Assembly (NCBI GenBank): GCA_004297205.1 | Contig: SCUL01000002.1 | Location: 77,156-141,155 of the forward strand | Origin: Patescibacteria group bacterium | GTDB lineage: Bacteria; Patescibacteriota; Patescibacteriia; 2-12-FULL-57-11 | Direction of reading: 5' to 3' | DNA length: 64,000 bases | Part shown: piece by piece, positions 1-64,000 of the stretch | Layout: each line of letters opens with the position of its first letter | Position numbering within the stretch: position 1 is the first letter of the stretch | The notes under the pieces: model-generated | The model's database searches: none | Told to the model about the DNA's origin: nothing | The model's input: only the letters and a program-made list of their open reading frames with translations | Program-made: the position numbers and the translations under genes

Positions 1-1085
1 TTCCAGGCGTCGACGAGCGGCTGGATGGCGTGGATGTAGCGGAACCGTTCCTGCACGCGGCGCCGACCGGTTTCGCCCAATCGCATCGCCTCGGCCGGAT
101 CGCGCCACAGGCGGAGCATGGCCTGGGCGATGTCGTTGGGATCCCGACCATCCACGAGCAGGCCGGTCTTTCCGTCGAGCACGGCCTCCGCGACGCCGCC
201 GCCCGCGCCGGCGACGACCGTCTTGCCGAAACCGTTGGCTTCCAGGAAGACCGTCCCGAATCCTTCCGGATCCAAATCGCTCGACTGCGTCGGCAACACG
301 AAGAAGGCGCACTGCGCATAGAGCGTGCGCAACTCGTCGTCCGTGGCCGTGCGCACCTGCACCGCGCCCTCGAGACCGAGCCGCTTCCGGTCATCCACCA
401 CTTCGGCGCGTTCCGGCCCATCCCCGACCATCACGACGCGCACCTCCGGCGCCTCGCGCAACGCCTCCTTGGTCGCGCGCAGGAGCGTACGGAATCCCTT
501 GCGCGGCACCATGCGACCGACGGCCAGGATGAACCGTTCGGACGGTTCGGGGACCGTCGCGGCCGGCGTCGGATCAATCGCCGGACAGGGCGGAACGACG
601 ACGCCGCTCACGCCGGGAGCGAGGGCCATCGCGCGCGCCAGTGTGTATTCACTGTTGGCGACGATCAGCGCCGCGCCGCGCAGCACCCGTTGCGTCAGAC
701 CCTTCTTGCGCGACTGCGCCTCCGCCCGGGCCAGATCCAACCCGTGAACGCAGACGATGTACGGCCGGCGCGTGATGCGCGCGGCCATCCAGGCCGCGGT
801 CCCGTAGGGCAGCACATGGCTGACGAGAACGGCATCGACCGAACGCTCGGTCACGATGCGGACGATCCGTGGGACGAGCGGGATCCAGCGCGGCCAGAGC
901 AGACGATGAGCGAACGTGCCCGTGTGCACCGGAAACGGCGCCACGACCTGCGGCGCGAGATCGGCAGGAACCAAAAGTTCGACCGACGCGTACGTGCAAA
1001 ATGCTTCGAGCACGCCGGCCAGATAGTTGGCGACGCCGCCGCGGACCGGCGGATATTCATCGGTGATGGCGAGCAGGCGCTTCAT
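1..1085 (-). CDS. glycosyltransferase family 4 (GT-B fold); 3' end continues beyond window start
   Basis: Absent from the ORF track because it has no in-window stop. Reverse-strand translation reads MKRLLAITDEYPP...VHGLDLA...EANGFGKTVVAGAGGGVAEAVLDGKTGLLVDGRDP...RYIHAIQPLVDAW, the typical GT4 C-terminal region. ATG at 1083-1085 overlaps the flippase TGA (ATGA). A GGAGA Shine-Dalgarno sits upstream. Confidence 0.7.
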   Translation of the reverse strand, partial: MKRLLAITDEYPPVRGGVANYLAGVLEAFCTYASVELLVPADLAPQVVAPFPVHTGTFAHRLLWPRWIPLVPRIVRIVTERSVDAVLVSHVLPYGTAAWMAARITRRPYIVCVHGLDLARAEAQSRKKGLTQRVLRGAALIVANSEYTLARAMALAPGVSGVVVPPCPAIDPTPAATVPEPSERFILAVGRMVPRKGFRTLLRATKEALREAPEVRVVMVGDGPERAEVVDDRKRLGLEGAVQVRTATDDELRTLYAQCAFFVLPTQSSDLDPEGFGTVFLEANGFGKTVVAGAGGGVAEAVLDGKTGLLVDGRDPNDIAQAMLRLWRDPAEAMRLGETGRRRVQERFRYIHAIQPLVDAW

Positions 1086-2551
1086 AGCGTCTCCGGACCG
1101 CGACGGCGGATGGTGTTCAGGAAAACACGGACCTCCGCGGGCGTCAGGACGCGCGTAGCGAGCAGACACGCGCCGTACACGAGGAAGCCGAGCAGGACGC
1201 TCGCCGGCAATGGCAGGGAGGCGCGCGTCAGCCAGACGGCCGCGCTCATGACGGCCGCGGCAAGAAGAATCCGCCCGACCATGCCGGGCAGAGCACGCAG
1301 GGACTGCCCGAGATAGCCGGCGGTCGCCGTAAAGTCGAGCCCGAAGAGCAGCACGTTCGAGGCCATGAAGGCCAACGCCGCGCCGGTCACGCCGAAGCGC
1401 GGGATCAACGCGATGTTGACGCCGACGTTGACGGCCGTGGTGATGCCGCGGTGCACGGAGTTGCGCTTCTCCATGCCGATGGCGTTCAGGAGCGAGCCGG
1501 TCGGGTAGGCCAGAAAGACCACGGGCAGCGCCGCGCTCATGATCAGGAACGGCAAGCGGGCATCGCCGTATTGCGGCCAGATGGTGGCCAGAATCTGATC
1601 CGTGAGCAGGAACAGCCCGGCGGACATGGGCAGCACGAGCATGAGCAGGTACGCGAAGGAGCGCTCGAACAGCACCGCCAGCCGCTCACGGGCGTGTACC
1701 GCGTAGTTCGACATGGACGGGTAGATGGCCGTGGCAAAGGCGCCGGGAACGAGCGTTTGCAGCGCCGTCGTGACTTTGGCCGGCACGGCGTAAATGCCGA
1801 CGTGGTAGGTGCCGAGTTCGCGCGGCGTGGAAAGGAACAACAGCAACACCGAGTCGGCCACGTTGTAGACTTTCTGGAAAACGTTGGAAAAAGCGAAGGC
1901 GGGCATGAGACGCAGCAGGTGCCGCGCCCGTGCCGGGTTGAAATCCGGACGCACGATCTTGCCGAGATGCCTCGCCCCCATCGAGAACAGGAACAGCATG
2001 TTGACGCAGCTGGCCGCGGACAACGCCGCCATCAGCATCACGGGGTTGCCGGTGGCGACGAGCGCGGTCGTCCCCAGCACGAGCGTCGTCGTCTGGAAGA
2101 CGATCAGCGACCAGGCTTCGATCCAGACCATCTGTCGCGCCCGGAACAGCGCATAGAACACGCTGGAGACGGCGTCGAACAGCAGAATGAACGAGGCGGG
2201 CACGAGCAACTCCAGCACCAACGATTCGCCGCGCACCATCATCACGACCCACAGCACGATGCCGGTCAGCGCCACGAGCGGCAGCTTGATGGCCAGCGCG
2301 GTGCGCGCCAGCGGCACGGCTTCCTCCTCATGCTTGGCGGCTTCCCGTGTCAGGAGCGGGAGCAGGCCCAGGTCGGTGCCGACCGCGGCCAGCGAGACGA
2401 CGGACAGAACGCCGAGGTAGACGCCGAGCGTCTCCGGAGCCAGGCGGCTCGAAAGCAGCCAAAAGTAGCCGAAAGAGATGACTTTCTGACCGACGACGGC
2501 CCCCGTGTACCACACGGTGTTGCGGACGATGGACCCAGCGGAATGCGCCAT
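1082..2551 (-). CDS. polysaccharide biosynthesis protein / oligosaccharide flippase (Wzx-like, MOP superfamily)
   Basis: 489 aa with about 12 predicted TM helices. Composition matches Wzx/MurJ-like MOP flippases. Translationally coupled to the downstream GT4. Confidence 0.75.
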   Translation of the reverse strand: MAHSAGSIVRNTVWYTGAVVGQKVISFGYFWLLSSRLAPETLGVYLGVLSVVSLAAVGTDLGLLPLLTREAAKHEEEAVPLARTALAIKLPLVALTGIVLWVVMMVRGESLVLELLVPASFILLFDAVSSVFYALFRARQMVWIEAWSLIVFQTTTLVLGTTALVATGNPVMLMAALSAASCVNMLFLFSMGARHLGKIVRPDFNPARARHLLRLMPAFAFSNVFQKVYNVADSVLLLFLSTPRELGTYHVGIYAVPAKVTTALQTLVPGAFATAIYPSMSNYAVHARERLAVLFERSFAYLLMLVLPMSAGLFLLTDQILATIWPQYGDARLPFLIMSAALPVVFLAYPTGSLLNAIGMEKRNSVHRGITTAVNVGVNIALIPRFGVTGAALAFMASNVLLFGLDFTATAGYLGQSLRALPGMVGRILLAAAVMSAAVWLTRASLPLPASVLLGFLVYGACLLATRVLTPAEVRVFLNTIRRRGPETL

Positions 2552-2585
2552 GAATTCCCGCCTATTTTCGCAGATTCACGGGTCA

Positions 2586-2614
2586 TTGACAAACCGCCTG
2601 CTTTCACGTAGGAC
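2586..2614 (+). promoter_or_regulatory. putative sigma70-type promoter for the small lipoprotein gene (-35 TTGACA, 17-nt spacer, weak -10 TAGGAC)
   Basis: Perfect TTGACA at 2586-2591 and TAGGAC at 2609-2614. GGAGG SD at 2621-2627 precedes ATG 2630. Confidence 0.3.
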
Positions 2615-2629
2615 TGGCCCGAGGAGGCC

Positions 2630-2851
2630 ATGGCCAAAGTCACCTACTCGCTGACGATCGTCGCAGCCTGTGTCATGGGCGCAGCGTGCGCGCCGGTCTC
2701 GACGAACGCCGCCGGACTCGAGGCACGCGCGGGCGTTGCCCGACAAATCGACTTCCTGAAGAAGTCCGCCTACTGCACCAACTGCGGCGCGCCGCGGACC
2801 TTCCGCATCATCCTGCAGCCGGAGAAAGCTCCGGAGGCGCCGCAGACGTAA
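2630..2851 (+). CDS. small secreted protein / lipoprotein, hypothetical (73 aa)
   Basis: Strong GGAGG RBS. Signal peptide with a lipobox-like VMGAAC. High GC3 typical of genuine coding sequence here. A terminator follows. Confidence 0.5.
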   Translation: MAKVTYSLTIVAACVMGAACAPVSTNAAGLEARAGVARQIDFLKKSAYCTNCGAPRTFRIILQPEKAPEAPQT

Positions 2852-2852
2852 A

Positions 2853-2899
2853 CCCCGCCACCCTTCTTTGCAGAAGATGATGGCGGGGCTCTTTTTTTC
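2853..2899. terminator. rho-independent terminator, probably bidirectional (small lipoprotein on +, rpsI on -)
   Basis: CCCCGCCAC...GTGGCGGGG stem followed by CTCTTTTTTT on the + strand. An A-run lies upstream for the minus-strand transcript. Confidence 0.7.
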
Positions 2900-2907
2900 C
2901 GGACGGT

Positions 2908-3429
2908 TTAGCGCTTGCTGAACTGGGGGGCGCGGCGTGCGGACTTGAGTCCGTACTTCTTGCGCTCTTTGACGCGCGCGTCGCGGGTCAAATAGCCCAT
3001 CTTGCGCAACGTCGGGCGGTAGGCCTCGTTCATGGTGATCAGCGCGCGGGCGATGCCCAGGCGGACCGCTTCGGCCTGGCCGCGGATGCCGCCGCCCTTC
3101 ACCAGGACGGAGACGTCGATGGTGGCATCCTGGCCGACGGCTTTTTGGGCCGAGCTCACGATGTGGAGCAATTCCGGAACCGTGAAGTAGTCTCCGACGG
3201 CGCGGCCGTTGATCACGATCTTGCCCGTGCCGGGCATGACGCGAACCTGGGCGACCGCTTCCTTGCGGCGGCCGAGCGTCTTCAGCATCCCTTCGGTCTT
3301 CATGTCGATGACCGGGGGCGCTTCCTTCACGACCTTCTTCACGACCGGCTTTGCGGTGCGCACCAGCGTTTTCTTCGCGGCGGGCTTCTTGGCGGGAGTC
3401 TTTTTTTCCATATCCTTTCGTACCATCAA
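2908..3429 (-). CDS. rpsI: 30S ribosomal protein S9 with a Lys/Ala-rich N-terminal extension
   Basis: C-terminal ...GGGIRGQAEAVRLGIARAL...RDARVKERKKYGLKSARRAPQFSKR is the canonical S9. A basic extension of about 45 aa precedes it. Confidence 0.95.
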   Translation of the reverse strand: MMVRKDMEKKTPAKKPAAKKTLVRTAKPVVKKVVKEAPPVIDMKTEGMLKTLGRRKEAVAQVRVMPGTGKIVINGRAVGDYFTVPELLHIVSSAQKAVGQDATIDVSVLVKGGGIRGQAEAVRLGIARALITMNEAYRPTLRKMGYLTRDARVKERKKYGLKSARRAPQFSKR

Positions 3430-3460
3430 GTTTCGTTAAGAGAACCGAAAGGACAAGGCG

Positions 3461-3823
3461 TCAGGCGCTGATCTTCAACCGCTTCATGCGCGGCGCCCGC
3501 AGCCGGTTGTGGGGCAACATGTTCAAAACGGCTTTGCGCACGATTTCGGTCGGCTTCTTCTCCTTGAGGCGGCGGAACGGCGTCTCCTTGAGGCCGCCCT
3601 GGTAGCCGGTGTAGTGCTTGTAGACCTTCTTCTCTTCCTTCTTGCCGGTGACGACGATCTTGGCGGCGTTGACGATGACGATGCTGTCGCCGGCATCCAT
3701 GTGCGGGGCATAGCTCGGCTTGTGCTTGCCCATGAGAAGCGTGGCGACGCGCGTCGCCAGCCGGCCCAAAACCTGGCCGGACGCGTCGATGGTGTGCACG
3801 GTGCGGGTAATTTTCGGCTGCAT
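3461..3823 (-). CDS. rplM: 50S ribosomal protein L13
   Basis: TRTVHTIDASGQVLGRLATRVATLLMGKHKP...VVIVNAAKIVVTGKK is the L13 signature. Sits immediately upstream of rpsI. Confidence 0.95.
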   Translation of the reverse strand: MQPKITRTVHTIDASGQVLGRLATRVATLLMGKHKPSYAPHMDAGDSIVIVNAAKIVVTGKKEEKKVYKHYTGYQGGLKETPFRRLKEKKPTEIVRKAVLNMLPHNRLRAPRMKRLKISA

Positions 3824-3824
3824 A

Positions 3825-4175
3825 TTAAACGAATTCCAGAATCACCATCTCGGCGGCGTCGCCCTGGCGGCGGCCGATCTTGGTGATGCGCGTGTAGCCA
3901 CCGACGCGCGCGGCATAGCGCGGGCCCAGGACTTCCACGGCCTTTTTCACGGCACCCTCGGTATACAAGGTCTCCCCCAGCCGACGTGCCGAAACCGGCG
4001 TCTTGGCTTTGGCAAGCGTAATCATCCGCTCCACCAGCGGCTGCACGGCCTGGGCCTTGGCCTTGGTGGTGCGGACCTTCTCGTACAACACCACGCTCGT
4101 GGCCAAACCCCGGAGCAGCGCGGTGCGCGGGGCGAGCTCGCGGGAGAGAACTTTTCCAGTATTCCGGTGGCGCAT
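3825..4175 (-). CDS. rplQ: 50S ribosomal protein L17
   Basis: MRHRNTGKVLSRELAPRTALLRGLATSVVLYEKVRTT is the L17 N-terminus. Follows rpoA. Confidence 0.95.
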   Translation of the reverse strand: MRHRNTGKVLSRELAPRTALLRGLATSVVLYEKVRTTKAKAQAVQPLVERMITLAKAKTPVSARRLGETLYTEGAVKKAVEVLGPRYAARVGGYTRITKIGRRQGDAAEMVILEFV

Positions 4176-4183
4176 AATCAGGA

Positions 4184-5011
4184 TCAGGAGGCCTTCTTTT
4201 TGGCGGTCTTCTTCTTGGGTTTATCTTCGCCGTCTTCGGCCGGCGATTCCGCCTCGGCCGGTGCGGCCAGCATCAGCGTGTCGTCCGCGGCCACGTCGAC
4301 CGGAACCGCTGCGGCGCCGGAACCCTCGAGATCGTTGATGAGCGCGAAGTGGCGCAGCACGATCTTATTGGCTTCGAGCACGGCCTCCTTCGGCGTGATC
4401 GAACCGTCGGTCTCAATGGTCATGACGAGCTTGTCGAAGTTGGTGACGTCGCCGACGCGGACGTTCTCCACGGCGAAGCCGACGTTGCGGACCGGAGAAA
4501 ACAGGGCGTCCACCGCGATCGTGCCGAGCTCCATCTTTTCCTTGCTGCGCTCTTCCGTGGGGCGGTAACCGCGGCCGCGTTCGATGGTCACTTCCATTTC
4601 CAACACCGCCTTCTTGTCGGTCAACGTGGCGATGTGGAGGTCCGGGTTCACGATCTCGATGTCCGAGTTCTTCTCAAAATCGCCAGCCGTGACCTTCTTT
4701 TCGCCGGTCACGTTCAAGCTGAGCTTGACCGGTTCCTCGGAGTAGCACTTCAGGCGGACCTGCTTGAGGTTCAGCACGAGCTCGAGCACGTCTTCCTTGA
4801 CGTTCGGCATGCCGGAAAATTCGTGCTGCACGCCCTTGATGCGGACGGCCGTGATGGCGGCGCCCGGGAGCGACGTCAGAAGCACGCGGCGGAGCGCATT
4901 GCCCACCGTGGTGCCGTAGCCCTGCGTGCAGGGCTCGACGGTCAGCACCGCCTCGTGGGGCTGGGTGCCGTCGCGCAATTCGATTTTCGACGGGTAGAGG
5001 ATGTCCTCCAT
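4184..5011 (-). CDS. rpoA: DNA-directed RNA polymerase subunit alpha, N-terminal domain only (no alpha-CTD)
   Basis: MEDILYPSKIEL...GYGTTVGNALRRVLLTSLPGAAITAVRIKGVQHEF matches the alpha NTD, about 235 aa. After LINDLEGS comes only a 40-aa acidic/Ala/Lys tail, and no CTD-like sequence is recognisable. True start is the internal Met (ATG 5011); the track ORF is 5' extended. Confidence 0.9.
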   Translation of the reverse strand: MEDILYPSKIELRDGTQPHEAVLTVEPCTQGYGTTVGNALRRVLLTSLPGAAITAVRIKGVQHEFSGMPNVKEDVLELVLNLKQVRLKCYSEEPVKLSLNVTGEKKVTAGDFEKNSDIEIVNPDLHIATLTDKKAVLEMEVTIERGRGYRPTEERSKEKMELGTIAVDALFSPVRNVGFAVENVRVGDVTNFDKLVMTIETDGSITPKEAVLEANKIVLRHFALINDLEGSGAAAVPVDVAADDTLMLAAPAEAESPAEDGEDKPKKKTAKKKAS

Positions 5012-5015
5012 AGCA

Positions 5016-5627
5016 TTAGCGGCTATAGAATTCGACGATAACTTTGGGGTCGAACGGCTGGCGCAACTCCTCACCCGCCGGCTCGGCCACGACTTTCCCG
5101 GACAAGGCGCCGGCGTCGAGGGAGAGCCAGCTCGGGAGCTGGGTGTTCTTGAGCTGTTCCGCGGCGGCCGTGAAGAACGGCGAGGTGCGGCTCTTGGGAC
5201 GGACGCTGATGACGTCGCCCGGACGGACCTGGGCGCTCGCCACGTCGACGCGCTTGCCGTTCACGTCGAAGTGGCCGTGGGAGACCATCTGGCGCGCCTG
5301 GAAGCGGTTGACGCAGAAACCGAGGCGGAAGACGACGTTGTCGAGACGCATTTCGAGCATGCGCACGAGCATCTCGGCGGTGTTGCCGCGGATGCGGGTC
5401 GACTTCTTGAAATAGTTGTAAAACTGCGTCTCTTTGACGCCGTAAATCTGCTTGGCCATCTGCTTTTCGCGCAGCTGGATGCCGTAGGGCGTGAGCCGGA
5501 TGCGGCGGGTCGGCCCGTGGGCGCCCGGCGGGAAGCTCCGCTTCAGCGCGGCGCACTTCTTGCGGCCGCAGAGGGAGACGCCGGCGCGGCGGCAGGGTTT
5601 GCAGGTGGTGATGACGGTACGCGGCAT
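5016..5627 (-). CDS. rpsD: 30S ribosomal protein S4 (zinc-binding type)
   Basis: CKPCRRAG...CGRKKC zinc knuckle, then ...YGIQLREKQMAKQIYGVKETQFYNYFKK... is canonical S4. Confidence 0.95.
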   Translation of the reverse strand: MPRTVITTCKPCRRAGVSLCGRKKCAALKRSFPPGAHGPTRRIRLTPYGIQLREKQMAKQIYGVKETQFYNYFKKSTRIRGNTAEMLVRMLEMRLDNVVFRLGFCVNRFQARQMVSHGHFDVNGKRVDVASAQVRPGDVISVRPKSRTSPFFTAAAEQLKNTQLPSWLSLDAGALSGKVVAEPAGEELRQPFDPKVIVEFYSR

Positions 5628-5628
5628 A

Positions 5629-6111
5629 TCAGATGCGGCGCGCGCCCGGCGGGCGGCAGCCGTTATGCGGGATCGGCGTCACGTCCTTGATGGTGGTGAC
5701 GGTCAAACCGTTGGCGTTCAGGGCGCGGATGGCGCCTTCGCGGCCGGCACCGATGCCCTTCACGAACACCGCGACCTCGCGCAGACCGACGTCCTTCAAC
5801 TTGTCGCAGACGTCCTTCACGGTGATGGAGGCGGCGTACGGTGTGGCCTTCTTCGGACCGGTGAAACCCATCTTCCCGGAGGACGACCAACCGAGCACGT
5901 TGCCGTGTGGGTCGGTCAGCGTGATGATCGTGTTGTTGTAGGTCGCCTGGACGTAGACGCGGCCGATCGGAACCGTGCGCACCGCTTTCTTCTTGCGGGC
6001 GCGGACGACGCCTTTCTTTCCGCCGGAGGCGAATCCGCCTTTGGCGGAGGCGCCGCCCTCATCGGCCTTCGCGTCGGCGGCGGGTGGAGTGATCACATCA
6101 AGCTCTTCCAT
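5629..6111 (-). CDS. rpsK: 30S ribosomal protein S11 with N-terminal extension containing the in-frame 33-nt palindromic element
   Basis: ...VPIGRVYVQATYNNTIITLTDPHGNVLGWSSSGKMGFTGPKKATPYAA is the S11 core. The extension holds EGGASAKGGFASGGKKG, encoded by the GGCGAATCCGCC element at 6018-6050. Confidence 0.95.
   Translation of the reverse strand: MEELDVITPPAADAKADEGGASAKGGFASGGKKGVVRARKKKAVRTVPIGRVYVQATYNNTIITLTDPHGNVLGWSSSGKMGFTGPKKATPYAASITVKDVCDKLKDVGLREVAVFVKGIGAGREGAIRALNANGLTVTTIKDVTPIPHNGCRPPGARRI
6018..6050. repeat. copy of the 33-nt GGCGGATCCGCC-core palindromic element inside the rpsK N-terminal extension
   Basis: CGCCGGAGGCGAATCCGCCTTTGGCGGAG is 32/33 identical to the mnmA copy. 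Confidence 0.75.
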
Positions 6112-6118
6112 AGATCCA

Positions 6119-6514
6119 TTAGGTCTTCATGCCGGCTTTGATGCGGCCGCTGCCCATCGTCTTGCGGACATTGCCGCGGACGGTGCGGGAGTTCGTCTTG
6201 GTGCGCTGGCCGCGCAACGGCAGGCGCTTGATGTGGCGGGTGCCGCGGTAGCTGCCGATTTCCTTGAGACGCTTGATGTTGGACATCACCTCGCGGCGCA
6301 GTTCGCCCTCCACGCGGTACTGTTTCTCGATGTGGTCGCGCAGCTTGTTGATCTCGTCCTCGGTCAGGGTCTGGACGCGCTTATTGCCGTCGATGCCGAC
6401 TTTCGCCAAGACGTCCTTGGCGCGCGTGGCGCCGACGCCATAGACATACTGCAGCGCGATGATGACGCGCTTGTTCTGGGGAAGAGTGACACCGGCGATG
6501 CGGGCGAGAGCCAT
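6119..6514 (-). CDS. rpsM: 30S ribosomal protein S13
   Basis: MALARIAGVTLPQNKRVIIALQYVYGVGATRAKDVL is the S13 N-terminus. Confidence 0.95.
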   Translation of the reverse strand: MALARIAGVTLPQNKRVIIALQYVYGVGATRAKDVLAKVGIDGNKRVQTLTEDEINKLRDHIEKQYRVEGELRREVMSNIKRLKEIGSYRGTRHIKRLPLRGQRTKTNSRTVRGNVRKTMGSGRIKAGMKT

Positions 6515-6530
6515 ATCAGGAAAAAGCGGC

Positions 6531-6644
6531 TTAGCCCTGCCGCTGTTTATGCTTGGCGATTTTGCAAATCACCACCAGCTTGCGGTTGCGGCGGATGACT
6601 TTGCAGTCGCGGCAGATTGGTTTGACCGACGAACGGACTTTCAT
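6531..6644 (-). CDS. rpmJ: 50S ribosomal protein L36 (38 aa)
   Basis: Below the ORF-track size cutoff. Reverse translation gives [37 protein letters not shown], canonical L36, between rpsM and infA. Confidence 0.85.
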
Positions 6645-6661
6645 GCGATAAAAAAATGGAC

Positions 6662-6892
6662 CTAAAACCTATATACGACCCGCCCTTTGGTGAGGTCGTA
6701 CGGCGTGAGTTCGACTTTGACCTGGTCGCCGGGCAGCAGGCGGATGCGGTTCATGCGCATCTTCCCCGACAGGTGACCAATGATGGTATGACCGTTTTCG
6801 AGAGTGATCTTGAAGGCGGCCGCCGGAAGCAGCTCCGTGACGGTGCCTTTCACCTCGATGAAGTCCTTAGACGGACTTTGCGCTTCACCCAT
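6662..6892 (-). CDS. infA: translation initiation factor IF-1
   Basis: [63 protein letters not shown] is the S1-like IF-1. Uses a TAG stop, which shows TAG is a genuine stop in this genome. Confidence 0.95.
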
Positions 6893-6956
6893 GTGCGGGA
6901 GAATCTAACACGACAGAAATGCTTGGGCAAGACGCCCAGGCCTCGAAACTGGGCAA

Positions 6957-6985
6957 ACTATACCTGGATGCCAAAAACCCGTCAA
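6957..6985 (-). promoter_or_regulatory. sigma70-type promoter upstream of infA (minus strand: TTGACG-17 nt-TATAGT)
   Basis: The reverse complement of 6957-6985 reads TTGACGggtttttggcatccaggTATAGT. A 6-bp hairpin (GCCCAG...CUGGGC) lies in the roughly 55-nt leader. Confidence 0.5.
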
Positions 6986-7028
6986 TAGAGCGGGTGGGGA
7001 CGGAAATCGGGGGCTGCATTGAGCGATT

Positions 7029-8834
7029 TTAGGCCTTCGGACCGGTCACGGCGGCCTTGATGCGACGGATCCCCGCGGCCACGGCTTCTTCCTTTTGGAT
7101 CTTAAAGCCGCCCAAATCCCCGGTGTGGGTGACGTGCGGGCCCCCGCAGATTTCCACGGAGAAGTAGCCCTTGTCCGGCGAACCGGCCCGGTAGACTTTG
7201 ATCTTGCCGCCCAGCTGGGCGTACTTGTCGTCAAAGTAGCCGATGGCACCCGCGGCCTTGGCCTCCTCCGTGGTCATCTCGTCGTAGTTCATGGGCAGGT
7301 CGTCGGCGATGGCCTGGTTGACCTGGCGTTCGACCTCCGCGAGCTGCTCGGCCGTGACCTTCTCGGGGTTGGTGAAATCGAAGCGCAGCCGCTCGCGCGT
7401 GATGTTGCTCCCCTTCTGCATGACGTGGTCGCCGAGCACGTTCTTCAGGGCGCGGTGCAGCAGGTGCGTGGCGGTGTGCAAACGGACGACTTCTTCCGAG
7501 TGATCGGCCAAACCGCCGGCAAATTTCTGTTCGCTGCCGGCGCGCGACAAGTCCTGGTGCTTCTTGAACTCCGCCTGGAAGCTTTCGCGGTCGACGCCCT
7601 GGCCGCGCTCTCGGGCCAACTCTTCCGTCAACTCAAGAGGAAACCCGTAGGTCGTATATAGAACGAAGGCGTCCTCGCCGGTGATGGCGCCGTTCTTGGC
7701 AAAGAGCTTCTCAAACTCCTTGAGGCCGTGCTCCAGGGTGCGGCGGAACTTCTGCTCTTCCTTCAGCAGCTCCGTGGCCACGCGCTCCCGATTCCGGCCG
7801 ACGTCGGGGTAGGCGTCCTGATACATCCGTACGACCTCGTCGGCCAGCGGCACGCAGAATTCTCCCTGAATGCCGAGCTGGCGGCCGAAACGGACCGCCC
7901 GGCGGATCAGACGACGCAGCACATAGCCCTGGTCGACGTTGGACGGAGTGACGCCGCGGTCGTCGCCGAGGATCATGACCGCTGCTTTGACATGGTCAGC
8001 GACGATGCGCATGGCGCGGGTTGTAGCCTCATCAGCACCGTAGTTTTTTCCGGACAGCGTTTCGAGCACGGCGAACAACGGCAGGAACAGATCCGTCTCG
8101 AACACCGTCTTCTTGCCGCTCAAGACGGCCACGGTGCGCTCCAAGCCCAGCCCCGTGTCCACGTTCTTCTTGGCGAGCGGCACGAGCGTCCCTTCCGGCG
8201 TCTTGGCGAACTGCATGAAGACGTCGTTCCAGATTTCCACCCAGCGCTCGTCTTTGGGATCGAACGTTTCGGGCGCGGGCGCGTCGCCCGTCCAGTAGAA
8301 CATTTCCGTGTCCGGACCCTGCGGCCCCGGGTGCTTGCCGCCGGCCGGCCACCAGTTGTCGTCCTTGCCGAGGTAGGCGATGCGCGTCTCGGGCACGCCG
8401 AGCGATTTCCAGATGGCGGCGGACTCCTCGTCGCGCGGCGCGTCGGGATCACCCGCGAACACAGTCACGGCGAGCTTTGCCGGCTTGATATTCAGCCACT
8501 TTTTGCCGGTCAAAAATTCCCAGCTCCAGCGGATGGCGTCGTCCTTGAAGTAGTCGCCCAAGGACCAGTTGCCGAGCATTTCGAAGAACGTCAGGTGGCG
8601 GTTGTCCCCCACTTCCTCAATGTCGCCGGTGCGGATGCACTTCTGCACGTCGGCGAGACGGGTGCCGCCGGGGTGCGGTTCGCCCAACAGAAACGGGACG
8701 AGCGGGTGCATGCCCGCCGTCGTAAACAGCACCGAGGGGTCGTTCTCGGGGACGAGCGAGGCGCTCGGGATGATGGTGTGTCCGCGCTCCTGGTAGAAAC
8801 GCAGGAACAAGGCACGCAGTTCGGAACCGGTCAT
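7029..8834 (-). CDS. alaS: alanine--tRNA ligase, short form (601 aa; catalytic, tRNA-recognition and editing domains, no C-Ala/DHHA1 domain)
   Basis: Class II motifs are present (FTTAGM...; FEMLGNWSLGDYFK; ...GLGLERTVAVLSG), as is the editing HxxxH motif (HTATHLLHRAL). The protein ends about 270 aa short of E. coli-type AlaRS. Confidence 0.9.
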   Translation of the reverse strand: MTGSELRALFLRFYQERGHTIIPSASLVPENDPSVLFTTAGMHPLVPFLLGEPHPGGTRLADVQKCIRTGDIEEVGDNRHLTFFEMLGNWSLGDYFKDDAIRWSWEFLTGKKWLNIKPAKLAVTVFAGDPDAPRDEESAAIWKSLGVPETRIAYLGKDDNWWPAGGKHPGPQGPDTEMFYWTGDAPAPETFDPKDERWVEIWNDVFMQFAKTPEGTLVPLAKKNVDTGLGLERTVAVLSGKKTVFETDLFLPLFAVLETLSGKNYGADEATTRAMRIVADHVKAAVMILGDDRGVTPSNVDQGYVLRRLIRRAVRFGRQLGIQGEFCVPLADEVVRMYQDAYPDVGRNRERVATELLKEEQKFRRTLEHGLKEFEKLFAKNGAITGEDAFVLYTTYGFPLELTEELARERGQGVDRESFQAEFKKHQDLSRAGSEQKFAGGLADHSEEVVRLHTATHLLHRALKNVLGDHVMQKGSNITRERLRFDFTNPEKVTAEQLAEVERQVNQAIADDLPMNYDEMTTEEAKAAGAIGYFDDKYAQLGGKIKVYRAGSPDKGYFSVEICGGPHVTHTGDLGGFKIQKEEAVAAGIRRIKAAVTGPKA

Positions 8835-8860
8835 AGCCGCCGCATCCTAGCAACAGCGGC

Positions 8861-9433
8861 TTAGCGGCACAAACCGCTCATGTCGCCCATGCAGCGCCAG
8901 GTTTTCTCGGACCCTTCGACGCGGATCTGCACCTCGTCGGTGGTCGACAATGCAATCGTCTTCACGATCATTTCCTTGATGCGCGGATCGTCGCAGGTGC
9001 CGGCCGAAATCGGCTGCGGCGAGATGTCGACGACCGTTTTGCCGTCCTCCTCCGTCACCGTGGCGCGGACCTCCTGCGCGCCGAACGGCGTGTAGAGGCC
9101 GAGCCTTTCGGCGTCGGCGTGGCGCACGGCGAACATCGTGTTCAGGTTCGTCTCAAGTGCCGGACGGTCGGAACGCGACACGATGACGCGCTGCAACATG
9201 AGCCGGTCTTCGCAGCCGAAGGTCGTGGCCACGGGAGAACGGTCGTAGGCCGTGGTATCGCTCATGGCCGTCAGCACGTAAGCCGCTTCGGCCGTGGTGG
9301 ACGGCGTCGGCCTGGACGGCGCGGACGGACCGCAACCTGCACCGATCAGCGTGAGACCGACGACGAGTGCGAGAAGTTTATTGCCAGACATAGTTTTGGA
9401 AAGCCCAATGAGCAAGTGACTTCGTTTCATCAA
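8861..9433 (-). CDS. lipoprotein, hypothetical
   Basis: Signal peptide with lipobox LTLIGAGC. No recognisable catalytic motif. Start may be the internal MSGNK Met. Confidence 0.6.
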   Translation of the reverse strand: MMKRSHLLIGLSKTMSGNKLLALVVGLTLIGAGCGPSAPSRPTPSTTAEAAYVLTAMSDTTAYDRSPVATTFGCEDRLMLQRVIVSRSDRPALETNLNTMFAVRHADAERLGLYTPFGAQEVRATVTEEDGKTVVDISPQPISAGTCDDPRIKEMIVKTIALSTTDEVQIRVEGSEKTWRCMGDMSGLCR

Positions 9434-10244
9434 AAGATTTGGCGCGGCTGTCCGCGCCGAGCGTCACCACGATCACCTCGCGGCCGTTCAACCGCGCCCG
9501 GACGGCAAGATTATACATCGACTCCTCCAGATAACCGGTTTTTCCGCCGGTGATATAGATGTCCGGGTCCACCACGAGCAGGCGGTTGGTGTTCTTGACC
9601 TCTTTGGCGACCGACGTGGGCGCGTAGGCCGTGAAGGTGTATTTCCCCGTGGTGGTGTAGCGGCGGATGTTGGGGTTGGCGAAGGCGTAGCGCGCCAGCC
9701 GGGCCAGGTCTCGCGCCGAGGAAACATTGCGCGCGTCCATGCCGGACGGGTCGTGGAAGACGGTATCCTTCATGCCGAGCGTGGCGGCGCGGATGTTCAT
9801 CTCGCGCAGAAAGACCTGGGGCGTCAGCCCCGAGGTGCGCATCAGGAGCATCGCCGTGTTATTGGTCGAGGCGATCATGGTGCTGGCAAAGGCGTCGCGC
9901 CACGTGAAGCGTGCACCCGCGTTCAGGCGCAGCCGCCCCCCGCCCACTTCGTCGGCCGAGGCGAGCGTGACCGCCCGGCTCCAGACGGGCTTCTGTTCGA
10001 GCGCGATGACCGCGGTCATCAGCTTGGTCAGCGAGGCGATGACGCGCGGATCGTCGGCGCGATGCTCGAAGAGCGCCTCGCCCGTGGCAGCGTCGATGAC
10101 GATGGCCGATTTCACGGTCAGCGTCTCCCGCAGGTACTTGGCGTACCCCGTTTTGAGGGCCGGCGCCGCGGGCGCGGCGGCCGCGACCTGCGGGAGAAGC
10201 ACGGAGATCCCAGCCAAAATGACTGCAGCGGTGCGATACCTCAT
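9378..10244 (-). CDS. D-alanyl-D-alanine carboxypeptidase (serine-type, S11 / PBP5-like, low molecular weight PBP)
   Basis: Signal peptide. SxxK (ASLTK), SxN (STNN) and KTG (GGKTGY) active-site triad motifs are present. True start is ATG 10244 (MRYRTAAVILAG); the track ORF is 5' extended. Confidence 0.85.
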   Translation of the reverse strand: MRYRTAAVILAGISVLLPQVAAAAPAAPALKTGYAKYLRETLTVKSAIVIDAATGEALFEHRADDPRVIASLTKLMTAVIALEQKPVWSRAVTLASADEVGGGRLRLNAGARFTWRDAFASTMIASTNNTAMLLMRTSGLTPQVFLREMNIRAATLGMKDTVFHDPSGMDARNVSSARDLARLARYAFANPNIRRYTTTGKYTFTAYAPTSVAKEVKNTNRLLVVDPDIYITGGKTGYLEESMYNLAVRARLNGREVIVVTLGADSRAKSFDETKSLAHWAFQNYVWQ

Positions 10245-10307
10245 GGCAAAACAATAACAAATACCCCCGCCTGTGGAAAGATCCGGTTGACCGCACCGGG
10301 GGGCGGC

Positions 10308-10676
10308 ATGGTACGGAAAATAGGTATGAAGGTCGTGCAAGATATCGTGCGCGCCAACGGATATGGCCTGGCCATCGCGGAGGGCGCGGGTATTGCCTGG
10401 CCGCTGCCGGACGCGTTGCGGTTCTGGGTCATCAAAAAGCAGCGACGCACGCCCCTGTTCGGCATGATCCGCCGCCGCACGCTGCATTGGAAGGTCGCCC
10501 ACCTGACCGAAGACAAGGGGCGTTGGAAAATGACGGTTTACGGACGGATGTTCCTGCCGGAAATGAAGCAGCTGGCGGGCAGCATCCGCCGCGACTCCGA
10601 GATGCACTGCATCGTCTTCCTCGGTGCCGAGCTGCCGCACCCGGTGACGCTGCGTCCCGATTTTACGACCGGCTGA
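10308..10676 (+). CDS. hypothetical protein (122 aa), divergent from the carboxypeptidase gene
   Basis: Part of track ORF 9753..10676 downstream of the region antisense to dacA. High GC3. No homology recognised. It could instead be non-coding. Confidence 0.3.
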   Translation: MVRKIGMKVVQDIVRANGYGLAIAEGAGIAWPLPDALRFWVIKKQRRTPLFGMIRRRTLHWKVAHLTEDKGRWKMTVYGRMFLPEMKQLAGSIRRDSEMHCIVFLGAELPHPVTLRPDFTTG

Positions 10677-10690
10677 CGACCGGCTTCAGC

Positions 10691-11080
10691 TCAAAAAGAA
10701 GCCACGCGTTCCCAGGAAAGAATCGTGATCGGGTTGGTGCTGGAGAGCTCGACCCGCAGACGGTAGAGGCGGGCGTTCACTTCCACCTCGGTCGTAAAAA
10801 CGGTATTGGAACCGCTCAGTTCTTTGGGCCGGATCGTACACGACAGTCCGTCGATGATGATGGTCTCGTTGCCGGCGTACTGCGCATCCTCGCTCAACCG
10901 GAGCAACGCCTGCTCCGCGCAGCCCTCCGCCAGGTATTTTGCGGCGATGTGGTCGTCCAGCCCGACCGACGTGGAAAGCTGTTGGAGCAGCACGCGGGTC
11001 GCGGAAATCGCGACCAACATCAATACGGTGCCGATGATGGTGACGCTGATGATCAAGCTGAAACCGGGTCGGTTATTCAT
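10691..11080 (-). CDS. pilin-like / pseudopilin protein (non-canonical prepilin N-terminus GFSLIISV, no Glu at +5)
   Basis: MNNRPGFSLIISVTIIGTVLMLVAIS hydrophobic N-terminus resembling type IV pilin class III signals. Start ATG 11080 overlaps the upstream pseudopilin stop. Confidence 0.55.
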   Translation of the reverse strand: MNNRPGFSLIISVTIIGTVLMLVAISATRVLLQQLSTSVGLDDHIAAKYLAEGCAEQALLRLSEDAQYAGNETIIIDGLSCTIRPKELSGSNTVFTTEVEVNARLYRLRVELSSTNPITILSWERVASF

Positions 11081-11555
11081 GGCGAAGCGTATACGTGAAC
11101 GCCGAGTCGATGCGGGGCGTTGCGCCGGACGCCGTGTCCGTTTCATACGTGACGGCGATCCGCACCGACGGCGGCGTGGCCGTCAACCGCGTCACCGTGA
11201 AGGCGGAGACGCGGACGGCATCGCTGGTGAGCGCGACCGGCGCCTGCAGACCGAGCGTCATGGTCATGACGCCGTCGGTCACTTGGAACGTGACGGGGTC
11301 GTCCGATGGGGTCGGCGAGTTGATGACGAGCTGCGTCGAGGTGGCGGACGCAGGGGTGATCACCGCCCCCGCCTGCCCCAGCCGTTCCACGATGGTGAGT
11401 TCCGCAAGCTGCTGGTTCGACACCAACTGCTGCTCGCCGGTGATGAGCGAGCGGGTGTTGAGTCCGGACAGCAGAATCGTCGTCAGCACCGCCATGCCGG
11501 AAACCAGCAGGGCGGTGTAGATGACGGTTTCGATGAGCGTGAAGCCGTGTCGCAC
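11073..11555 (-). CDS. prepilin-type N-terminal cleavage/methylation domain protein (minor pilin/pseudopilin)
   Basis: MRHGFTLIETVIYTALLVSG matches the canonical G/FTLIE prepilin peptidase site. Confidence 0.75.
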   Translation of the reverse strand: MRHGFTLIETVIYTALLVSGMAVLTTILLSGLNTRSLITGEQQLVSNQQLAELTIVERLGQAGAVITPASATSTQLVINSPTPSDDPVTFQVTDGVMTMTLGLQAPVALTSDAVRVSAFTVTRLTATPPSVRIAVTYETDTASGATPRIDSAFTYTLRHE

Positions 11556-11565
11556 ACGACGGGGG

Positions 11566-13011
11566 TTACGGAGTCGAGGTGAGGATGCGCAAGGCGTCGT
11601 TGCTCCGGACGGACACGTAGATGTTGTTGTCCGCGAAGTCGACGCCCGTCGCCATCTGCGGGAAGTTCAGGGATGCGTACTCCGTGATGTTGAGCAGATC
11701 GGAAATGTTGAGGATCTGGAATTCCTTGTTGCTGTTGGTGGTACCGGCAAAGATCAGGTTGTTCACGACGCACAGGATGTCGTTTACGTTCCCCTGCGTG
11801 TTGTATTCGTCGACGATCGTCATGTCCGTCGGGTTCGTCGAGTCGAGGACGATGATTTTGCCGTCCACGTTTCCCGTGAAAATCGTATTCGGGTCCTGGA
11901 AGGCGATGCTGATGTCGGCAAGTCCGTCATGGAGGTCGAAACTCCCCACCAAGGAAGGATTCGCCGGGTCGGTCATGTCGATGGTGGTGATGTCCTGGGA
12001 AGCGGACTCGCTGACGGCGTAGAGGTTGGTGGCGCTGACGGCGAAGTCGTTGATGTCGCCGCTGATGCCGTAGCTGGCCTCCACCACGGGACTCGCGGGA
12101 TTCGACACAGAATAGATGACGATTTCGCTGGAGGATCCCTCGGCGCGGCCGACCGCGACCCACCCGTCCGACGCCAGCACCGACAGGGCGTTGGCGCTTC
12201 CCGACATGTTGACCGAACCGATGCTCGCCGTTGAGGTGGGCGTCGTCACGTCGAAGACGATCAGCTCCTTGCCGTCGTTGGGTGAAGCGGCGTACAGCGT
12301 GTTGCCGGACAACGACAGGGAGTTGATGCCGCCGGAGCCGATGTCGACGCTCGTGACCAATGTCGGTGCCGCGGGATTCGACACGTCGAAGACGAAGAGG
12401 TCGGGCTTGGACGCGCTGGCCGCGACGCCGCTCACGAAGGCGTACGGCAGCTTGACGGCGATGTCCGTTCCTTGGTTTCCGGAACCGATGTCCGCCGAAC
12501 CGAGTACGACCGGATTGGACCAATCTCCCGTGGCGGAAAACGTCGAGCGGCAGTTGCTGGCAAGCGGCAGGGGTAGGCCCTGCCAGTGGGTGAGGCGGGA
12601 GGTTGCGGAGGCGACCGCGTTGCCGCCCCCCGCCGACGTCCATTGCACCGTCACGACCACCTCCCGGGCGTCGTCGCCGACGGCAATCACGACCACGGAA
12701 CGATGGTAGATGCCGTCCTGGACGTCCTCCGATCCGCTGAACGACCAAACGTTCCCGTTCAGAACCAACCCATGGGTACCGACGGCAAGGGCGTCCCAGT
12801 CGGTATTGCGGATCTGCCGCGCCGCCTCCTGGCCCTCCTGCGCCAGGTTCTGAGCGGCCTGTCGCTGGCGGCTGAGCGCATCCTGGGACAGGGCCGTGCC
12901 GAACAACGTGAACGCCGCCATCGTCAGGAGGACGAACAGCGCGAGCGCGATCATGACTTCGACGCTACTCTGTCCCCTTCTCCCACTCGACCACGCCATA
13001 GGGTGAAACAT
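11566..13011 (-). CDS. prepilin-type N-terminal domain protein fused to a large LVIVD-repeat beta-propeller domain
   Basis: N-terminus ...RRGQSSVEVMIALALFVLLTMAAF has G at -1 and E at +5. The C-terminal 400 aa carry repeated ...YAVS/..DITTIDMTDPANPSLVGSFDL.. units typical of LVIVD (PF08309) propellers. Likely start is Met at about 12999. Confidence 0.7.
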   Translation of the reverse strand: MFHPMAWSSGRRGQSSVEVMIALALFVLLTMAAFTLFGTALSQDALSRQRQAAQNLAQEGQEAARQIRNTDWDALAVGTHGLVLNGNVWSFSGSEDVQDGIYHRSVVVIAVGDDAREVVVTVQWTSAGGGNAVASATSRLTHWQGLPLPLASNCRSTFSATGDWSNPVVLGSADIGSGNQGTDIAVKLPYAFVSGVAASASKPDLFVFDVSNPAAPTLVTSVDIGSGGINSLSLSGNTLYAASPNDGKELIVFDVTTPTSTASIGSVNMSGSANALSVLASDGWVAVGRAEGSSSEIVIYSVSNPASPVVEASYGISGDINDFAVSATNLYAVSESASQDITTIDMTDPANPSLVGSFDLHDGLADISIAFQDPNTIFTGNVDGKIIVLDSTNPTDMTIVDEYNTQGNVNDILCVVNNLIFAGTTNSNKEFQILNISDLLNITEYASLNFPQMATGVDFADNNIYVSVRSNDALRILTSTP

Positions 13012-13414
13012 GGATGAAGTACGATTGATCGCCGTCTTTAAGCGTGAACGTTCCGTCCATGACCGGCCGGAGCGATCCCGAAGGAAAGACGATTTCCGTG
13101 AGGCCGGAGAGGGTAACGGGGCCCGGCAGATCGGTGGTCACGTCCTTGCTCGGGACGCGCGTCGCGTAGGTCGTGCCCGCGAAACGCACGACGTGATCCG
13201 TGAACACCGCGACCCCGTGCGCCTGATCGTCGGTTTGCGTGAAGGCGTCCGATCGCGCTTGGGCGATCTCCGCCGCAACGGTCTCCGCGGCGGCGGCCAA
13301 CCGTTGCGTGCTCAGGAAGGCGAAGGACAACGTGGCGCCGAGTCCCGCGAGCATGAGCATGAGCGCGAGCACGACGGTCGTTTCGATGAGGGTGAAGCCG
13401 CGCATGCCCGTCAA
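12965..13414 (-). CDS. prepilin-type N-terminal cleavage/methylation domain protein (pseudopilin, GspH/FimT-like size)
   Basis: MTGMRGFTLIETTVVLALMLMLAGLG is the canonical class III signal. Confidence 0.75.
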   Translation of the reverse strand: MTGMRGFTLIETTVVLALMLMLAGLGATLSFAFLSTQRLAAAAETVAAEIAQARSDAFTQTDDQAHGVAVFTDHVVRFAGTTYATRVPSKDVTTDLPGPVTLSGLTEIVFPSGSLRPVMDGTFTLKDGDQSYFIHVSPYGVVEWEKGTE

Positions 13415-14517
13415 CGCACCGTGTTTATTCCCTGCGTCAGCTGGTAGATCGGCGTGATGATGGAGATGGCGATGAACCCGACCAAGACGCCGATCAGCAC
13501 CATGAGCAACGGTTCGAGGATCGTGGTGAGATTTTTGGTGGCGTCATCGACCTCCCGTTCCATGACGGTGGACAGGTACTGGAAACACTCGTCGAGCCGC
13601 CCGGTTTCCTCGCCCACGCTGATCATCTGGCTGACGAATGGCGGGAAGAGACGGGGATTTTTGAGCATCTGCTCCGAAACGTTCCTCCCCTCCTGCACCG
13701 TCTCCCCGATCATGCTGAGTTCGTGCTGGTAGACGCGGTTGTTGATGGCGACGCTGGCGATTGAAAACCCCTCGACGATCGGAATGCCGGATTTCAGCAG
13801 CGTCGAGATGACGGCGGAAAGCTGGGTGATCTCCGTCTTGATGATGACCTGTCCGAGAATCGGCGCGCGAAGGAGGATCGCGTCGATGACGTAATGGAAG
13901 CGCGGCAGCCGCAGCAACAGGACGAAGGCGATGACGAAGACGATGGAACCCGCCAGAACGTAGACGCCGTAGGAAATCAGGAACCGCGACAGGTCCAAAA
14001 CGAGCTGGGTCGTCCATGGCAACTTCACGTTCAGGGAAATGAAGAGCGGCTGCAGCTGCGGGAGCAGGACGAAGAGCATGTACACGGCGATCGCCACCGT
14101 TCCCGCGATGACGATCACCGGATACAGCATGGCGCTGCGAATCTTGGACTGCAGATCGTGCGACTTTTCCAAATAGGCGCTGATGTGAAGGAAACTTTCG
14201 GTCATCGTCCCGGATTCTTCGCCGACGGACACGAGTTGCGTCAAAAGGTTGTTGAACAGGCGGGGCATCTTCTTCATGCTCGAGGATAGGAACTGGCCGG
14301 AAGAAACGTCGCTGAGCATGATGTGCAGCACCTGGTGCATCGTCTTCGACCGCACTTGGTTGTGCATGGCCAGCAGGCTCCGTTCGAGGGGCACGCCGGA
14401 TTCCGTCATGATGCCGAGGTATTTGAAAAGCGTGATCCGCTCCTTCGAAGAAATCCAGGCGAACTTCGGGAGACGGGTCGACCATGGCTGCCGTTCCTCT
14501 TTTTTGTCGCGGGCCAT
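13411..14517 (-). CDS. pilC: type IV pilus assembly platform protein PilC / GspF family
   Basis: Two GspF-type repeats with 3 TM segments, ...PLERSLLAMH...GEESG... and ...GEETGRLDE... motifs. Overlaps the pilB stop region. Confidence 0.9.
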   Translation of the reverse strand: MARDKKEERQPWSTRLPKFAWISSKERITLFKYLGIMTESGVPLERSLLAMHNQVRSKTMHQVLHIMLSDVSSGQFLSSSMKKMPRLFNNLLTQLVSVGEESGTMTESFLHISAYLEKSHDLQSKIRSAMLYPVIVIAGTVAIAVYMLFVLLPQLQPLFISLNVKLPWTTQLVLDLSRFLISYGVYVLAGSIVFVIAFVLLLRLPRFHYVIDAILLRAPILGQVIIKTEITQLSAVISTLLKSGIPIVEGFSIASVAINNRVYQHELSMIGETVQEGRNVSEQMLKNPRLFPPFVSQMISVGEETGRLDECFQYLSTVMEREVDDATKNLTTILEPLLMVLIGVLVGFIAISIITPIYQLTQGINTVR

Positions 14518-14521
14518 ACGG

Positions 14522-15829
14522 CTACTCCTGGATGACGCGCAAGACCTCCGCGATGGACGTCATGCCGTCCGCGGCTTTCCTGACCCCGTCCATGACCATG
14601 GTCGTCATGCCGCCCAGAACGGCCGCCTTGCGGATGGCGTCGGCGTTCTCGCGCTGCATGATCATGTGCCGGATTTGCTCGGTGATCTCCATCACCTCAT
14701 AGATGCCTATGCGGCCGGAGTACCCCGTGTTGTTGCATTCCTTGCAGCCGACGGGTTCCGCAAACAGGGTGTTTTTCGTCAGCATGTCCGCGGGAAGGAC
14801 GTCCTTGAGGCTGTTGCGTTCCACGGCGGTCAGGACCCGTTTCGTGGCGCAGGCCGTGCACAGTTTCCGGACCAGACGCTGACCGATGGCCACGTTGACG
14901 GTGGAGGCGATCAGGAAGGGTTCGATGCCCATGTCCAGCAGGCGCGGCAGCGTGACGGCGGCGTCGTTGGTATGCAGGGTCGAGAGCAGCAAGTGTCCGG
15001 TCATGGCCGCGTTGACGGCGATGCCGGCGGTCTCCTGGTCGCGGATCTCCCCCACCATGATGATGTTCGGATCCTGACGGACGATAGAGCGCAGCCCCTG
15101 CGCGAACGTCAGGTTGGTGCGGACGTTCACGGGAATCTGCGTGACGCCGGCCATGGCGTACTCGATGGGGTCCTCGATGGTGATGATCGAGCGCTGCCGC
15201 GTGTTCAGCACCTGCAGGATGGAGTACAGGGTGGTTGTCTTTCCGGAACCCGTCGGTCCGGTGGCCAGGATCATCCCATAGGACTTGTGGAGGCTGCTTT
15301 CCACCGTCCGCAAATCCTTCTCCGACATCCCCAGTTCGTGCAACGCGAGGGACTTGGCCTGACCGACCAACAGACGCATGACGATGTTCTCCCCGTGGTA
15401 GGTCGGCGTAATGGAGACGCGGACGTCCACCGGCATGTCGTCGAACACCATGCGGAAGCGGCCGTCCTGGGCCTCAAGGTGCGCGTCCGTGCGCAGCTCC
15501 GAAAGGACCTTCACGCGCGTAATGAGCATGGCATGGACGGCCTTCGGCAGCATCAGGACGTCGTGCAGAATGCCGTCAATGCGGTAGCGGATGACGATGA
15601 ACGCTTCCTCCGGCTCCACGTGGACGTCCGAGGCCCGCGAGGAATACGCGTACCGGACGATGCCGTCCGCGAGATCCTTGATCGTCGTGTTTTCCAGTTT
15701 CTGGATGCCGCGGAGCGCTAAAATCTGCTGGGAGTCCTGAACGGATTTCCGCAATTGCACTTCGATGGTTCCCTTTTCTTTTGTCTCGGCCGCCCGGGGT
15801 TTCATTTGCGGCATGTGCATGACATTCAT
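14522..15829 (-). CDS. pilB: type IV pilus assembly ATPase PilB / GspE family (short, no N1 domain)
   Basis: Walker A GPTGSGKTTT, Asp box, Walker B IIMVGEIRD and His box, plus the tetracysteine CTAC...CKEC motif of GspE/PilB. Confidence 0.9.
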   Translation of the reverse strand: MNVMHMPQMKPRAAETKEKGTIEVQLRKSVQDSQQILALRGIQKLENTTIKDLADGIVRYAYSSRASDVHVEPEEAFIVIRYRIDGILHDVLMLPKAVHAMLITRVKVLSELRTDAHLEAQDGRFRMVFDDMPVDVRVSITPTYHGENIVMRLLVGQAKSLALHELGMSEKDLRTVESSLHKSYGMILATGPTGSGKTTTLYSILQVLNTRQRSIITIEDPIEYAMAGVTQIPVNVRTNLTFAQGLRSIVRQDPNIIMVGEIRDQETAGIAVNAAMTGHLLLSTLHTNDAAVTLPRLLDMGIEPFLIASTVNVAIGQRLVRKLCTACATKRVLTAVERNSLKDVLPADMLTKNTLFAEPVGCKECNNTGYSGRIGIYEVMEITEQIRHMIMQRENADAIRKAAVLGGMTTMVMDGVRKAADGMTSIAEVLRVIQE

Positions 15830-15844
15830 ACACAGTATACGCGA

Positions 15845-15895
15845 TTGACGGTGGAAAAAATAGTTGTGTCATGTGGAAAAACATGATAGGTTATC
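15845..15895 (+). promoter_or_regulatory. AT-rich divergent promoter region between pilB and pilA (TTGACG -35-like at 15845-15850; -10 uncertain)
   Basis: The only AT-rich stretch in 20 kb (ggaaaaaatagttgtgtcatgtggaaaaacatgataggttatctgttgataag). I cannot assign a clean -10. Confidence 0.3.
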
Positions 15896-15920
15896 TGTTG
15901 ATAAGTCTTTTTTCCCAGGT

Positions 15921-16376
15921 ATGAGCATTCTCAAACGCCGGCGAGGTTTCACGCTGCTCGAAATCCTCATCGTGATGGCGCTTATCGCCATTTTGATAGG
16001 TATCGTCGTCGTCGCACTCAATCCCGCCCGCCAATTCGCTTCCGCGCGCAATTCGACGCGGTACGCGCACCTCAACACCGTCATGAGCGCCATCAGCTCC
16101 AACATGGCGGAGAACCGCGGGACGTTCACCTGCGCCAGCGGCGCCATCCCGGCGACGTCGACCCTCATGGCCTCCACGGGCGGCTACAACATCGCCCCGT
16201 GCCTTGTGACGAACTTCATCTCGTCCATGCCGGTCGATCCGTCCGACCCGGCCGCGATTTGGACGTCGACCAGCACCTACGCCTCCGGCTACGCCATTTC
16301 ACGCGGAGCTGACGGCCGCATCACGCTCGACGCCCCTTCGGCCGAGCTCGGCTCCTCGATCAGCCTGACGCGCTAA
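15921..16376 (+). CDS. pilA: type IV major pilin (PilA-like, class III signal)
   Basis: MSILKRRRGFTLLEILIVMALIAILIGIVVVALNP matches the textbook G/FTLLE site. Cys pair in the C-terminal half. AGGT RBS. A strong terminator follows. Confidence 0.85.
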   Translation: MSILKRRRGFTLLEILIVMALIAILIGIVVVALNPARQFASARNSTRYAHLNTVMSAISSNMAENRGTFTCASGAIPATSTLMASTGGYNIAPCLVTNFISSMPVDPSDPAAIWTSTSTYASGYAISRGADGRITLDAPSAELGSSISLTR

Positions 16377-16388
16377 CGAGCGACGCAA

Positions 16389-16418
16389 AACACCCCCGGT
16401 CGGGGGTGTTTTGTTTTT
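16389..16418. terminator. rho-independent terminator after pilA (also positioned for convergent mnmA)
   Basis: ACACCCCCGgtcGGGGGTGT stem plus TTTTGTTTTT. An A-run lies on the other side. Confidence 0.8.
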
Positions 16419-16434
16419 ACGGAACCGATCGTCC

Positions 16435-17556
16435 TCAGCCACCGATGACTCCCCCGCCCAGGCAGACGTCGCCGTCATAAAAGACGGCGGCCTGGCCGGA
16501 CGTGATGGCGCGCACCGGCGTCGAGAAGCGGACGCGCAACATGTCTCCCACCGCTGTGACTTCGGCGGCCACGATCTCCTGACGATGGCGGATGCGCACG
16601 CCAAGGCGTGCCGGCAGTGCCGGCGTCGCGGCAATCCAACGCGCGCCGCCGACCTGCATCTGATCGGAAAACAAGTCCTGCTCGTTCCGGGAGACGACCA
16701 CGCGACGTGACGCGGGGTCCGTCGCGACGACGTACCACGGCTCGCCGCCGCCTCCGCCGGAGGCGGATCCGCCTTTGGCGGAGATGCCGAGCCCGTGCCG
16801 CTGGCCGACGGTGAAGCGGTGGACGCCGCCGTGCCGCCCGAGCACCGCACTGTCCACGGAGACGATCTCGCCGGGCGCGTCGGGAATGCGCTGGCGCAGA
16901 AAATCCGGCAGCGCCACTTTGCCGACGAAGCAGATGCCCATCGACTCTTCCTTCTCGGCCGTCGGCAGACCACGGCGACGCGCTTCATCCCGGACCTGCG
17001 GCTTGGTGAGATGACCGATCGGAAACAGCGTCTGCGCCAGGAGCTTCTGCGGCAGACGGCACAAAAAATAGGTCTGATCTTTTTCCGCATCGGCAGCCTG
17101 AAGCAGCAGGCTCTCCCCTTCCGCACCTGCCCTGGAAGGGTGCCGCACCTGCGCGTAGTGTCCGGTGGCGATCCAGGCACACCCCTGGCGCTTCGCTTCC
17201 GCGGCCAGCGCCGGAAACTTCACGAATTCATTGCAACGCACGTCCGGATTCGGGGTGCGGCCGGCGGCATATTCGGCATACAGCGGCTCCACGACCGCGG
17301 CGCGGTAGACCTCTTCGGCATCGACCGTAACGAGCGGGATGCCGAGTTTGGCGGCCACGGCCAGCGCGTCACGCCGTTCGCTGCGCCAGGCGCAGGCGCC
17401 GCTCTCGTCCTTGGTGTCCGACCAGTTCTTCAAAAAACAACCGACCACGTCATTGCCCTGCTCGAGGAGCAACGCCGCTGCCAACGACGAATCCACCCCG
17501 CCGGACATGCCGACGAGGACGCGCCGTTCGCTGATGGGTCGCGTGGCCGTTTCCAT
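16435..17556 (-). CDS. mnmA: tRNA-specific 2-thiouridylase MnmA, with an in-frame Gly/Ser-rich insertion encoded by the 33-nt palindromic element
   Basis: PP-loop VLVGMSGGVDSS and catalytic Cys residues. The insertion ...[21 protein letters not shown]... is at 16751-16783. Start ATG 17556 (METATRPISERRVLVG). Confidence 0.9.
   Translation of the reverse strand: METATRPISERRVLVGMSGGVDSSLAAALLLEQGNDVVGCFLKNWSDTKDESGACAWRSERRDALAVAAKLGIPLVTVDAEEVYRAAVVEPLYAEYAAGRTPNPDVRCNEFVKFPALAAEAKRQGCAWIATGHYAQVRHPSRAGAEGESLLLQAADAEKDQTYFLCRLPQKLLAQTLFPIGHLTKPQVRDEARRRGLPTAEKEESMGICFVGKVALPDFLRQRIPDAPGEIVSVDSAVLGRHGGVHRFTVGQRHGLGISAKGGSASGGGGGEPWYVVATDPASRRVVVSRNEQDLFSDQMQVGGARWIAATPALPARLGVRIRHRQEIVAAEVTAVGDMLRVRFSTPVRAITSGQAAVFYDGDVCLGGGVIGG
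16751..16783. repeat. 33-nt GC-rich near-palindromic element CCTCCGCCGGAGGCGGATCCGCCTTTGGCGGAG, in-frame inside mnmA
   Basis: Near-identical copies lie at 6018-6050 (rpsK, one mismatch) and 39034-39065 (secA, inverted orientation). Confidence 0.8.
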
Positions 17557-17596
17557 GTGTTTCAAAAAAGAGAGGGCAGCGCACACGATGCGGCCC

Positions 17597-18088
17597 TCAC
17601 GAATCGCGGAGATGCTCGAACAGCTCTCGATACCGCCGGAGCAGCGCCACAAGCGTGTACCTGCTGTCCCCGGTCAGCTCCTCGACGGCCCACGGGGGAC
17701 AGATGATCTCGGCGTCGCCGGCATCCTCGAGGAGGCCGAACACCAAACCGCAGTCCGGCTGGACGATCCGCTCGATGATCCACTCGCGTCCCCGCCCTTC
17801 GCGCTTGTCGGTGCGGATACGGCTGGTGACGATGCGGAACACCTTCGGCTGGTCCTCGATGGCCTTCTTGACCACCTCGCCGGGCATCTTCATGTAGTGG
17901 ATCAGCTCGTCCTTTTCGAAGACCCGCACCGCGCCCTGTTCGGGACCCATCGGTCCTTCGAGGTACTCGGCCACGGTATCATTCGGGAACAGCGCGCAGA
18001 CCCGCCGTTCGCCCGCTCCTCCCTGCGTCATCTCGACCAGCCCCGGGAGGACGCGGAACACCCGGAACTTCTGGTGGTCGTCGTTCAT
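17597..18088 (-). CDS. hypothetical protein (164 aa)
   Basis: Start at the internal Met (MNDDHQKF...) preceded by a GGAGGAGGGAAG RBS. No family recognised. Confidence 0.5.
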   Translation of the reverse strand: MNDDHQKFRVFRVLPGLVEMTQGGAGERRVCALFPNDTVAEYLEGPMGPEQGAVRVFEKDELIHYMKMPGEVVKKAIEDQPKVFRIVTSRIRTDKREGRGREWIIERIVQPDCGLVFGLLEDAGDAEIICPPWAVEELTGDSRYTLVALLRRYRELFEHLRDS

Positions 18089-18141
18089 GTTGCTTCCCTC
18101 CTCCAGGGAAGAAGCAACCCTAACACCAAAAAACCGCCGCG

Positions 18142-18813
18142 TCAACCCTCCAGACGCGCTGTCACCCAGTCAGCAACCTGTTCCAGAAACGCGGGATACG
18201 TTTCAAACATCCGCGTGCCGTGCCCGGCGTCGGCGAACTGTTTAACGTCCGTTTTTGCCAACGAACGTTCCATCAACTTCTCGACGCTCGGACCGGAAAT
18301 CTCGTCGTCGGCGCTGCTGGCCAAAAAAACATGGCGGTCGCGCGTCAGGGACTGGATGAGCGGCATGGTGGCGACGTCGCGGTAATTCAAACCGGGCGAA
18401 AGCAGCACCGCACCCGGAACGTCGGCGTGCGCGGCCGCGTATTGCAAGGCAAGGTTGGCGCCGATGGAAGCGCCGACCAGCACGAGGTCGACGGTTCTGA
18501 CGCCGTGCGTCTTTTCAAGGAACGCGACCGCCGCTTCGACGTCTTTGATCTTGGCCTGATGCTCTGGATGCGCGAACGTCGTGTAGTCGAGCGTCCGACC
18601 GTCGGTTGTTTCGGTGCTTTTGCCGTGTCCACGGAAGTCGATGGCCAGGGACGAGACGCCGCGCACGGCGAGCGCTTCCATGAGCGGCGCGTAGGACTCC
18701 TTGGTTGCGGGCATCATGTGCAACAGCAGCGCCCAGCGTTTGCCGTCCCCCGCTTCGCGGACCGTGCCGACGATGCGGACGCCGTCGTCGGTGACGAACG
18801 TCACAGTGGTCAT
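18142..18813 (-). CDS. alpha/beta hydrolase (dienelactone hydrolase / esterase-like)
   Basis: Nucleophile elbow GASIGA (GxSxG) and HGxxxxxD-type catalytic residues near the C-terminus. About 220 aa. Confidence 0.75.
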   Translation of the reverse strand: MTTVTFVTDDGVRIVGTVREAGDGKRWALLLHMMPATKESYAPLMEALAVRGVSSLAIDFRGHGKSTETTDGRTLDYTTFAHPEHQAKIKDVEAAVAFLEKTHGVRTVDLVLVGASIGANLALQYAAAHADVPGAVLLSPGLNYRDVATMPLIQSLTRDRHVFLASSADDEISGPSVEKLMERSLAKTDVKQFADAGHGTRMFETYPAFLEQVADWVTARLEG

Positions 18814-20930
18814 GGCGATGCGGGTTGCGGCAGATCCTCGGCCGGCGTGGACGTGGCGCCGGTCAGCCGCTCGATGCGGGCCTGCAGTTCACGGTTGCCG
18901 GGCGCGAGCGCCGCGGCGGCCTCGTACCAACGCACCGCGTCGGCGGTGCTGCCGCGCTGCTCGAGGAGCTGGGCCAGCAGGAGGTAGGCGGACGGGTCGC
19001 CGCCGGCGGCGGAGGCGCTGGCCGCGATCTCTTCGGCCACGCGGACCGCCTCATCAATGCGGCCGGTCCGGGCCAGCAGCCCGGCGAGGCGGGCGCGGGC
19101 GATGAGCAGTGCCGGCGCGATGCGCACGGCGTCGCGATAGGCGGCTTCGGCGGCCGCGGTGTCCCCGCTCAGGTCGGCGAAGTCCCCGGCCGCGACGGCA
19201 AACGTCGGGTTGCTCGGTTCACGCACGCGGGCGGCGGCGATCCAACCGCTGAGTTCCGAAACGTCCGCGCCCGCGGCCGTCAGCTGCATGCCGACCGTGA
19301 TCGCCGCTTCCAAGGTGGCCGCGCTTTGCGTGCCGCTGACCGCGGCGCGGGTCCGTGCCAGCGCCGTTTCCAGCGTGGTCTTCAGGCCCGCTTCATCCGT
19401 CGCGCCGTCCGCGCGGAAGAGCGCCTGCAACGCGCCGATCGCCTGCCACTCCGGCGCCGCGTTCCAGCGCAGAAGGGCGGCATAGGCCTCATCCTGCGCG
19501 GCCGGATCGGTGGCCCGCAGCAAGCGTCCCGCGGCGTTCTGGGCTGCCGCCAACCAGACGGCAGCGGCCAGGAGGAGCACGGTCAGGGCCAGCAGGCCCG
19601 CCGTCAGCCAGCCGGCCAGGAGCGCCTGTCGGCCGCCGGTCTTGGCGGCGGATTCCGTGTCTCGCGCGACCAGCCAGCCGGCCAGGAGCGCCAGGGTCAG
19701 CAGGGCAGCTTGGGGCAGCAGAAGGATGCCTGCGGCAAAGGTCGCGGCTGCGGCGGCGGCAAAGACGCCGGCGGCCAGTGCCGCGCCGTCCGCATCCGGC
19801 GTGACGCGGCGGGCGAAGACGCGGCGGATGCCTTTGACCTGGGGCGGCGCGCCGATCAGTTTCCACCCGGCGGCAAACGACGCGCCGAGCGAGACGGCCA
19901 GCGCCAGCGTCCCGACCGGACCGAGTTCATACAGGAACTGCAACAGCGTCGAGGCCGGAACCGGAATGCGCACGTTCCAGAGCGCGGTCGTGTTCAACAA
20001 CTCGGGGCGGACGCGGGCGAAGGCCTCGGCGAAACCGCCGGGTCCGACGCCGGCGAAGGTCGCTGGCTCCTGCGTCCAGAGGCGCGCCAGGGCCGCGGCG
20101 GTTTCCGACTGACGGACGTTGATCTCCACCGGGAGATCGGCGACAAGCGGCGGTGGCAGGCGGACGAAGGACAGCACCAGGGCCGCGGCCGCCGCGACGA
20201 AAGCGGCCTGGGTGGTCGGCCGGTGGACCTGGTCGAAGCGCCGCACGACGTGGATGAGCAGCACGACCAGACCGACGAACAGGGCCGCCCAAGCGGCCGC
20301 GCGATCGGCGCGGACAAGCACGGCCAGATGCAGCAGGACGGCGACGAGCGCCACGGCGCGGGCCGGCACGGCGCGTCCGGCGGCCAGGGCGTACCCGAAG
20401 GCAAGCGGCATCGCGATGACGGAGAGCAGCGCCACGGCGGTCGGTGCCGCTGCAGCGAAGGCCGCGGGCACCGGCACGGCCGGCAGGAACGTCTTCAGCA
20501 GGAACAACGCTTGATGCGCCGTCAGGAGGCCAAGCACGACGGCCGGCAGCACGCTCCGTGCCCGGCCGGTGACGGCGGCGGCGACGAGGAAAGCGCCCGC
20601 AACGGCCAGCAGCAGCGTCGCGGAACCGGTCCACAGCGCCGCACTCCCCCAAAAGGCGCGGCCGGGATTTCCGCCCGCCGCGAGCGACACGAGCACGGCC
20701 AGGACGAAGACGCCGAGTCCGACCAGAAAGACGCGGTCCGGCCGCGGACGCAGCAGGGCCTCGCGCCCCGCGGTGCAGGCGGCAAGGACCAGCGCCAAAA
20801 CGAGCGCGGCGCGGGCGTCGCCGACCGGATCGGCCGCACCGGGCAGATACGCAAAAAGGGCCGCGGCAACGGCCAAAGCAACAAAGACGGCGGGCAGCGC
20901 TGCCCGCAGATCGGCAGGGGCGGTTTTCAT
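18810..20930 (-). CDS. polytopic membrane protein, O-antigen ligase-like (Wzy_C-type) with C-terminal TPR repeats
   Basis: About 12 TM helices. Loop motif ...STLLQFLYELGPVG... resembles the Wzy_C/O-antigen ligase signature. The last 200 aa are TPR-like Ala-rich repeats (AYRDAVRIAP..., AVRWYEAAAALAP...). Confidence 0.55.
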   Translation of the reverse strand: MKTAPADLRAALPAVFVALAVAAALFAYLPGAADPVGDARAALVLALVLAACTAGREALLRPRPDRVFLVGLGVFVLAVLVSLAAGGNPGRAFWGSAALWTGSATLLLAVAGAFLVAAAVTGRARSVLPAVVLGLLTAHQALFLLKTFLPAVPVPAAFAAAAPTAVALLSVIAMPLAFGYALAAGRAVPARAVALVAVLLHLAVLVRADRAAAWAALFVGLVVLLIHVVRRFDQVHRPTTQAAFVAAAAALVLSFVRLPPPLVADLPVEINVRQSETAAALARLWTQEPATFAGVGPGGFAEAFARVRPELLNTTALWNVRIPVPASTLLQFLYELGPVGTLALAVSLGASFAAGWKLIGAPPQVKGIRRVFARRVTPDADGAALAAGVFAAAAAATFAAGILLLPQAALLTLALLAGWLVARDTESAAKTGGRQALLAGWLTAGLLALTVLLLAAAVWLAAAQNAAGRLLRATDPAAQDEAYAALLRWNAAPEWQAIGALQALFRADGATDEAGLKTTLETALARTRAAVSGTQSAATLEAAITVGMQLTAAGADVSELSGWIAAARVREPSNPTFAVAAGDFADLSGDTAAAEAAYRDAVRIAPALLIARARLAGLLARTGRIDEAVRVAEEIAASASAAGGDPSAYLLLAQLLEQRGSTADAVRWYEAAAALAPGNRELQARIERLTGATSTPAEDLPQPASP

Positions 20931-20932
20931 GC

Positions 20933-21382
20933 TTACGGTGATGAACGGAACAAACGCTCCACCTCGTCCACCCAGCGGACGGCGTCAGGATCCTGTCCCT
21001 CGACGCGGCTCGGAACGGGCGGAGCGGCGGTACCAATGGCTGCCGGAATGGCGGCGGCAGGCACCGGGGAGGCAAAAATCCGGTCGAAGACGGCCACCAG
21101 TCCGCGGTCGGCGGAAGAACGGACTTCTTCGGCGCCGAGCGCCAAACGGCCCCAGCCGATCACCAGCACGTCTTCGGCGCGCAGCGTGACCTCGTCCCAC
21201 GAGGCCATGCCGCGACGCATCGAGTCCGAGAGCGCGGCCAGCGGATGGAAATCCGCGACGGCAGTTGCGAGGCGGTACGGCGCGGCCGCGAGATCCGTCC
21301 GCAGGTCGGAAAAATCCCGCGCCTGCACCGAGGCGGGCGCGAGCGTCAGACAGAACAGGAGGATGGCGACCAGGCGCTTCAT
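20933..21382 (-). CDS. secreted hypothetical protein (signal peptide)
   Basis: MKRLVAILLFCLTLAPASVQA signal peptide. No homology recognised. Confidence 0.5.
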   Translation of the reverse strand: MKRLVAILLFCLTLAPASVQARDFSDLRTDLAAAPYRLATAVADFHPLAALSDSMRRGMASWDEVTLRAEDVLVIGWGRLALGAEEVRSSADRGLVAVFDRIFASPVPAAAIPAAIGTAAPPVPSRVEGQDPDAVRWVDEVERLFRSSP

Positions 21383-23184
21383 GGCTGCTGCGGGTCATCG
21401 AACGAGACGACTTCGCCCGGCGCGGGGCGGCCTCCCGCTTTCTGGAACGGCACCGGTGTGGCGGCGGGGATTGCGGACAGGGGGACGTTCTTGGCCGGTT
21501 CCGGCGGCGCGGACTCGACGGGAATTGCCGCCGCTTGCTTGCGCTCCTCTTTTACGATTTTGAAACAGTCGTCGCAGAAGTACGGCCGGCTCGGATCCGG
21601 CTGGAAGGTCAGCTGCATGGTTTTGCCGCAGCGCGCGCAGACCGCGTCATAGGCCTGCTTGCCCGGCTTCGGCGCGGCGGGCTTCGCGGCCGGTTTGGCG
21701 GCGGCAGCCGGGGCGGAGGCGGCCTTTGCGGGAGGCGGAGGCGCCACAGGCGTCGTGGGACGCGGCGCGGCAGGGCGGGGCGCCGGGGCGCGCAACGCGG
21801 GCGCGGCGGCTGCGACCACGAACCGCGGCGCCGCGGGCCGGGGCGCGGCGGCAGCCGGAGCCGCGGCCGATACGGTCGGTGCCGCGCCGAGGAATCCGGC
21901 CCAACGCAGGATCTTTTCCTCGACCACGGCGCGCGGCTGGGCGTAGCGCTCGCGGGACACCTTGATGACGCGCTCCGTGCTGCCGGTGCGCGCATTGATC
22001 GGCGGCAGCGTGTTGGCGGAAAAAATCTCCGAGGCCACGCCGTCGATCATCAATTTGATGTAGACCTCGAACTTCGTCAGGTTGGTCAAATCCTCCGGAA
22101 TGAAGCGCGGCGCGACTTCCTGCTCCAGGAAAAGGGCGTCCGCGGCGCCGACGCGGAAGAAAATCATCGTGCCGACGTTGCCGAAGACGGCCGGACGCAC
22201 GTAGTCCTCGTCGAGCTGTTCGATGTACTGGTGGGCGACGATCAGGTTGAGCCGGTATTTGCGGGCCTCGGACAGAATATTGGCGAAGCTGGCCGTGGCG
22301 AAATTCTGGAATTCGTCGACGTACAGGTAAAAATCGCGGCGCTCCTCCTCGGCCATGTCGACGCGCTCCATGACGGCGAGCTGCAGCTGGGTGATGAGCA
22401 TGCCGCCCAACAGGCGCGAGGAGTCTTCGCCGATGCGTCCCTTGGCCAGGTTTATGATCAGGATCTTTCCCTCGTCCATGATCTCCCGCATGTTGATCGT
22501 GGACTTCACTTGGGCGACGATGTTGCGGATGATGGTGGCCGCCAAAAACTGACCGACCTTGTTCTGGATCGGGGCGATGGCCTCGTTGCGGAAGCGGTCC
22601 TCCCAACGCGCGTATTCATCGACCCAGAAGGCCTTCACCACCGGATCCTTCAGTACGGAGACGACGCGCTTGCGGAATTCCTTGTCGACCAGGATGCGGT
22701 TGATGCCGAGCAGCGTGGAATCGGGATATTCCAGGAGCGACAGGATGCACTGGTTGAGGATGTGCTCCATGCGCGCGCTCCAGACGTCCGGCCAGATCTT
22801 CTTGAAGACGCCCATCAGCCCCTGCGCCACGAGCGGCCGGTTGGCTTCGTCCACGGCCTCGAGCAGGTTGAAGCCGATCGGATATTCGATGTCCGCGGGG
22901 TTGAAGTAGACGACGTCGTTGATGCGCTCCGGCGGGATGAAGTCGAGCAGGCGCTCCGCCGTGTCGCCGTGCGGGTCGACATAGGCCACGCCGTGGCCGG
23001 CGTTGATGTCGTTCAGGATCATGTTTTCGAGGAGCGTCGTCTTGCCCATGCCGGTTTTGCCGAGCACGTAGACGTGCCGGCGCCGGTCGTCCGTCTTGAT
23101 GCCGAACTTGCGCCGCGCGTTGCGGTAGTTGGTCTCGGCGAAGAGGTTGATCTCGCTCTCGTGGTCGTGCGGGTAGGACGCCAT
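21379..23184 (-). CDS. P-loop ATPase of the VirD4/TraG/TrwB coupling-protein or HerA/FtsK-like family, with Pro/Ala-rich linker and C-terminal CxxC...CxxC zinc ribbon
   Basis: Walker A VLGKTGMGKTT. ...YVDPHGD...VVYFNPAD...IGFNLLE resembles T4CP nucleotide-binding-domain motifs. Walker B FYLYVDEFQNF. C-terminal CARCGKT...FCDDCF. No TM segment in this protein. Confidence 0.65.
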   Translation of the reverse strand: MASYPHDHESEINLFAETNYRNARRKFGIKTDDRRRHVYVLGKTGMGKTTLLENMILNDINAGHGVAYVDPHGDTAERLLDFIPPERINDVVYFNPADIEYPIGFNLLEAVDEANRPLVAQGLMGVFKKIWPDVWSARMEHILNQCILSLLEYPDSTLLGINRILVDKEFRKRVVSVLKDPVVKAFWVDEYARWEDRFRNEAIAPIQNKVGQFLAATIIRNIVAQVKSTINMREIMDEGKILIINLAKGRIGEDSSRLLGGMLITQLQLAVMERVDMAEEERRDFYLYVDEFQNFATASFANILSEARKYRLNLIVAHQYIEQLDEDYVRPAVFGNVGTMIFFRVGAADALFLEQEVAPRFIPEDLTNLTKFEVYIKLMIDGVASEIFSANTLPPINARTGSTERVIKVSRERYAQPRAVVEEKILRWAGFLGAAPTVSAAAPAAAAPRPAAPRFVVAAAAPALRAPAPRPAAPRPTTPVAPPPPAKAASAPAAAAKPAAKPAAPKPGKQAYDAVCARCGKTMQLTFQPDPSRPYFCDDCFKIVKEERKQAAAIPVESAPPEPAKNVPLSAIPAATPVPFQKAGGRPAPGEVVSFDDPQQP

Positions 23185-23187
23185 AGT

Positions 23188-24669
23188 CTACGCGCCGGGC
23201 AGGTTCGCCGGGGGCTCCCCCGTCGCGGCGGTCGGGGCCTGCTTGGGGGTGAATACCGGCGGCCGCTCGACCGGCAGGCGGATCGGCGGTTCGGCGCGCT
23301 TGGATTCGGCCTTCTTCAGGGACGGCGTCTTCACCAGGAGCGACGGGAAGTGCCAGATCGAAGCGAGCTCCTCGGTGGACAGGATGTAGTGCTGGGCGCC
23401 GCGCCAGTTGGAACGGTACTTGTACGCCAGGAAGATCGACTTGATGCGCTCGTTCGTCGTCTTGTAGAACGTGCCGGACAGGTAGAAAAAGATCGGGTTG
23501 AGCTGCCAGAAATAGTCGTACTTCGTGGTGACGGAGCCCGCGAACCCGAGCTTGTTCATGTTCAGCGTCGTGAACTGCTGCAGCGCGCCGCGCACGAAGG
23601 AGATGATCGTGCCGGTGCGGAACTTCTTCTTCGGCGCGATGTAGATGAAACGAATCTTGGTGTGCAGGCCGATCTTGGACAGCTTCTGTTCGACGCGTTC
23701 CACGACGAACCGTTCGCCCGGCGAGAGGTAGAGCATCTGGGAACGCACGTCGTCCTTCTTCTGCACCGGCTTGGCGGACTCGCCGCCGACCAGTCCTTGC
23801 ACGCCCAAGTCGAGCGCGTGCAGCGGCAGGTCCATGGCTTTGTCGAGCATCGTCGCTTTGGGCGTGACCTTGGTGCCGATCAGTTTCTTGACCAGCTTCT
23901 CGCCCTTCTCCTGCCAGTCCTGCTTGGTCGTGGTCACGAGCATCTGCAGCCACACCTGCTCGCCCGGCTGCAGCATGGCCAACGACTCCAACAGTCCGGC
24001 CATGGGATCCTTGAACTCGCCGGAGACCGGGTCGGTGAAATCCGCATGGGTCTTGAGCGGGTAGTATTCCGGCTTGCTCAGCACGAACTCCGAACCGAAC
24101 AGGCCCCACTCCTTGTTCGGCCACGGCCACTTCTGGGGCGCGTTCAGCACGTAGTCCTCGACCTCGGTGATTTCCGCTTCCGGGTACTGCGCGTAGACGA
24201 TGGCTTCCACGAGGTCGCGGTATTTGGACCAGACGCGGATCAGGAACTGGACGTAGCCTTCGATGGAGACGATTTCGAAACTGAACACCGGGTGCATTTT
24301 GCCTTCCCAGTACTTTTCCTTGCGCGTGTGGGTCGAGTGCGCGCCCAAGAGGTGCGCGAAGATGTTTTCGACGGCCTTCGGCGTCTGTTCCGTGGACTTC
24401 GGCACGTCGATGGCCAGCAGCACCGGGTTCACGCTCTGCATGAACTTGAACTGCCGCTCGTTGATCCAGATCCACCAGAACCCGCGCAACATGACGATGA
24501 GCATGGGGATCCAGCCGCCGGCACGGAAAAGCTCCCACATGATGATCAAGGGGTGCTGCGCTCCGAGCCAATCCATCCAGACGAGAATGGCGGCAACGTC
24601 GATGGTGATCGACGGCATAGGCGCACATAGTATAACACATGGAAAACAAAGAGGGGCATGGTCTGCCAT
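23188..24669 (-). CDS. membrane protein (2 N-terminal TM helices plus about 400-aa soluble domain), co-operonic partner of the VirD4/HerA-like ATPase
   Basis: 3-nt gap to the ATPase gene. Lower local GC. Trp/Tyr/Lys-rich. Probable start is Met at about 24621 (MPSITID...). No family recognised. Confidence 0.55.
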   Translation of the reverse strand: MADHAPLCFPCVILCAPMPSITIDVAAILVWMDWLGAQHPLIIMWELFRAGGWIPMLIVMLRGFWWIWINERQFKFMQSVNPVLLAIDVPKSTEQTPKAVENIFAHLLGAHSTHTRKEKYWEGKMHPVFSFEIVSIEGYVQFLIRVWSKYRDLVEAIVYAQYPEAEITEVEDYVLNAPQKWPWPNKEWGLFGSEFVLSKPEYYPLKTHADFTDPVSGEFKDPMAGLLESLAMLQPGEQVWLQMLVTTTKQDWQEKGEKLVKKLIGTKVTPKATMLDKAMDLPLHALDLGVQGLVGGESAKPVQKKDDVRSQMLYLSPGERFVVERVEQKLSKIGLHTKIRFIYIAPKKKFRTGTIISFVRGALQQFTTLNMNKLGFAGSVTTKYDYFWQLNPIFFYLSGTFYKTTNERIKSIFLAYKYRSNWRGAQHYILSTEELASIWHFPSLLVKTPSLKKAESKRAEPPIRLPVERPPVFTPKQAPTAATGEPPANLPGA

Positions 24670-24691
24670 GCCCCTCCCCGTGTGGATACTG

Positions 24692-25588
24692 TTACCGCCG
24701 GGACGACAGCTTCTGCCAGGTGACGAGGAGCGGCGAAGCGATGAAAATCGAGGAATACGTGCCCGCCACGATGCCGATGAGCAGTGCCAGGATGAAGTTC
24801 CGGGTCGAGACGCCGCCGAACAGATAAACGGCCAGGAGCACCAGGAAGACGGTCAGCGAGGTATTGAGGGAGCGGACGAAGGTTTCGCGGACCGACTCGG
24901 CCACCACGTCCTCGAACGGCTGGCCGGCGCGGCGGCGGAGATTCTCCCGGATGCGGTCGAACACCACGATGGTGTCGTGGACCGAGAAGCCGAGCACGGT
25001 CAGCACCGCCGTCACGAACAGCACGTCGATTTCCACGCCAGCGAAATGACCGAGGGCGGCGAACACGCCGGTCGGGATGATCACGTCGTGGAGCAGGGCG
25101 ATGATGGCGACGATCCCGTACTTCCAGGAAGAGACCGGCTTGGAGACGGAGCGGAAGGCGAAAGCAATGTAGGCGACGATGGCCGCGAGCACGAGGAGCA
25201 TGCCGCGGATGGAGCGGGAGCGCAGCTCCGAGCCCACCGACGGACCGACCGTCTCGTAGGACTGCTGGGTCACGGAAGCGTCGTCGCCGGCACCGAGCGC
25301 GGTCAACACCTTCTGGCGGCTGGCGTCGTCCGTGGCCTGGAGGCGCAGGATGGCTTCATTGTCCCCTACCGGCTGGACGTGGACGGTGCCGACCCCGGCC
25401 TCCGTGGCGCGCCGTTCGATCTCCTGCACCGCCGGACGCGCCGCGAAGCGGACCTGCAGGAGCGCGCCGCCGGTGAAGTCGATGCCGAGTTTGAGCCCCC
25501 ACAGCGCGATGGCGCCGATCGAAGCCGCGACCATCACGGCGGACAGCGCGTACCAGATCTTGCGGGTGGCGATGACGTTGAACTTCAT
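24692..25588 (-). CDS. secF: protein translocase subunit SecF
   Basis: MKFNVIATRKIWYALSAVMV..., 6 TM helices, and the conserved FTGG motif region. Start ATG 25588. Confidence 0.9.
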   Translation of the reverse strand: MKFNVIATRKIWYALSAVMVAASIGAIALWGLKLGIDFTGGALLQVRFAARPAVQEIERRATEAGVGTVHVQPVGDNEAILRLQATDDASRQKVLTALGAGDDASVTQQSYETVGPSVGSELRSRSIRGMLLVLAAIVAYIAFAFRSVSKPVSSWKYGIVAIIALLHDVIIPTGVFAALGHFAGVEIDVLFVTAVLTVLGFSVHDTIVVFDRIRENLRRRAGQPFEDVVAESVRETFVRSLNTSLTVFLVLLAVYLFGGVSTRNFILALLIGIVAGTYSSIFIASPLLVTWQKLSSRR

Positions 25589-25598
25589 AGGGGGTGCG

Positions 25599-27350
25599 TC
25601 AGGAACGCTTGGCAACACCGAAGATCCACAAGTGCTTTTCCATCCAGCGGCCGGCCAGCGCCCGCAGGAAGGTACGGGTCACGATGATGGCCGTGAACAT
25701 GGACACCAGGATGCCGATGGCCAGCGTGACGGCGAAACCTTTGACGAGCGAGGTGCCCAGCCAGGCCAGGATGGCGCAGGTGATGAGCGAGGAGGCGTTG
25801 GAGTCGCGGATCGACAGCCAAGCGCGGCGGAAGCCTTCATCCATGGCGTCGCGGATGGCCTTCCCGCTCCGCAATTCCTCCTTCATGCGTTCGAAAATCA
25901 GGATGTTGGCGTCCACGGCCATGCCCAGCGACAAGATGAACCCGGCGATGCCGGCCAGGGTCAGCGTCACGCCGATCATCTTGAACACCGCCAAGGTCAG
26001 CGCGGCGTAGACGACGAGCGCCACCGTGGCCACGACGCCCAGGAAGCGGTAGATGACGAACATGAACAGCGCCACGACGGCGAAGCCGAGCAGCCCGGCC
26101 ATCAGCGACTTGGCGAGCGACTCCGCGCCGAGCGACGCGCCGACCGTCTGCTGGTTGACCAGCGTGATCGGCACCGGCAGGGCGCCGGCGTTCAGGTTGC
26201 GCACCATCTGCTTGGCTTCCGGAATGGTGTACCGGCCGGTGATGACGGCTTCGCCCACCAGGATTTCCTGCTGGACCACCGGATCCGACAGCAGCACGCC
26301 GTCCAGGAAGATGGCGACCGGTTTGCCGACGTTCCGTTTGGTGATTTCGCCGAACAGCTTCGTCCCCTCGTCGTTGAACTGAAGGCCGATCTGGACGACG
26401 CCGGTCTGTTGGTCGAACAGGACGTTGGCGCGGCGCAGATGGGCGCCGGTGAGTCCGCTGTTTTTCCACTGTTCAGGTGGCACGATGTCTGTCTCCGCCA
26501 GCTTCTTGAACAGGATGTGGCTGGCGCGGTACTCGGGTACGGTGGAAGTGGCCGTGGTGCCGTCGGACAGCTCGAGCTCCGGACCGGCCGCTTCGCGCTC
26601 CCCGGTCTTTTTGATGATGTGGTAGCCGAAGGCGGTCGCCACCGGCGTCTTGCTGATCTCGTCCACCTTCAACGCGGCCACGGCGGTTTCGAATTCGGGC
26701 ACGGTGGTGCCGGCGGTGAACCAGTCGAGGTCGCCGCCGTTGTCCTTGCTGCCCGGGTCGTCGGACAGTTCCTTGGCCAGCGCGGCAAAGTCGGCGCCGG
26801 GCTCCCGCACGCGCTTCAAGGCGTCCTGCGCTTTCTTCTTGGCTTCGGCGTCGCTGTCGGCAAGCTGTTTCTTTTCCTCGGCGGTCAGCGGGCGGGCCGG
26901 TTCCGTGCTGACTTCCTTGAACTCCAACAGCGGCGTTTCGCCGATCTGGCGGATGGCCTCATTCACGTCCAGGATGCCGGCCAGGTCCACGATCAGGCGG
27001 TACTTGTCGCCGACGATCGCGGTCTGCACCAACGGTTCGGACACGCCAAAGGCGTTGACGCGCCGCTCGATCACCTCGCGCAGACCATTGAGCTGTTCGC
27101 GGCGGTCGGCTTCCGGCACGCTCTGCATGTCGGCCTCGTAGACGAGGTGGGAGCCGCCTTGAAGGTCGAGACCGAGCCGGAAGGCCTTGGTCGGGAACTC
27201 CGGCAACGGACCGCGGATGCGGTTCCAGACGGAGGGATCCACGAACAGGCCGGCCAGCGCGCCGACAACGAGGAGCAAAAGCGCGACCCAGCGCAGGCGG
27301 GCCGCCGGGGCGCGGAACAGCATGCCGAGGGGGTTGGAGGGAGTGGCCAT
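25599..27350 (-). CDS. secD: protein translocase subunit SecD with an inserted parvulin-type (PpiC) peptidyl-prolyl isomerase domain in the periplasmic P1 region
   Basis: SecD TM and P1 motifs are present (...[28 protein letters not shown]...[13 protein letters not shown]...). An inserted segment of about 100 aa reads ...[63 protein letters not shown], the parvulin signature. Start ATG 27350. Confidence 0.85.
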
Positions 27351-27589
27351 AACGGGCGGAATGGTACCCGAGCCGAACCGGGAGGCGCAAGGGTCGTCCC
27401 GGCCGTCCCCTTGCCTTCCTCCGGGGTCTGTGGGCATGCTGGACCCAAGACCCCCACCGCGTGCGGCGTTGCACCCCCCTCTTGGCAACGCCGACGTCGC
27501 GGTGGCGGTCCCCCCTTAGCGGGACGTTGGTCGCTCGGACGTCCTTTACCCGTGTGTATCGTCCGCCCCCCCAGACGATGCCGGGCGCT

Positions 27590-27646
27590 GCGACCACCGC
27601 CAGTTCCAGGGTTCTCTCTTCCTCTGGTCCAGGCGGTCTTTTTTTC
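27590..27646 (+). terminator. candidate rho-independent terminator inside the 365-nt secD/lipoprotein divergent intergenic region
   Basis: An imperfect long hairpin (ACCGCCAG...CCTCTGGTCCAGGCGGT) is followed by CTTTTTTT. There is no upstream + strand CDS, which suggests an ncRNA end. Confidence 0.35.
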
Positions 27647-27715
27647 CTGCTTTCCATGCTTGGCAAAGTATCATGCGTATCGATACCATTCACGTGTAAC
27701 GCATGACGTAATCTT

Positions 27716-28219
27716 ATGAAAAAATATCTGCCGATCTTGGCCGCGGTCCTGTTGCTCGGTGCGGGCTGCGCGTCTCCCGCAACTCCGTCCACGAACGCGC
27801 CGCGGGCGGCAGCCGATCCGGAGCCGCGGTGCGATGCCCTCTTGACCCTCGCTGAAGCGCAGCAGGTTTCCGGTCTTGCCTATGCCGTGCGTGATGCGAA
27901 AGCAACGACGATGGGCACAACCGTCGTGACCACCTGCACTTTTTACACCAACGAACGGACCACGGGCATCAAGCCCTTTACCATCCTGACGCGCTCCGCC
28001 GCATCGACTGTGGAAGTCAATGAAATCTTCGAAGCGAGCAAAACCGCCACCTATACCGATGGACAGCCGATCTCCGGCCTCGGCGACCAGGCGCTGTGGT
28101 CTCCGTCTTTCGGCCAGCTGTCGGTTCTGCGAGGTCAAACGTGGTTGATTGTGACTGCAACCAATAACCGGGTTCTTGCAACGAAGATCGCCGAGGCCCT
28201 CGCCCCGAAGCTCAAGTAA
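27716..28219 (+). CDS. lipoprotein, hypothetical (167 aa)
   Basis: MKKYLPILAAVLLLGAGC signal peptide with a canonical lipobox. TTGGCA-18-TACCAT promoter-like sequence at about 27659-27690. Confidence 0.7.
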   Translation: MKKYLPILAAVLLLGAGCASPATPSTNAPRAAADPEPRCDALLTLAEAQQVSGLAYAVRDAKATTMGTTVVTTCTFYTNERTTGIKPFTILTRSAASTVEVNEIFEASKTATYTDGQPISGLGDQALWSPSFGQLSVLRGQTWLIVTATNNRVLATKIAEALAPKLK

Positions 28220-28844
28220 GCGGCACGTCTCCCGCGACTTCTCCAAAAAAATCCTGGTGACGTGACTCGACGTGAGCCGCAAGTTCTTCGAGGTAGGCGA
28301 GCAGTTCTGGTTGACCGGCCATCTTGCTGCGCTTCAGGGCAAGCACCTCCTCGAACGCCAGTCCGTGTTTCTTCCAGATGCGACCGCCGTCCGCGGTCGT
28401 CGCAAGCATCGGTTCCAACTTGTCGAGCGCGTAAATGAAGCGGCTTTCCGGATCCTCGCGGCGCTCGTAGGCGGCAATGGCGTCGTGGAGGTCGGGAAAT
28501 TCTGAAAACTCCCTGCGCAGCCGTTCCGCCGCTGCGTGTTCACTCGCCGATTTCTCGGCCCGGGCCTTGGCGTCCTTCGTGTAGGCGAAAACGTCGCCGG
28601 CGTAAACCTCAACAAGGTCATGAATAAGCGCGTACCGCAACACCTTGTCCTGATCCAGCGGCAGCTTCAATGTCGAGACCGTATACCACGCCAACATGGC
28701 CAGTGAATAGCTGTGCTCGACGTCGTTTTCCAAACGCTCCTCGCCGATGATGAAAATCTCGCGGATCACGCGCCGGTAGGCGGTGAGCATCGCATAGAAT
28801 CGCTGGAGCTCGGGGAGGCCGGCCATACGTTCAGGATGTGACAT
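28212..28844 (-). CDS. HD-domain phosphohydrolase (YfbR-like 5'-deoxynucleotidase family)
   Basis: H...HD motif (...VEHSYSLAMLAWY...ALIHDLVEVYAGD...). The track ORF is 5' extended across the PPC gene. Start is Met at 28844, or 28826. Confidence 0.7.
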   Translation of the reverse strand: MSHPERMAGLPELQRFYAMLTAYRRVIREIFIIGEERLENDVEHSYSLAMLAWYTVSTLKLPLDQDKVLRYALIHDLVEVYAGDVFAYTKDAKARAEKSASEHAAAERLRREFSEFPDLHDAIAAYERREDPESRFIYALDKLEPMLATTADGGRIWKKHGLAFEEVLALKRSKMAGQPELLAYLEELAAHVESRHQDFFGEVAGDVPLT

Positions 28845-29235
28845 GGAATTCGGGAAAACCCGTTGCCTCGTCATGAATCCGACGATACACGACGTCGTCG
28901 AAGATGCCGAACACAACCTCGGCCGTGGTATCCACAACGCAGCCGTCCTTGAGGTGGCCGCCGATAACGGCACCGTCCTTGTCCGAAAGGCTGACGTGGA
29001 TGTGACAGCCGTCCGCGGCGATCGTTCCGGTTCCGGAAACGATTTCGAGCGGTCCCGCGATCGTACGGACGATTTGCGCGTCCGGCGTGGCGCCGGCCAT
29101 CCGCAAAACCGCCGTGCGCACCCCGCCGACCAGGGACAACAACACGCCCGCGCCGATCCTTCGTTCACGGGCGATGCGTTCGATCTCTTCCTTCAGCAGT
29201 TGTCCCGGCCGGAGCCGGAAGGAAATCTGTTTCAT
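28831..29235 (-). CDS. PPC domain protein (DUF296; PCC/AT-hook-associated fold)
   Basis: 134 aa with G-rich beta-strand pattern ...GAGVLLSLVGGVRTAVLR...GPLEIVSGTGTIA...HIHVSL... Its ATG overlaps the TGA of upstream DUF1653 (ATGA). Confidence 0.7.
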   Translation of the reverse strand: MKQISFRLRPGQLLKEEIERIARERRIGAGVLLSLVGGVRTAVLRMAGATPDAQIVRTIAGPLEIVSGTGTIAADGCHIHVSLSDKDGAVIGGHLKDGCVVDTTAEVVFGIFDDVVYRRIHDEATGFPEFHVTS

Positions 29236-29498
29236 ACCTCACGCACCCAGGCGAACCGCGGGCCTTTGTACTCCCCCACTTCGACGTGCTCGAGGAACAT
29301 GCCGAGCGGTCGGATCCAATACAGACCCGGATCGATCAACGACTAGTACACCACGAACTCCTGCGCCGGGTCCTCGCTGCTGCGCCCGACGAACCGCGCA
29401 TGATACACGCCGCCTTTGTAGTGGCGGTAGATGCCGGGGCGGAACCGTTGCGCGGCGTCGGAGAGCGGCGGGAGATCGGGGGACATGCCGATGCTCAT
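29232..29498 (-). pseudogene. DUF1653 family gene interrupted by an in-frame TAG (amber) at 29343-29345
   Basis: Frame from ATG 29498 reads MSIGMSPDLPPLSDAAQRFRPGIYRHYKGGVYHARFVGRSSEDPAQEFVVY*SLIDPGLYWIRPLGMFLEHVEVGEYKGPRFAWVREV*. Both halves match DUF1653 (YRHYKGG.Y ... Y..RPL.MFLE). Both ends are coupled to neighbours by ATGA overlaps. Confidence 0.6.
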
Positions 29499-30493
29499 CT
29501 CAGTGCATTAATCCTATCCCTGCTCATTTCTATCTGTTTTTCTCTTTCTTTCTCGTTTCTTTCCCAGATAGCAGACAATGTTTCCTTCACGTGACCGATG
29601 TTTTGACGCTGCACGACGTTACTGATCACGGAACCGGACGGATATTCAACAAAAACCGTCAAGGTATTGAACACCACCTGCCCGGATCTTGGGGTGAACA
29701 ATTGTTTATGAAGCTCGGGCGAACGCATGTGTACTCGTTCCTCAACCGACCGAAACGCGGCTTTCAGGTCTTCCTGATTCCCTAAAATGTCGAGGTGTTT
29801 CACGGCTTTGCCCGTCAATGCCGTCCCTGAAACCATCGGCAGAATACGGCGTTCAAGCGCCCAGTCAATTACCTCACCGGCATCATCGGCGTTGTCTTTG
29901 TACACCATGATGGAAACACCCATTCTCGTGAATCCGTTTTTATCCGGTTTGTTGAATCCGGCATCGATCATGGCACGTATCGCCTCATCTCTTTTTTCCG
30001 CATATTTCTTAACACCGGAGATTCTGTTCTCTTTTTCGGGGTCAAAACTATTCACTTTCACGACGAAGGAAACGGGATACTCCCTTAATTTTTCAATTGC
30101 GGTCGCATTCAATAGAGCGCCGTTCGTAAATACCGTGACATGCAGATCCAGCTCTCTGGCTTTTTCGAGAAGCGGCCAAATCTCTTTATTTGAAAAGGGC
30201 TCGCCGTGGCCCGCCAACAACAGATTCGTAATCCCGAGATTCTTTGCTTCCTCCAACAATTCAACGCTTTTTGCGACATCAACCGATTGTTGCGTCTTTT
30301 CTCTGTACGCATCGGTAAAACAATACACGCAGTTCAAATTACACTTCTCTCGTGGAAAGGAAATACTCAGCTGCAGGGGCCTATCGCGTTCCCAGGCTCG
30401 TTCAATGTCCTCGATGTCAAAATCAATTCCTTTCAGCTTGATGGGCTCGGGTTTCTCTACCTCCGGACTCGGAAAATATTCTCCAGATCTCAT
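29495..30493 (-). CDS. radical SAM protein (CxxxCxxC; function unknown)
   Basis: CNLNCVYCF cluster and GHGEPF glycine-rich SAM motif. 332 aa. No SPASM or twitch Cys cluster seen. Local GC is clearly lower than surrounding genes. Confidence 0.75.
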   Translation of the reverse strand: MRSGEYFPSPEVEKPEPIKLKGIDFDIEDIERAWERDRPLQLSISFPREKCNLNCVYCFTDAYREKTQQSVDVAKSVELLEEAKNLGITNLLLAGHGEPFSNKEIWPLLEKARELDLHVTVFTNGALLNATAIEKLREYPVSFVVKVNSFDPEKENRISGVKKYAEKRDEAIRAMIDAGFNKPDKNGFTRMGVSIMVYKDNADDAGEVIDWALERRILPMVSGTALTGKAVKHLDILGNQEDLKAAFRSVEERVHMRSPELHKQLFTPRSGQVVFNTLTVFVEYPSGSVISNVVQRQNIGHVKETLSAIWERNEKEREKQIEMSRDRINALR

Positions 30494-30518
30494 ATGCCAT
30501 CATCTTACACTACGAGTT

Positions 30519-31445
30519 TCATACCGGAATCTTTACCTTGGCAAGCTGCGACTCACGGATCGACAGGCCGAGGAACAACGCGAGCAGCAGGACGGTGTTG
30601 AGCGGCGCGACCCAGAAGCCGAACTCGCGTCCGAAACTTTCCAGCACCATCAGGCCGCCAAGCATGCCGATGGAATACATGGCGCCGTTCTTGAGATAGG
30701 CGAACTTGGAAATGACATCGATGCCGCGCACCGTCACCTCGCGGACGACGAGCGCGCCGATGCCGTTGCCGATCAGGATGAGCACCACGGACAGCGTGAA
30801 GGCGAAGGCGCCGATCACGCCGTCGATGGAGAACGACGCGTCGAGCACTTCGAGGTACAGCAGTTTGCTCCAGGCGCTCAGATGCGCGGTGTGCAGTTTC
30901 TTCTCCGTCTCCTCGGCGTTGCGCCGGAAACCGTCGGTCACGAAGAAGGCCGTGGCGCCGATGGAGGCGGACAGCGCCAGGATGGGATTCTCGCGCACCG
31001 CCAGGGCGATGACCTTGGTGATGAAAATCGAGGCGAAGGCGTAGAACCAGACGCTCTGGCGGTGGATGAAGTGCTCGACAAAGAAGGCGTACTTCTTCTC
31101 CTCCATGAACAGCCAGCCGAGAAAAACGAAGACGAGGTAGACGCCGCCGGCCAGCAGCAACAACGGCTTGGAATGCTCAAGCGCCGCACTGACCTTGTCC
31201 GGTTCCGTGAACACCAGACGCATCAGCTCCGGCAGCGGGATGTTGGTATTGGCAAGCCAGACAATGAGGAACGGCAGCACGCCGCGCACCACGAACACGG
31301 CCAAGAGCAGCCCCCAGAACAGGAAAAACTTCCGGTACTTCTCCGGCAGGGTCTTCAGGACGTGGGCGTTGACGATGGCGTTGTCGACCGAGCTGATGAC
31401 CTCGAAGACGACCAGCCCGAAGATGACGACGAGGGATTGCAGCAT
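30519..31445 (-). CDS. DUF475 family integral membrane protein
   Basis: MLQSLVVIFGLVVFEVISSVDNAIV... N-terminus and ...SFSIDGVIGAFAFT... are typical of DUF475. About 8 TM helices. Confidence 0.65.
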   Translation of the reverse strand: MLQSLVVIFGLVVFEVISSVDNAIVNAHVLKTLPEKYRKFFLFWGLLLAVFVVRGVLPFLIVWLANTNIPLPELMRLVFTEPDKVSAALEHSKPLLLLAGGVYLVFVFLGWLFMEEKKYAFFVEHFIHRQSVWFYAFASIFITKVIALAVRENPILALSASIGATAFFVTDGFRRNAEETEKKLHTAHLSAWSKLLYLEVLDASFSIDGVIGAFAFTLSVVLILIGNGIGALVVREVTVRGIDVISKFAYLKNGAMYSIGMLGGLMVLESFGREFGFWVAPLNTVLLLALFLGLSIRESQLAKVKIPV

Positions 31446-31446
31446 A

Positions 31447-32022
31447 TCAGCCTTGTGCCTTCAGGATCTCGTCGAGCAGCACCGGCAGCTCGGTCACGCC
31501 ATCGTCCCCTGAGAAATGCCCCATCTCTTCGAGGATGATCGTTTTGGCACCGAGCTTATTACGCATCGCGACTTCGTTCTCCAACGGCACGTAGCGGTCG
31601 TTGTCGGAAAAAATCGCCTCGATCCGGCCTGCGGCGCGTTTTGCACGCTCGGTGTCGAGCGGCGTCCGCAACCACTCCGCGGCGATCGGCCGTTCTTCAT
31701 CGCTGTCCGCATTCGTCAGGTGGTTGAGGAACCCCGCCACGAGATAGGCGCCGCCGACGCGTTGATCGTCCGAAAGGTCGGCGAGGTACCGCAAGATTGC
31801 CTGACAGCCCATGCTGTGCCCGACCAAGATTGTCTCCTCGTCCGCCGTGCCGACAACGGTCGCAAGAAACGGCACCCAGGTGCCGATGCGCGGCGTGTCG
31901 GTCTCCGGCATCTCCGGTGCTTCCACGGCGAACCCGCGGGATTCGAGTTCCCGCTTCAACCACGGGAACCAGCCATGCTCAGGTGTTCCGCTCCAGCCGT
32001 GGATCAGGAAAGCGCGTTTCAT
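31447..32022 (-). CDS. alpha/beta hydrolase, RBBP9/YdeN-like serine hydrolase family
   Basis: About 190 aa, MKRAFLIHGWSGTPEHGWFPWL... with a GHSMG nucleophile motif, matching the family. Confidence 0.75.
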   Translation of the reverse strand: MKRAFLIHGWSGTPEHGWFPWLKRELESRGFAVEAPEMPETDTPRIGTWVPFLATVVGTADEETILVGHSMGCQAILRYLADLSDDQRVGGAYLVAGFLNHLTNADSDEERPIAAEWLRTPLDTERAKRAAGRIEAIFSDNDRYVPLENEVAMRNKLGAKTIILEEMGHFSGDDGVTELPVLLDEILKAQG

Positions 32023-32052
32023 ATGGCTTTCAGAATGACAGAAACGCGGAAA

Positions 32053-32081
32053 GAAAAAAAGACGCGTGCCTCCTGCACGCG
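32053..32081 (-). terminator. rho-independent terminator ending the SET/ASCH/HD operon
   Basis: On the minus strand: CGCGTGCAGGAGGCACGCG hairpin followed by TCTTTTTTTCTTT. Confidence 0.55.
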
Positions 32082-32124
32082 CGACGCCCGCCCGGCGACG
32101 GTCAGCGGCGCTGCGGAGCGCCCC

Positions 32125-32355
32125 TCACCTCTGGCGCAGGCGGTGCGACGTCTGCAGCTTCACGGAGCGTTTCGTCGACGGCGGAAGCCGCACCCGTTTC
32201 TCCGGTAGGTCGGTCTCGCACCGCGTGACCCGCTCGCGTGCCAGCTTCTTGCGCGCCCGCTGCGCCGCCAACGAACCGACGACGAAATCACGAACGTTCA
32301 TCTTCACCTCTTCTCTAAAACTAGCACACGGACGCGTGCCGTCAACACGATGCAA
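32125..32355 (-). CDS. small basic hypothetical protein (possible; may instead be 3' UTR)
   Basis: 76-aa ORF (plausible start MNVRDF...) between the SET gene and the terminator. No RBS or homology. Confidence 0.25.
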   Translation of the reverse strand: MHRVDGTRPCASFREEVKMNVRDFVVGSLAAQRARKKLARERVTRCETDLPEKRVRLPPSTKRSVKLQTSHRLRQR

Positions 32356-32378
32356 TACGGCGACGCCTGCCAGCCCCG

Positions 32379-32756
32379 TCAGGGCCTCCCCTGTTCGAAC
32401 TCTCCATAATCTTGCAGGAGCTCCTCTCCGGCCTCGATGTCTCTGACGGCGACAAGCCGATACTCGGGCGCACCGGCGTCAACCGTGATGTTCCCGACGT
32501 CCGCATGGTTGCAGAAGCGGATGTCATCGAACGCTAGATGCCAGGTGCCATCGTTGAAGTATCCGTAATGACGGATCTGTTTCTGGGAAAAAACATCCAG
32601 CTTCTGGAAATCGGCATCGGAAATATCAACGTCCAAATTCGAACTCATTTTGTACACCAACGAACCCTTGGCGACGCGTTGATCGGCAAAAAGACCGATG
32701 CCGTGTACGGGACTTTTCTCCAGTCGTGTTTTGACGAAAAGCATATGAGAGATCAC
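32379..32756 (-). CDS. SET domain protein (putative protein-lysine methyltransferase), 125 aa
   Basis: GIGLFA...KGSLV N-terminal SET motif. ...RFCNHADVGNITV... (the NHSCxPN equivalent). ...VAVRDIEAGEELLQDYGE... is post-SET-like. ATG overlaps the ASCH TGA. Confidence 0.65.
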   Translation of the reverse strand: MISHMLFVKTRLEKSPVHGIGLFADQRVAKGSLVYKMSSNLDVDISDADFQKLDVFSQKQIRHYGYFNDGTWHLAFDDIRFCNHADVGNITVDAGAPEYRLVAVRDIEAGEELLQDYGEFEQGRP

Positions 32757-33082
32757 GGCCCCCGCAACTCGAAGGTGATCATCTTCACGGGCGTGTCCAA
32801 CGTCACCCGGTCGCCGTAATACTTCTTGTATGCCTCGAACATCTTTTTGCTGCTTTCAAACCGCTCATGCCCGACAAAATCCGCATCCGTGATCCCGCCG
32901 AGGCGCTTCTCCTTGATGGCCGTGATACGCGCCGACGCAAACTCTTCTCCGGTGGACTTATTCACAAGCGAAAGCTCATCGCCGACACGGAGATCCTTGT
33001 CATCAAACATCCGCCAGGTGGATTTCTTCTCACCAGACAGCACCAACGGCACGAGATGGTCGAACAACTTGAGGGTCTTCAT
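32753..33082 (-). CDS. ASCH domain protein (PUA-like fold), 109 aa
   Basis: MKTLKLFDHLVPLVLSGEKKSTWR... is the typical ASCH N-terminus. ATG 33082 overlaps the HD gene TGA (ATGA). Confidence 0.7.
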   Translation of the reverse strand: MKTLKLFDHLVPLVLSGEKKSTWRMFDDKDLRVGDELSLVNKSTGEEFASARITAIKEKRLGGITDADFVGHERFESSKKMFEAYKKYYGDRVTLDTPVKMITFELRGP

Positions 33083-33699
33083 TCTTTTTTCCAGGCGCGC
33101 GTTTCCTGCGCGCGGTCGACGAACCATTGGTCGGAGGCGTCGAACCACCAGGCATCCGGGTGCGTGGCGAGCATCCGCTCCCCCAGTTTCCTGCCGGCGT
33201 CGGTCTTCAGCCGTTTCACGGCAATGGCGATCCACTCGGTGGCTTTGATGTTCCCTTTCACCTCCTCGGCGCGCAGTGTGGCGATCCACTCCAGGTTGTC
33301 GGCATCCTTGACGATCTTCGCTTCCAGGGTCTCCTTGGCCTGTTCTTCCGTGTACAGGTCGGCGATCTCCTTCCCAAAGGGAACGCTCGCCGCAATGTCG
33401 GCGACGGCGTGCCCTTCGGCAAGGCGACCGTACCGCTGATGGATGTAGTTCAGGTCCGACGTCCTGCCTTCGCCCAAGTCATGCACGAGCGCCATGAGCA
33501 CGACCTTGTTCTTGTCGACGCGCGGCTCGAGGTGGCACAGCGCGTAGGCGATGAGCGCCGTGTGGAAGAGGTGCTCGGCCACCGACTGGCTGCCGCTGCC
33601 CAAAAACCACAACCCCGAGCGCGGCGTCTTGCTGTGGATGCTCGTTTCGTACACGAAGTTCGTGATCTGATCAAGCGGGTCTTTTTTTGCGTCAGGCAT
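33079..33699 (-). CDS. HD-domain phosphohydrolase (YfbR-like 5'-nucleotidase family)
   Basis: ...AEHLFHTALIAYAL...LMALVHDLGEGRTSD... carries the H..HD..D motifs. 206 aa. Confidence 0.75.
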   Translation of the reverse strand: MPDAKKDPLDQITNFVYETSIHSKTPRSGLWFLGSGSQSVAEHLFHTALIAYALCHLEPRVDKNKVVLMALVHDLGEGRTSDLNYIHQRYGRLAEGHAVADIAASVPFGKEIADLYTEEQAKETLEAKIVKDADNLEWIATLRAEEVKGNIKATEWIAIAVKRLKTDAGRKLGERMLATHPDAWWFDASDQWFVDRAQETRAWKKE

Positions 33700-33736
33700 A
33701 AATCATTTGTCATTCTGAGGGGCAGCGAAGAATCCT

Positions 33737-34411
33737 TCAAGCTGGATCCTGGAAGTGCTGCTGCCTCTTTCCCATATCGAGCGCCCAGATCTCTTTTTGC
33801 TCGCGGTAAATCACGTACAACAAACCGACGAATGCCGCGCCCAGCGTATACGGCAGGGCGAACACGAGGTTCGTTTTTCCAAAGGCGATCAGCAGCGTAT
33901 TGATCAGGATGAACAGCAGGCGGACTTCGGTCGGACCGATGCCGAGATGCGAGATGCGGAATTTGTTCGTCGCGGCCATCACCAAATAGGCGTTGACCAT
34001 GTAGCCGGCAAAGAGCGCGAACACGAAAAAGAAGACCCACTTGGATTTGTCGGGCAACAGGATCATGTACCCCACCATCAACGCGGCCAGAAAAAAGTAA
34101 TCGAGCAGGTGGTCCATGTAGTAGCCCCAGCGGACGAGTCCGGTCTTGCGCAGGCGGCCGACCGCGCCGTCCAAAGAGTCGGTCAGCCACTGCAGGGCGA
34201 TCATCGCCGACATGCCCCACAGCCAGCGGATGTCGTCCACCGCCAAAAAGCTGAAAAGCACGAGCAGTCCGCAAATCGGGATGGTCGCGAGCGTCAGGTG
34301 GTACGTTTCGACGGGCTTGGGAACTTTCGTCACCGCCCATTCCACAAAACGCCGCTCCAATGGATGCAGCAGCGACGCGCCTACTTTCTTATCTCCGGAA
34401 AAAGTTTCCAT
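33737..34411 (-). CDS. CDP-alcohol phosphatidyltransferase family protein
   Basis: D-G-x2-A-R-x8-G-x3-D-x3-D motif (DSLDGAVGRLRKTGLVRWGYYMDHLLD). 5-6 TM helices. Confidence 0.8.
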   Translation of the reverse strand: METFSGDKKVGASLLHPLERRFVEWAVTKVPKPVETYHLTLATIPICGLLVLFSFLAVDDIRWLWGMSAMIALQWLTDSLDGAVGRLRKTGLVRWGYYMDHLLDYFFLAALMVGYMILLPDKSKWVFFFVFALFAGYMVNAYLVMAATNKFRISHLGIGPTEVRLLFILINTLLIAFGKTNLVFALPYTLGAAFVGLLYVIYREQKEIWALDMGKRQQHFQDPA

Positions 34412-34417
34412 TGGTCG

Positions 34418-34804
34418 TTACGACAACCCCTTCTCCCGGTATTCCTTCTTGATCTGCCAATACATGCTCTCCGTGCCCGGCTCCTCCGTCCGGTTGCGCA
34501 TCAGCTCCGCCGGATACTTCTTGGCCACGTGCGCCAGCTTTTCACGAACGATCTGTTCGGTGTCGAGATTCAGCAGCACGGACATCTCCAATGCGTAGAT
34601 CAGCACGTCAGCAAGCTCTTTTTTGATCTGCTGCACCTTCTCCGGATTCTTGCGCACGTCTTCGAGCGACAGGTTTTCCCACTGGAACAATTCCAACAAC
34701 TCCGCGCCTTCGATCATGATCGACTTGGCGATATCAACCGGACGCAGGGTGTCCCAACGTCGGTCCTTGAGGTGTTGATAAACGTCTTTCTCGAGGTCCT
34801 TCAT
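34418..34804 (-). CDS. MazG-like nucleotide pyrophosphohydrolase (all-alpha NTP-PPase)
   Basis: EExxE-type metal motifs (EGAELLELF; ELADVLIYALE). 128 aa. Confidence 0.75.
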   Translation of the reverse strand: MKDLEKDVYQHLKDRRWDTLRPVDIAKSIMIEGAELLELFQWENLSLEDVRKNPEKVQQIKKELADVLIYALEMSVLLNLDTEQIVREKLAHVAKKYPAELMRNRTEEPGTESMYWQIKKEYREKGLS

Positions 34805-34962
34805 ACGGGATTCAGGGTGCCACCACGGGGTCTTGACAGCAAGCTGGTTCTATGACAGGCGCAGGCCGGGTGATTCAATACACCTGCTCGCGGGAGGGTT
34901 GGCATCCTTCCGGCTCCCATCGGGGCTACCATACCCTCTTTGGGCGACCGAGCGTACCCGCC

Positions 34963-35029
34963 ACCCGTCGGATTCAGACGCTGTGTTCACGCATTGCGTC
35001 TGATGCAGCTCCGACGGGTTCTTTTATTT
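34963..35029 (+). terminator. nested-hairpin rho-independent terminator on the + strand (also abutting the stop of the convergent 35024 gene)
   Basis: Outer stem ACCCGTCGG...CCGACGGGT and inner stem TCAGACGC...GCGTCTGA, followed by TCTTTTATTTCC. There is no + strand CDS upstream. Confidence 0.45.
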
Positions 35030-35605
35030 CCGCAGCTCGCGGTCGAATGCAAGAAAGTCCTTAAGGATTTCCGCGGTGGGTTTCTCCGCATCGAGGACTT
35101 TGGACTTCAAACCGTACCCCGTGGCGCAGCGGTTGAACTCGGCTTCGTACTTTGCGATGTAGTCGTCGAGGATGGCGCGGCGCTCCTCCGGCGTGGCTCC
35201 GTCCGGAAACAGCGCACGGTCGCGCTTGTGCTGGTCGGCTTCGATGCGGCGCAGCACGGTGTCCGTCGAAATACGCAGCAGCAAGATGGCGTCGAATCCG
35301 GCGATGCCGCTTCCGGCGATGGGAAAGACGTCACCGCGGACGATGTTGAGGTAATGGCCGTCGAATACAACGTCACCCGGGCGAGAGGTGATGTTCGTCA
35401 GCATTTCCTGAAACTTCCGGTCCGCATCGTCATTGTGGCTCAGTTTACGCAACGCGTCGTAATCACCGGGGATACCGAGGTAGTCCATGAAGGCGTGCGA
35501 CCCCTTGATGATTTCGAAACCAGGTGCCGCTTCTTTGATCGCATGCAGTAACGTCGTCTTCCCCGCCCCGTTGATGCCGCCGAGGTAGTACTTCATCATT
35601 GTCAT
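35024..35605 (-). CDS. P-loop NTPase / nucleotide-kinase-like protein
   Basis: Walker A GGINGAGKTT and lid-like R-rich segment. 193 aa. ATG overlaps the ppa stop. Confidence 0.6.
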   Translation of the reverse strand: MTMMKYYLGGINGAGKTTLLHAIKEAAPGFEIIKGSHAFMDYLGIPGDYDALRKLSHNDDADRKFQEMLTNITSRPGDVVFDGHYLNIVRGDVFPIAGSGIAGFDAILLLRISTDTVLRRIEADQHKRDRALFPDGATPEERRAILDDYIAKYEAEFNRCATGYGLKSKVLDAEKPTAEILKDFLAFDRELRK

Positions 35606-36060
35606 TCCCGCGGAGGCGGGGATCCAGAAATATCTGTGGACTGCTGCACGAGAGCAACTGCTTCATCCTTGCCGAAGAATTGACCAACCACGAGCTTTTT
35701 CCCTGGCAGGTGATCAAAAACGTGTGCAATGAAATTGCGAAGCTCGGTCTGAACACGCTCGTCAACAATGGGAGATTCTCCAGGAAGCGTTGCGAGTATC
35801 TTTGGATCGTTCTCACCCGTGTCGTCCATCTCGAACATGCCGATCGGTTCGACATCGATTGTCTCCCCGCTCTTGAGCGGCTTCGCCGTCAACACGAAGC
35901 AGTCGAGATTGTCTCCGTCGCCGCTCGTGGTGCCGATCACGAAGCCGTAGGCGTAGGGATAGGCCCGTGAGACCTCGACACTCTTACGGAACTCCAACGT
36001 CTTCTCATTGAAGATGTTCTTAGTCCGCGATCCGCGCTCGTTTTCGATGAAAACCTTCAT
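35602..36060 (-). CDS. ppa: inorganic pyrophosphatase (family I, short)
   Basis: ...YPYAYGFVIGTTSGDGDNLDCFVL... matches the YPxNYGFIPxT...DGDPLDVLV signature. Confidence 0.75.
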   Translation of the reverse strand: MKVFIENERGSRTKNIFNEKTLEFRKSVEVSRAYPYAYGFVIGTTSGDGDNLDCFVLTAKPLKSGETIDVEPIGMFEMDDTGENDPKILATLPGESPIVDERVQTELRNFIAHVFDHLPGKKLVVGQFFGKDEAVALVQQSTDISGSPPPRE

Positions 36061-36061
36061 G
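36032..36061. repeat. direct repeat copy A (covers the ppa start codon): CCGCGCTCGTTTTCGATGAAAACCTTCATG
   Basis: 28/30 identical to copy B at 37267-37296. Confidence 0.6.
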
Positions 36062-36503
36062 AAGGATCCTTCACTGCCGTTCGGGATGACAGGTAGGTGC
36101 GCACTCCTTCAAGAATGCCGCTGGTGAAATACTTCTCCAGATTCGAGGGGTCGACACGTAGCCACGCAGAACCTTCGTGTTCATGACTGAGCATCGGTTC
36201 ACCGCTTTCGTAATCACCGATGAAAAACACGTAGAGGATGGCGTCGCCATTTTTGGTCACATGGCGACCGATTGCCACAGGCGCAGGATGGAGACGATAC
36301 CGCACCTCACCGATCTCTTCCTGCACTTCGCGATTCAAGACGTCATGGAACGGCGCAGCGAGCTCATCGATATGGATGCGCCCGCCCGGAAAATCGTAGA
36401 AACCCGAATACTCACCGGTGTTTCTGGCAAGCAGGCCGAGCACCTCGTCGCCGCGGCGCAAGATGAGTTTCAACGAGACCCAATATTTTGCTTTCTCGGC
36501 CAT
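36057..36503 (-). CDS. Nudix hydrolase
   Basis: Nudix box GGRIHIDELAAPFHDVLNREVQEEIGE. True start ATG 36503 (MAEKAKYW...); the track ORF is 5' extended. Confidence 0.8.
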   Translation of the reverse strand: MAEKAKYWVSLKLILRRGDEVLGLLARNTGEYSGFYDFPGGRIHIDELAAPFHDVLNREVQEEIGEVRYRLHPAPVAIGRHVTKNGDAILYVFFIGDYESGEPMLSHEHEGSAWLRVDPSNLEKYFTSGILEGVRTYLSSRTAVKDPS

Positions 36504-36622
36504 AGATGTCAGGAATACTACCTGGAGGTGCGGGGAATTGCACCCCGGGCAGCCATCCTGGCAAGGAAAGCGCCGCGCCTGCCACCCCCAGGTTCCTTCA
36601 TCGTAGCCCTGAACCGGGACAT

Positions 36623-36651
36623 TGACCGGCCACACACTTTTCTGCTATTGT
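36623..36651 (+). promoter_or_regulatory. sigma70-like promoter (TTGACC-17-TATTGT) driving a short + strand transcript with no ORF
   Basis: -35 at 36623-36628 and -10 at 36646-36651 in an otherwise gene-free 225-nt gap. Confidence 0.35.
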
Positions 36652-36657
36652 CAAGAG

Positions 36658-36720
36658 GTCCTGGCAAGGATTGCACCGTACGCGAGCACAAACCGCCCTA
36701 CATGGGGGCGGTTTGTTTTT
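36658..36720 (+). ncRNA. candidate small RNA of about 60 nt (promoter plus intrinsic terminator, no ORF)
   Basis: The predicted TSS is about 6 nt downstream of the -10. The transcript ggtcctggcaaggattgcaccgtacgcgagcac ends in the AAACCGCCCtacatGGGGGCGGTTT-GTTTTT terminator. It contains motifs (TCCTGGCAAGGA, TTGCACC) that repeat 60-100 nt upstream. Confidence 0.3.
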
Positions 36721-36721
36721 G
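36688..36721 (+). terminator. rho-independent terminator
   Basis: AAACCGCCC-tacat-GGGGGCGGTTT followed by GTTTTTG. Confidence 0.6.
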
Positions 36722-36730
36722 AAGACAGAT

Positions 36731-37243
36731 TTAGGCCTCTATTGCCGTTTTTACACGTTCGACAACCTCGTCAGGTGAAAGGTCTTCCACGTCGATGATA
36801 GTTGCATGCGGTCGTTTTGCCTTCAGCTCATTCATCTCGTTCCAAAAACGTTCGCACTTCTCCGGCGTCAATAGACCATCTTCTCTGTATCCGCGATCAG
36901 CCGCGCGTTTCAAAACAACATCCTTGCTTGCCCAAAGAATGACTTCCGTCACATGCGCGTTCCGCTGCTTGGCGAGCGCGATCATGCGATCAAGTCGCGT
37001 CTCATCGAACATCATTTTTTCCACGATTACATCATGACCGGTCTGCATGTAGGCGTCGATCATCGCCAGCACGAGCAAAAAAGAAAACCGGTTACTTTCA
37101 TCTGCGTGTTCTCTGTATCCACTGATCTGTCTGCGAATGGCATCGATGTCAACAAGAAGCGAAAGCGGCATCGTCTGATGCAGAGCGGATGCCACGGTAC
37201 TCTTTCCTACGCCACAAGGCCCGTTGATGATCACGAGATTCAT
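36731..37243 (-). CDS. P-loop kinase-like protein (chloramphenicol-phosphotransferase / AAA_33-like fold)
   Basis: MNLVIINGPCGVGKSTVASAL Walker A at the extreme N-terminus. 170 aa. Lower GC (about 50%). Confidence 0.65.
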   Translation of the reverse strand: MNLVIINGPCGVGKSTVASALHQTMPLSLLVDIDAIRRQISGYREHADESNRFSFLLVLAMIDAYMQTGHDVIVEKMMFDETRLDRMIALAKQRNAHVTEVILWASKDVVLKRAADRGYREDGLLTPEKCERFWNEMNELKAKRPHATIIDVEDLSPDEVVERVKTAIEA

Positions 37244-37266
37244 ATAGCCCCAGCTTCTATCACGAC

Positions 37267-37296
37267 CCGCGTTCTTTTTCGATGAAAACCTTCATG
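37267..37296. repeat. direct repeat copy B: CCGCGTTCTTTTTCGATGAAAACCTTCATG, encoding a remnant MKVFIEKERGS* mini-ORF (37260..37295, minus)
   Basis: Duplicates the first 11 codons of ppa. Together with copy A it brackets the 1.2-kb Nudix / sRNA / P-loop kinase segment. Confidence 0.6.
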
Positions 37297-37324
37297 TCTT
37301 TCTGGACTCCCACGGGAATGACCG

Positions 37325-37951
37325 TTACCTGTTCGGCAAAGGAATGACTGTCGCACCGTTGCGATAGGCCTTCATGAACCGTTCCACGGGAACGCGGACG
37401 GAGGGTCGAGGAGGCAGTCCAGGGTCGTGGAGCAGAAGTTCGCCGCCATCGACGCCGTACAGGAGGACCGAGTGACCAATGCCTCTTTCCCTTTCATGCA
37501 GCACGCCAGAATCCACGAAGGCGATCACATAATGCGCTGCAAGAATATCTTTCCAATCGCTTGCGGAAGGATTCCGACGCTCCACCAGCTGCGCCTCGAC
37601 CATCCGCTGAGCGTCGCGCATTTCTTTTTCAAAACCCGGACTTGCATGCGCCTCCTGGTCGTCGACCCATGCCACATCACCGTGAAAGTAGCTCAGCAGG
37701 TAGGCACGTCCTTCACGGCAAAAGCGACCGTAATCGAAATCCGTCCAATAGCGCGTGCCGGGAAACAGCGTGTTCAATTCAATGATGCTCCGCGCAGGCC
37801 ACGTGTACAGGTCTTTCTGGAATCCCGTGATTGCGTCGGCCTCCGCCCAGGATATCGGGCGACCGATCGTTTCACCGAACATCCGAATGCAGGCCTGCAA
37901 ACAATGCAGGTCGTCCGACAGATTCCCGATGAAGATTGGTTCACGCGCCAT
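37325..37951 (-). CDS. hypothetical protein, possible papain-like (C39-like) cysteine peptidase fold
   Basis: Cys near the N-terminus (LHCLQAC), later GHSVLLYG and HDP, consistent with a Cys-His-Asp triad order. Weak assignment. Lower GC. Confidence 0.4.
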   Translation of the reverse strand: MAREPIFIGNLSDDLHCLQACIRMFGETIGRPISWAEADAITGFQKDLYTWPARSIIELNTLFPGTRYWTDFDYGRFCREGRAYLLSYFHGDVAWVDDQEAHASPGFEKEMRDAQRMVEAQLVERRNPSASDWKDILAAHYVIAFVDSGVLHERERGIGHSVLLYGVDGGELLLHDPGLPPRPSVRVPVERFMKAYRNGATVIPLPNR

Positions 37952-38006
37952 GGCACGTTTTCAGGTCAATCTGGATTCCCGCCTATTGGTGGGCAGGCAC
38001 TGGCAT

Positions 38007-38381
38007 TCAAAATGACCTTGTTGGGTCATAGTCCTGACCACCGACGACAATATCACCAAAACCCTTCTCTTTCGCCCACTTCACAATGCGTACACGACGC
38101 GGATCGTCCGGCTCTTCAAAGCCGTTTGTGAATGAAATGATTAGACCGCGGTAAGGATCGTACTTGTACCTGATTCCCTGCGACCCATCCCAAACCATCG
38201 GCGTAGCATGGCGCTGGGCGATTTCCGAGGTCATCATTTCGTAAGTCACCAAATCGTCACACACCCGAAATCCTTCTTGACGAAGAAATTCGACAATCGC
38301 CACAAGCCTATCGAAATCGGCGCGCTGCTTCTGCTCGCGTGCATCGATTGCTTCTGGATTCTGTCCAGACCGCTCAGACAT
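38007..38381 (-). CDS. hypothetical protein (124 aa)
   Basis: Start ATG 38381 (MSERSGQ...) lies 1 nt after the secA stop. No family recognised. Confidence 0.45.
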   Translation of the reverse strand: MSERSGQNPEAIDAREQKQRADFDRLVAIVEFLRQEGFRVCDDLVTYEMMTSEIAQRHATPMVWDGSQGIRYKYDPYRGLIISFTNGFEEPDDPRRVRIVKWAKEKGFGDIVVGGQDYDPTRSF

Positions 38382-38382
38382 A

Positions 38383-41181
<2,799 letters not shown>

Positions 41182-41254
41182 ACGGAACGGGGAAATCCTA
41201 CGGGAAAAAGCAAAACAAAACAAGGCCTCCCCCTGTGGCAGCATGGTTCTGAAA

Positions 41255-41578
41255 TCAGGCCAATCCCGTGTGCGTCTCGAGCCGCTCGATGCGTGATTCG
41301 TGCCTCTTCAGCCACTCTGTGGCGGCAAACCATTCCTCGTCAAGAAGCTTGAATTGACCAACGAGAAAATCAAGGGCGTTCATCATTTTCCTCTGATCCT
41401 CCTTGGTGAAGACATTCTCCTCAAGCCATTTCAATCGATCTTCATGGCCGTCAGCCAAATCATACAAACGACCCACCTGCCGACGAATTTCGGAGGTATC
41501 TTTTCGGATTTCACGAACGTCGACCTGAAGTTCGCTCACGTCGGTCCTGATTGTCTTTATCGTCTCCTCCTGATTCAT
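41255..41578 (-). CDS. small coiled-coil protein, paralog A (ends [12 protein letters not shown])
   Basis: 107 aa, [13 protein letters not shown]... Charged heptad pattern. Paralogous to 52400..52630 at both the protein and the nucleotide level. Confidence 0.5.
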
Positions 41579-41654
41579 ACACAACCATGATACGAACGAA
41601 CGCCGCCTTGCACCAGGCAGCGTCCGTGTCAAGTACCGCCCCCACCTCCCCCGA

Positions 41655-41675
41655 CCCCTCCTTGTCAAGGAGGGG
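41655..41675. repeat. perfect palindrome CCCCTCCTTG-t-CAAGGAGGGG (intergenic)
   Basis: Same family as the palindrome inside uvrC at 63332-63350 (C-run TTG n CAA G-run). Confidence 0.6.
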
Positions 41676-41759
41676 TGAGAATCCTGCTTGCAGATAAAAA
41701 AGGGACCGCGCAGCGTCAGCTGGCGGCCTTTGCCGACGAAACGGCCGATGTGACGCGGA

Positions 41760-42029
41760 TCAGGGCCGATCAGCGGAGAGCGCTCGTGAGACCCATGAAA
41801 AGCTGAGCCGGAGCACGACGATGAGAGGCAGGCAGACGAGCACCGCCGGCCACAGCAGGGCCACCACCCCCACAGCGACCACCCGCGTCGAACCTTCGCA
41901 CTCCCAACCGATCTGTTCGGGTGCGAATTCCTCCCAGAACCACGAGCCGATGGCACCCCCGACCGCCAAGTAAACGATCAACACCAATGGCCCGAAGTAT
42001 GCGAGTACCCCGATGATTGCGTAGTCCAT
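41760..42029 (-). CDS. small membrane protein (89 aa, 2-3 TM)
   Basis: Start MDYAIIGVLAYFG... with a GGAGG RBS. The track ORF is 5' extended. Confidence 0.45.
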   Translation of the reverse strand: MDYAIIGVLAYFGPLVLIVYLAVGGAIGSWFWEEFAPEQIGWECEGSTRVVAVGVVALLWPAVLVCLPLIVVLRLSFSWVSRALSADRP

Positions 42030-42092
42030 TCGATAAACCTCCTCTGATCGGCAGCGTATGCAAATCAATCCGGCGCGTCAAACAGGCATCCC

Positions 42093-42401
42093 TTACCGCG
42101 TCTCCTTGTATTGGATGACCTGCCGCTCCAGCGCGTCCTTCATGGCGTCGATGGCGGCGTACAGGTCTTCGTCCGTGGCTTCGGCGCGCAGCGTCTTGCC
42201 AGGAAGCTCGAGCATCACCTCGGCCCGGAAAATCTGCCCCTTGTTATGGTGGTTCGTCGTCTTCTCCACCTCGATCGAGGCGCGCTTCGGCTCCTGCACG
42301 GAAGACAGGAACTTCTCCATGTGCCGGATTTTCTCCTCGGCGTACTGGGCGATGGCCGGCGTCAGCTCGAAGCCGCCTGCTTTCATCTTAGCGATGTCCA
42401 T
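42093..42401 (-). CDS. hpf: ribosome hibernation promoting factor (RaiA/HPF family, short)
   Basis: ...ELTPAIAQYAEEKIRHMEKFL...AEVMLELPGKTLRAEATDEDLYAAIDAMKDALERQV matches the HPF/YfiA family. Confidence 0.9.
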   Translation of the reverse strand: MDIAKMKAGGFELTPAIAQYAEEKIRHMEKFLSSVQEPKRASIEVEKTTNHHNKGQIFRAEVMLELPGKTLRAEATDEDLYAAIDAMKDALERQVIQYKETR

Positions 42402-42431
42402 AGGCCTACGAAAATACGAATGTGCGCGAAA

Positions 42432-43415
42432 TTACGAATCGAAACCAATCAACTGGACCTCCTCCTCCAATTGTACCCCAAAACGGTTGCGGATCTTGGT
42501 CTTGATGAGCGAGACGAGCTGCATGACCTGATCGGCCGTGGCAGCGCCGCGGTTCAGGCAGAAGTTGCCGTGCTTGTCGGAAACCTCGGCGTCCCCGATC
42601 TTGGTGCCCTTCAGATCGGCTTGGTCGATCAGCCAGCCGGCCGGAATCGACTTGGCCTCCATGAACTCGGACGGAATGTCCGTTTCCTGGCGCAGCTTCC
42701 ACAAATCTTCCTTCCCGTTGAGCGTGACGTTCTTGAACATGCAGCCCGCGGAGCTCGCCCCCTGCGGCTGCTTTTCCTTGCGGGCGCGGATGATCTCATC
42801 AAGGCGCGACTTGCCGACCTTCTTGTCGCCGGGTCCGAGCGTCAACGTCACGTCGAGCACCACCGGCGCCGGATTCATGTGCTTGATGATGCTGTCGCGG
42901 TATTTGAACTTGCACTCGGCCCAGGTCATCAGCCGCTCGGCGTCGCTGCCCGGGTCGTAGATGCGGACCGTTTCCACGCTGTCCTTCATTTCGCCGCCGA
43001 AACAGCCGGCATTGCCGCGCACCGCGCCGCCGATCGTGCCCGGCAGGCCGATGGCCCACTCAAAGCCCGTCAGTCCGGCGTCGACCGTGGCCCGCGCCAA
43101 AAACGCGGAGAGCACGCCGGCATCCGCGGTGACGCGGTTGCCGTCCTGCCGCCAGCCGCGGAAGGCCGTCTGGATGACGAGCCCGCGGAAACCGGCGTCC
43201 GCGATGAGCACGTTGGAACCGCCGCCGATGATCACCCAGGGAATGTTCCGGCTGCGCGCAATGCGGATGGCATCAACCGCGTCCTGCGTCGTTTTCGCTT
43301 CCAGGTACGCGTCCGCAGGTCCGCCGATGCGGAAGTTCACGTGTTTGGCGAGCGGTTCGTCTTTCTTGAGCCGGTCGCCGAAGCGTTCGGCCAGTTCGGC
43401 GCGGGAGTCAGCCAT
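42432..43415 (-). CDS. murB: UDP-N-acetylenolpyruvoylglucosamine reductase
   Basis: FAD-binding ...FRIGGPADAYLEA...WVIIGGGSNVL..., then the MurB C-terminal domain. Start ATG 43415. Confidence 0.9.
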   Translation of the reverse strand: MADSRAELAERFGDRLKKDEPLAKHVNFRIGGPADAYLEAKTTQDAVDAIRIARSRNIPWVIIGGGSNVLIADAGFRGLVIQTAFRGWRQDGNRVTADAGVLSAFLARATVDAGLTGFEWAIGLPGTIGGAVRGNAGCFGGEMKDSVETVRIYDPGSDAERLMTWAECKFKYRDSIIKHMNPAPVVLDVTLTLGPGDKKVGKSRLDEIIRARKEKQPQGASSAGCMFKNVTLNGKEDLWKLRQETDIPSEFMEAKSIPAGWLIDQADLKGTKIGDAEVSDKHGNFCLNRGAATADQVMQLVSLIKTKIRNRFGVQLEEEVQLIGFDS

Positions 43416-43488
43416 ACGATCAGTCGTCAAAAGCGCCGCAATCCTACCACATCGGGCCGCCGCGGGCGAGGGCGGCACGCCGTCCGGT

Positions 43489-44898
43489 TCAGGTCCGCAC
43501 CAATTCGCGCGCCACGCGGTCGACGTTGCCCGCGCCCATCACGATGACCACGTCGCCCGGACGCAGGTGGCTGCGCAAGGTCTGCGCGCTGGCATCCACA
43601 TCGCCGCCGTAGAGCGCCTGGGCGCCTTCACGGTTGGCGGCGGCGGCAAGATCGGCGCTCGAGACCGTCTCCCCTTCTTCGCGGCCGGACACGGCGTAGA
43701 CGTCGGAAATCACGGCCACGTCGGGATGACGCAGGGCGGCGGCGAACTGGTCGAAGAGGCGCGCCGTGCGGGTGTGTTGGTGCGGCTGGAACAAAAGGAC
43801 GATGCGCCGCCCCGGATAAAACTCGCGAGCCGCCGCGATCGTGCCGGTGATGGCCGTGGGATGGTGGCCGTAGTCGGAAATGACGACCGGCCGGTCCGGC
43901 TCGCGCGCCGGCAGCACCCGCTGCGGAACCTTGCCGACGTACTCGAAGCGCCGCCAGATGCCGGGAAAACGGCCCAACGTGTCGGCGATGACGTCGAAGC
44001 GCACGCCGAGCGACAGACCCACGGCCGTGGCGCAGAGCGCGTTCATGACGTTGAAGCAGCCGGGGATGCGCAGAGTGATCTCGCCGAGCACTTTGCCGTG
44101 CCCCTCGGTATGGCGGACCTTGAACCGCTGCCGTCCCGCCTGGACCACGATGTCCTCGGCCACGAGCGAGGCGCTGCCGTTGAAGCCGTAGGTCACGGGC
44201 GGCACGGTCAGCTGCAGGTCGTCGCGCGAAATCGGATCGTCGGCATTCAGGATGACGATGCCCGATTCCGGCACATGCTCGATGAACTGTTGGAAGGCCT
44301 TGGTGATTTCGTCGATGCCGCTGTAAAAGTCGAAGTGATCGGCCTCGATGTTGGTGATCGCGGCCAGGTAGGGCGCGTACTGCAAAAACTTGGCCCGGTA
44401 TTCGTCGGCTTCGAGCACCAGCCATTCGGACGCGCCGACGCGCACGTTGCCCATGGGCAGCGACGGCACTTTGCTGCCGACGATGATGGTCGGATCCACG
44501 CCCGCGGCTTCCAGGATCAGGCCGACCATGGCCGTGGTCGTGCTTTTGCCGTTCGTCCCGGCAATGGCCACGGTTTTCATGCCGGCGGACAGGATGCCCA
44601 GAAATTCGCCGCCGGAGCGCTCCGGCACGTCGCGGCTCTTTGCCGCTTCACGGTCCGGATTCTCCGTGGGCACGGCTTCCGAGTAGATCAAAAGATCGGC
44701 CATGCGCGGCACGCCGGACTGGGCGTACGGCACGGCCACCGGAATGCCCAAGGCGATGAGCTCGTGGGTGATCTCGGAGTGCGCCGAATCGGAACCGGTC
44801 ACGGTCACGCCTTTCACTTTGAGGTACTTGGCGATGGCCGACATGCCGATGCCGCCGATGCCGACGCAATGCACCCGTTTGAGGGAACCAAGCTCCAT
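43489..44898 (-). CDS. murC: UDP-N-acetylmuramate--L-alanine ligase
   Basis: VHCVGIGGIGMSAIAKYL..., P-loop AIAGTNGKSTTT, and Mur ligase central and C-terminal domains. Confidence 0.9.
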   Translation of the reverse strand: MELGSLKRVHCVGIGGIGMSAIAKYLKVKGVTVTGSDSAHSEITHELIALGIPVAVPYAQSGVPRMADLLIYSEAVPTENPDREAAKSRDVPERSGGEFLGILSAGMKTVAIAGTNGKSTTTAMVGLILEAAGVDPTIIVGSKVPSLPMGNVRVGASEWLVLEADEYRAKFLQYAPYLAAITNIEADHFDFYSGIDEITKAFQQFIEHVPESGIVILNADDPISRDDLQLTVPPVTYGFNGSASLVAEDIVVQAGRQRFKVRHTEGHGKVLGEITLRIPGCFNVMNALCATAVGLSLGVRFDVIADTLGRFPGIWRRFEYVGKVPQRVLPAREPDRPVVISDYGHHPTAITGTIAAAREFYPGRRIVLLFQPHQHTRTARLFDQFAAALRHPDVAVISDVYAVSGREEGETVSSADLAAAANREGAQALYGGDVDASAQTLRSHLRPGDVVIVMGAGNVDRVARELVRT

Positions 44899-44973
44899 AT
44901 CGTGAGTATTCTACCGGGAATCGGAGGCAAAAAAAAGACGGCAGCCGAAGCCGCCGGGGCGCAGAGCGCCCGC

Positions 44974-45717
44974 CTACCGGGTCCAGTCGAACCCGATCTC
45001 CTCGTAGATGTTCTTGACCGCGCCCACCGGATCCTTGGCCTGCGTGATCTGCCGGCCCATGATGATGTTCGTGGCGCCGCTGGCGACGGCGTGTGCGGGC
45101 GTCCCGATGCGGTACTGATCGTGCGGGTCGGCGCCCGGGGAACGCACCCCCGGCGTTGCCGTATTCGGCTTCTGCGTCCACGAGACGATCTTCACCAAGT
45201 CGAGGTCCTGCGGCGAACAGATCAGGCACGGTCGCCGGGGATCCTTGAGCCCCTTGAAGGCCTTTTCCGTCAGCAGGAAGAAGCGGTGCTGCTGCTCGTT
45301 CGGGCGGCGGTCGAAGACGAGGCTGCAGTCGTCCTCCTCCATCGTCGTCAACACGCCGACCACGTAGATGTCGACCTCCTCCGGCGCCCCGTCGCAGGCG
45401 GCGCGGATGCCGGCGATGCCCGAAGCGGCCATCACCGTCATCATGTCCGCCCCAGCCTCGGCCAGGTACGCGGCCGTCTCCTTCATCACGTCCGGCGTGT
45501 TGTGGATCTTCGTGTCCGCGAAGATCCGGCCCCCGCCGGTCTCGGTCTTCATCCACCCGAGCATCTCGGGGCCGCATCCCTTGCGGAACAGCACCGAGCC
45601 CAGCTTCCAACCGCCGAGCTTCAGGTCGCGCAGGGCGTGGGCGAGACGCAAGATGTCGCTGCGCCCCATCTGGTCCGCCGCGATGATCAGCGGACTCCTT
45701 CGAATCGCAATGGTCAC
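44974..45717 (-). CDS. pyrF: orotidine 5'-phosphate decarboxylase
   Basis: ...LIIAADQ...FADTKIHNTPDVM... (the K.HDIPNT equivalent) ...ATNIIMGRQI... Start is GTG 45717, preceded by GGAGG. Confidence 0.8.
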   Translation of the reverse strand: MTIAIRRSPLIIAADQMGRSDILRLAHALRDLKLGGWKLGSVLFRKGCGPEMLGWMKTETGGGRIFADTKIHNTPDVMKETAAYLAEAGADMMTVMAASGIAGIRAACDGAPEEVDIYVVGVLTTMEEDDCSLVFDRRPNEQQHRFFLLTEKAFKGLKDPRRPCLICSPQDLDLVKIVSWTQKPNTATPGVRSPGADPHDQYRIGTPAHAVASGATNIIMGRQITQAKDPVGAVKNIYEEIGFDWTR

Positions 45718-45815
45718 GAGTACCTCCTCGCCGCCGAACCTACGCCCGTTGACGCGCCGGGTCAAGCGCCCCCTTCATCAATCACCGCGCCTGCGCTACA
45801 CTGCGCCGCGACCCT

Positions 45816-47114
45816 ATGTCCTTCCTTTCCGACGCGGATCCAGAAATCGCCCAAGACATCGAACAGGAAATCCAGCGCCAGCGGGACGGATTGGAGTTGA
45901 TCGCGTCCGAGAACATCGTGTCCCGGGCGGTCATCGAGGCGCTCGGCACCCCCCTGACCAACAAATACAGCGAAGGGTACTTTTCCAAACGCTACTACGG
46001 TGGCAACGAATTCATCGACCGGATCGAGGTGGCGGCCATCGAACGCGCCAAGAAGCTGTTCGGCGCCGAACACGCCAACGTCCAGCCGCATGCCGGCTCC
46101 CAGGCCAATCTGGCGGCCTACTTCGCGCTGGTCAAACCCGGCGACACCGTGCTGGCCATGAACCTGGCCCACGGCGGCCACCTCACGCACGGCTCGCCGG
46201 TCAACTTTTCCGGCCAGCTCTACCGCGTCGTTCCCTACGGCGTTTCCAAGGAGACGGAACGCATCGACATGGACGAGGTACGCGAGATCGCCATCCGTGA
46301 GAAGCCGAAAATGATCATCGCCGGTTTTTCCGCCTACCCGCGCCACCTCGACTTCGCCCGCTTCCGCGCCATCGCCGAGGAAGTCGGCGCCTATCTCCTC
46401 GTCGACATGGCCCACTTCGCGGGGCTGGTCGCCGCCAAGCTCCATCCCGACCCCATCCCCTACGCCGACGTGGTCACGACCACGACGCACAAGACACTCC
46501 GCGGTCCGCGCGGCGCCATGATCCTGTGCAAGACCGAAGATCGGCTGGCCGGCAACCGCACCGACAACAAGACCAAAGTGAAGACCTTGGCCCAGCGCAT
46601 CGACTCGGCCGTTTTCCCCGGCACCCAGGGCGGCCCGTTGGATCATGCGGTGGCCGCCAAAGCCGTGGCTTTCAAAGAAGCGATGCGCCCGGAGTTCGTG
46701 ACCTACCAGAAGCAGGTGCTGAAGAATGCGACCGTCCTGGCCGAAGCGCTCGCGGAACAGGGGCTGCGTATCATCTCCGGTGGGACGGACAACCACCTGG
46801 TCCTCGCCGACCTGACCCCGCTCGGCATCACCGGCAACGCCGCCGAGAAAGCGCTCGATGCGGTCTGCCTCTACGGCAACAAAAACATGATCCCGTTCGA
46901 CCCCCGCACGCCGTTCGATCCGTCCGGGCTGCGCCTGGGCACGCCCGCGCTCACCACCCGCGGCTGCGACGAGAAGGACGTGGCGGTCATCGCCGCGCTG
47001 ATCGGCCAGGTGCTGCGCGCGCCGGAAGACGCGAGTGTCCGCGAGCGCGTCCGCGCCAAGGTCAAAGAGATCGCCGACGCGCACCCGCTCTATCCCGGCT
47101 ACAGCGTCCTGTGA
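45816..47114 (+). CDS. glyA: serine hydroxymethyltransferase
   Basis: ...[28 protein letters not shown]...[17 protein letters not shown] matches the canonical SHMT PLP site. Confidence 0.95.
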
Positions 47115-47968
47115 CGATTTTGGACGGTAAAAAAATCGCCGCGGACATCCGCGCTCGGGTCAAAGCGGAGGTTGCGGCACTCGGCCGCCTGCCTGCCGGC
47201 AGGCATGGCACGCCGGGCCTGGGCGTCGTCCTGGTGGGCACCGATCCGGCCAGCCACACCTATGTCCGCCTCAAGGAGAAGGCCTGCGCCGAAGTCGGCA
47301 TCCGCTTCGAACGCACGCTGATTCCGGCCGCCGCCGCGCAGGACGACGTGTTGGCCGCGGTCCGCGCCTACAACGACCGCGCCGACATCGACGCCGTGCT
47401 CGTCCAGCTCCCCTTGCCCGACGGCATGGACGAAAACGCCGTCATCGCCGCCATGGACCCGGCCAAGGACGTCGACGGGTTCCATCCGGACAACCTGAAA
47501 CGCTTTTTGGCCGGCGAACCGATCGTCACGCCGGTCATCGTCAACGGCCTGTTGCAGCTCATTGCCGCCACCGGCATTCCCCTGCCCGGCGCGCGGGCGG
47601 CCGTCTTCGCCAATTCCACGATCTTCGCCGAACCGCTGCGCGTGGCGCTCGAGGCCCGCGGCATGCATGTCACGACGTCACTCGGAAAAAACCTGGCCGA
47701 CACCGCGCCGACCGTGGCCGGAGCCGACGTGGTCATCGTGGCCGTGGGGAAACCGGCCTACGTCCGCGCCAAGGATTGCAAAGACGGCGCCGTGCTCATC
47801 GACGTGGGAACGAACTGGCTGCCGGACGGCAGCTACGTCGGCGACGTGGATGCGGAAGGGGCCGAAGCCAAACCGGGCTGGCTGACGCCGGTGCCCGGCG
47901 GCGTCGGACCCGTGACCGTGGCCGCGCTCACGGAGAACGTCGTCGCGCTCAACCGCGCCCGGCACTGA
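47111..47968 (+). CDS. folD: bifunctional methylenetetrahydrofolate dehydrogenase / methenyl-THF cyclohydrolase
   Basis: GTG start overlaps the glyA TGA (GTGA). ...ILDGKKIA...[23 protein letters not shown]...[14 protein letters not shown] is the FolD signature. The track ORF 46526.. is a spurious 5' extension. Confidence 0.9.
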
Positions 47969-49112
47969 GGGCGATGTTCGTGACTTCGACCAGAACGGCC
48001 GCGCCAAAGGCCAGCATCACCAGGAAGGCCGCAAAGGGCGGCACGCGCATGATGCCTGCCGCGCGGACGCCCAGCTGCGTGCGGGCCGCGAGATAGGATG
48101 CCGCGATGAGCACGCCGCCGAGGCCGCCGACGACCCCGCCCGTGAAGCCGATGACCTGGATGAAACTCCGGGCGCCGAGCAGGAACATCAGGAGCGGCGG
48201 CAGCAGCGTCAAGGCCCAGGCCCACGGCTTGGGCAGTTTGTAATCCAGAAGAAAGACGTCGCGCAGATAGATCGACAACGGCAGGAACGAGGTCAGGATG
48301 CCGAGCAGCCCGAACACGGCGCCGATCGAGGCGATGCCCGGTCCGACGATGACGGCCAGGCCGGTCAGGCCCTCCTCCGTGGTCCGCAGACCGCCCGCGC
48401 CGGCGACGACCAGGCCGAACGCGGCCGTCAGTCCGACGGCGATGGATGTGCCGCGGACGACGGCCCAGGTCGCGGCGCGGTGGTCGGGTTTGAGGAGCTC
48501 GAACACCGTCGGCACGGCCGCGGCGCCGCCGAGCGCATACAGGACGACGCCGAACACCGCGAACATCCCGCGCGGCGCGAGCCACGTGAAGTTCTCCGGC
48601 CGTTCCGCGGGCAGGATGATGCCGAGCAGCACCAGGATGGCCAGGATCAGGAGGACGGTGAAAAACGTTTCGGCACGCGCCATGAACACCCGGCCGCGCA
48701 GGACGAGGGCCGTGAAAAACGCGAAAAAGAGAAGCGACACCCAGAACGGGTCAATGCTCGTGGTAAACGGGGCGAGCAGGGTGGCGCCGAAGCGTCCGGA
48801 GGCGATGGTGTAGGCCAGCAGCGTGCCATAGGCCGCCAGCGTGGTTGTGACGAAGGCCAGCCGCCGCGCCCAGGGGCCGAGATACGTGCCGGCCATTTTG
48901 ACGTCCCGCATCCGTTCCGTGGAGGCCGCCATGGTCTGCAGGAACATGACGTGCAGCGTCATCATGATGACGCCGGCGAATATCGTCACCGCCACCCCCC
49001 ACCACACGCCGCCGTGCACGTAGACGTACGGCACGCCAAAAAGGCCCACGCCGACGATGTAGCCGACCATGGTGCCGATGCCGATGAGCGCCGGGGAAAT
49101 CCTCCTGTGCAT
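47949..49112 (-). CDS. amino acid permease-like transporter (Trp/Tyr permease HAAAP-like; 11 TM)
   Basis: MHRRISPALIGIGTMVGYIVGVGLFGVPY... N-terminal G-rich motif and 11 predicted TM helices. True start ATG 49112. The remainder of track ORF 47949..50477 is antisense to dnaB. Confidence 0.5.
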   Translation of the reverse strand: MHRRISPALIGIGTMVGYIVGVGLFGVPYVYVHGGVWWGVAVTIFAGVIMMTLHVMFLQTMAASTERMRDVKMAGTYLGPWARRLAFVTTTLAAYGTLLAYTIASGRFGATLLAPFTTSIDPFWVSLLFFAFFTALVLRGRVFMARAETFFTVLLILAILVLLGIILPAERPENFTWLAPRGMFAVFGVVLYALGGAAAVPTVFELLKPDHRAATWAVVRGTSIAVGLTAAFGLVVAGAGGLRTTEEGLTGLAVIVGPGIASIGAVFGLLGILTSFLPLSIYLRDVFLLDYKLPKPWAWALTLLPPLLMFLLGARSFIQVIGFTGGVVGGLGGVLIAASYLAARTQLGVRAAGIMRVPPFAAFLVMLAFGAAVLVEVTNIALSAGRG

Positions 49113-49121
49113 GACGTGTGC

Positions 49122-49130
49122 ATTGTAGCA
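49122..49130 (-). promoter_or_regulatory. extended -10-like box TGCTACAAT placed 9 nt upstream of the permease ATG (possible leaderless or short-leader mRNA)
   Basis: The reverse complement of 49122-49130 is TGCTACAAT. No SD lies between it and the ATG. Confidence 0.3.
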
Positions 49131-49190
49131 AAAAACAGCCATCACGGGGCCCTCGACACGGCCAGTGCGGTTCCCTAAGATTGCCCTACT

Positions 49191-50654
49191 ATGGCTGGCT
49201 CGAAGGAATACATCCCGCCGCACAATATAGAGGCGGAGCAATCCCTCCTGGGTTCGCTTTTGATCGACCGCGACGCCATCATCAAAGTGGGCGATTTGGT
49301 GCAACCCGAGGACTTCTACACGGACGGCAACCGCCGGGTCTTCGAGGCCATGATGGAGCTGTTCCGCAAGCGCCAGCCGATCGACCTGCTGTCCTTGGCC
49401 AACCGGCTGGAGGAGCGCCAGGAGCTCGAAGGCGTGGGCGGACGCGCCGCGCTGGCGGAGCTGGCCAATGCCGTGCCCACGGCCTCGAACGTCGTCCATT
49501 ACGCCAACATCGTCCAAAAGAAAGCCACGCTGCGCCGCCTGATCCGCGCCTCGCAGGACATCACCGGACTCGGCTTCGACGAATCGGAAGAGGTCGAAGT
49601 GCTGCTCGACAAGGCCGAACAGAAACTCTTCAACGTCTCCCAGAAATACCTCAAGCAGTCGTTCGTGCCGATTACCGACGTGCTCGAAGCGGCCTTCGAG
49701 CGCATCGACGAGCTGCACCGCGATAAGGGGAAACTGCGCGGCGTGCCCAGCGGCTTCAAGGACATGGACAACCTGCTGGCCGGCTTGCAGCGTTCCGACC
49801 TGATCATTCTCGCCGCCCGTCCGTCCGTCGGAAAAACCTCGCTGGCGCTGGACATCGCCCGGCACGTGGCGGTGCGCGGCCGGACCGCGGTCGGCATCTT
49901 CTCGCTCGAAATGAGCAAGGAGCAGCTCGTCGACCGCCTGCTGTGCGCCGAAGCCGGCGTCGACCTGTGGCGCATGCGCACCGGCAAGCTGTCCGACAAC
50001 GACCAGCATTCCGACTTCTCCCGCATCGGCAGCGCCATGGGCGTGCTGTCCGAGGCGCCCATCTACATCGACGACCAACCCAACGCCAACATCATGGAGA
50101 TCCGCACCAAGGCGCGGCGCCTCCAGATGGAGCACGGGTTGGGCATGATCGTGCTCGACTACCTGCAGCTCATGGAATCGCACGGCGGCAGCAAGGGCGA
50201 CAACCGCGTCCAGGAAATCGCCGAGATCTCCCGCGGTCTCAAGGGCATCGCCCGCGAGCTCAATATCCCGGTCATTGCACTCTCCCAGCTGGCCCGCGCC
50301 GCCGAACTCTCCAAGCCGGCCATCCCCCGCCTGGCCCACCTGCGCGAGTCCGGATCCATCGAACAGGACGCCGACGTGGTACTCTTCATCTACCGCAAAG
50401 CCGCCGACCCCAACTACCGCCGCGACGAGCTGGCCCCGGAAGAACGGCACATCGCCGAAGTCCACGTCGCCAAACACCGCAACGGCCCGACCGGCATGGT
50501 CAAACTGTACTTCGACGAGGAACGCGCCTCGTTCAAGAGCCTGGACACGCGCACCACGGCGCTCCCGCCGCTGCCGCCGGCCGCGACCGGCCTCATGAAC
50601 GCGCCCCGGCCGATCGCCCCGCCGCCGGCCAAACCGCCCACAACCCCCTTCTAA
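49191..50654 (+). CDS. dnaB: replicative DNA helicase DnaB
   Basis: ...PPHNIEAEQSLLGSLLID..., Walker A ARPSVGKTSLAL, and the RecA-like C-terminal domain. C-terminal Pro-rich tail. Confidence 0.95.
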   Translation: MAGSKEYIPPHNIEAEQSLLGSLLIDRDAIIKVGDLVQPEDFYTDGNRRVFEAMMELFRKRQPIDLLSLANRLEERQELEGVGGRAALAELANAVPTASNVVHYANIVQKKATLRRLIRASQDITGLGFDESEEVEVLLDKAEQKLFNVSQKYLKQSFVPITDVLEAAFERIDELHRDKGKLRGVPSGFKDMDNLLAGLQRSDLIILAARPSVGKTSLALDIARHVAVRGRTAVGIFSLEMSKEQLVDRLLCAEAGVDLWRMRTGKLSDNDQHSDFSRIGSAMGVLSEAPIYIDDQPNANIMEIRTKARRLQMEHGLGMIVLDYLQLMESHGGSKGDNRVQEIAEISRGLKGIARELNIPVIALSQLARAAELSKPAIPRLAHLRESGSIEQDADVVLFIYRKAADPNYRRDELAPEERHIAEVHVAKHRNGPTGMVKLYFDEERASFKSLDTRTTALPPLPPAATGLMNAPRPIAPPPAKPPTTPF

Positions 50655-50662
50655 CCCTCGCT

Positions 50663-50944
50663 ATGTTTTCCAAACTCAAACAGTTCAAGCAGGCCAAGGA
50701 GCTCCACAGCAAGCTGTCCGGCGAACGCGCCGAAGGCAGCGGTAGCTGGGGCAAAGTGAAGATCGTCGTCAACGGCGCCATGGAGTTCGTGTCCGTGACC
50801 GTCGACCCGGAACTGATGAAGCCGGAAGAGAAGGACAAGCTCGAAGCGGCCATCAAGGAAGCCGGCACCAACGCCGTGCGCAACGCCCTCCAGATCATGG
50901 CCAAGAAGGCCCAGGAGATGGGCGCCGTCGCGCCGCAGCCGTAA
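50663..50944 (+). CDS. ybaB: nucleoid-associated protein YbaB/EbfC
   Basis: MFSKLKQFKQAKELHSKL...VKIVVNGAMEFVSVTVDPELM... Precedes recR as usual. Confidence 0.85.
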   Translation: MFSKLKQFKQAKELHSKLSGERAEGSGSWGKVKIVVNGAMEFVSVTVDPELMKPEEKDKLEAAIKEAGTNAVRNALQIMAKKAQEMGAVAPQP

Positions 50945-50946
50945 GA

Positions 50947-51549
50947 ATGCGTCCGTCGTTTCCTCCCGCGATTGAGAACCTCCTGCAGTCGCTGCGGCGG
51001 CTGCCCGGCGTCGGGCAGAAAACCGCCCTGCGCTACGCCTTTGCGTTGCTGCGCGCGCCGGCCGTGGACCGCGCCGCCTTTGCTCAGGCGCTGACCGATC
51101 TGAACCGCGGGCGGTTGGTCTGCTCCACCTGCTTCCACGTGGCCGGCAACGATCCCTGCATGTATTGTGCGGATCCGGAGCGCAGCAACCGCACCATCTG
51201 CGTGGTGGCCGAGCCGCAGGACTTGCTGGCCATCGAAGCCACCGGCGCCTACAAAGGCCGCTACCACGTGCTCGGCGGCGTCATCCGCCCGCTCGACGGC
51301 CTGCGACCGGAAGACCTGACCGTCACCCAGCTTGAGGAGCGCATCAAGAAGGGGAAGCCGGAAGAAGTGATTCTGGCGCTCGACCCGGACATGGACGGTG
51401 AAACCACGCTTCTCTATCTGCGCAAACGCCTGGCCGCACTCCCCGTCCGCCTCACCCGCTTGGCCCGCGGACTCCCAGTGGGCGGCGACCTGGAGTACGC
51501 CGATGAGACGACGCTCTCCGACGCACTCACCGGACGACGGGAGGCATAA
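50947..51549 (+). CDS. recR: recombination protein RecR
   Basis: ...LPGVGQKTALRYAF (HhH), C4 zinc finger CSTCFHVAGNDPCMYC, and Toprim domain. Confidence 0.95.
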   Translation: MRPSFPPAIENLLQSLRRLPGVGQKTALRYAFALLRAPAVDRAAFAQALTDLNRGRLVCSTCFHVAGNDPCMYCADPERSNRTICVVAEPQDLLAIEATGAYKGRYHVLGGVIRPLDGLRPEDLTVTQLEERIKKGKPEEVILALDPDMDGETTLLYLRKRLAALPVRLTRLARGLPVGGDLEYADETTLSDALTGRREA

Positions 51550-51550
51550 C

Positions 51551-51585
51551 AAAACCGGCCCTTCGCGGGGCCGGTTTTTGATTTC
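51551..51585. terminator. bidirectional rho-independent terminator between recR and the convergent hypothetical gene
   Basis: AAAACCGGCCC-ttcgc-GGGGCCGGTTTT with an A-run and a T-run on either side. Confidence 0.8.
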
Positions 51586-51931
51586 AGTGCAGCATCTCGG
51601 GGTACTCGGTCTCGGCGCGCTCACGCAGCATGTCCGCGAACGTGCGGTAGTCGTCGGCCTTCCAACCTTGCGTGAACATGATGCCGTGATACTGGCCGCT
51701 CTCCGGTTGGACGAGATGCTTGTTGAGGGCGGCGGCAACCTCGTCGAACTTGCGCGCCACGGAGACCATCAGGTTTTTGGCGGTCAGGCGGTCCGTGGCG
51801 TTTGCCTCCGCCCGCGCGTCGTTGACGTACAACTCCATCTTGGCGCGGAAGTCCTCGGGGGTCGGCCGGCCTGATTCCCACCGATCCTGCGTTTCCGCAT
51901 CTTGAGGGACGTGTTCCTGCATTTCCGGCAT
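51584..51931 (-). CDS. hypothetical protein (115 aa)
   Basis: No family recognised. Acidic. Confidence 0.45.
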   Translation of the reverse strand: MPEMQEHVPQDAETQDRWESGRPTPEDFRAKMELYVNDARAEANATDRLTAKNLMVSVARKFDEVAAALNKHLVQPESGQYHGIMFTQGWKADDYRTFADMLRERAETEYPEMLH

Positions 51932-51961
51932 AGCGGAGGATCATGAACAAACGCGGATACT

Positions 51962-51996
51962 CTAGCAAAACGCCGCCCTTTTGAGGAGCGGCGTTC
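51962..51996 (-). terminator. candidate terminator downstream of rplU
   Basis: On the minus strand: AACGCCGCTCCTCAAAAGGGCGGCGTT hairpin then TTGCT. Moderate U-tract. Confidence 0.4.
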
Positions 51997-51999
51997 GTA

Positions 52000-52314
52000 T
52001 CAGGCGATCTTTTCAATCTTGACCATGGTTTCCGGCTGGCGGTGGCCGACGCGCCGCTTGTAGCGGGTCTTCGGCTTGTACTTCACGACGGAGACTTTGT
52101 CGCCGACGCCGTGGGAGACGACGCGCGCCGTGACCTTGGCGCCGGTCAGGACCGGCTGGCCGATCTGGACGGCTTTGCCCTCGCCGTCGGCGACGAGCAG
52201 CACGTCCATATCAAGCACGTCACCCTCTTTGACGGGGACTTTTTCGATGCGGAGGGTCTGGCCCTCGGCCACTTTGTACTGTTTGCCGCCGGTGCGGACG
52301 ATGGCGAACGTCAT
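52000..52314 (-). CDS. rplU: 50S ribosomal protein L21
   Basis: MTFAIVRTGGKQYKVAEGQTLRIEK... is canonical L21. No rpmA (L27) gene follows it here. Confidence 0.9.
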   Translation of the reverse strand: MTFAIVRTGGKQYKVAEGQTLRIEKVPVKEGDVLDMDVLLVADGEGKAVQIGQPVLTGAKVTARVVSHGVGDKVSVVKYKPKTRYKRRVGHRQPETMVKIEKIA

Positions 52315-52399
52315 AGGTTTCGGTTCAGGATCGGTGCAATGATACAAGACCGCCGTGCGGCGGTCAAGGGGGCAAACTGGGGCCAAGCTGGGGGCTGTT

Positions 52400-52630
52400 T
52401 CAGACTAAACCCGTGTGCTTTTCGAGCCGGTCAACGCGGACCTCGATGCGGTCCGATCGGATATGCTGGGACAGCCGTTCTTGGTCCAGACGCTGGAGCA
52501 TGCCGGTATGGAGATCGAGCGTCGTCGTGACAAAATCTCGAAACTCATTGAACTCCTGCCGGAGCGGACGGAGATCCGAAACGATCTCCTTGATCTCGAC
52601 CAGTTCCCTGATGATTCTTTCCTCATTCAT
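52400..52630 (-). CDS. small coiled-coil protein, paralog B (ends RVDRLEKHTGLV)
   Basis: 76 aa, MNEERIIRELVEIKEIV... The 3' 60 nt are about 80% identical to the paralog at 41255. Confidence 0.5.
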   Translation of the reverse strand: MNEERIIRELVEIKEIVSDLRPLRQEFNEFRDFVTTTLDLHTGMLQRLDQERLSQHIRSDRIEVRVDRLEKHTGLV

Positions 52631-52680
52631 ACACACCAACAATACGTCTCTCCGCCGCCCGTCACAACAATCGTTCCCTG

Positions 52681-53130
52681 TCAAGACCGCATGATCTCCA
52701 CTGGATCGCCGATCTTGAGGCCGTGCTCCGCCGCGAATCCGGCCGGCAGTTCGATGACCGTGTCCGACTCCAAGCGCGGCAGGTAGGTCGGGAGGGGTTC
52801 CTCCGGCATGGCCGGCGGCGGCACGTTCGGCGCGATGTCCACGATCTTCCCGTCGCGCGCCCAGACGATGTCGATGGCGAAACGCATGTCCTTCATCCAG
52901 ATGGCGTGCTTTGCCGGCGACCGGAAGAGGAACGCCATGCCCGTGCCGTCCGGCAGGCTCTCGCGGTTGGAGAGGCCGCGGCGCTGCGTGGGAATGCTGG
53001 CGGCGATCTCGACCTGGACCACGGTCTCGCCGAAACGCGCCTCCCCCTTCCCATACCACTCCTGCGAAACGCGCAACCCGACGAAGGAGAGTGCAAAGGC
53101 CGCGGCCACGATGATCAGGACGTAACGCAT
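52681..53130 (-). CDS. DUF192 domain protein (COG1430), secreted
   Basis: Signal peptide plus ...GMAFLFRSPAKHAIWMKDMRFAIDIVWAR... typical of DUF192. Confidence 0.7.
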   Translation of the reverse strand: MRYVLIIVAAAFALSFVGLRVSQEWYGKGEARFGETVVQVEIAASIPTQRRGLSNRESLPDGTGMAFLFRSPAKHAIWMKDMRFAIDIVWARDGKIVDIAPNVPPPAMPEEPLPTYLPRLESDTVIELPAGFAAEHGLKIGDPVEIMRS

Positions 53131-53131
53131 G

Positions 53132-54223
53132 TCAGTGCTTATGCCGGACGCCGTGGTAGAGCGACGCGGCCATGGAAGCCATCAAGATGATCAGGACGAC
53201 GAAGGCCGCGGCCTTGGTGCGCGTCTGTGCGAACAGACCGATCAGCCCGAAGACGAGGGCGATGGCGTAGAGCGACAGCACGGCTGTGGGCACTGGCAAA
53301 CCGGCGTCCACCAAACGGAAATGCAGATGACGGCGGTCGCCGCGCGTCGGCGGCAGGCGTTGGGCCACGCGTTGCAGGATGACGCCGATCAGATCGAGCA
53401 GCGGAATGCCCAAGACGAGCAGCGTCGTGGCCACCTTGCTGCCGGAAATAACGGCCAGGATGCCGATGGCGTAACCGGCGAACAGTGAGCCGCCCTCGCC
53501 GAGGAAGACCTTCGCCGGCGACCAGTTCCAAGGAAGGAAACCCAGGAAGGCGCCGGCAATGACCAAGGCCAAAATCGCCGTTGCCGTCTGGCCGACCTCC
53601 GGCCGCAGCGCCACGAAGAACATGACGACGGCGGCGATGCCCGTGAGTCCGGTTACCAGGCCGTCGAGGCCGTCGAGGAACTTCGTCGTGTACATCAGCA
53701 GGAGCAGCCACAGCACGGTCAACGGATCCGCGGGAAACAGGATGCTGCCGAACGGCAGGGCGATGCGGGCCGCCTCAAAACTCAGGATGTCGCCGCCGAA
53801 CGGGCTGCGGACGTAGGGAATGTGGATGCCGCAGGCCACGGCGGTCAGCGCGGCCGCCACCGGGAAGAGGAACTGCACCGCCGGCTTCAGGTTGTAGCGG
53901 TCGTCGAGCCAGCCGCCGATCATCAGGATGGCGCCGCCCAGGATGAGCCCGATGATGGAGCGCGTGGGAATGGCCGGATTGAAGAGGACGCCGTTGAAGA
54001 CGCCCTGCTCCACGAACACGAGGAGCACGACGACGAGCGGCGCGAAAATGGCGATCCCGCCCAAGAGCGGCACGTCGCGTCCGTGCTTCTTGCGCTCCCC
54101 CGCCGGATGGTCCACGGCGCCGGTGCCGCGCGCCAGCGCCGCCACGGCCGGCGTCAGCAGCAGCGCGCCGAGAAAGGCCGCTGCCGAACCCGCCAGCAGG
54201 AACATGCCGAATGTCGCGTCCAT
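53132..54223 (-). CDS. glycosyltransferase family 4, WecA/TagO-like undecaprenyl-phosphate N-acetylhexosamine-1-phosphate transferase (MraY-related)
   Basis: ...AVDHPAGERKKHGRDVPLLGGIAIF... and FLDGLDGL motifs. 10-11 TM helices. Confidence 0.75.
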   Translation of the reverse strand: MDATFGMFLLAGSAAAFLGALLLTPAVAALARGTGAVDHPAGERKKHGRDVPLLGGIAIFAPLVVVLLVFVEQGVFNGVLFNPAIPTRSIIGLILGGAILMIGGWLDDRYNLKPAVQFLFPVAAALTAVACGIHIPYVRSPFGGDILSFEAARIALPFGSILFPADPLTVLWLLLLMYTTKFLDGLDGLVTGLTGIAAVVMFFVALRPEVGQTATAILALVIAGAFLGFLPWNWSPAKVFLGEGGSLFAGYAIGILAVISGSKVATTLLVLGIPLLDLIGVILQRVAQRLPPTRGDRRHLHFRLVDAGLPVPTAVLSLYAIALVFGLIGLFAQTRTKAAAFVVLIILMASMAASLYHGVRHKH

Positions 54224-54229
54224 ACAAGA

Positions 54230-56899
54230 CTAGACGGCCGGCGCCTTGTTCACGGTGATCTGTCCGCCGGCGCCGAACACCACCGTGTCGCGGCGGCTGA
54301 TCTTGTTGGACAGCAGGAATTCGGCCAGCGCGTCCTGGACCCGTTCCTGGATGACGCGGCGCAGCGGTCGGGCGCCGAAAACCGGATCGAACCCGGCGGC
54401 AGCCAGCTCGACGACCGCATCCTCCGAGACTTGCAGGGTGATGCCCTTTTCCGAGAGCTGTTTGGCGACGCCCACCAGCATGCGGCGCGCCACTTCGCGG
54501 ATTTCGTCCTCGGTCAGCGGGCGGAACAGGATGATGCCGTCGAAACGGTTCAGGAATTCCGGACGGAAATGCGGGCGCAGTTCCTTGTCCATGAGCTCCT
54601 GGCGCATGTCATCAAGCGTGCGGTTCTGGCGGATGCCGTCCTGGATGAACTGCGCGCCGGCGTTCGAGGTGGCAACCAGAACGACGTTCGTGAAATCCAC
54701 GGTGCGTCCGGCGGCGTCGGTCAGCCGGCCGTCGTCCATCACCTGCAGGAAGGCGTTGAGCACTTCCGGGCTGGCCTTTTCGAGTTCGTCCAGGAGCAGC
54801 AGCGCGAACGGCCGCGTGCGCACCGCTTCCGTCAGCAAGCCGCCCTGCCCGGAGCCCGGCACGCCCACGAGCCGGTACATGGCTTGGGCGTCCTGGTATT
54901 CCGACATGTCGAGCCGGACCATGGCCTCTTCGCTGCCGAAGTAGGTTTCGGCCACGGTCTTGGCAAGTTCGGTTTTTCCGACGCCGGTCGGCCCCAGGAA
55001 CAGGAAGTTGGCGATCGGCCGGTTGACGCTGCGCAGTTCGGCGCGGGCGCGGCGGATGGCGCGGGCCACGGCACTGACCGCTTCATCCTGGCCGACCATG
55101 CGGCGATGCATCTCTTCCTCCAGGTTCAGCAGCTTGGCACCCTCGTCCTGGGTCACGGCCGTCACCGGCACCTTGGCCTTTTCGGAAACGAGCGCGGCCA
55201 CGTCGTCGCCGGTCACCACGGCCTTCTCGCCGCGGCTGCCGCGCACGGCGTTGGCCACTTCCTTCAGCACTTCGATGGCTTTCTCCGGCAGGGCGCGCTC
55301 ATGCATGTAGCGCTCCGAGAGCACCACGGCTTTTTCCACGGCATCGTAGGAGAAATAGACTTTGTTCTGATGTTCGATGGCGCCGGCTTTGGCTTCCAAA
55401 ATGCGGATGGCCGAATTGGTGTCCGGCTCGTCCACCGGGACGCGCTCAAAGGTCTGACCGACGGCCGAGCGCTGCACGGCCGCGGCGTCGTCTTCCGGCG
55501 TGGTCGTGGCGATGGCCAACAGGCCGTACTTCTGCAGCCCGTCGGCCACGACGTCGGACAAATCGATGCTCCGCCCTCCGCCGGCCGAAATGCCGATCAA
55601 ACCGTGGATGTTGTGGATGGCGAGGACGACGTTGCCGGCGCGGCGTGCTTCGGCGAAGACGTTCTCCAGGCGCTCGGCCGCTTCGGACGGCGTGGCGCCG
55701 GCCACGACTTTGGGCACGGACAGCGCGATCAGCCGCTTGTCGGACAGGACCTGCGGCACGTCTTCTTCCACCATGCGCTGGGCGATGCCGAACAGCAGCG
55801 CCTCCTTGCCGGTACCGTGCGGGCCCACAAGCAGCACCGGCCGTCCGCCGCCTTCGAGCACGCGGAAGACGCGCGTCACCAAGTCGTCGCGCTCCACGAA
55901 CGGCGGCAGGTATCCGGCCAGCGCGAACGACGTGAGGTCGTCGGACAGCCGGTCGAGGTAGGGCGTGGCCAAGGACGTCATGGCCCGGTTGACCGGACCT
56001 TTGGGCCGGAAGCTGGCGCGCTTCCGGCCGGCGTGCCAGCGCTCGCGCAATTCGGTGGCCACGCGGATCCAGGCCGCGGCGTTCTCCACCTTTTCCGGCG
56101 GGCAGGCCAGATCGAGGAAAATCTCCTGGACGATCCCGGCCGGACGGACCAGGGCGAGCAGCACCTCCGTCGGGCGGACGCGGCTCTGCCGGGCGCGCGA
56201 GGCTTCGAGATAGGCATCGAACAGGGCGCGCACCGCTTCCGGGGAAAAGCGCAGCGGACCGTCGGCGCCGGCTTCGCCGCCCAGCGCCCGTTCGATGCGC
56301 TCCTTCATCGGTGCGCCGCCGATGCTGAGACGCGCCATCAACAAGCCGATGGACGGCGTGGAGACGAGTCCGCCGAGCAGATGGATCGGCGCGACGCGGC
56401 CATGGCCGAATTTGGCGGCCAGCTCAAAGGCGGTTTCGACGGCCTCCACGGCCTCGGCCGTGTAGGTGCGGGCCACGTCGTCCTTTTTGGCGGCGGCGGC
56501 GCGTTCCACTTCGGACCATTCCACTTCCTGCGGCGCGTCGGCCTCGCCCTCGCCGTACTTCTGACGACGGACGACGCCGAAGGCCTCGGACTCTTTGACG
56601 ATGCGATAGCCGAGATAGGCATCGGCCCACAAGGAGATCAGGAAGACGGTGGTGTACCAGCTCCCGGTCTTCAGCCAAAAGTCGGCGTTCAGGACGACCA
56701 GCGGGCCGCTGCTCAGCAGAAGCCAGCCGAAAAAGGCGGCGGCAACGACGCCGAACACGAGCAAGACGAAGTTCACGGCGCCGCGGACGGTCCGCTCGGC
56801 CCGGCGTTCCACGATGCTCAGACGGTCGATCGGCGTCCGCCACACCAGGTAGCGGTCGCCGACCTTGAGCGCGGCGCGGGAGAGTTCGGTGGACAGCAT
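54230..56899 (-). CDS. membrane-anchored Clp/Hsp100-type AAA+ ATPase (two nucleotide-binding domains; NBD1 Walker A and B degenerate)
   Basis: N-terminal TM helix. NBD1 has GPHGTGKEA instead of GxPGVGKT and VLAIHNIHGL instead of the hhhhDE Walker B. NBD2 is canonical: FLFLGPTGVGKTELAKT, LLLDELEKA, sensor ATSNAG. Start is Met 8 of the track ORF. Confidence 0.8.
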   Translation of the reverse strand: MLSTELSRAALKVGDRYLVWRTPIDRLSIVERRAERTVRGAVNFVLLVFGVVAAAFFGWLLLSSGPLVVLNADFWLKTGSWYTTVFLISLWADAYLGYRIVKESEAFGVVRRQKYGEGEADAPQEVEWSEVERAAAAKKDDVARTYTAEAVEAVETAFELAAKFGHGRVAPIHLLGGLVSTPSIGLLMARLSIGGAPMKERIERALGGEAGADGPLRFSPEAVRALFDAYLEASRARQSRVRPTEVLLALVRPAGIVQEIFLDLACPPEKVENAAAWIRVATELRERWHAGRKRASFRPKGPVNRAMTSLATPYLDRLSDDLTSFALAGYLPPFVERDDLVTRVFRVLEGGGRPVLLVGPHGTGKEALLFGIAQRMVEEDVPQVLSDKRLIALSVPKVVAGATPSEAAERLENVFAEARRAGNVVLAIHNIHGLIGISAGGGRSIDLSDVVADGLQKYGLLAIATTTPEDDAAAVQRSAVGQTFERVPVDEPDTNSAIRILEAKAGAIEHQNKVYFSYDAVEKAVVLSERYMHERALPEKAIEVLKEVANAVRGSRGEKAVVTGDDVAALVSEKAKVPVTAVTQDEGAKLLNLEEEMHRRMVGQDEAVSAVARAIRRARAELRSVNRPIANFLFLGPTGVGKTELAKTVAETYFGSEEAMVRLDMSEYQDAQAMYRLVGVPGSGQGGLLTEAVRTRPFALLLLDELEKASPEVLNAFLQVMDDGRLTDAAGRTVDFTNVVLVATSNAGAQFIQDGIRQNRTLDDMRQELMDKELRPHFRPEFLNRFDGIILFRPLTEDEIREVARRMLVGVAKQLSEKGITLQVSEDAVVELAAAGFDPVFGARPLRRVIQERVQDALAEFLLSNKISRRDTVVFGAGGQITVNKAPAV

Positions 56900-56900
56900 A

Positions 56901-57287
56901 TCAACGCGGCGGCGATGCAAGCGCGGCGAACTGGAACACCAGGAGCGCCACCAGCGCCGGCGGGAACGCCACCCACACCACCGCAGCCACCACGATCAGC
57001 ACCAGCGTGGCCAGATACCAGACGCCACGGACGATGATCTGGCCGAGACGCATGAAGAAGCTGATGATGCGGCCCCAGATGTCGGTCTGGCCGAACATCG
57101 GCACGAACAGGTTTTTGAGCCAGACGCCCAGCCCGATGGTGTGCCACTGGGCGCGTGCCTGCATCCCCAACCAGCCCAGGAACTTCAGGAAACCGGCCGT
57201 GTACCACCAGACTGGGAACGCCAAAGCGTCACCGACGAGGTCGAGGGCGACGAACCGCACGGCAGCCACGGCGGCATTCTGGGCCAT
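56901..57287 (-). CDS. small membrane protein (128 aa), immediately upstream of the Clp-type ATPase
   Basis: 3 predicted TM helices. Its stop abuts the ATPase start codon. Confidence 0.4.
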   Translation of the reverse strand: MAQNAAVAAVRFVALDLVGDALAFPVWWYTAGFLKFLGWLGMQARAQWHTIGLGVWLKNLFVPMFGQTDIWGRIISFFMRLGQIIVRGVWYLATLVLIVVAAVVWVAFPPALVALLVFQFAALASPPR

Positions 57288-57412
57288 ATGGAGAAAGTGT
57301 AACAGAAAAAAAGTGCTGCCGCGATGCCTGCTGCTGCAGGCGGGCGGCGCTGCACATGGGCATCGCGCCGCCCTTTTCGCCGTCTCGACGCAAAGCAGTT
57401 TGCGTCTCGTTC

Positions 57413-57443
57413 CGGCGAAAAAAAGAAGAGCGCGTCTGCGCTC
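57413..57443 (-). terminator. rho-independent terminator after the 57442..58035 gene
   Basis: On the minus strand: GAGCGCAGACGCGCTC hairpin followed by TTCTTTTTTTCGCC. Confidence 0.5.
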
Positions 57444-58035
57444 AGTTCGTCGCGGTGTCGGCTGCGCTGGTCACGACGACGTCGTCCTCGGCGAACAGCG
57501 GAATCACCTTGCCGCCCTCGACGCGCTGGCCGTACGGCGCTTCCGGGAACGGCCCATCCACGCGCTGCATGCCCAGACAGAGGTGCCAGCCGACCACGTC
57601 CTTGGCCCAGACGATGATGTTGCCATCCTCGTCCGTGCCGCGCACCGCGATCTGCAGGAAGCGGAAGGTCCGCGTCTTGTCTCCGTGCGTCGGGTGCCAA
57701 CCGTACTCGTCGCGCGCCCAGAAGAGCGGCTGCCCGTCCACGATACGGATCGACGCGGTGTTGATCTCCAGGTTCGCCCCCATCGACCACCGTCCCTGTC
57801 GCCCCGCGCAATAGAGAGACGCGCCGACGAGCAGCATCTCCCGACCCTCCAGCCGCACCAGGTGCACGGTCTCTCCCGGCACGCGGCTGACCGGCTCCAC
57901 CTCCGCGCCGATCGCCCGGAGCGCGCGGATCTCCGCACGCACCGCGCCCGGCAGCTTCCACCAGTCCCACACATCCAGGATCAGCAACGCCGCGCCGCCG
58001 ATCACCCGGATCCCGAACAGTACGAGTCGTCCCAC
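57442..58035 (-). CDS. membrane-anchored hypothetical protein (197 aa; N-terminal TM plus extracytoplasmic domain)
   Basis: GTG start at 58035, preceded by GGAGG and 4 nt. The rest of track ORF 57442..58401 overlaps tgt and is an artefact. Confidence 0.5.
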   Translation of the reverse strand: MGRLVLFGIRVIGGAALLILDVWDWWKLPGAVRAEIRALRAIGAEVEPVSRVPGETVHLVRLEGREMLLVGASLYCAGRQGRWSMGANLEINTASIRIVDGQPLFWARDEYGWHPTHGDKTRTFRFLQIAVRGTDEDGNIIVWAKDVVGWHLCLGMQRVDGPFPEAPYGQRVEGGKVIPLFAEDDVVVTSAADTATN

Positions 58036-58091
58036 GATACCTCCTGCGTTGGTGCCGCGAACGTACCGATTTTTTGACGGACTGTCAACCG

Positions 58092-59198
58092 TTACAGCGC
58101 GCCGCGTTGGATGTCGGCGCGGATCCGGCGCATCAGCTCCTGGTAAAAATACACGTTGTGGATCGTGGCCAGACGCGCAGCGAGCGGTTCGTCCACGGAA
58201 AAGAGATGGCGCACGTAGGCGCGGGAATGGTTTTTGCAGGTGAAACAGCCGCAGGTCGCATCGACCGGCGCGGCATCGGTGGTGAACTGTTCGTTGGTGA
58301 TGTGCAACAGTTCGTAAAAGTCGGGCGACTTTCCGAGCAGCGCGGCGTCCTTCCAGACGTAGAGCGTCCCGTGGCGGGCGTTGCGCGTCGGCAACACGCA
58401 ATCAAACATGTCGCAGCCGCGCTTCACGTATTCCACGATCTCATGCGGCTGGCCGGCGCCCATCCAATAGCGCGGCTTGTCCTGCGGCAGGATGCCGTTC
58501 ACGAGTTCGGTCAGGGCGTAACTCTCCGGGCGCGGCTCCCCCACCGACAGCCCGCCGTGGGCGTAGCCGTCAAAGCCGATCTTGATCAGCTCTTCGGCCG
58601 AGCGGCGGCGCAGGTTCGCAAACGTCGAACCCTGCACGATGCCGAACAATCTTCGTGTTCCCCGTTCGTGCTTGTCCCACCAGCTGCGCTGGCGCTTGGC
58701 CCAGCCGAGGGTGCGCTCCAGCGCCGCCGCGGCCTGTTGTTCCGTCACCGGAAAATCAACCAGGTCGTCCAAGATCATGGCGATGTCGGAACCGATGGCC
58801 TGCTGGACCTCCTGCGACTTTTCCGGGGTGAGCAGCTGCGGACTACCGTCGATGTGCGAACGGAAGACCACGCCGTCGTCGGAGACTTTGCGCATCGAGG
58901 CGAGCGACAGCACCTGATACCCGCCGGAGTCGGTCAGAATCGGTTTCTGCCAGCCCATCAGCCCGTGCGAGCCGCCCAGGGCGCGCAACGTCTCCACCCC
59001 CGGCCGCAGCATCAGGTGGTAAGTGTTGGAGAGGATGATCTGCGCACCCGCCGCCTCCAGATCCGGCACGTCGATCGTTTTGACCGCGCCCTTGGTGGCG
59101 ATCGTCATGAAACACGGCGTTTCCACAACGCCGTGGGCGAGCGTCAGCGTGCCGGTGCGCGCCGCGCTGTTCTTTGAAGACGTACCGACCGCGAACAT
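58092..59198 (-). CDS. tgt: queuine tRNA-ribosyltransferase
   Basis: ...GVVETPCFMTIATKGAVK..., catalytic Asp residues, and zinc site CGCFTCKNHSRAYVRHL. Confidence 0.9.
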   Translation of the reverse strand: MFAVGTSSKNSAARTGTLTLAHGVVETPCFMTIATKGAVKTIDVPDLEAAGAQIILSNTYHLMLRPGVETLRALGGSHGLMGWQKPILTDSGGYQVLSLASMRKVSDDGVVFRSHIDGSPQLLTPEKSQEVQQAIGSDIAMILDDLVDFPVTEQQAAAALERTLGWAKRQRSWWDKHERGTRRLFGIVQGSTFANLRRRSAEELIKIGFDGYAHGGLSVGEPRPESYALTELVNGILPQDKPRYWMGAGQPHEIVEYVKRGCDMFDCVLPTRNARHGTLYVWKDAALLGKSPDFYELLHITNEQFTTDAAPVDATCGCFTCKNHSRAYVRHLFSVDEPLAARLATIHNVYFYQELMRRIRADIQRGAL

Positions 59199-59229
59199 GG
59201 GGCGTGTATAGCACACGCCGCCGAAAACG

Positions 59230-59703
59230 TCACTTCTTCAGCTCCTGCAAATCCTTGAGCACTTCACCGGCGTGCCCGTCGGCTTTGACGTTCTCGTAGA
59301 CTTTGGCGATCTTGCCCTCCGGGGTGATCAGGAACGAGGTACGGCGGATGCCGTTGAACGTGCGGCCCATGAACTTTTTCTCGCCCCACACGCCGTAATC
59401 CTGGACGGTCTTCTTATCGACGTCCGCGAGCAGCGTGAAGGGCAATGCGTACTTGTCTGCGAACTTCTTGTGGCTGGCCACGGAATCGGTACTCACCCCG
59501 AGCACGGTCAGATCGAGCGAACGAAATTGCGTGAAGTTGTCGCGTACGCCGCAGGCTTCCTTGGTACAGCCCGGCGTGTCGTCCTTCGGATAGAAGTACA
59601 GCAGGACCCAGGAACCGGCGTGTTCCTGGAGCGTGTGCGTCTCGCCCTTCTGGTCCTGCAGGGAAAAGGCGGGTGCGGGCTGACCGACGGAGGGCAAGGG
59701 CAT
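59230..59703 (-). CDS. bcp: thiol peroxidase / peroxiredoxin (Bcp-type)
   Basis: ...VLLYFYPKDDTPGCTKEACG... is the peroxidatic Cys motif. Confidence 0.9.
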   Translation of the reverse strand: MPLPSVGQPAPAFSLQDQKGETHTLQEHAGSWVLLYFYPKDDTPGCTKEACGVRDNFTQFRSLDLTVLGVSTDSVASHKKFADKYALPFTLLADVDKKTVQDYGVWGEKKFMGRTFNGIRRTSFLITPEGKIAKVYENVKADGHAGEVLKDLQELKK

Positions 59704-59705
59704 GC

Positions 59706-60656
59706 TCAGGTGGTTACGCGACGATGGGTCATGCGGGCTGCGGCCACTTTAAAGAACGGCAACATCAGGTTCAAGACGAGCAGGATGACGACGAGCTTGG
59801 GGACGACGCGCTGTTCCGGAAAGAAGCGGTCGGCGATGTAGAGCGACAGCGTGAAGTTCATGTACACCATGCACAGCGCGATGGTGATGCGCTCCCCGAC
59901 CGAACGCCAGTACACCATCCGGTAGGACAACCAGATCAGGAACGCCAGCCAGAAAAACGTGACGACCAGGATCCCGACCGTGCGCCCATCCACGGCGAGC
60001 GCGATGCCGCCGCCCGTGCCCGAGGCGGTCGTCTTGCTGACGATGGAGGCGATCAGCACGCCGAACACGACGACGGACGCGGTGCGCCAGACCGCGTCGC
60101 CCTTGGCGACGATCTTGGGGGCGACGCGCTGGAACGCGTAGGCGATGGCGAACGGGAGGATGATGGCCTCGGCCAGCGAGCGCAGCATGCCGAGCGCGTC
60201 GATCGGCACGCTCTGACCGACGCTGAGCTGCATCACGAGCGGAATCGTGAACGGCGCAAGCAGCGAAGTCACCAGCACGATGATCAACGCCAGCGACGTC
60301 TTGCCGCCGAAGAAGTCGGCGATGAGCGCGATGGTCATGCCGGTGGGGCCGGAAAGCGCGATCAGGAAGGCCAGCGCCCAATCCGGCGCGATGGGCGCGA
60401 GGGGAAAGTAGACGGCAGCCGGCAGCGCCACAAGCATGAAACCGGCGGTCAGGATGTGCATCTTCCAATCCACCGCGTACTCCTTGATGTCCTTCATGTT
60501 CACCCGCAGCGCCGACAAGAAGAAGATGATCTGCAGGAGCAGGGTGTTCCAGGGATGGAAGAATGCAAAGACGCCGGGCGCCATGAGCCCGGCGACGAGT
60601 CCGATCAGAACGATGCTGATCTGGTTTTCAGAAAAAAGGGTGCGAAGGTCTTTCAT
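59706..60656 (-). CDS. transporter of the bile acid:sodium symporter (BASS / AbrB-like) superfamily
   Basis: 316 aa with 9-10 TM helices and an internally repeated topology. Assignment by composition and topology only. Confidence 0.5.
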   Translation of the reverse strand: MKDLRTLFSENQISIVLIGLVAGLMAPGVFAFFHPWNTLLLQIIFFLSALRVNMKDIKEYAVDWKMHILTAGFMLVALPAAVYFPLAPIAPDWALAFLIALSGPTGMTIALIADFFGGKTSLALIIVLVTSLLAPFTIPLVMQLSVGQSVPIDALGMLRSLAEAIILPFAIAYAFQRVAPKIVAKGDAVWRTASVVVFGVLIASIVSKTTASGTGGGIALAVDGRTVGILVVTFFWLAFLIWLSYRMVYWRSVGERITIALCMVYMNFTLSLYIADRFFPEQRVVPKLVVILLVLNLMLPFFKVAAARMTHRRVTT

Positions 60657-60659
60657 GGC

Positions 60660-61022
60660 TTAGCGCAAGGCGACTTCGCCGCCCGGCGCCACCAGATACT
60701 CTACCCGGTGCACCGGCACCATGCCGAGCGTGGCGATTTCCTCGGCCATGCCGGCCAGCGATTCCTTCTGGGCGAGTTCCACCTGCAACTTCTTGTTCCG
60801 TTCCTTCATGTCGGCCAAACGCGCCTCGGCCGCACGCAGCGCAAAACCCTGCGCAGCCACGACGTTGAGCTGGATCAGGTAGGCGACGCCGAGCGCGGCC
60901 ACGAGGGTGGCCAGCACATACGGCAGGAAACGCCCGACATGCGGAAAAACCGCGGCGCGGGCGTGCGAGGCCGCGGGCGGGGCGATGACGGACTTGTCGC
61001 ACGTTTGGAGGTAGCGGTTCAT
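60660..61022 (-). CDS. ftsL: cell division protein FtsL-like (TM plus coiled coil)
   Basis: Single TM (LPYVLATLVAALGVAYLIQL) then coiled coil. Sits directly after rsmH with an ATGA overlap, as in dcw clusters. Confidence 0.55.
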   Translation of the reverse strand: MNRYLQTCDKSVIAPPAASHARAAVFPHVGRFLPYVLATLVAALGVAYLIQLNVVAAQGFALRAAEARLADMKERNKKLQVELAQKESLAGMAEEIATLGMVPVHRVEYLVAPGGEVALR

Positions 61023-61906
61023 GAGATTTTTTCCGCGACGCGGAGCTTCGCGCTCCGGCTGCGGGGGTTTGTTTTGGTTTCGTTCGGCGTTGCAGTCAAA
61101 GGTTTCTTGGTGAGGATGGTGGCGCGGCCCTCCTGGGTCCAGCGCTGAAAGGCATGTTTGACGATGCGGTCTTCGAGGGAGTGGAAACTGATGACCGCGA
61201 GGCGTCCGCCGGGGGCGAGCAGCGTCAGGGCTGCCGCGAGTCCGCGGTCCAGGTTCTCCAGCTCGCCGTTCACGGCGATGCGCAGGGCCTGGAAGGTGCG
61301 GGTGGCGAAGTGGAGCTTGGCGCGGCGGTAGCCTGCAGGCACGGCCGAGCCGATGATCTCGACGAGCTGGGTCGTGGTCAGGATGCGTTGCTTCCGACGG
61401 CGCCGGACGATCGCTTTGGCGACGGCCAGGGCGTGCCGTTCCTCGCCGTACTCGCGCAGCAGCCGGGTCAGTTCGACCTCGGACATGCCGTTCACGAGTT
61501 CGGCCGCGGTCGTGTCCGCGTCCGGGGAAAACGTCATGCGCAACGGTTCGTCGCGCTTGAAGCTGAACCCCCTGCCGCTTTCCTCCAGCTGTTCGGAACG
61601 GATGCCGACGTCCAGCACGATGCCGGCCACGTCGCGGAAGCCGTGTGCGGCCGCGAGCTGCGCCATGTCGGCGTAGTTCCCGGCGGCGATGACCGTCCGC
61701 TTCTCGAACGGCTTGAGCCGTTCGGCGGCGGCGCGGCGGGCGTCCGGATCCAGGTCGATCCCGAGCAGCCGGCCGTCCGGAGCGGTCTGCTTCAGGATGG
61801 CGGCGGCGTGTCCCCCGTCTCCGAGCGTGCCGTCGATGGCATCGTCACCCGGATCGAGCGCCAAGCCGTCAAGCACCTCGGCGAGGAGCACGGGGAGATG
61901 CGCCAT
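61019..61906 (-). CDS. rsmH: 16S rRNA (cytosine1402-N4)-methyltransferase RsmH (MraW)
   Basis: MAHLPVLLAEVLDGLALDPGDDAIDGTLGDGGHA... SAM-binding motif. True start ATG 61906; the track ORF is 5' extended. Confidence 0.9.
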   Translation of the reverse strand: MAHLPVLLAEVLDGLALDPGDDAIDGTLGDGGHAAAILKQTAPDGRLLGIDLDPDARRAAAERLKPFEKRTVIAAGNYADMAQLAAAHGFRDVAGIVLDVGIRSEQLEESGRGFSFKRDEPLRMTFSPDADTTAAELVNGMSEVELTRLLREYGEERHALAVAKAIVRRRRKQRILTTTQLVEIIGSAVPAGYRRAKLHFATRTFQALRIAVNGELENLDRGLAAALTLLAPGGRLAVISFHSLEDRIVKHAFQRWTQEGRATILTKKPLTATPNETKTNPRSRSAKLRVAEKIS

Positions 61907-61907
61907 A

Positions 61908-62339
61908 TCAGACGCCCAGGTCTCCGAGCTTCTCGGCGATGTCGCCGGCGGCAGCTTCGGTGGACTTCCGGTACGTGGCCCAGGCAGCCGTGTCCCAGAC
62001 TTCCAATCGGTTGTAGAGCCCGGCAACCACGACCTCCTTGCCGAGACTTGCGTACGCACGCAGGTACTCGGGAACGAGGATGCGGCCTTGCTTGTCCGGC
62101 ACCACGTCCATGGCGCCGGACAAGAGCAAACGGGCAAACGCGCGGGTGTTGGCTTGGGAGGTCGGCAGCGCGGCCAGTTTCTTGGCGAGCGTTTCCCACT
62201 CGGCCTTTGGGTATAGAGAGAGACAAGCATCGATCCCTCTGGTGACCACCAGGCCTTTGGCAAGACGCGCACGGAACTTGACCGGCACTGCGAGCCGGCC
62301 CTTGTCGTCCATGGCGTGCTGATATTCGCCAATAAACAT
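61908..62339 (-). CDS. mraZ: transcriptional regulator MraZ
   Basis: MFIGEYQHAMDDKGRLAVPVKFRARL...GRILVPEYLR... contains two DxxxR MraZ motifs. GAGGA RBS. Confidence 0.9.
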   Translation of the reverse strand: MFIGEYQHAMDDKGRLAVPVKFRARLAKGLVVTRGIDACLSLYPKAEWETLAKKLAALPTSQANTRAFARLLLSGAMDVVPDKQGRILVPEYLRAYASLGKEVVVAGLYNRLEVWDTAAWATYRKSTEAAAGDIAEKLGDLGV

Positions 62340-62487
62340 AAGAGGCCGTCCTCGCATTCGACCTGTTCCCCATTTACACCCACTGACCCCCATTTTACAC
62401 CACAACTCCCCCACCTTCAACCCCGTTCCCCCACTCGGCTGTGGATAACAAAAGCGCCCCCCGGATAAGGGGCGCATGTTGGTTCAA

Positions 62488-63852
62488 TCAGGTACGTTTT
62501 CCCCGCAGCTTCCTGTGGTAGCCGATGGCAAAGCGATGGGCCTCGTCGCGCAGCCGCTGGAGGATGACCTTGTACTGCTCCACGACGCGGCCGAGCTCGA
62601 GCGCGTCCTTGGGATAGATCAGACGATCCTGCTTGCGATCGAAGCCCTTGGCGATACCGACGACCGGAATCGTCAGTTTTTTCTCGCGGAGGATCTCTTT
62701 GGCGATGTTCACCTGCCCCCAACCGCCGTCGATCATGATTAAATCTGGTAATGCCCATCCATCCTGTAGGGGCGCACCGATGTGTGCGCCCGGGCCGACA
62801 CGTCGGTCGGCCCCTACGGCTGTTGCCCGGGCGAAGCGGCGGCGCAGCACTTCGGCCAGCATGGCGTAGTCGTTCGCGCCTTTGACGGTTTTGATCTTGA
62901 ACTTGCGGTACTCCGACTTCTTCGGCTCGCCGTCCTCAAAGACGACCATCGAGCCGACGGCCGAGGTGCCGGAGATGTTGGAAATGTCGTAGCCCTCGAT
63001 GCGACCGAAGATGTTGATGGGCAGATCGTGCTGGCGCGGATGGCCGAACATGCCGCCTTCGTCGCGGGACAGCACGGCGATGTCATTGATGTGGCGCAGC
63101 GCGTAGAGCTGGCGCTTGGCCTTCTCGGCGTCCTCGTAGCGCTCTTCGGCCGCGGCCTTTTTCATGTCACGTTCCAATGCGCGCTCCACCCGTTCCGTCT
63201 TGCCTTCGAAAAACAGGATGAGCCGGCGGATGATCTTGGCGTAGTCGCGCTTCGAGATGGCGCCGACGCACACCCCAGGGCAGGCGCCGATGTGGTAGTC
63301 GAAGCACGGCCGGCCGCGGACCCCTCTTGGTCCCCCCTTGACAAGGGGGGAAGTTGGCGGGGGTTCGCACGTACTCCACGGAATGAACTTGCGCACCAGC
63401 TTCAGCGCCGCGCGCAACGCCGCCGGCTGCAGGTACGGACCGAACACCGCCTTGTACCGCCGTTTCCCTTCCCGCTCCAACTCATGTCCGCGTACGAACA
63501 GCGGCTTGGGATACGGATCGTTGCTGATTGCCAAATACAGGAAGGACTTGTCGTCCTTCTGCATGATGTTGTACTTCGGCAAGTGCTTCTTGATGAGATT
63601 GGCCTCGAGGATCAACGCCTCCAGGACGTTGCGCGTCGGTTGCACCTCGATCCGGTCGACTGCAGCAATCAGGTCGGCCACCTGGTAGCGGCTGATCTGT
63701 TCCTGGATGCGCCAATACGAAGTGACCCGCCGCTTGAGCGAGGTGGCTTTGCCGACGTAGATGACCCGCCCGCCGGCGTCCCTCATCAGGTAGACGCCGG
63801 GCTTTTCCGGCAGGCCGCCGGCCGGGAGTTGTACGCGATCGGGAATTGACAT
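62488..63852 (-). CDS. uvrC: excinuclease ABC subunit C, short form (GIY-YIG, UVR and RNase H-like domains; no C-terminal HhH2) with an in-frame palindromic insertion
   Basis: GIY-YIG (GVYLMRDAGGRVIYVGKA), Cys-rich region, UVR (ERYEDAEKAKRQLYAL), and RNase H-like domain (GYDISNISGTSAVGSMVVFEDGEPKKSEYRKFKIK). 454 aa. Confidence 0.85.
   Translation of the reverse strand: MSIPDRVQLPAGGLPEKPGVYLMRDAGGRVIYVGKATSLKRRVTSYWRIQEQISRYQVADLIAAVDRIEVQPTRNVLEALILEANLIKKHLPKYNIMQKDDKSFLYLAISNDPYPKPLFVRGHELEREGKRRYKAVFGPYLQPAALRAALKLVRKFIPWSTCEPPPTSPLVKGGPRGVRGRPCFDYHIGACPGVCVGAISKRDYAKIIRRLILFFEGKTERVERALERDMKKAAAEERYEDAEKAKRQLYALRHINDIAVLSRDEGGMFGHPRQHDLPINIFGRIEGYDISNISGTSAVGSMVVFEDGEPKKSEYRKFKIKTVKGANDYAMLAEVLRRRFARATAVGADRRVGPGAHIGAPLQDGWALPDLIMIDGGWGQVNIAKEILREKKLTIPVVGIAKGFDRKQDRLIYPKDALELGRVVEQYKVILQRLRDEAHRFAIGYHRKLRGKRT
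63332..63350. repeat. perfect palindrome CCCCCCTTG-a-CAAGGGGGG inside the uvrC Cys-rich region (encodes part of an 11-aa insertion ...PLVKGGPRGVRG...)
   Basis: Same family as the intergenic palindrome at 41655-41675. Confidence 0.6.
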
Positions 63853-63874
63853 GCCTCGCTTTTCATGATAGCAC
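63846..63874 (+). promoter_or_regulatory. putative promoter (TTGACA-17-TGnTAGCAC) for the partial gene at the window end
   Basis: TTGACA at 63846-63851 overlaps the uvrC start codon. GGAGG SD at 63881-63885. Confidence 0.35.
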
Positions 63875-63890
63875 GGGGGCGGAGGTCCGG

Positions 63891-64000
63891 ATGAACCTGT
63901 ACGACTACTGCCGCGCCTTGGCGCGGCACGCCGACCAGCGCGTCGGCGTGGCCGTCTGCAAAGACCTGGTCGAAGAGCACGCTCCCGTCCTCAACCGCGT
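63891..64000 (+). CDS. hypothetical protein, 5' end only (continues past window)
   Basis: GGAGGtccggATG. Reads MNLYDYCRALARHADQRVGVAVCKDLVEEHAPVLNR... with high GC3. Confidence 0.4.
   Translation, partial: MNLYDYCRALARHADQRVGVAVCKDLVEEHAPVLNR

Follow-up and report, generated by a model that had tools for sequence, protein, structure and literature searches.

The uvrC gene, an essential repair gene of this Patescibacteria genome, carries a perfect palindrome inside its coding sequence, and a palindrome of similar design lies between two genes elsewhere in the window (the whole stretch of 64,000 nucleotides analysed here). A preliminary description had seen in the two a distinct hairpin family colonising this genome, including its open reading frames (ORFs). 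The question raised by the locus is what kind of element these palindromes belong to, and how one of them came to be read as part of a repair protein.

Two copies of a three-block repeat

Both palindromes are present exactly as the preliminary description had placed them, within uvrC at 63332-63350 and upstream of the small coiled-coil gene at 41655-41675. The palindrome, however, is only two-thirds of a 32-base, three-block repeat: on the minus strand, 3 nt past each palindrome, lies a third, G-rich block that had been overlooked, and the unit is therefore 32 nt long (63320-63351 and 41644-41675; Table 1). The two sites do belong to one repeat family, as proposed, but the family is not a plain and distinct hairpin family, given the third, mirrored block and the apparent membership in a known class of triplex motifs.

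Read on the minus strand from 63351 to 63320, the uvrC copy is TCCCCCCT-TGTCA-AGGGGGGA-CCA-AGAGGGGT, and its 19-nt palindrome lengthens to a 10-bp stem, TCCCCCCTTGACAAGGGGGGA (63331-63351). The intergenic copy, read from 41675 to 41644 on the minus strand, is CCCCTCCT-TGACA-AGGAGGGG-TCG-GGGGAGGT; its palindrome, CCCCTCCTTGTCAAGGAGGGG, lengthens to an 11-bp stem (41654-41676). This second copy lies in a 180-nt gap, with a 102-aa membrane-protein ORF (41760-42068) on one side and the coiled-coil ORF on the other; 64 nt separate the end of the motif from the ATG of the latter. The hairpins have predicted folding energies of -9.9 kcal/mol (uvrC copy, in which the third block stays unpaired) and -10.5 kcal/mol (intergenic copy).

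Table 1. Positions of the repeat copies, their blocks and the associated genes in the window.
Feature	Positions	Strand	Source or remark
uvrC, 454 aa, GIY-YIG and UvrC RNase H domains	62488..63852	-	
Complete three-block motif in uvrC	63320..63351	-	class II triplex-motif finder, codon alignment
Pyrimidine block Y, uvrC copy, TCCCCCCT	63344..63351	-	read from sequence, finder
Purine block R, uvrC copy, AGGGGGGA	63331..63338	-	Watson-Crick partner of Y
Third (reverse-Hoogsteen-type) block, uvrC copy, AGAGGGGT	63320..63327	-	
19-nt perfect palindrome CCCCCCTTGACAAGGGGGG (Y, loop and R only)	63332..63350	.	read from sequence
Complete three-block motif, intergenic	41644..41675	-	finder: perfect at stem 6 and stem 7
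Pyrimidine block Y, intergenic copy, CCCCTCCT	41668..41675	-	
Purine block R, intergenic copy, AGGAGGGG	41655..41662	-	
Third block, intergenic copy, GGGGAGGT, exact mirror of R	41644..41651	-	
Small coiled-coil gene, downstream of intergenic copy, ATG at 41580	41255..41580	-	

A pyrimidine / purine / reverse-Hoogsteen layout defines the class II purine-motif intrastrand triplex motifs, called BoxC, PIT or TM_ECO in E. coli and in cyanobacteria; the definition and the E. coli motif pattern are given by Holder 2015 (PMC4666352). In both window copies, a homopyrimidine block is followed by its Watson-Crick homopurine block (TCCCCCCT/AGGGGGGA and CCCCTCCT/AGGAGGGG), and an antiparallel third block lies 3' of the purine block. 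The rule for the third block is a stem of 6-15 nt, at most one mismatch if the stem exceeds 7, and G*G.C, A*A.T or T*A.T triads, either A or T being allowed opposite an A.T pair in the purine motif (PMC4666352). All eight triads of the intergenic copy are allowed ones (six G*G.C, one A*A.T and one T*A.T). In the uvrC copy the third block mirrors the purine block at 7/8 positions, with one non-canonical triad (8 triads and 1 mismatch in the class II triplex-motif finder), and in the sister genome described below it is a perfect AGGGGGGT, with 8/8 triads. The loops measure 5 nt and 3 nt in both copies with the flanking T.A pair counted in the stem, the first becoming 7 nt if this pair is left out; the limits for the class are 1-6 nt (ITxF) or 0-10 nt (Hoyne 2000). 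An unbiased finder of the Y-loop-R-loop-mirror(R) arrangement picked out these two sites of the window and no others, and none in any of 100 Markov shuffles, so that the motif is commoner here than in scrambled sequence.

In their sequence, both window sites show the block architecture that marks intrastrand triplex motifs of class II (purine motif), at 7-8 triads; the E. coli motif with demonstrated folding has 9, and forms a stable triplex in vitro by CD and NMR, while triplex went undetected by in vivo DMS footprinting in E. coli (PMC4666352).

An in-frame insertion in uvrC

The palindrome amounts to exactly seven codons of uvrC (TCC CCC CTT GTC AAG GGG GGA, that is, SPLVKGG), and the complete three-block motif codes for S-P-L-V-K-G-G-P-R-G-V in the codon alignment. 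The alignment of orthologs bore out an insertion that keeps the frame, is specific to this lineage and lies between the first Cys and the RPC motif; its size was corrected from roughly 11 extra residues to a net insertion of 9 codons, relative to the nearest orthologs without it. The inserted residues (approximately 168-178) lie between Cys164 and Cys183 of the Cys-rich module. AlphaFold2 predicted coil for residues 157-183 of UvrC, with a mean pLDDT of ~50 for residues 171-180, and the insertion would thus occupy a low-confidence loop.

The uvrC element is not an assembly artefact, because an independent Logan assembly of this organism (L127) also contains it, as do two assemblies of the sister genome (L001 and L002). 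Among the orthologs compared, the insertion occurred only in the window and in P0002, from this 88%-identical sister genome; it was absent from six orthologs closer than 73%, and P0003-P0007 and the orthologs with a shorter loop were without it. The preliminary description had asked whether the extra residues might be shared by orthologs without a palindromic coding sequence, or whether further copies might be lacking genome-wide. Neither turned out to be the case: P0002, the sole ortholog sharing the residues, has the identical palindrome (21/21 nt, at 84% overall identity), and more copies were found, for instance in the sister genome.

Presence and absence among relatives and distribution in other lineages

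Close relatives differ in which copies they carry: L129 has no counterpart of the intergenic copy at the orthologous position, and the sister genome has a copy in uvrB where the UvrB of the source genome (P0243) has none. Within 21 kb of the sister genome we identified five copies, two of them intergenic and one each in uvrB, in uvrC and at the 3' end of a DUF559 gene. The idea that such repeats colonise ORFs is borne out by the three copies in genes; that they colonise the source genome is a weaker claim, at two copies in 64 kb. The uvrB copy varies between the 98%-identical strains L001 and L146, which differ by a 9-nt extension and compensating frameshifts, and local variability between close strains is thus raised at this one locus. 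A 33-nt stretch is common to the uvrC copy of the window and the uvrB copy of L146. Neither a target-site duplication nor a clean insertion junction was discernible at the uvrC or the intergenic site, whose flanks are too diverged to define one, and we therefore infer insertion from parsimony. That the uvrC copy arose de novo by template switching is implausible in view of the near-identical 32-mers in uvrB, uvrC and intergenic DNA.

The element was found in at least 15 phyla. In distant Patescibacteria (L147, L148) it lies in frame in loops of UvrC and UvrB. All six sequence-verified copies within ORFs of Patescibacteria encode S-P-L-x-K-G-G. Five lie in uvrB or uvrC; the sixth, a frame-shifted C-terminal tail, was excluded from that count. 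UvrB and UvrC are enzymes that handle distorted DNA. In metagenomes, the element interrupts Pfam domains of NifS-like, HypF, RimO/MiaB-like, xanthine-dehydrogenase-family and histidine-kinase genes, and a version of the pattern with 24 fixed bases was also matched, the matches listed giving a lower bound. The genome scan revealed the exact palindrome with the third run in Nostoc, Microcoleus, Tolypothrix, Scytonema and others. Among the matches listed, metagenome copies are read in all frames and in both orientations, which rules out a constraint on frame or orientation as a general rule.

We found no protein family linked to the motif in an all-against-all BLAST of the ORFs of 119 loci, the largest cluster (9 loci) being generic. 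IMG/VR contributed only 16 stretches, and there is therefore no sign of phages as main carriers. No Rfam family matched the window, or the motif at 18 loci; beside the copies of L072, Rfam reported just a group II intron and CRISPR-DR7 repeats. GC skew was flat across the window and carries no information on strand or replication.

Covariation of the third block and alternative explanations

Both sites probably represent a dispersed, G/C-rich repeat of ~32 nt with three blocks and the architecture of a class II intrastrand triplex motif. The evidence that bears most directly on this reading comes from the third block in other genomes. Among the matches listed, a third G-run lay within 12 nt of the palindrome at 99 of 127 palindrome-matching genome sites (78%), against 1.3% at control positions, and 28/127 sites had no recognisable third run. 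In the same listed matches, the third run was uninterrupted in 70/78 copies with all-C stems and interrupted by A or T in all 37 copies with T-containing stems, and of the 45 asymmetric stems, 28 had a perfectly mirrored third block and none a perfect direct repeat. Five stem variants each have their own matching, mirrored third block. The third block therefore covaries, as a mirror, across many variants; part of this covariation could be the trace of a few old subfamilies rather than of structural selection.

The alternative that fares best, although we consider it unlikely, is a plain REP-like hairpin or cruciform family whose palindrome alone has a role, such as that of a stem-loop that binds protein or stabilises RNA, the G-run being incidental. 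The perfect palindromes of 10-11 bp and their stable predicted hairpins agree with it, as do the sites listed without a third run and some Phycisphaerales copies whose motif caps a longer palindrome, with GTAGCG...CGCTAC as its outer arms. A palindrome acting alone, however, leaves the excess of third runs over control positions unexplained and fails to predict the mirror covariation, the third block being neither a Watson-Crick nor a direct repeat; moreover, neither window copy has a GTAG/CGTC head, and no neighbour gene recurs.

It is distinctly less probable that the element is a switch between a hairpin and a G-quadruplex, the two G-runs folding into the latter once freed from the C-run hairpin. 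Among the matches listed in the genome scan, many all-G copies have the form G7-N2-3-G7 and so agree formally with G3-N-G3-N-G3-N-G3; for TM_ECO, too, a quadruplex of its G-rich part is noted as conceivable in principle (PMC4666352). Nevertheless, the 18 imino signals in the NMR spectrum of the E. coli motif indicated a triplex rather than a quadruplex (PMC4666352), and the window copies do not contain the four G3+ tracts with loops of 1-7 nt of a canonical quadruplex, there being two such tracts, G6 and G4, in the uvrC copy and three in the intergenic one. Nor would a quadruplex predict that the third run is interrupted at the mirrored position, by either A or T.

Two further explanations are very improbable, and to the same degree. 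According to one, selection acts on the peptide: SPLxKGGxxGG would be a flexible, Gly/Pro-rich linker of UvrC and UvrB, and the palindromic DNA a by-product of its codons. The same peptide does appear in the same frame in the Cys loop of UvrC, in a second UvrC loop and in a UvrB loop, in several lineages, and PL.[KR]GG occurs 9 times in 240 UvrB and UvrC sequences and 0 times in 120 SecA, with 0.57 expected across all 360 proteins. The nucleotide element, however, also lies in intergenic DNA, at 41644-41675 and many other sites, and the listed metagenome copies respect neither frame nor orientation; the palindrome is conserved to the last nucleotide in the sister genome, where synonymous drift would be expected, and the insertion falls in a region of low-confidence predicted coil. 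According to the other, the hairpin acts in RNA, as a terminator or attenuator, as a stem that sequesters a Shine-Dalgarno sequence (CCUCCUU with AAGGAGG) or as a translation pause site. AAGGAGG and GGAGGT in the intergenic copy, and TTGACA in its minus-strand loop, would speak for such a role. Against an intrinsic terminator, no T-run follows either copy, and a consensus scan of 41500-41800 revealed neither terminator nor promoter; against a Shine-Dalgarno stem, there is no start codon at the proper distance, and most copies among the matches listed are all-G and unlike a Shine-Dalgarno sequence. In addition, PIT elements have no promoter or terminator activity in E. coli (PMC4666352), a purine-motif third strand does not form in RNA (literature cited in PMC4666352), and no Rfam family was matched.

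Chance likeness between two GC-rich palindromes of a 63% GC genome, conceivable given the ~31 perfect hairpins of the window whose stems reach 8 bp or more, is refuted by the empty shuffles, by two occurrences of the core CCTTGNCAAGG against 0.10 expected, by the 19-mer with up to 3 mismatches at only the two window sites against 0.03 expected, by the five further copies in 21 kb of the sister genome and by the matches to the 24-fixed-base pattern.

Likenesses of the loop were also considered and rejected: an anticodon-loop mimic (UU-GNC-AA), since the loop base is free in oriented copies (C 44, G 40, A 21, T 10) and Patescibacteria copies carry other loops; a sigma-70 -35 box (TTGACA), since a -10 partner is absent; and a CueR/MerR operator, the literature match for CCTTGCCAAGG coming from an unrelated context.

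A putative mechanism and its significance

On one strand, the order of the three-block repeat is a C-rich pyrimidine block, its Watson-Crick complement and a G-rich mirror of the latter. As to its triplex folding and mode of spread, we infer the following. When the DNA becomes single-stranded, during replication, repair or transcription, the hairpin would form and the third block could lie in its major groove, antiparallel to the purine arm, via G*G.C, A*A.T and T*A.T triads. The element may be a selfish or structure-prone repeat that is copied into new sites independently of a transposase, the likely routes being replication- or repair-associated copying, or gene conversion between copies; at the DNA level it would act as a local indel hotspot. 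In genes, the survivors would be those copies that keep the frame, are free of stops and fall in permissive loops. If only such tolerable copies survive, SPLVKGGPRGV in UvrC is most likely a tolerated passenger and not a functional module.

A broader claim, namely that a structure-defined, triplex-capable element of 32-45 nt is a recently active, transposase-free insertional agent common to 15 or more bacterial phyla, the Patescibacteria with their reduced genomes among them, and is repeatedly inserted in frame in permissive loops, notably of UvrB and UvrC, is possible, though we hold it with considerable doubt. If true, the element would rank with the smallest mobile DNAs yet described, and would quite generally supply bacterial proteins with Gly/Pro-rich insertions in their loops.

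For the window itself, the consequence is modest. More generally, the repeat would explain, at the level of DNA, where Gly/Pro-rich peptides such as SPLxKGGxxGG or PPLxxGG, hitherto unexplained insertions in conserved bacterial proteins, come from; its intergenic copies could also be mistaken for short ORFs. Natural test material for triplex formation in cells and for the spread of repeats is provided by sites that are filled in one close relative and empty in another, and by the uvrB site, hypervariable between 98%-identical strains.

Comparison with known repeat systems

REP/REPIN sequences are, like the repeat described here, short, GC-rich, dispersed hairpins that sometimes occur as inverted pairs. 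They have a GTAG or CGTC head, depend on a RAYT (Y1 transposase) gene, are extragenic and lack a mirrored third block, whereas the window copies are flanked by CAACT/CCGCG and TTCTCA/GGGGC, with no such tetranucleotide.

The small dispersed repeats (SDRs) of Nostoc (21-27 nt), which Elhai and co-workers are said to have described in 2008, are reportedly very small, proposed to be mobile, sometimes nested and sometimes located in genes. They are described as hairpins and not as triplex blocks, and by this description they differ from the window repeat.

Rickettsia palindromic elements (RPEs) and intragenic MITEs are inserted in frame where the protein fold tolerates them, in genes that are unrelated and often essential (review PMC10969869). 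The window repeat resembles RPEs in its in-frame insertion in unrelated genes at permissive sites. In contrast, RPEs are ~150 bp long, encode a conserved peptide module, are found in one genus and have no triplex architecture, while the window repeat is ~32 nt long and spread across phyla; the 100-200 bp, terminal inverted repeats and target-site duplication of MITEs and RPEs have no counterpart in it (~32 nt, none discernible).

The closest likeness is with BoxC/PIT/TM_ECO (Hoyne et al. 2000; PMC4666352). The window repeat shares with them the class II block order, the short second loop, the mirrored G-rich block and the A or T opposite A.T; both are G/C-rich, with conserved stems and variable loops, both are dispersed, sometimes in inverted pairs, with no transposase nearby, and both are gained or lost among close strains. 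Holder 2015 (PMC4666352) likewise reports the motif as locally unstable, abundant in cyanobacteria and without an associated transposase. They differ in several respects. The stems of the window repeat are of 7-8 nt, against 9 in TM_ECO; neither window copy fits the TM_ECO pattern, 5'-CCCTCNCCC N3-6 GGGNGAGGG N3 GGGNGAGGG-3'; and the first loop, unlike that of TM_ECO, has the form TT-NNN-AA and so lengthens the hairpin. In E. coli MG1655, TM_ECO is 'always intergenic', whereas the window repeat occurs in Patescibacteria, with one copy inside a gene, coding and in frame in uvrC. The published survey of class II motifs covers the same class and gives counts rather than the window consensus, with coding insertions unreported.

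The kind of element is thus already known, while its in-frame insertion in coding sequence and its presence in Patescibacteria look new. To BoxC/PIT/TM our results add motifs inside genes, in frame and at recurrent permissive loops, as well as near-identical sequences in Patescibacteria and many other phyla; together, this recurrence in genes and the near-identity of copies across phyla argue for active copying rather than passive relics.

Three-block repeats in the window

Read directly from the sequence, the two palindromes that the preliminary description had placed in uvrC and in an intergenic gap are both present: CCCCCCTTGACAAGGGGGG at 63332-63350, with a perfect 10-bp stem reaching 63331-63351, and CCCCTCCTTGTCAAGGAGGGG at 41655-41675, with an 11-bp stem reaching 41654-41676. 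Their common core, CCTTGNCAAGG, occurs twice in the 64-kb window (G+C 63%), against 0.10 occurrences expected. On the minus strand, an extra G-rich block, overlooked in that description, lies 3 nt past each palindrome. At both copies this third block mirrors the purine arm, being neither a direct nor an inverted copy of it.

We searched the window with a finder blind to these sequences. It seeks a pyrimidine block and its exact complement with a loop between them and then, past a second loop, a third block that forms no triads other than G*G.C, A*A.T and T*A.T when set antiparallel on the purine arm. Over 64 kb it returned the uvrC and intergenic loci and nothing else, the intergenic copy with a perfect triad fit and the uvrC copy with one mismatch in eight; 100 Markov shuffles of the window gave no matches, and the frequency of this architecture is thus not random. 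DNA folding predicted 9-10-bp hairpins (-9.9 kcal/mol for the uvrC copy, -10.5 kcal/mol for the intergenic one), with the third block left unpaired.

Features of the window and copies of the element in other genomes and metagenomes
Feature	Position	Strand	Description
uvrC ORF	62488-63852	minus	454 aa; GIY-YIG and UvrC RNase H domains; holds first palindrome
uvrC copy	63351->63320	minus	TCCCCCCT-TGTCA-AGGGGGGA-CCA-AGAGGGGT
Intergenic copy	41675->41644	minus	CCCCTCCT-TGACA-AGGAGGGG-TCG-GGGGAGGT
Sister genome (L001), copy 1			Intergenic
Sister genome, copy 2			C-terminal tail IPSLSRRGRGGRPAP* of DUF559 gene
Sister genome, copy 3			uvrB, 10-residue in-frame insertion ASPLAKGGPEGGV; missing from L004
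Sister genome, copy 4			The uvrC copy
Sister genome, copy 5			Directly past uvrC
L147	UvrC Cys loop		TCCCCCC-TTATCAA-GGGGGGA-ATAG-AGGGGGGT
L148	UvrC second variable loop		TCCCCCC-TTTCCAA-GGGGGGA-TCAG-AGGGGGGT
Class-V aminotransferase (NifS-like), L167 and L250			Aminotran_5 split at profile position 292
HypF, L253			Interrupted by element
RimO/MiaB-like enzyme, L263			Two copies
Xanthine-dehydrogenase-family protein			Two copies, linker
Histidine kinase			Interrupted by element

The uvrC copy

The uvrC ORF matches an annotated excinuclease subunit C of a Patescibacteria bacterium at 100%. In an alignment of the window UvrC with 28 homologs, the segment S-P-L-V-K-G-G-P-R-G-V was common only to the window and P0002 (88% identity), the homolog from the sister genome; P0003-P0007 (73-88% identity) lack it and read DDPPEVSG-RTRPC or similar, and the two cysteines are spaced by ~7 residues in most other Patescibacteria UvrC proteins. 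A codon alignment of the seven closest homologs bears out the lineage-specific in-frame insertion of the preliminary description, but not its size of ~11 residues: the net length difference from P0003-P0007 is nine codons. The only homolog sharing the extra residues also carries the palindrome in its DNA: the 21 nt are identical in P0002, with whole genes 84% nucleotide-identical (probability ~0.03 under uniform divergence), and the P0002 third block is a perfect AGGGGGGT.

The AlphaFold2 model of the window UvrC has a mean pLDDT of 80. Residues 157-183 are predicted coil, and mean pLDDT falls to ~50 over residues 171-180 and below 50 at 174-177; the insertion therefore sits in a loop of variable length that separates the first two Cys of the Cys-rich module. 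Filled and empty sites occur among relatives, and parsimony favours an insertion here rather than a loss in the relatives. The effect of the element on the window itself is probably neutral.

Several other features of these proteins were noted. UvrC is short in this clade (~415-470 aa in P0001-P0120); in the window UvrC, Pfam identified no domains other than GIY-YIG and RNase H-like, and the precomputed Pfam lists of its homologs held no helix-hairpin-helix family. In P0003-P0006, Asp takes the place of the initial Cys of the Cys-rich module. A second lineage-specific insertion, VGADRRVGPGAHIGAP (62770-62813, aa ~346-361), missing in P0004-P0007, coincides with two adjoining, mutually similar 22-nt hairpins, GGGCGCACcgatgtGTGCGCCC and GGGCCGACacgtcgGTCGGCCC; residues 346-363 have pLDDT <50. 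The pattern of these hairpins has no match elsewhere in the window (2 matches vs 1.35 expected). Different odd segments occur in other Patescibacteria UvrC proteins, for example at the start of P0017 (MKKNSRHCERSKAIQLNRGLLRQPTAVGFLAMT) and in the Cys loop of P0020 (ARPEAEAISRSLRSAREDK), and resemble translated copies of a further repeat family.

The intergenic copy

A relative with 84% identical SecA (L129) has the same two small genes between hpf and secA. Conserved with the window are a GC-rich inverted repeat and T-run that follow the upstream gene and a TTGACA...TATCAT block just ahead of the ATG of the coiled-coil gene; between these stretches, the ~45 motif-bearing nt of the window correspond to 11 unrelated bases. 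The sister genome lacks the entire two-gene block (L128). By this comparison the intergenic copy is likewise a presence/absence difference among relatives. A consensus scan called neither promoter nor terminator at the motif.

Upstream of the coiled-coil gene, TTGACA...GGCGGCGTTCGTTCGTATCATGG(N6)ATG is conserved (window 41581-41640, L129 4570-4630). TATCAT, 8 nt ahead of the ATG, would be compatible with a transcript that is leaderless or nearly so; no promoter was called before this gene because TTGACA is 34 nt off.

Copies in close strains

The sister genome (GCA_964355835.1) carries five copies within 21 kb, and L004, a more distant relative, none in 21 kb; the sister's uvrB insertion is missing from the source genome's own UvrB (P0243). 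The motif is a real repeat family within this lineage. At the same uvrB site, a further strain (L146, UvrB 98% identical to the sister's) has a different version (L146 4276-4330 vs L001 5295-5340), with a 9-nt 5' extension, a changed first loop, and two 1-nt deletions with a compensating 2-nt insertion. This copy is hypervariable, and its differences point to rapid local change; the 33-nt stretch CCCCGCCAACTTCCCCCCTTGTCAAGGGGGGAC, common to the L146 uvrB copy and the window uvrC copy, suggests exchange between copies.

Coding copies in other genomes

The peptide pattern PL.[KR]GG occurred 9 times in 360 Patescibacteria proteins of three families (UvrC 5, UvrB 4, SecA 0), vs 0.57 in residue shuffles, and its matches concentrate at three loops. 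With three families sampled, and uvrB and uvrC adjoining in the sister genome, the UvrB/UvrC bias may be one of sampling. In two distant Patescibacteria (L147 and L148), the DNA confirmed a complete three-block element in frame; the L148 uvrB loop holds two more motifs. Searching metagenomes with a pattern of 24 fixed bases yielded at least 120 stretches, with a chance expectation far below 1. Among the matches listed, 47 of 131 sites fell within ORFs that run 200 aa or more from stop to stop, with every frame and either orientation represented, and Pfam identified five of these ORFs as genuine genes interrupted by the element. Copies thus survive in frame in coil-predicted loops or interrupting Pfam domain matches. 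Our literature search found no paper mentioning these peptides or coding triplex motifs.

The split in L167 and L250 is an ~80-aa insertion of nested triplex motifs of two types: BoxC-type GEGWGEG units, read as SPGEGWGEG and SPLGEGWGEG, and the type described here, read as SPLAKGGQRGV. In L244, L253 and L263 the motif is part of a longer conserved unit, which in translation reads ..(T)RYRIQD(T/S)GYNPPLSPLSKGGIKGGY..., putatively near the N-terminus of the L244 ORF; its upstream part resembles tandem heptamers, so it may be a larger composite repeat.

Distribution across phyla and mirror covariation

Scanning a collection with one genome per GTDB species for CCCYCCTTGNCAAGGRGGG gave at least 119 stretches and at least 133 sites. 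Hosts among the matches listed include Cyanobacteria, Planctomycetota, Nitrospirota, Bacteroidota, Desulfobacterota, Acidobacteriota, Armatimonadota, Verrucomicrobiota, Burkholderiales, SAR324 and others. Among these matches, a third G-run lay no more than 12 nt away, on one side or on both, at 99 of 127 well-flanked sites (1.3% at control positions). It was uninterrupted with 70 of 78 all-C stems and interrupted by A or T with all 37 T-containing stems; for asymmetric stems it was a perfect mirror of the purine arm in 28 of 45 and a perfect direct repeat in none. Other stem variants at the same loci each came with the corresponding mirrored block: GGGGAGG with GGTGGGG, GGGGAGGG with GGGTGGGG, AGAGGGG with GGGGAGA, and GGGAGGG with GGGCGGG. 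Mirror symmetry cannot come from Watson-Crick pairing. It can come from an antiparallel third strand of the purine motif, which tolerates A or T facing an A.T pair.

In an Isosphaeraceae MAG (L072 4796-5077), three tandem 106-bp units each carry the motif in a spacer-like segment between degenerate CRISPR-DR7 repeats at a CRISPR array end, 3 kb from a group II intron. The motif is rare overall in IMG/VR (16 stretches), with ~six palindrome copies on one viral or proviral contig (L133/L134, IMGVR_UViG_3300044996_000692, 23.6 kb).

Interpretation

By analogy with E. coli biophysics, the single strand would fold into a hairpin plus third strand. The distribution suggests that the element is copied into new sites without a dedicated adjacent gene, and that selection may weed out coding copies that break the frame, carry stops or sit in places that are not permissive. 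A REP-like family of hairpins alone would leave the third block and its mirror covariation unexplained. The G-runs could instead form a G-quadruplex; however, neither window copy has four G3 tracts, and the E. coli motif is a triplex by NMR. Selection for a peptide linker conflicts with the same DNA being also intergenic and read in every frame elsewhere. A regulatory RNA hairpin fits poorly: there is neither a T-run nor, at Shine-Dalgarno distance, a start codon, tests in E. coli came out negative, and Rfam over the whole 64-kb window gave no family at gathering score, tRNAs included. Chance resemblance is ruled out by the shuffles and the additional copies. The preliminary reading of a hairpin family colonising ORFs was right that a repeat family enters ORFs, but it overlooked the third block, by which the element is defined, and the connection to an established class. 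Triplex-type repeats in frame within conserved genes across many phyla are worth pursuing.

Comparison with known elements

The class II intrastrand triplex motif, as defined by Holder et al. 2015 (PMC4666352), has a pyrimidine block followed by a purine block and, on the 3' side, a reverse-Hoogsteen block. Its E. coli example, CCCTCNCCC N3-6 GGGNGAGGG N3 GGGNGAGGG, was traced to BoxC, from the 1990s, and the PIT elements of Hoyne et al. 2000; MG1655 has 23 copies, 'always intergenic'. CD and NMR showed a very stable triplex for the single strand (Tm 70-82 degrees C), in vivo DMS footprinting did not detect the triplex, and no promoter, terminator or transposase association was found for the motif. 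It is tied to raised local variability and reaches very high numbers in cyanobacteria (all PMC4666352). The window copies have the class II architecture but depart from the E. coli pattern in their shorter stems, different sequence and TT-NNN-AA first loop; the kind of element is thus an already described class, of which the window element is a new variant. The apparent filter on coding copies, by reading frame, stops and site, resembles that of the Rickettsia palindromic elements.
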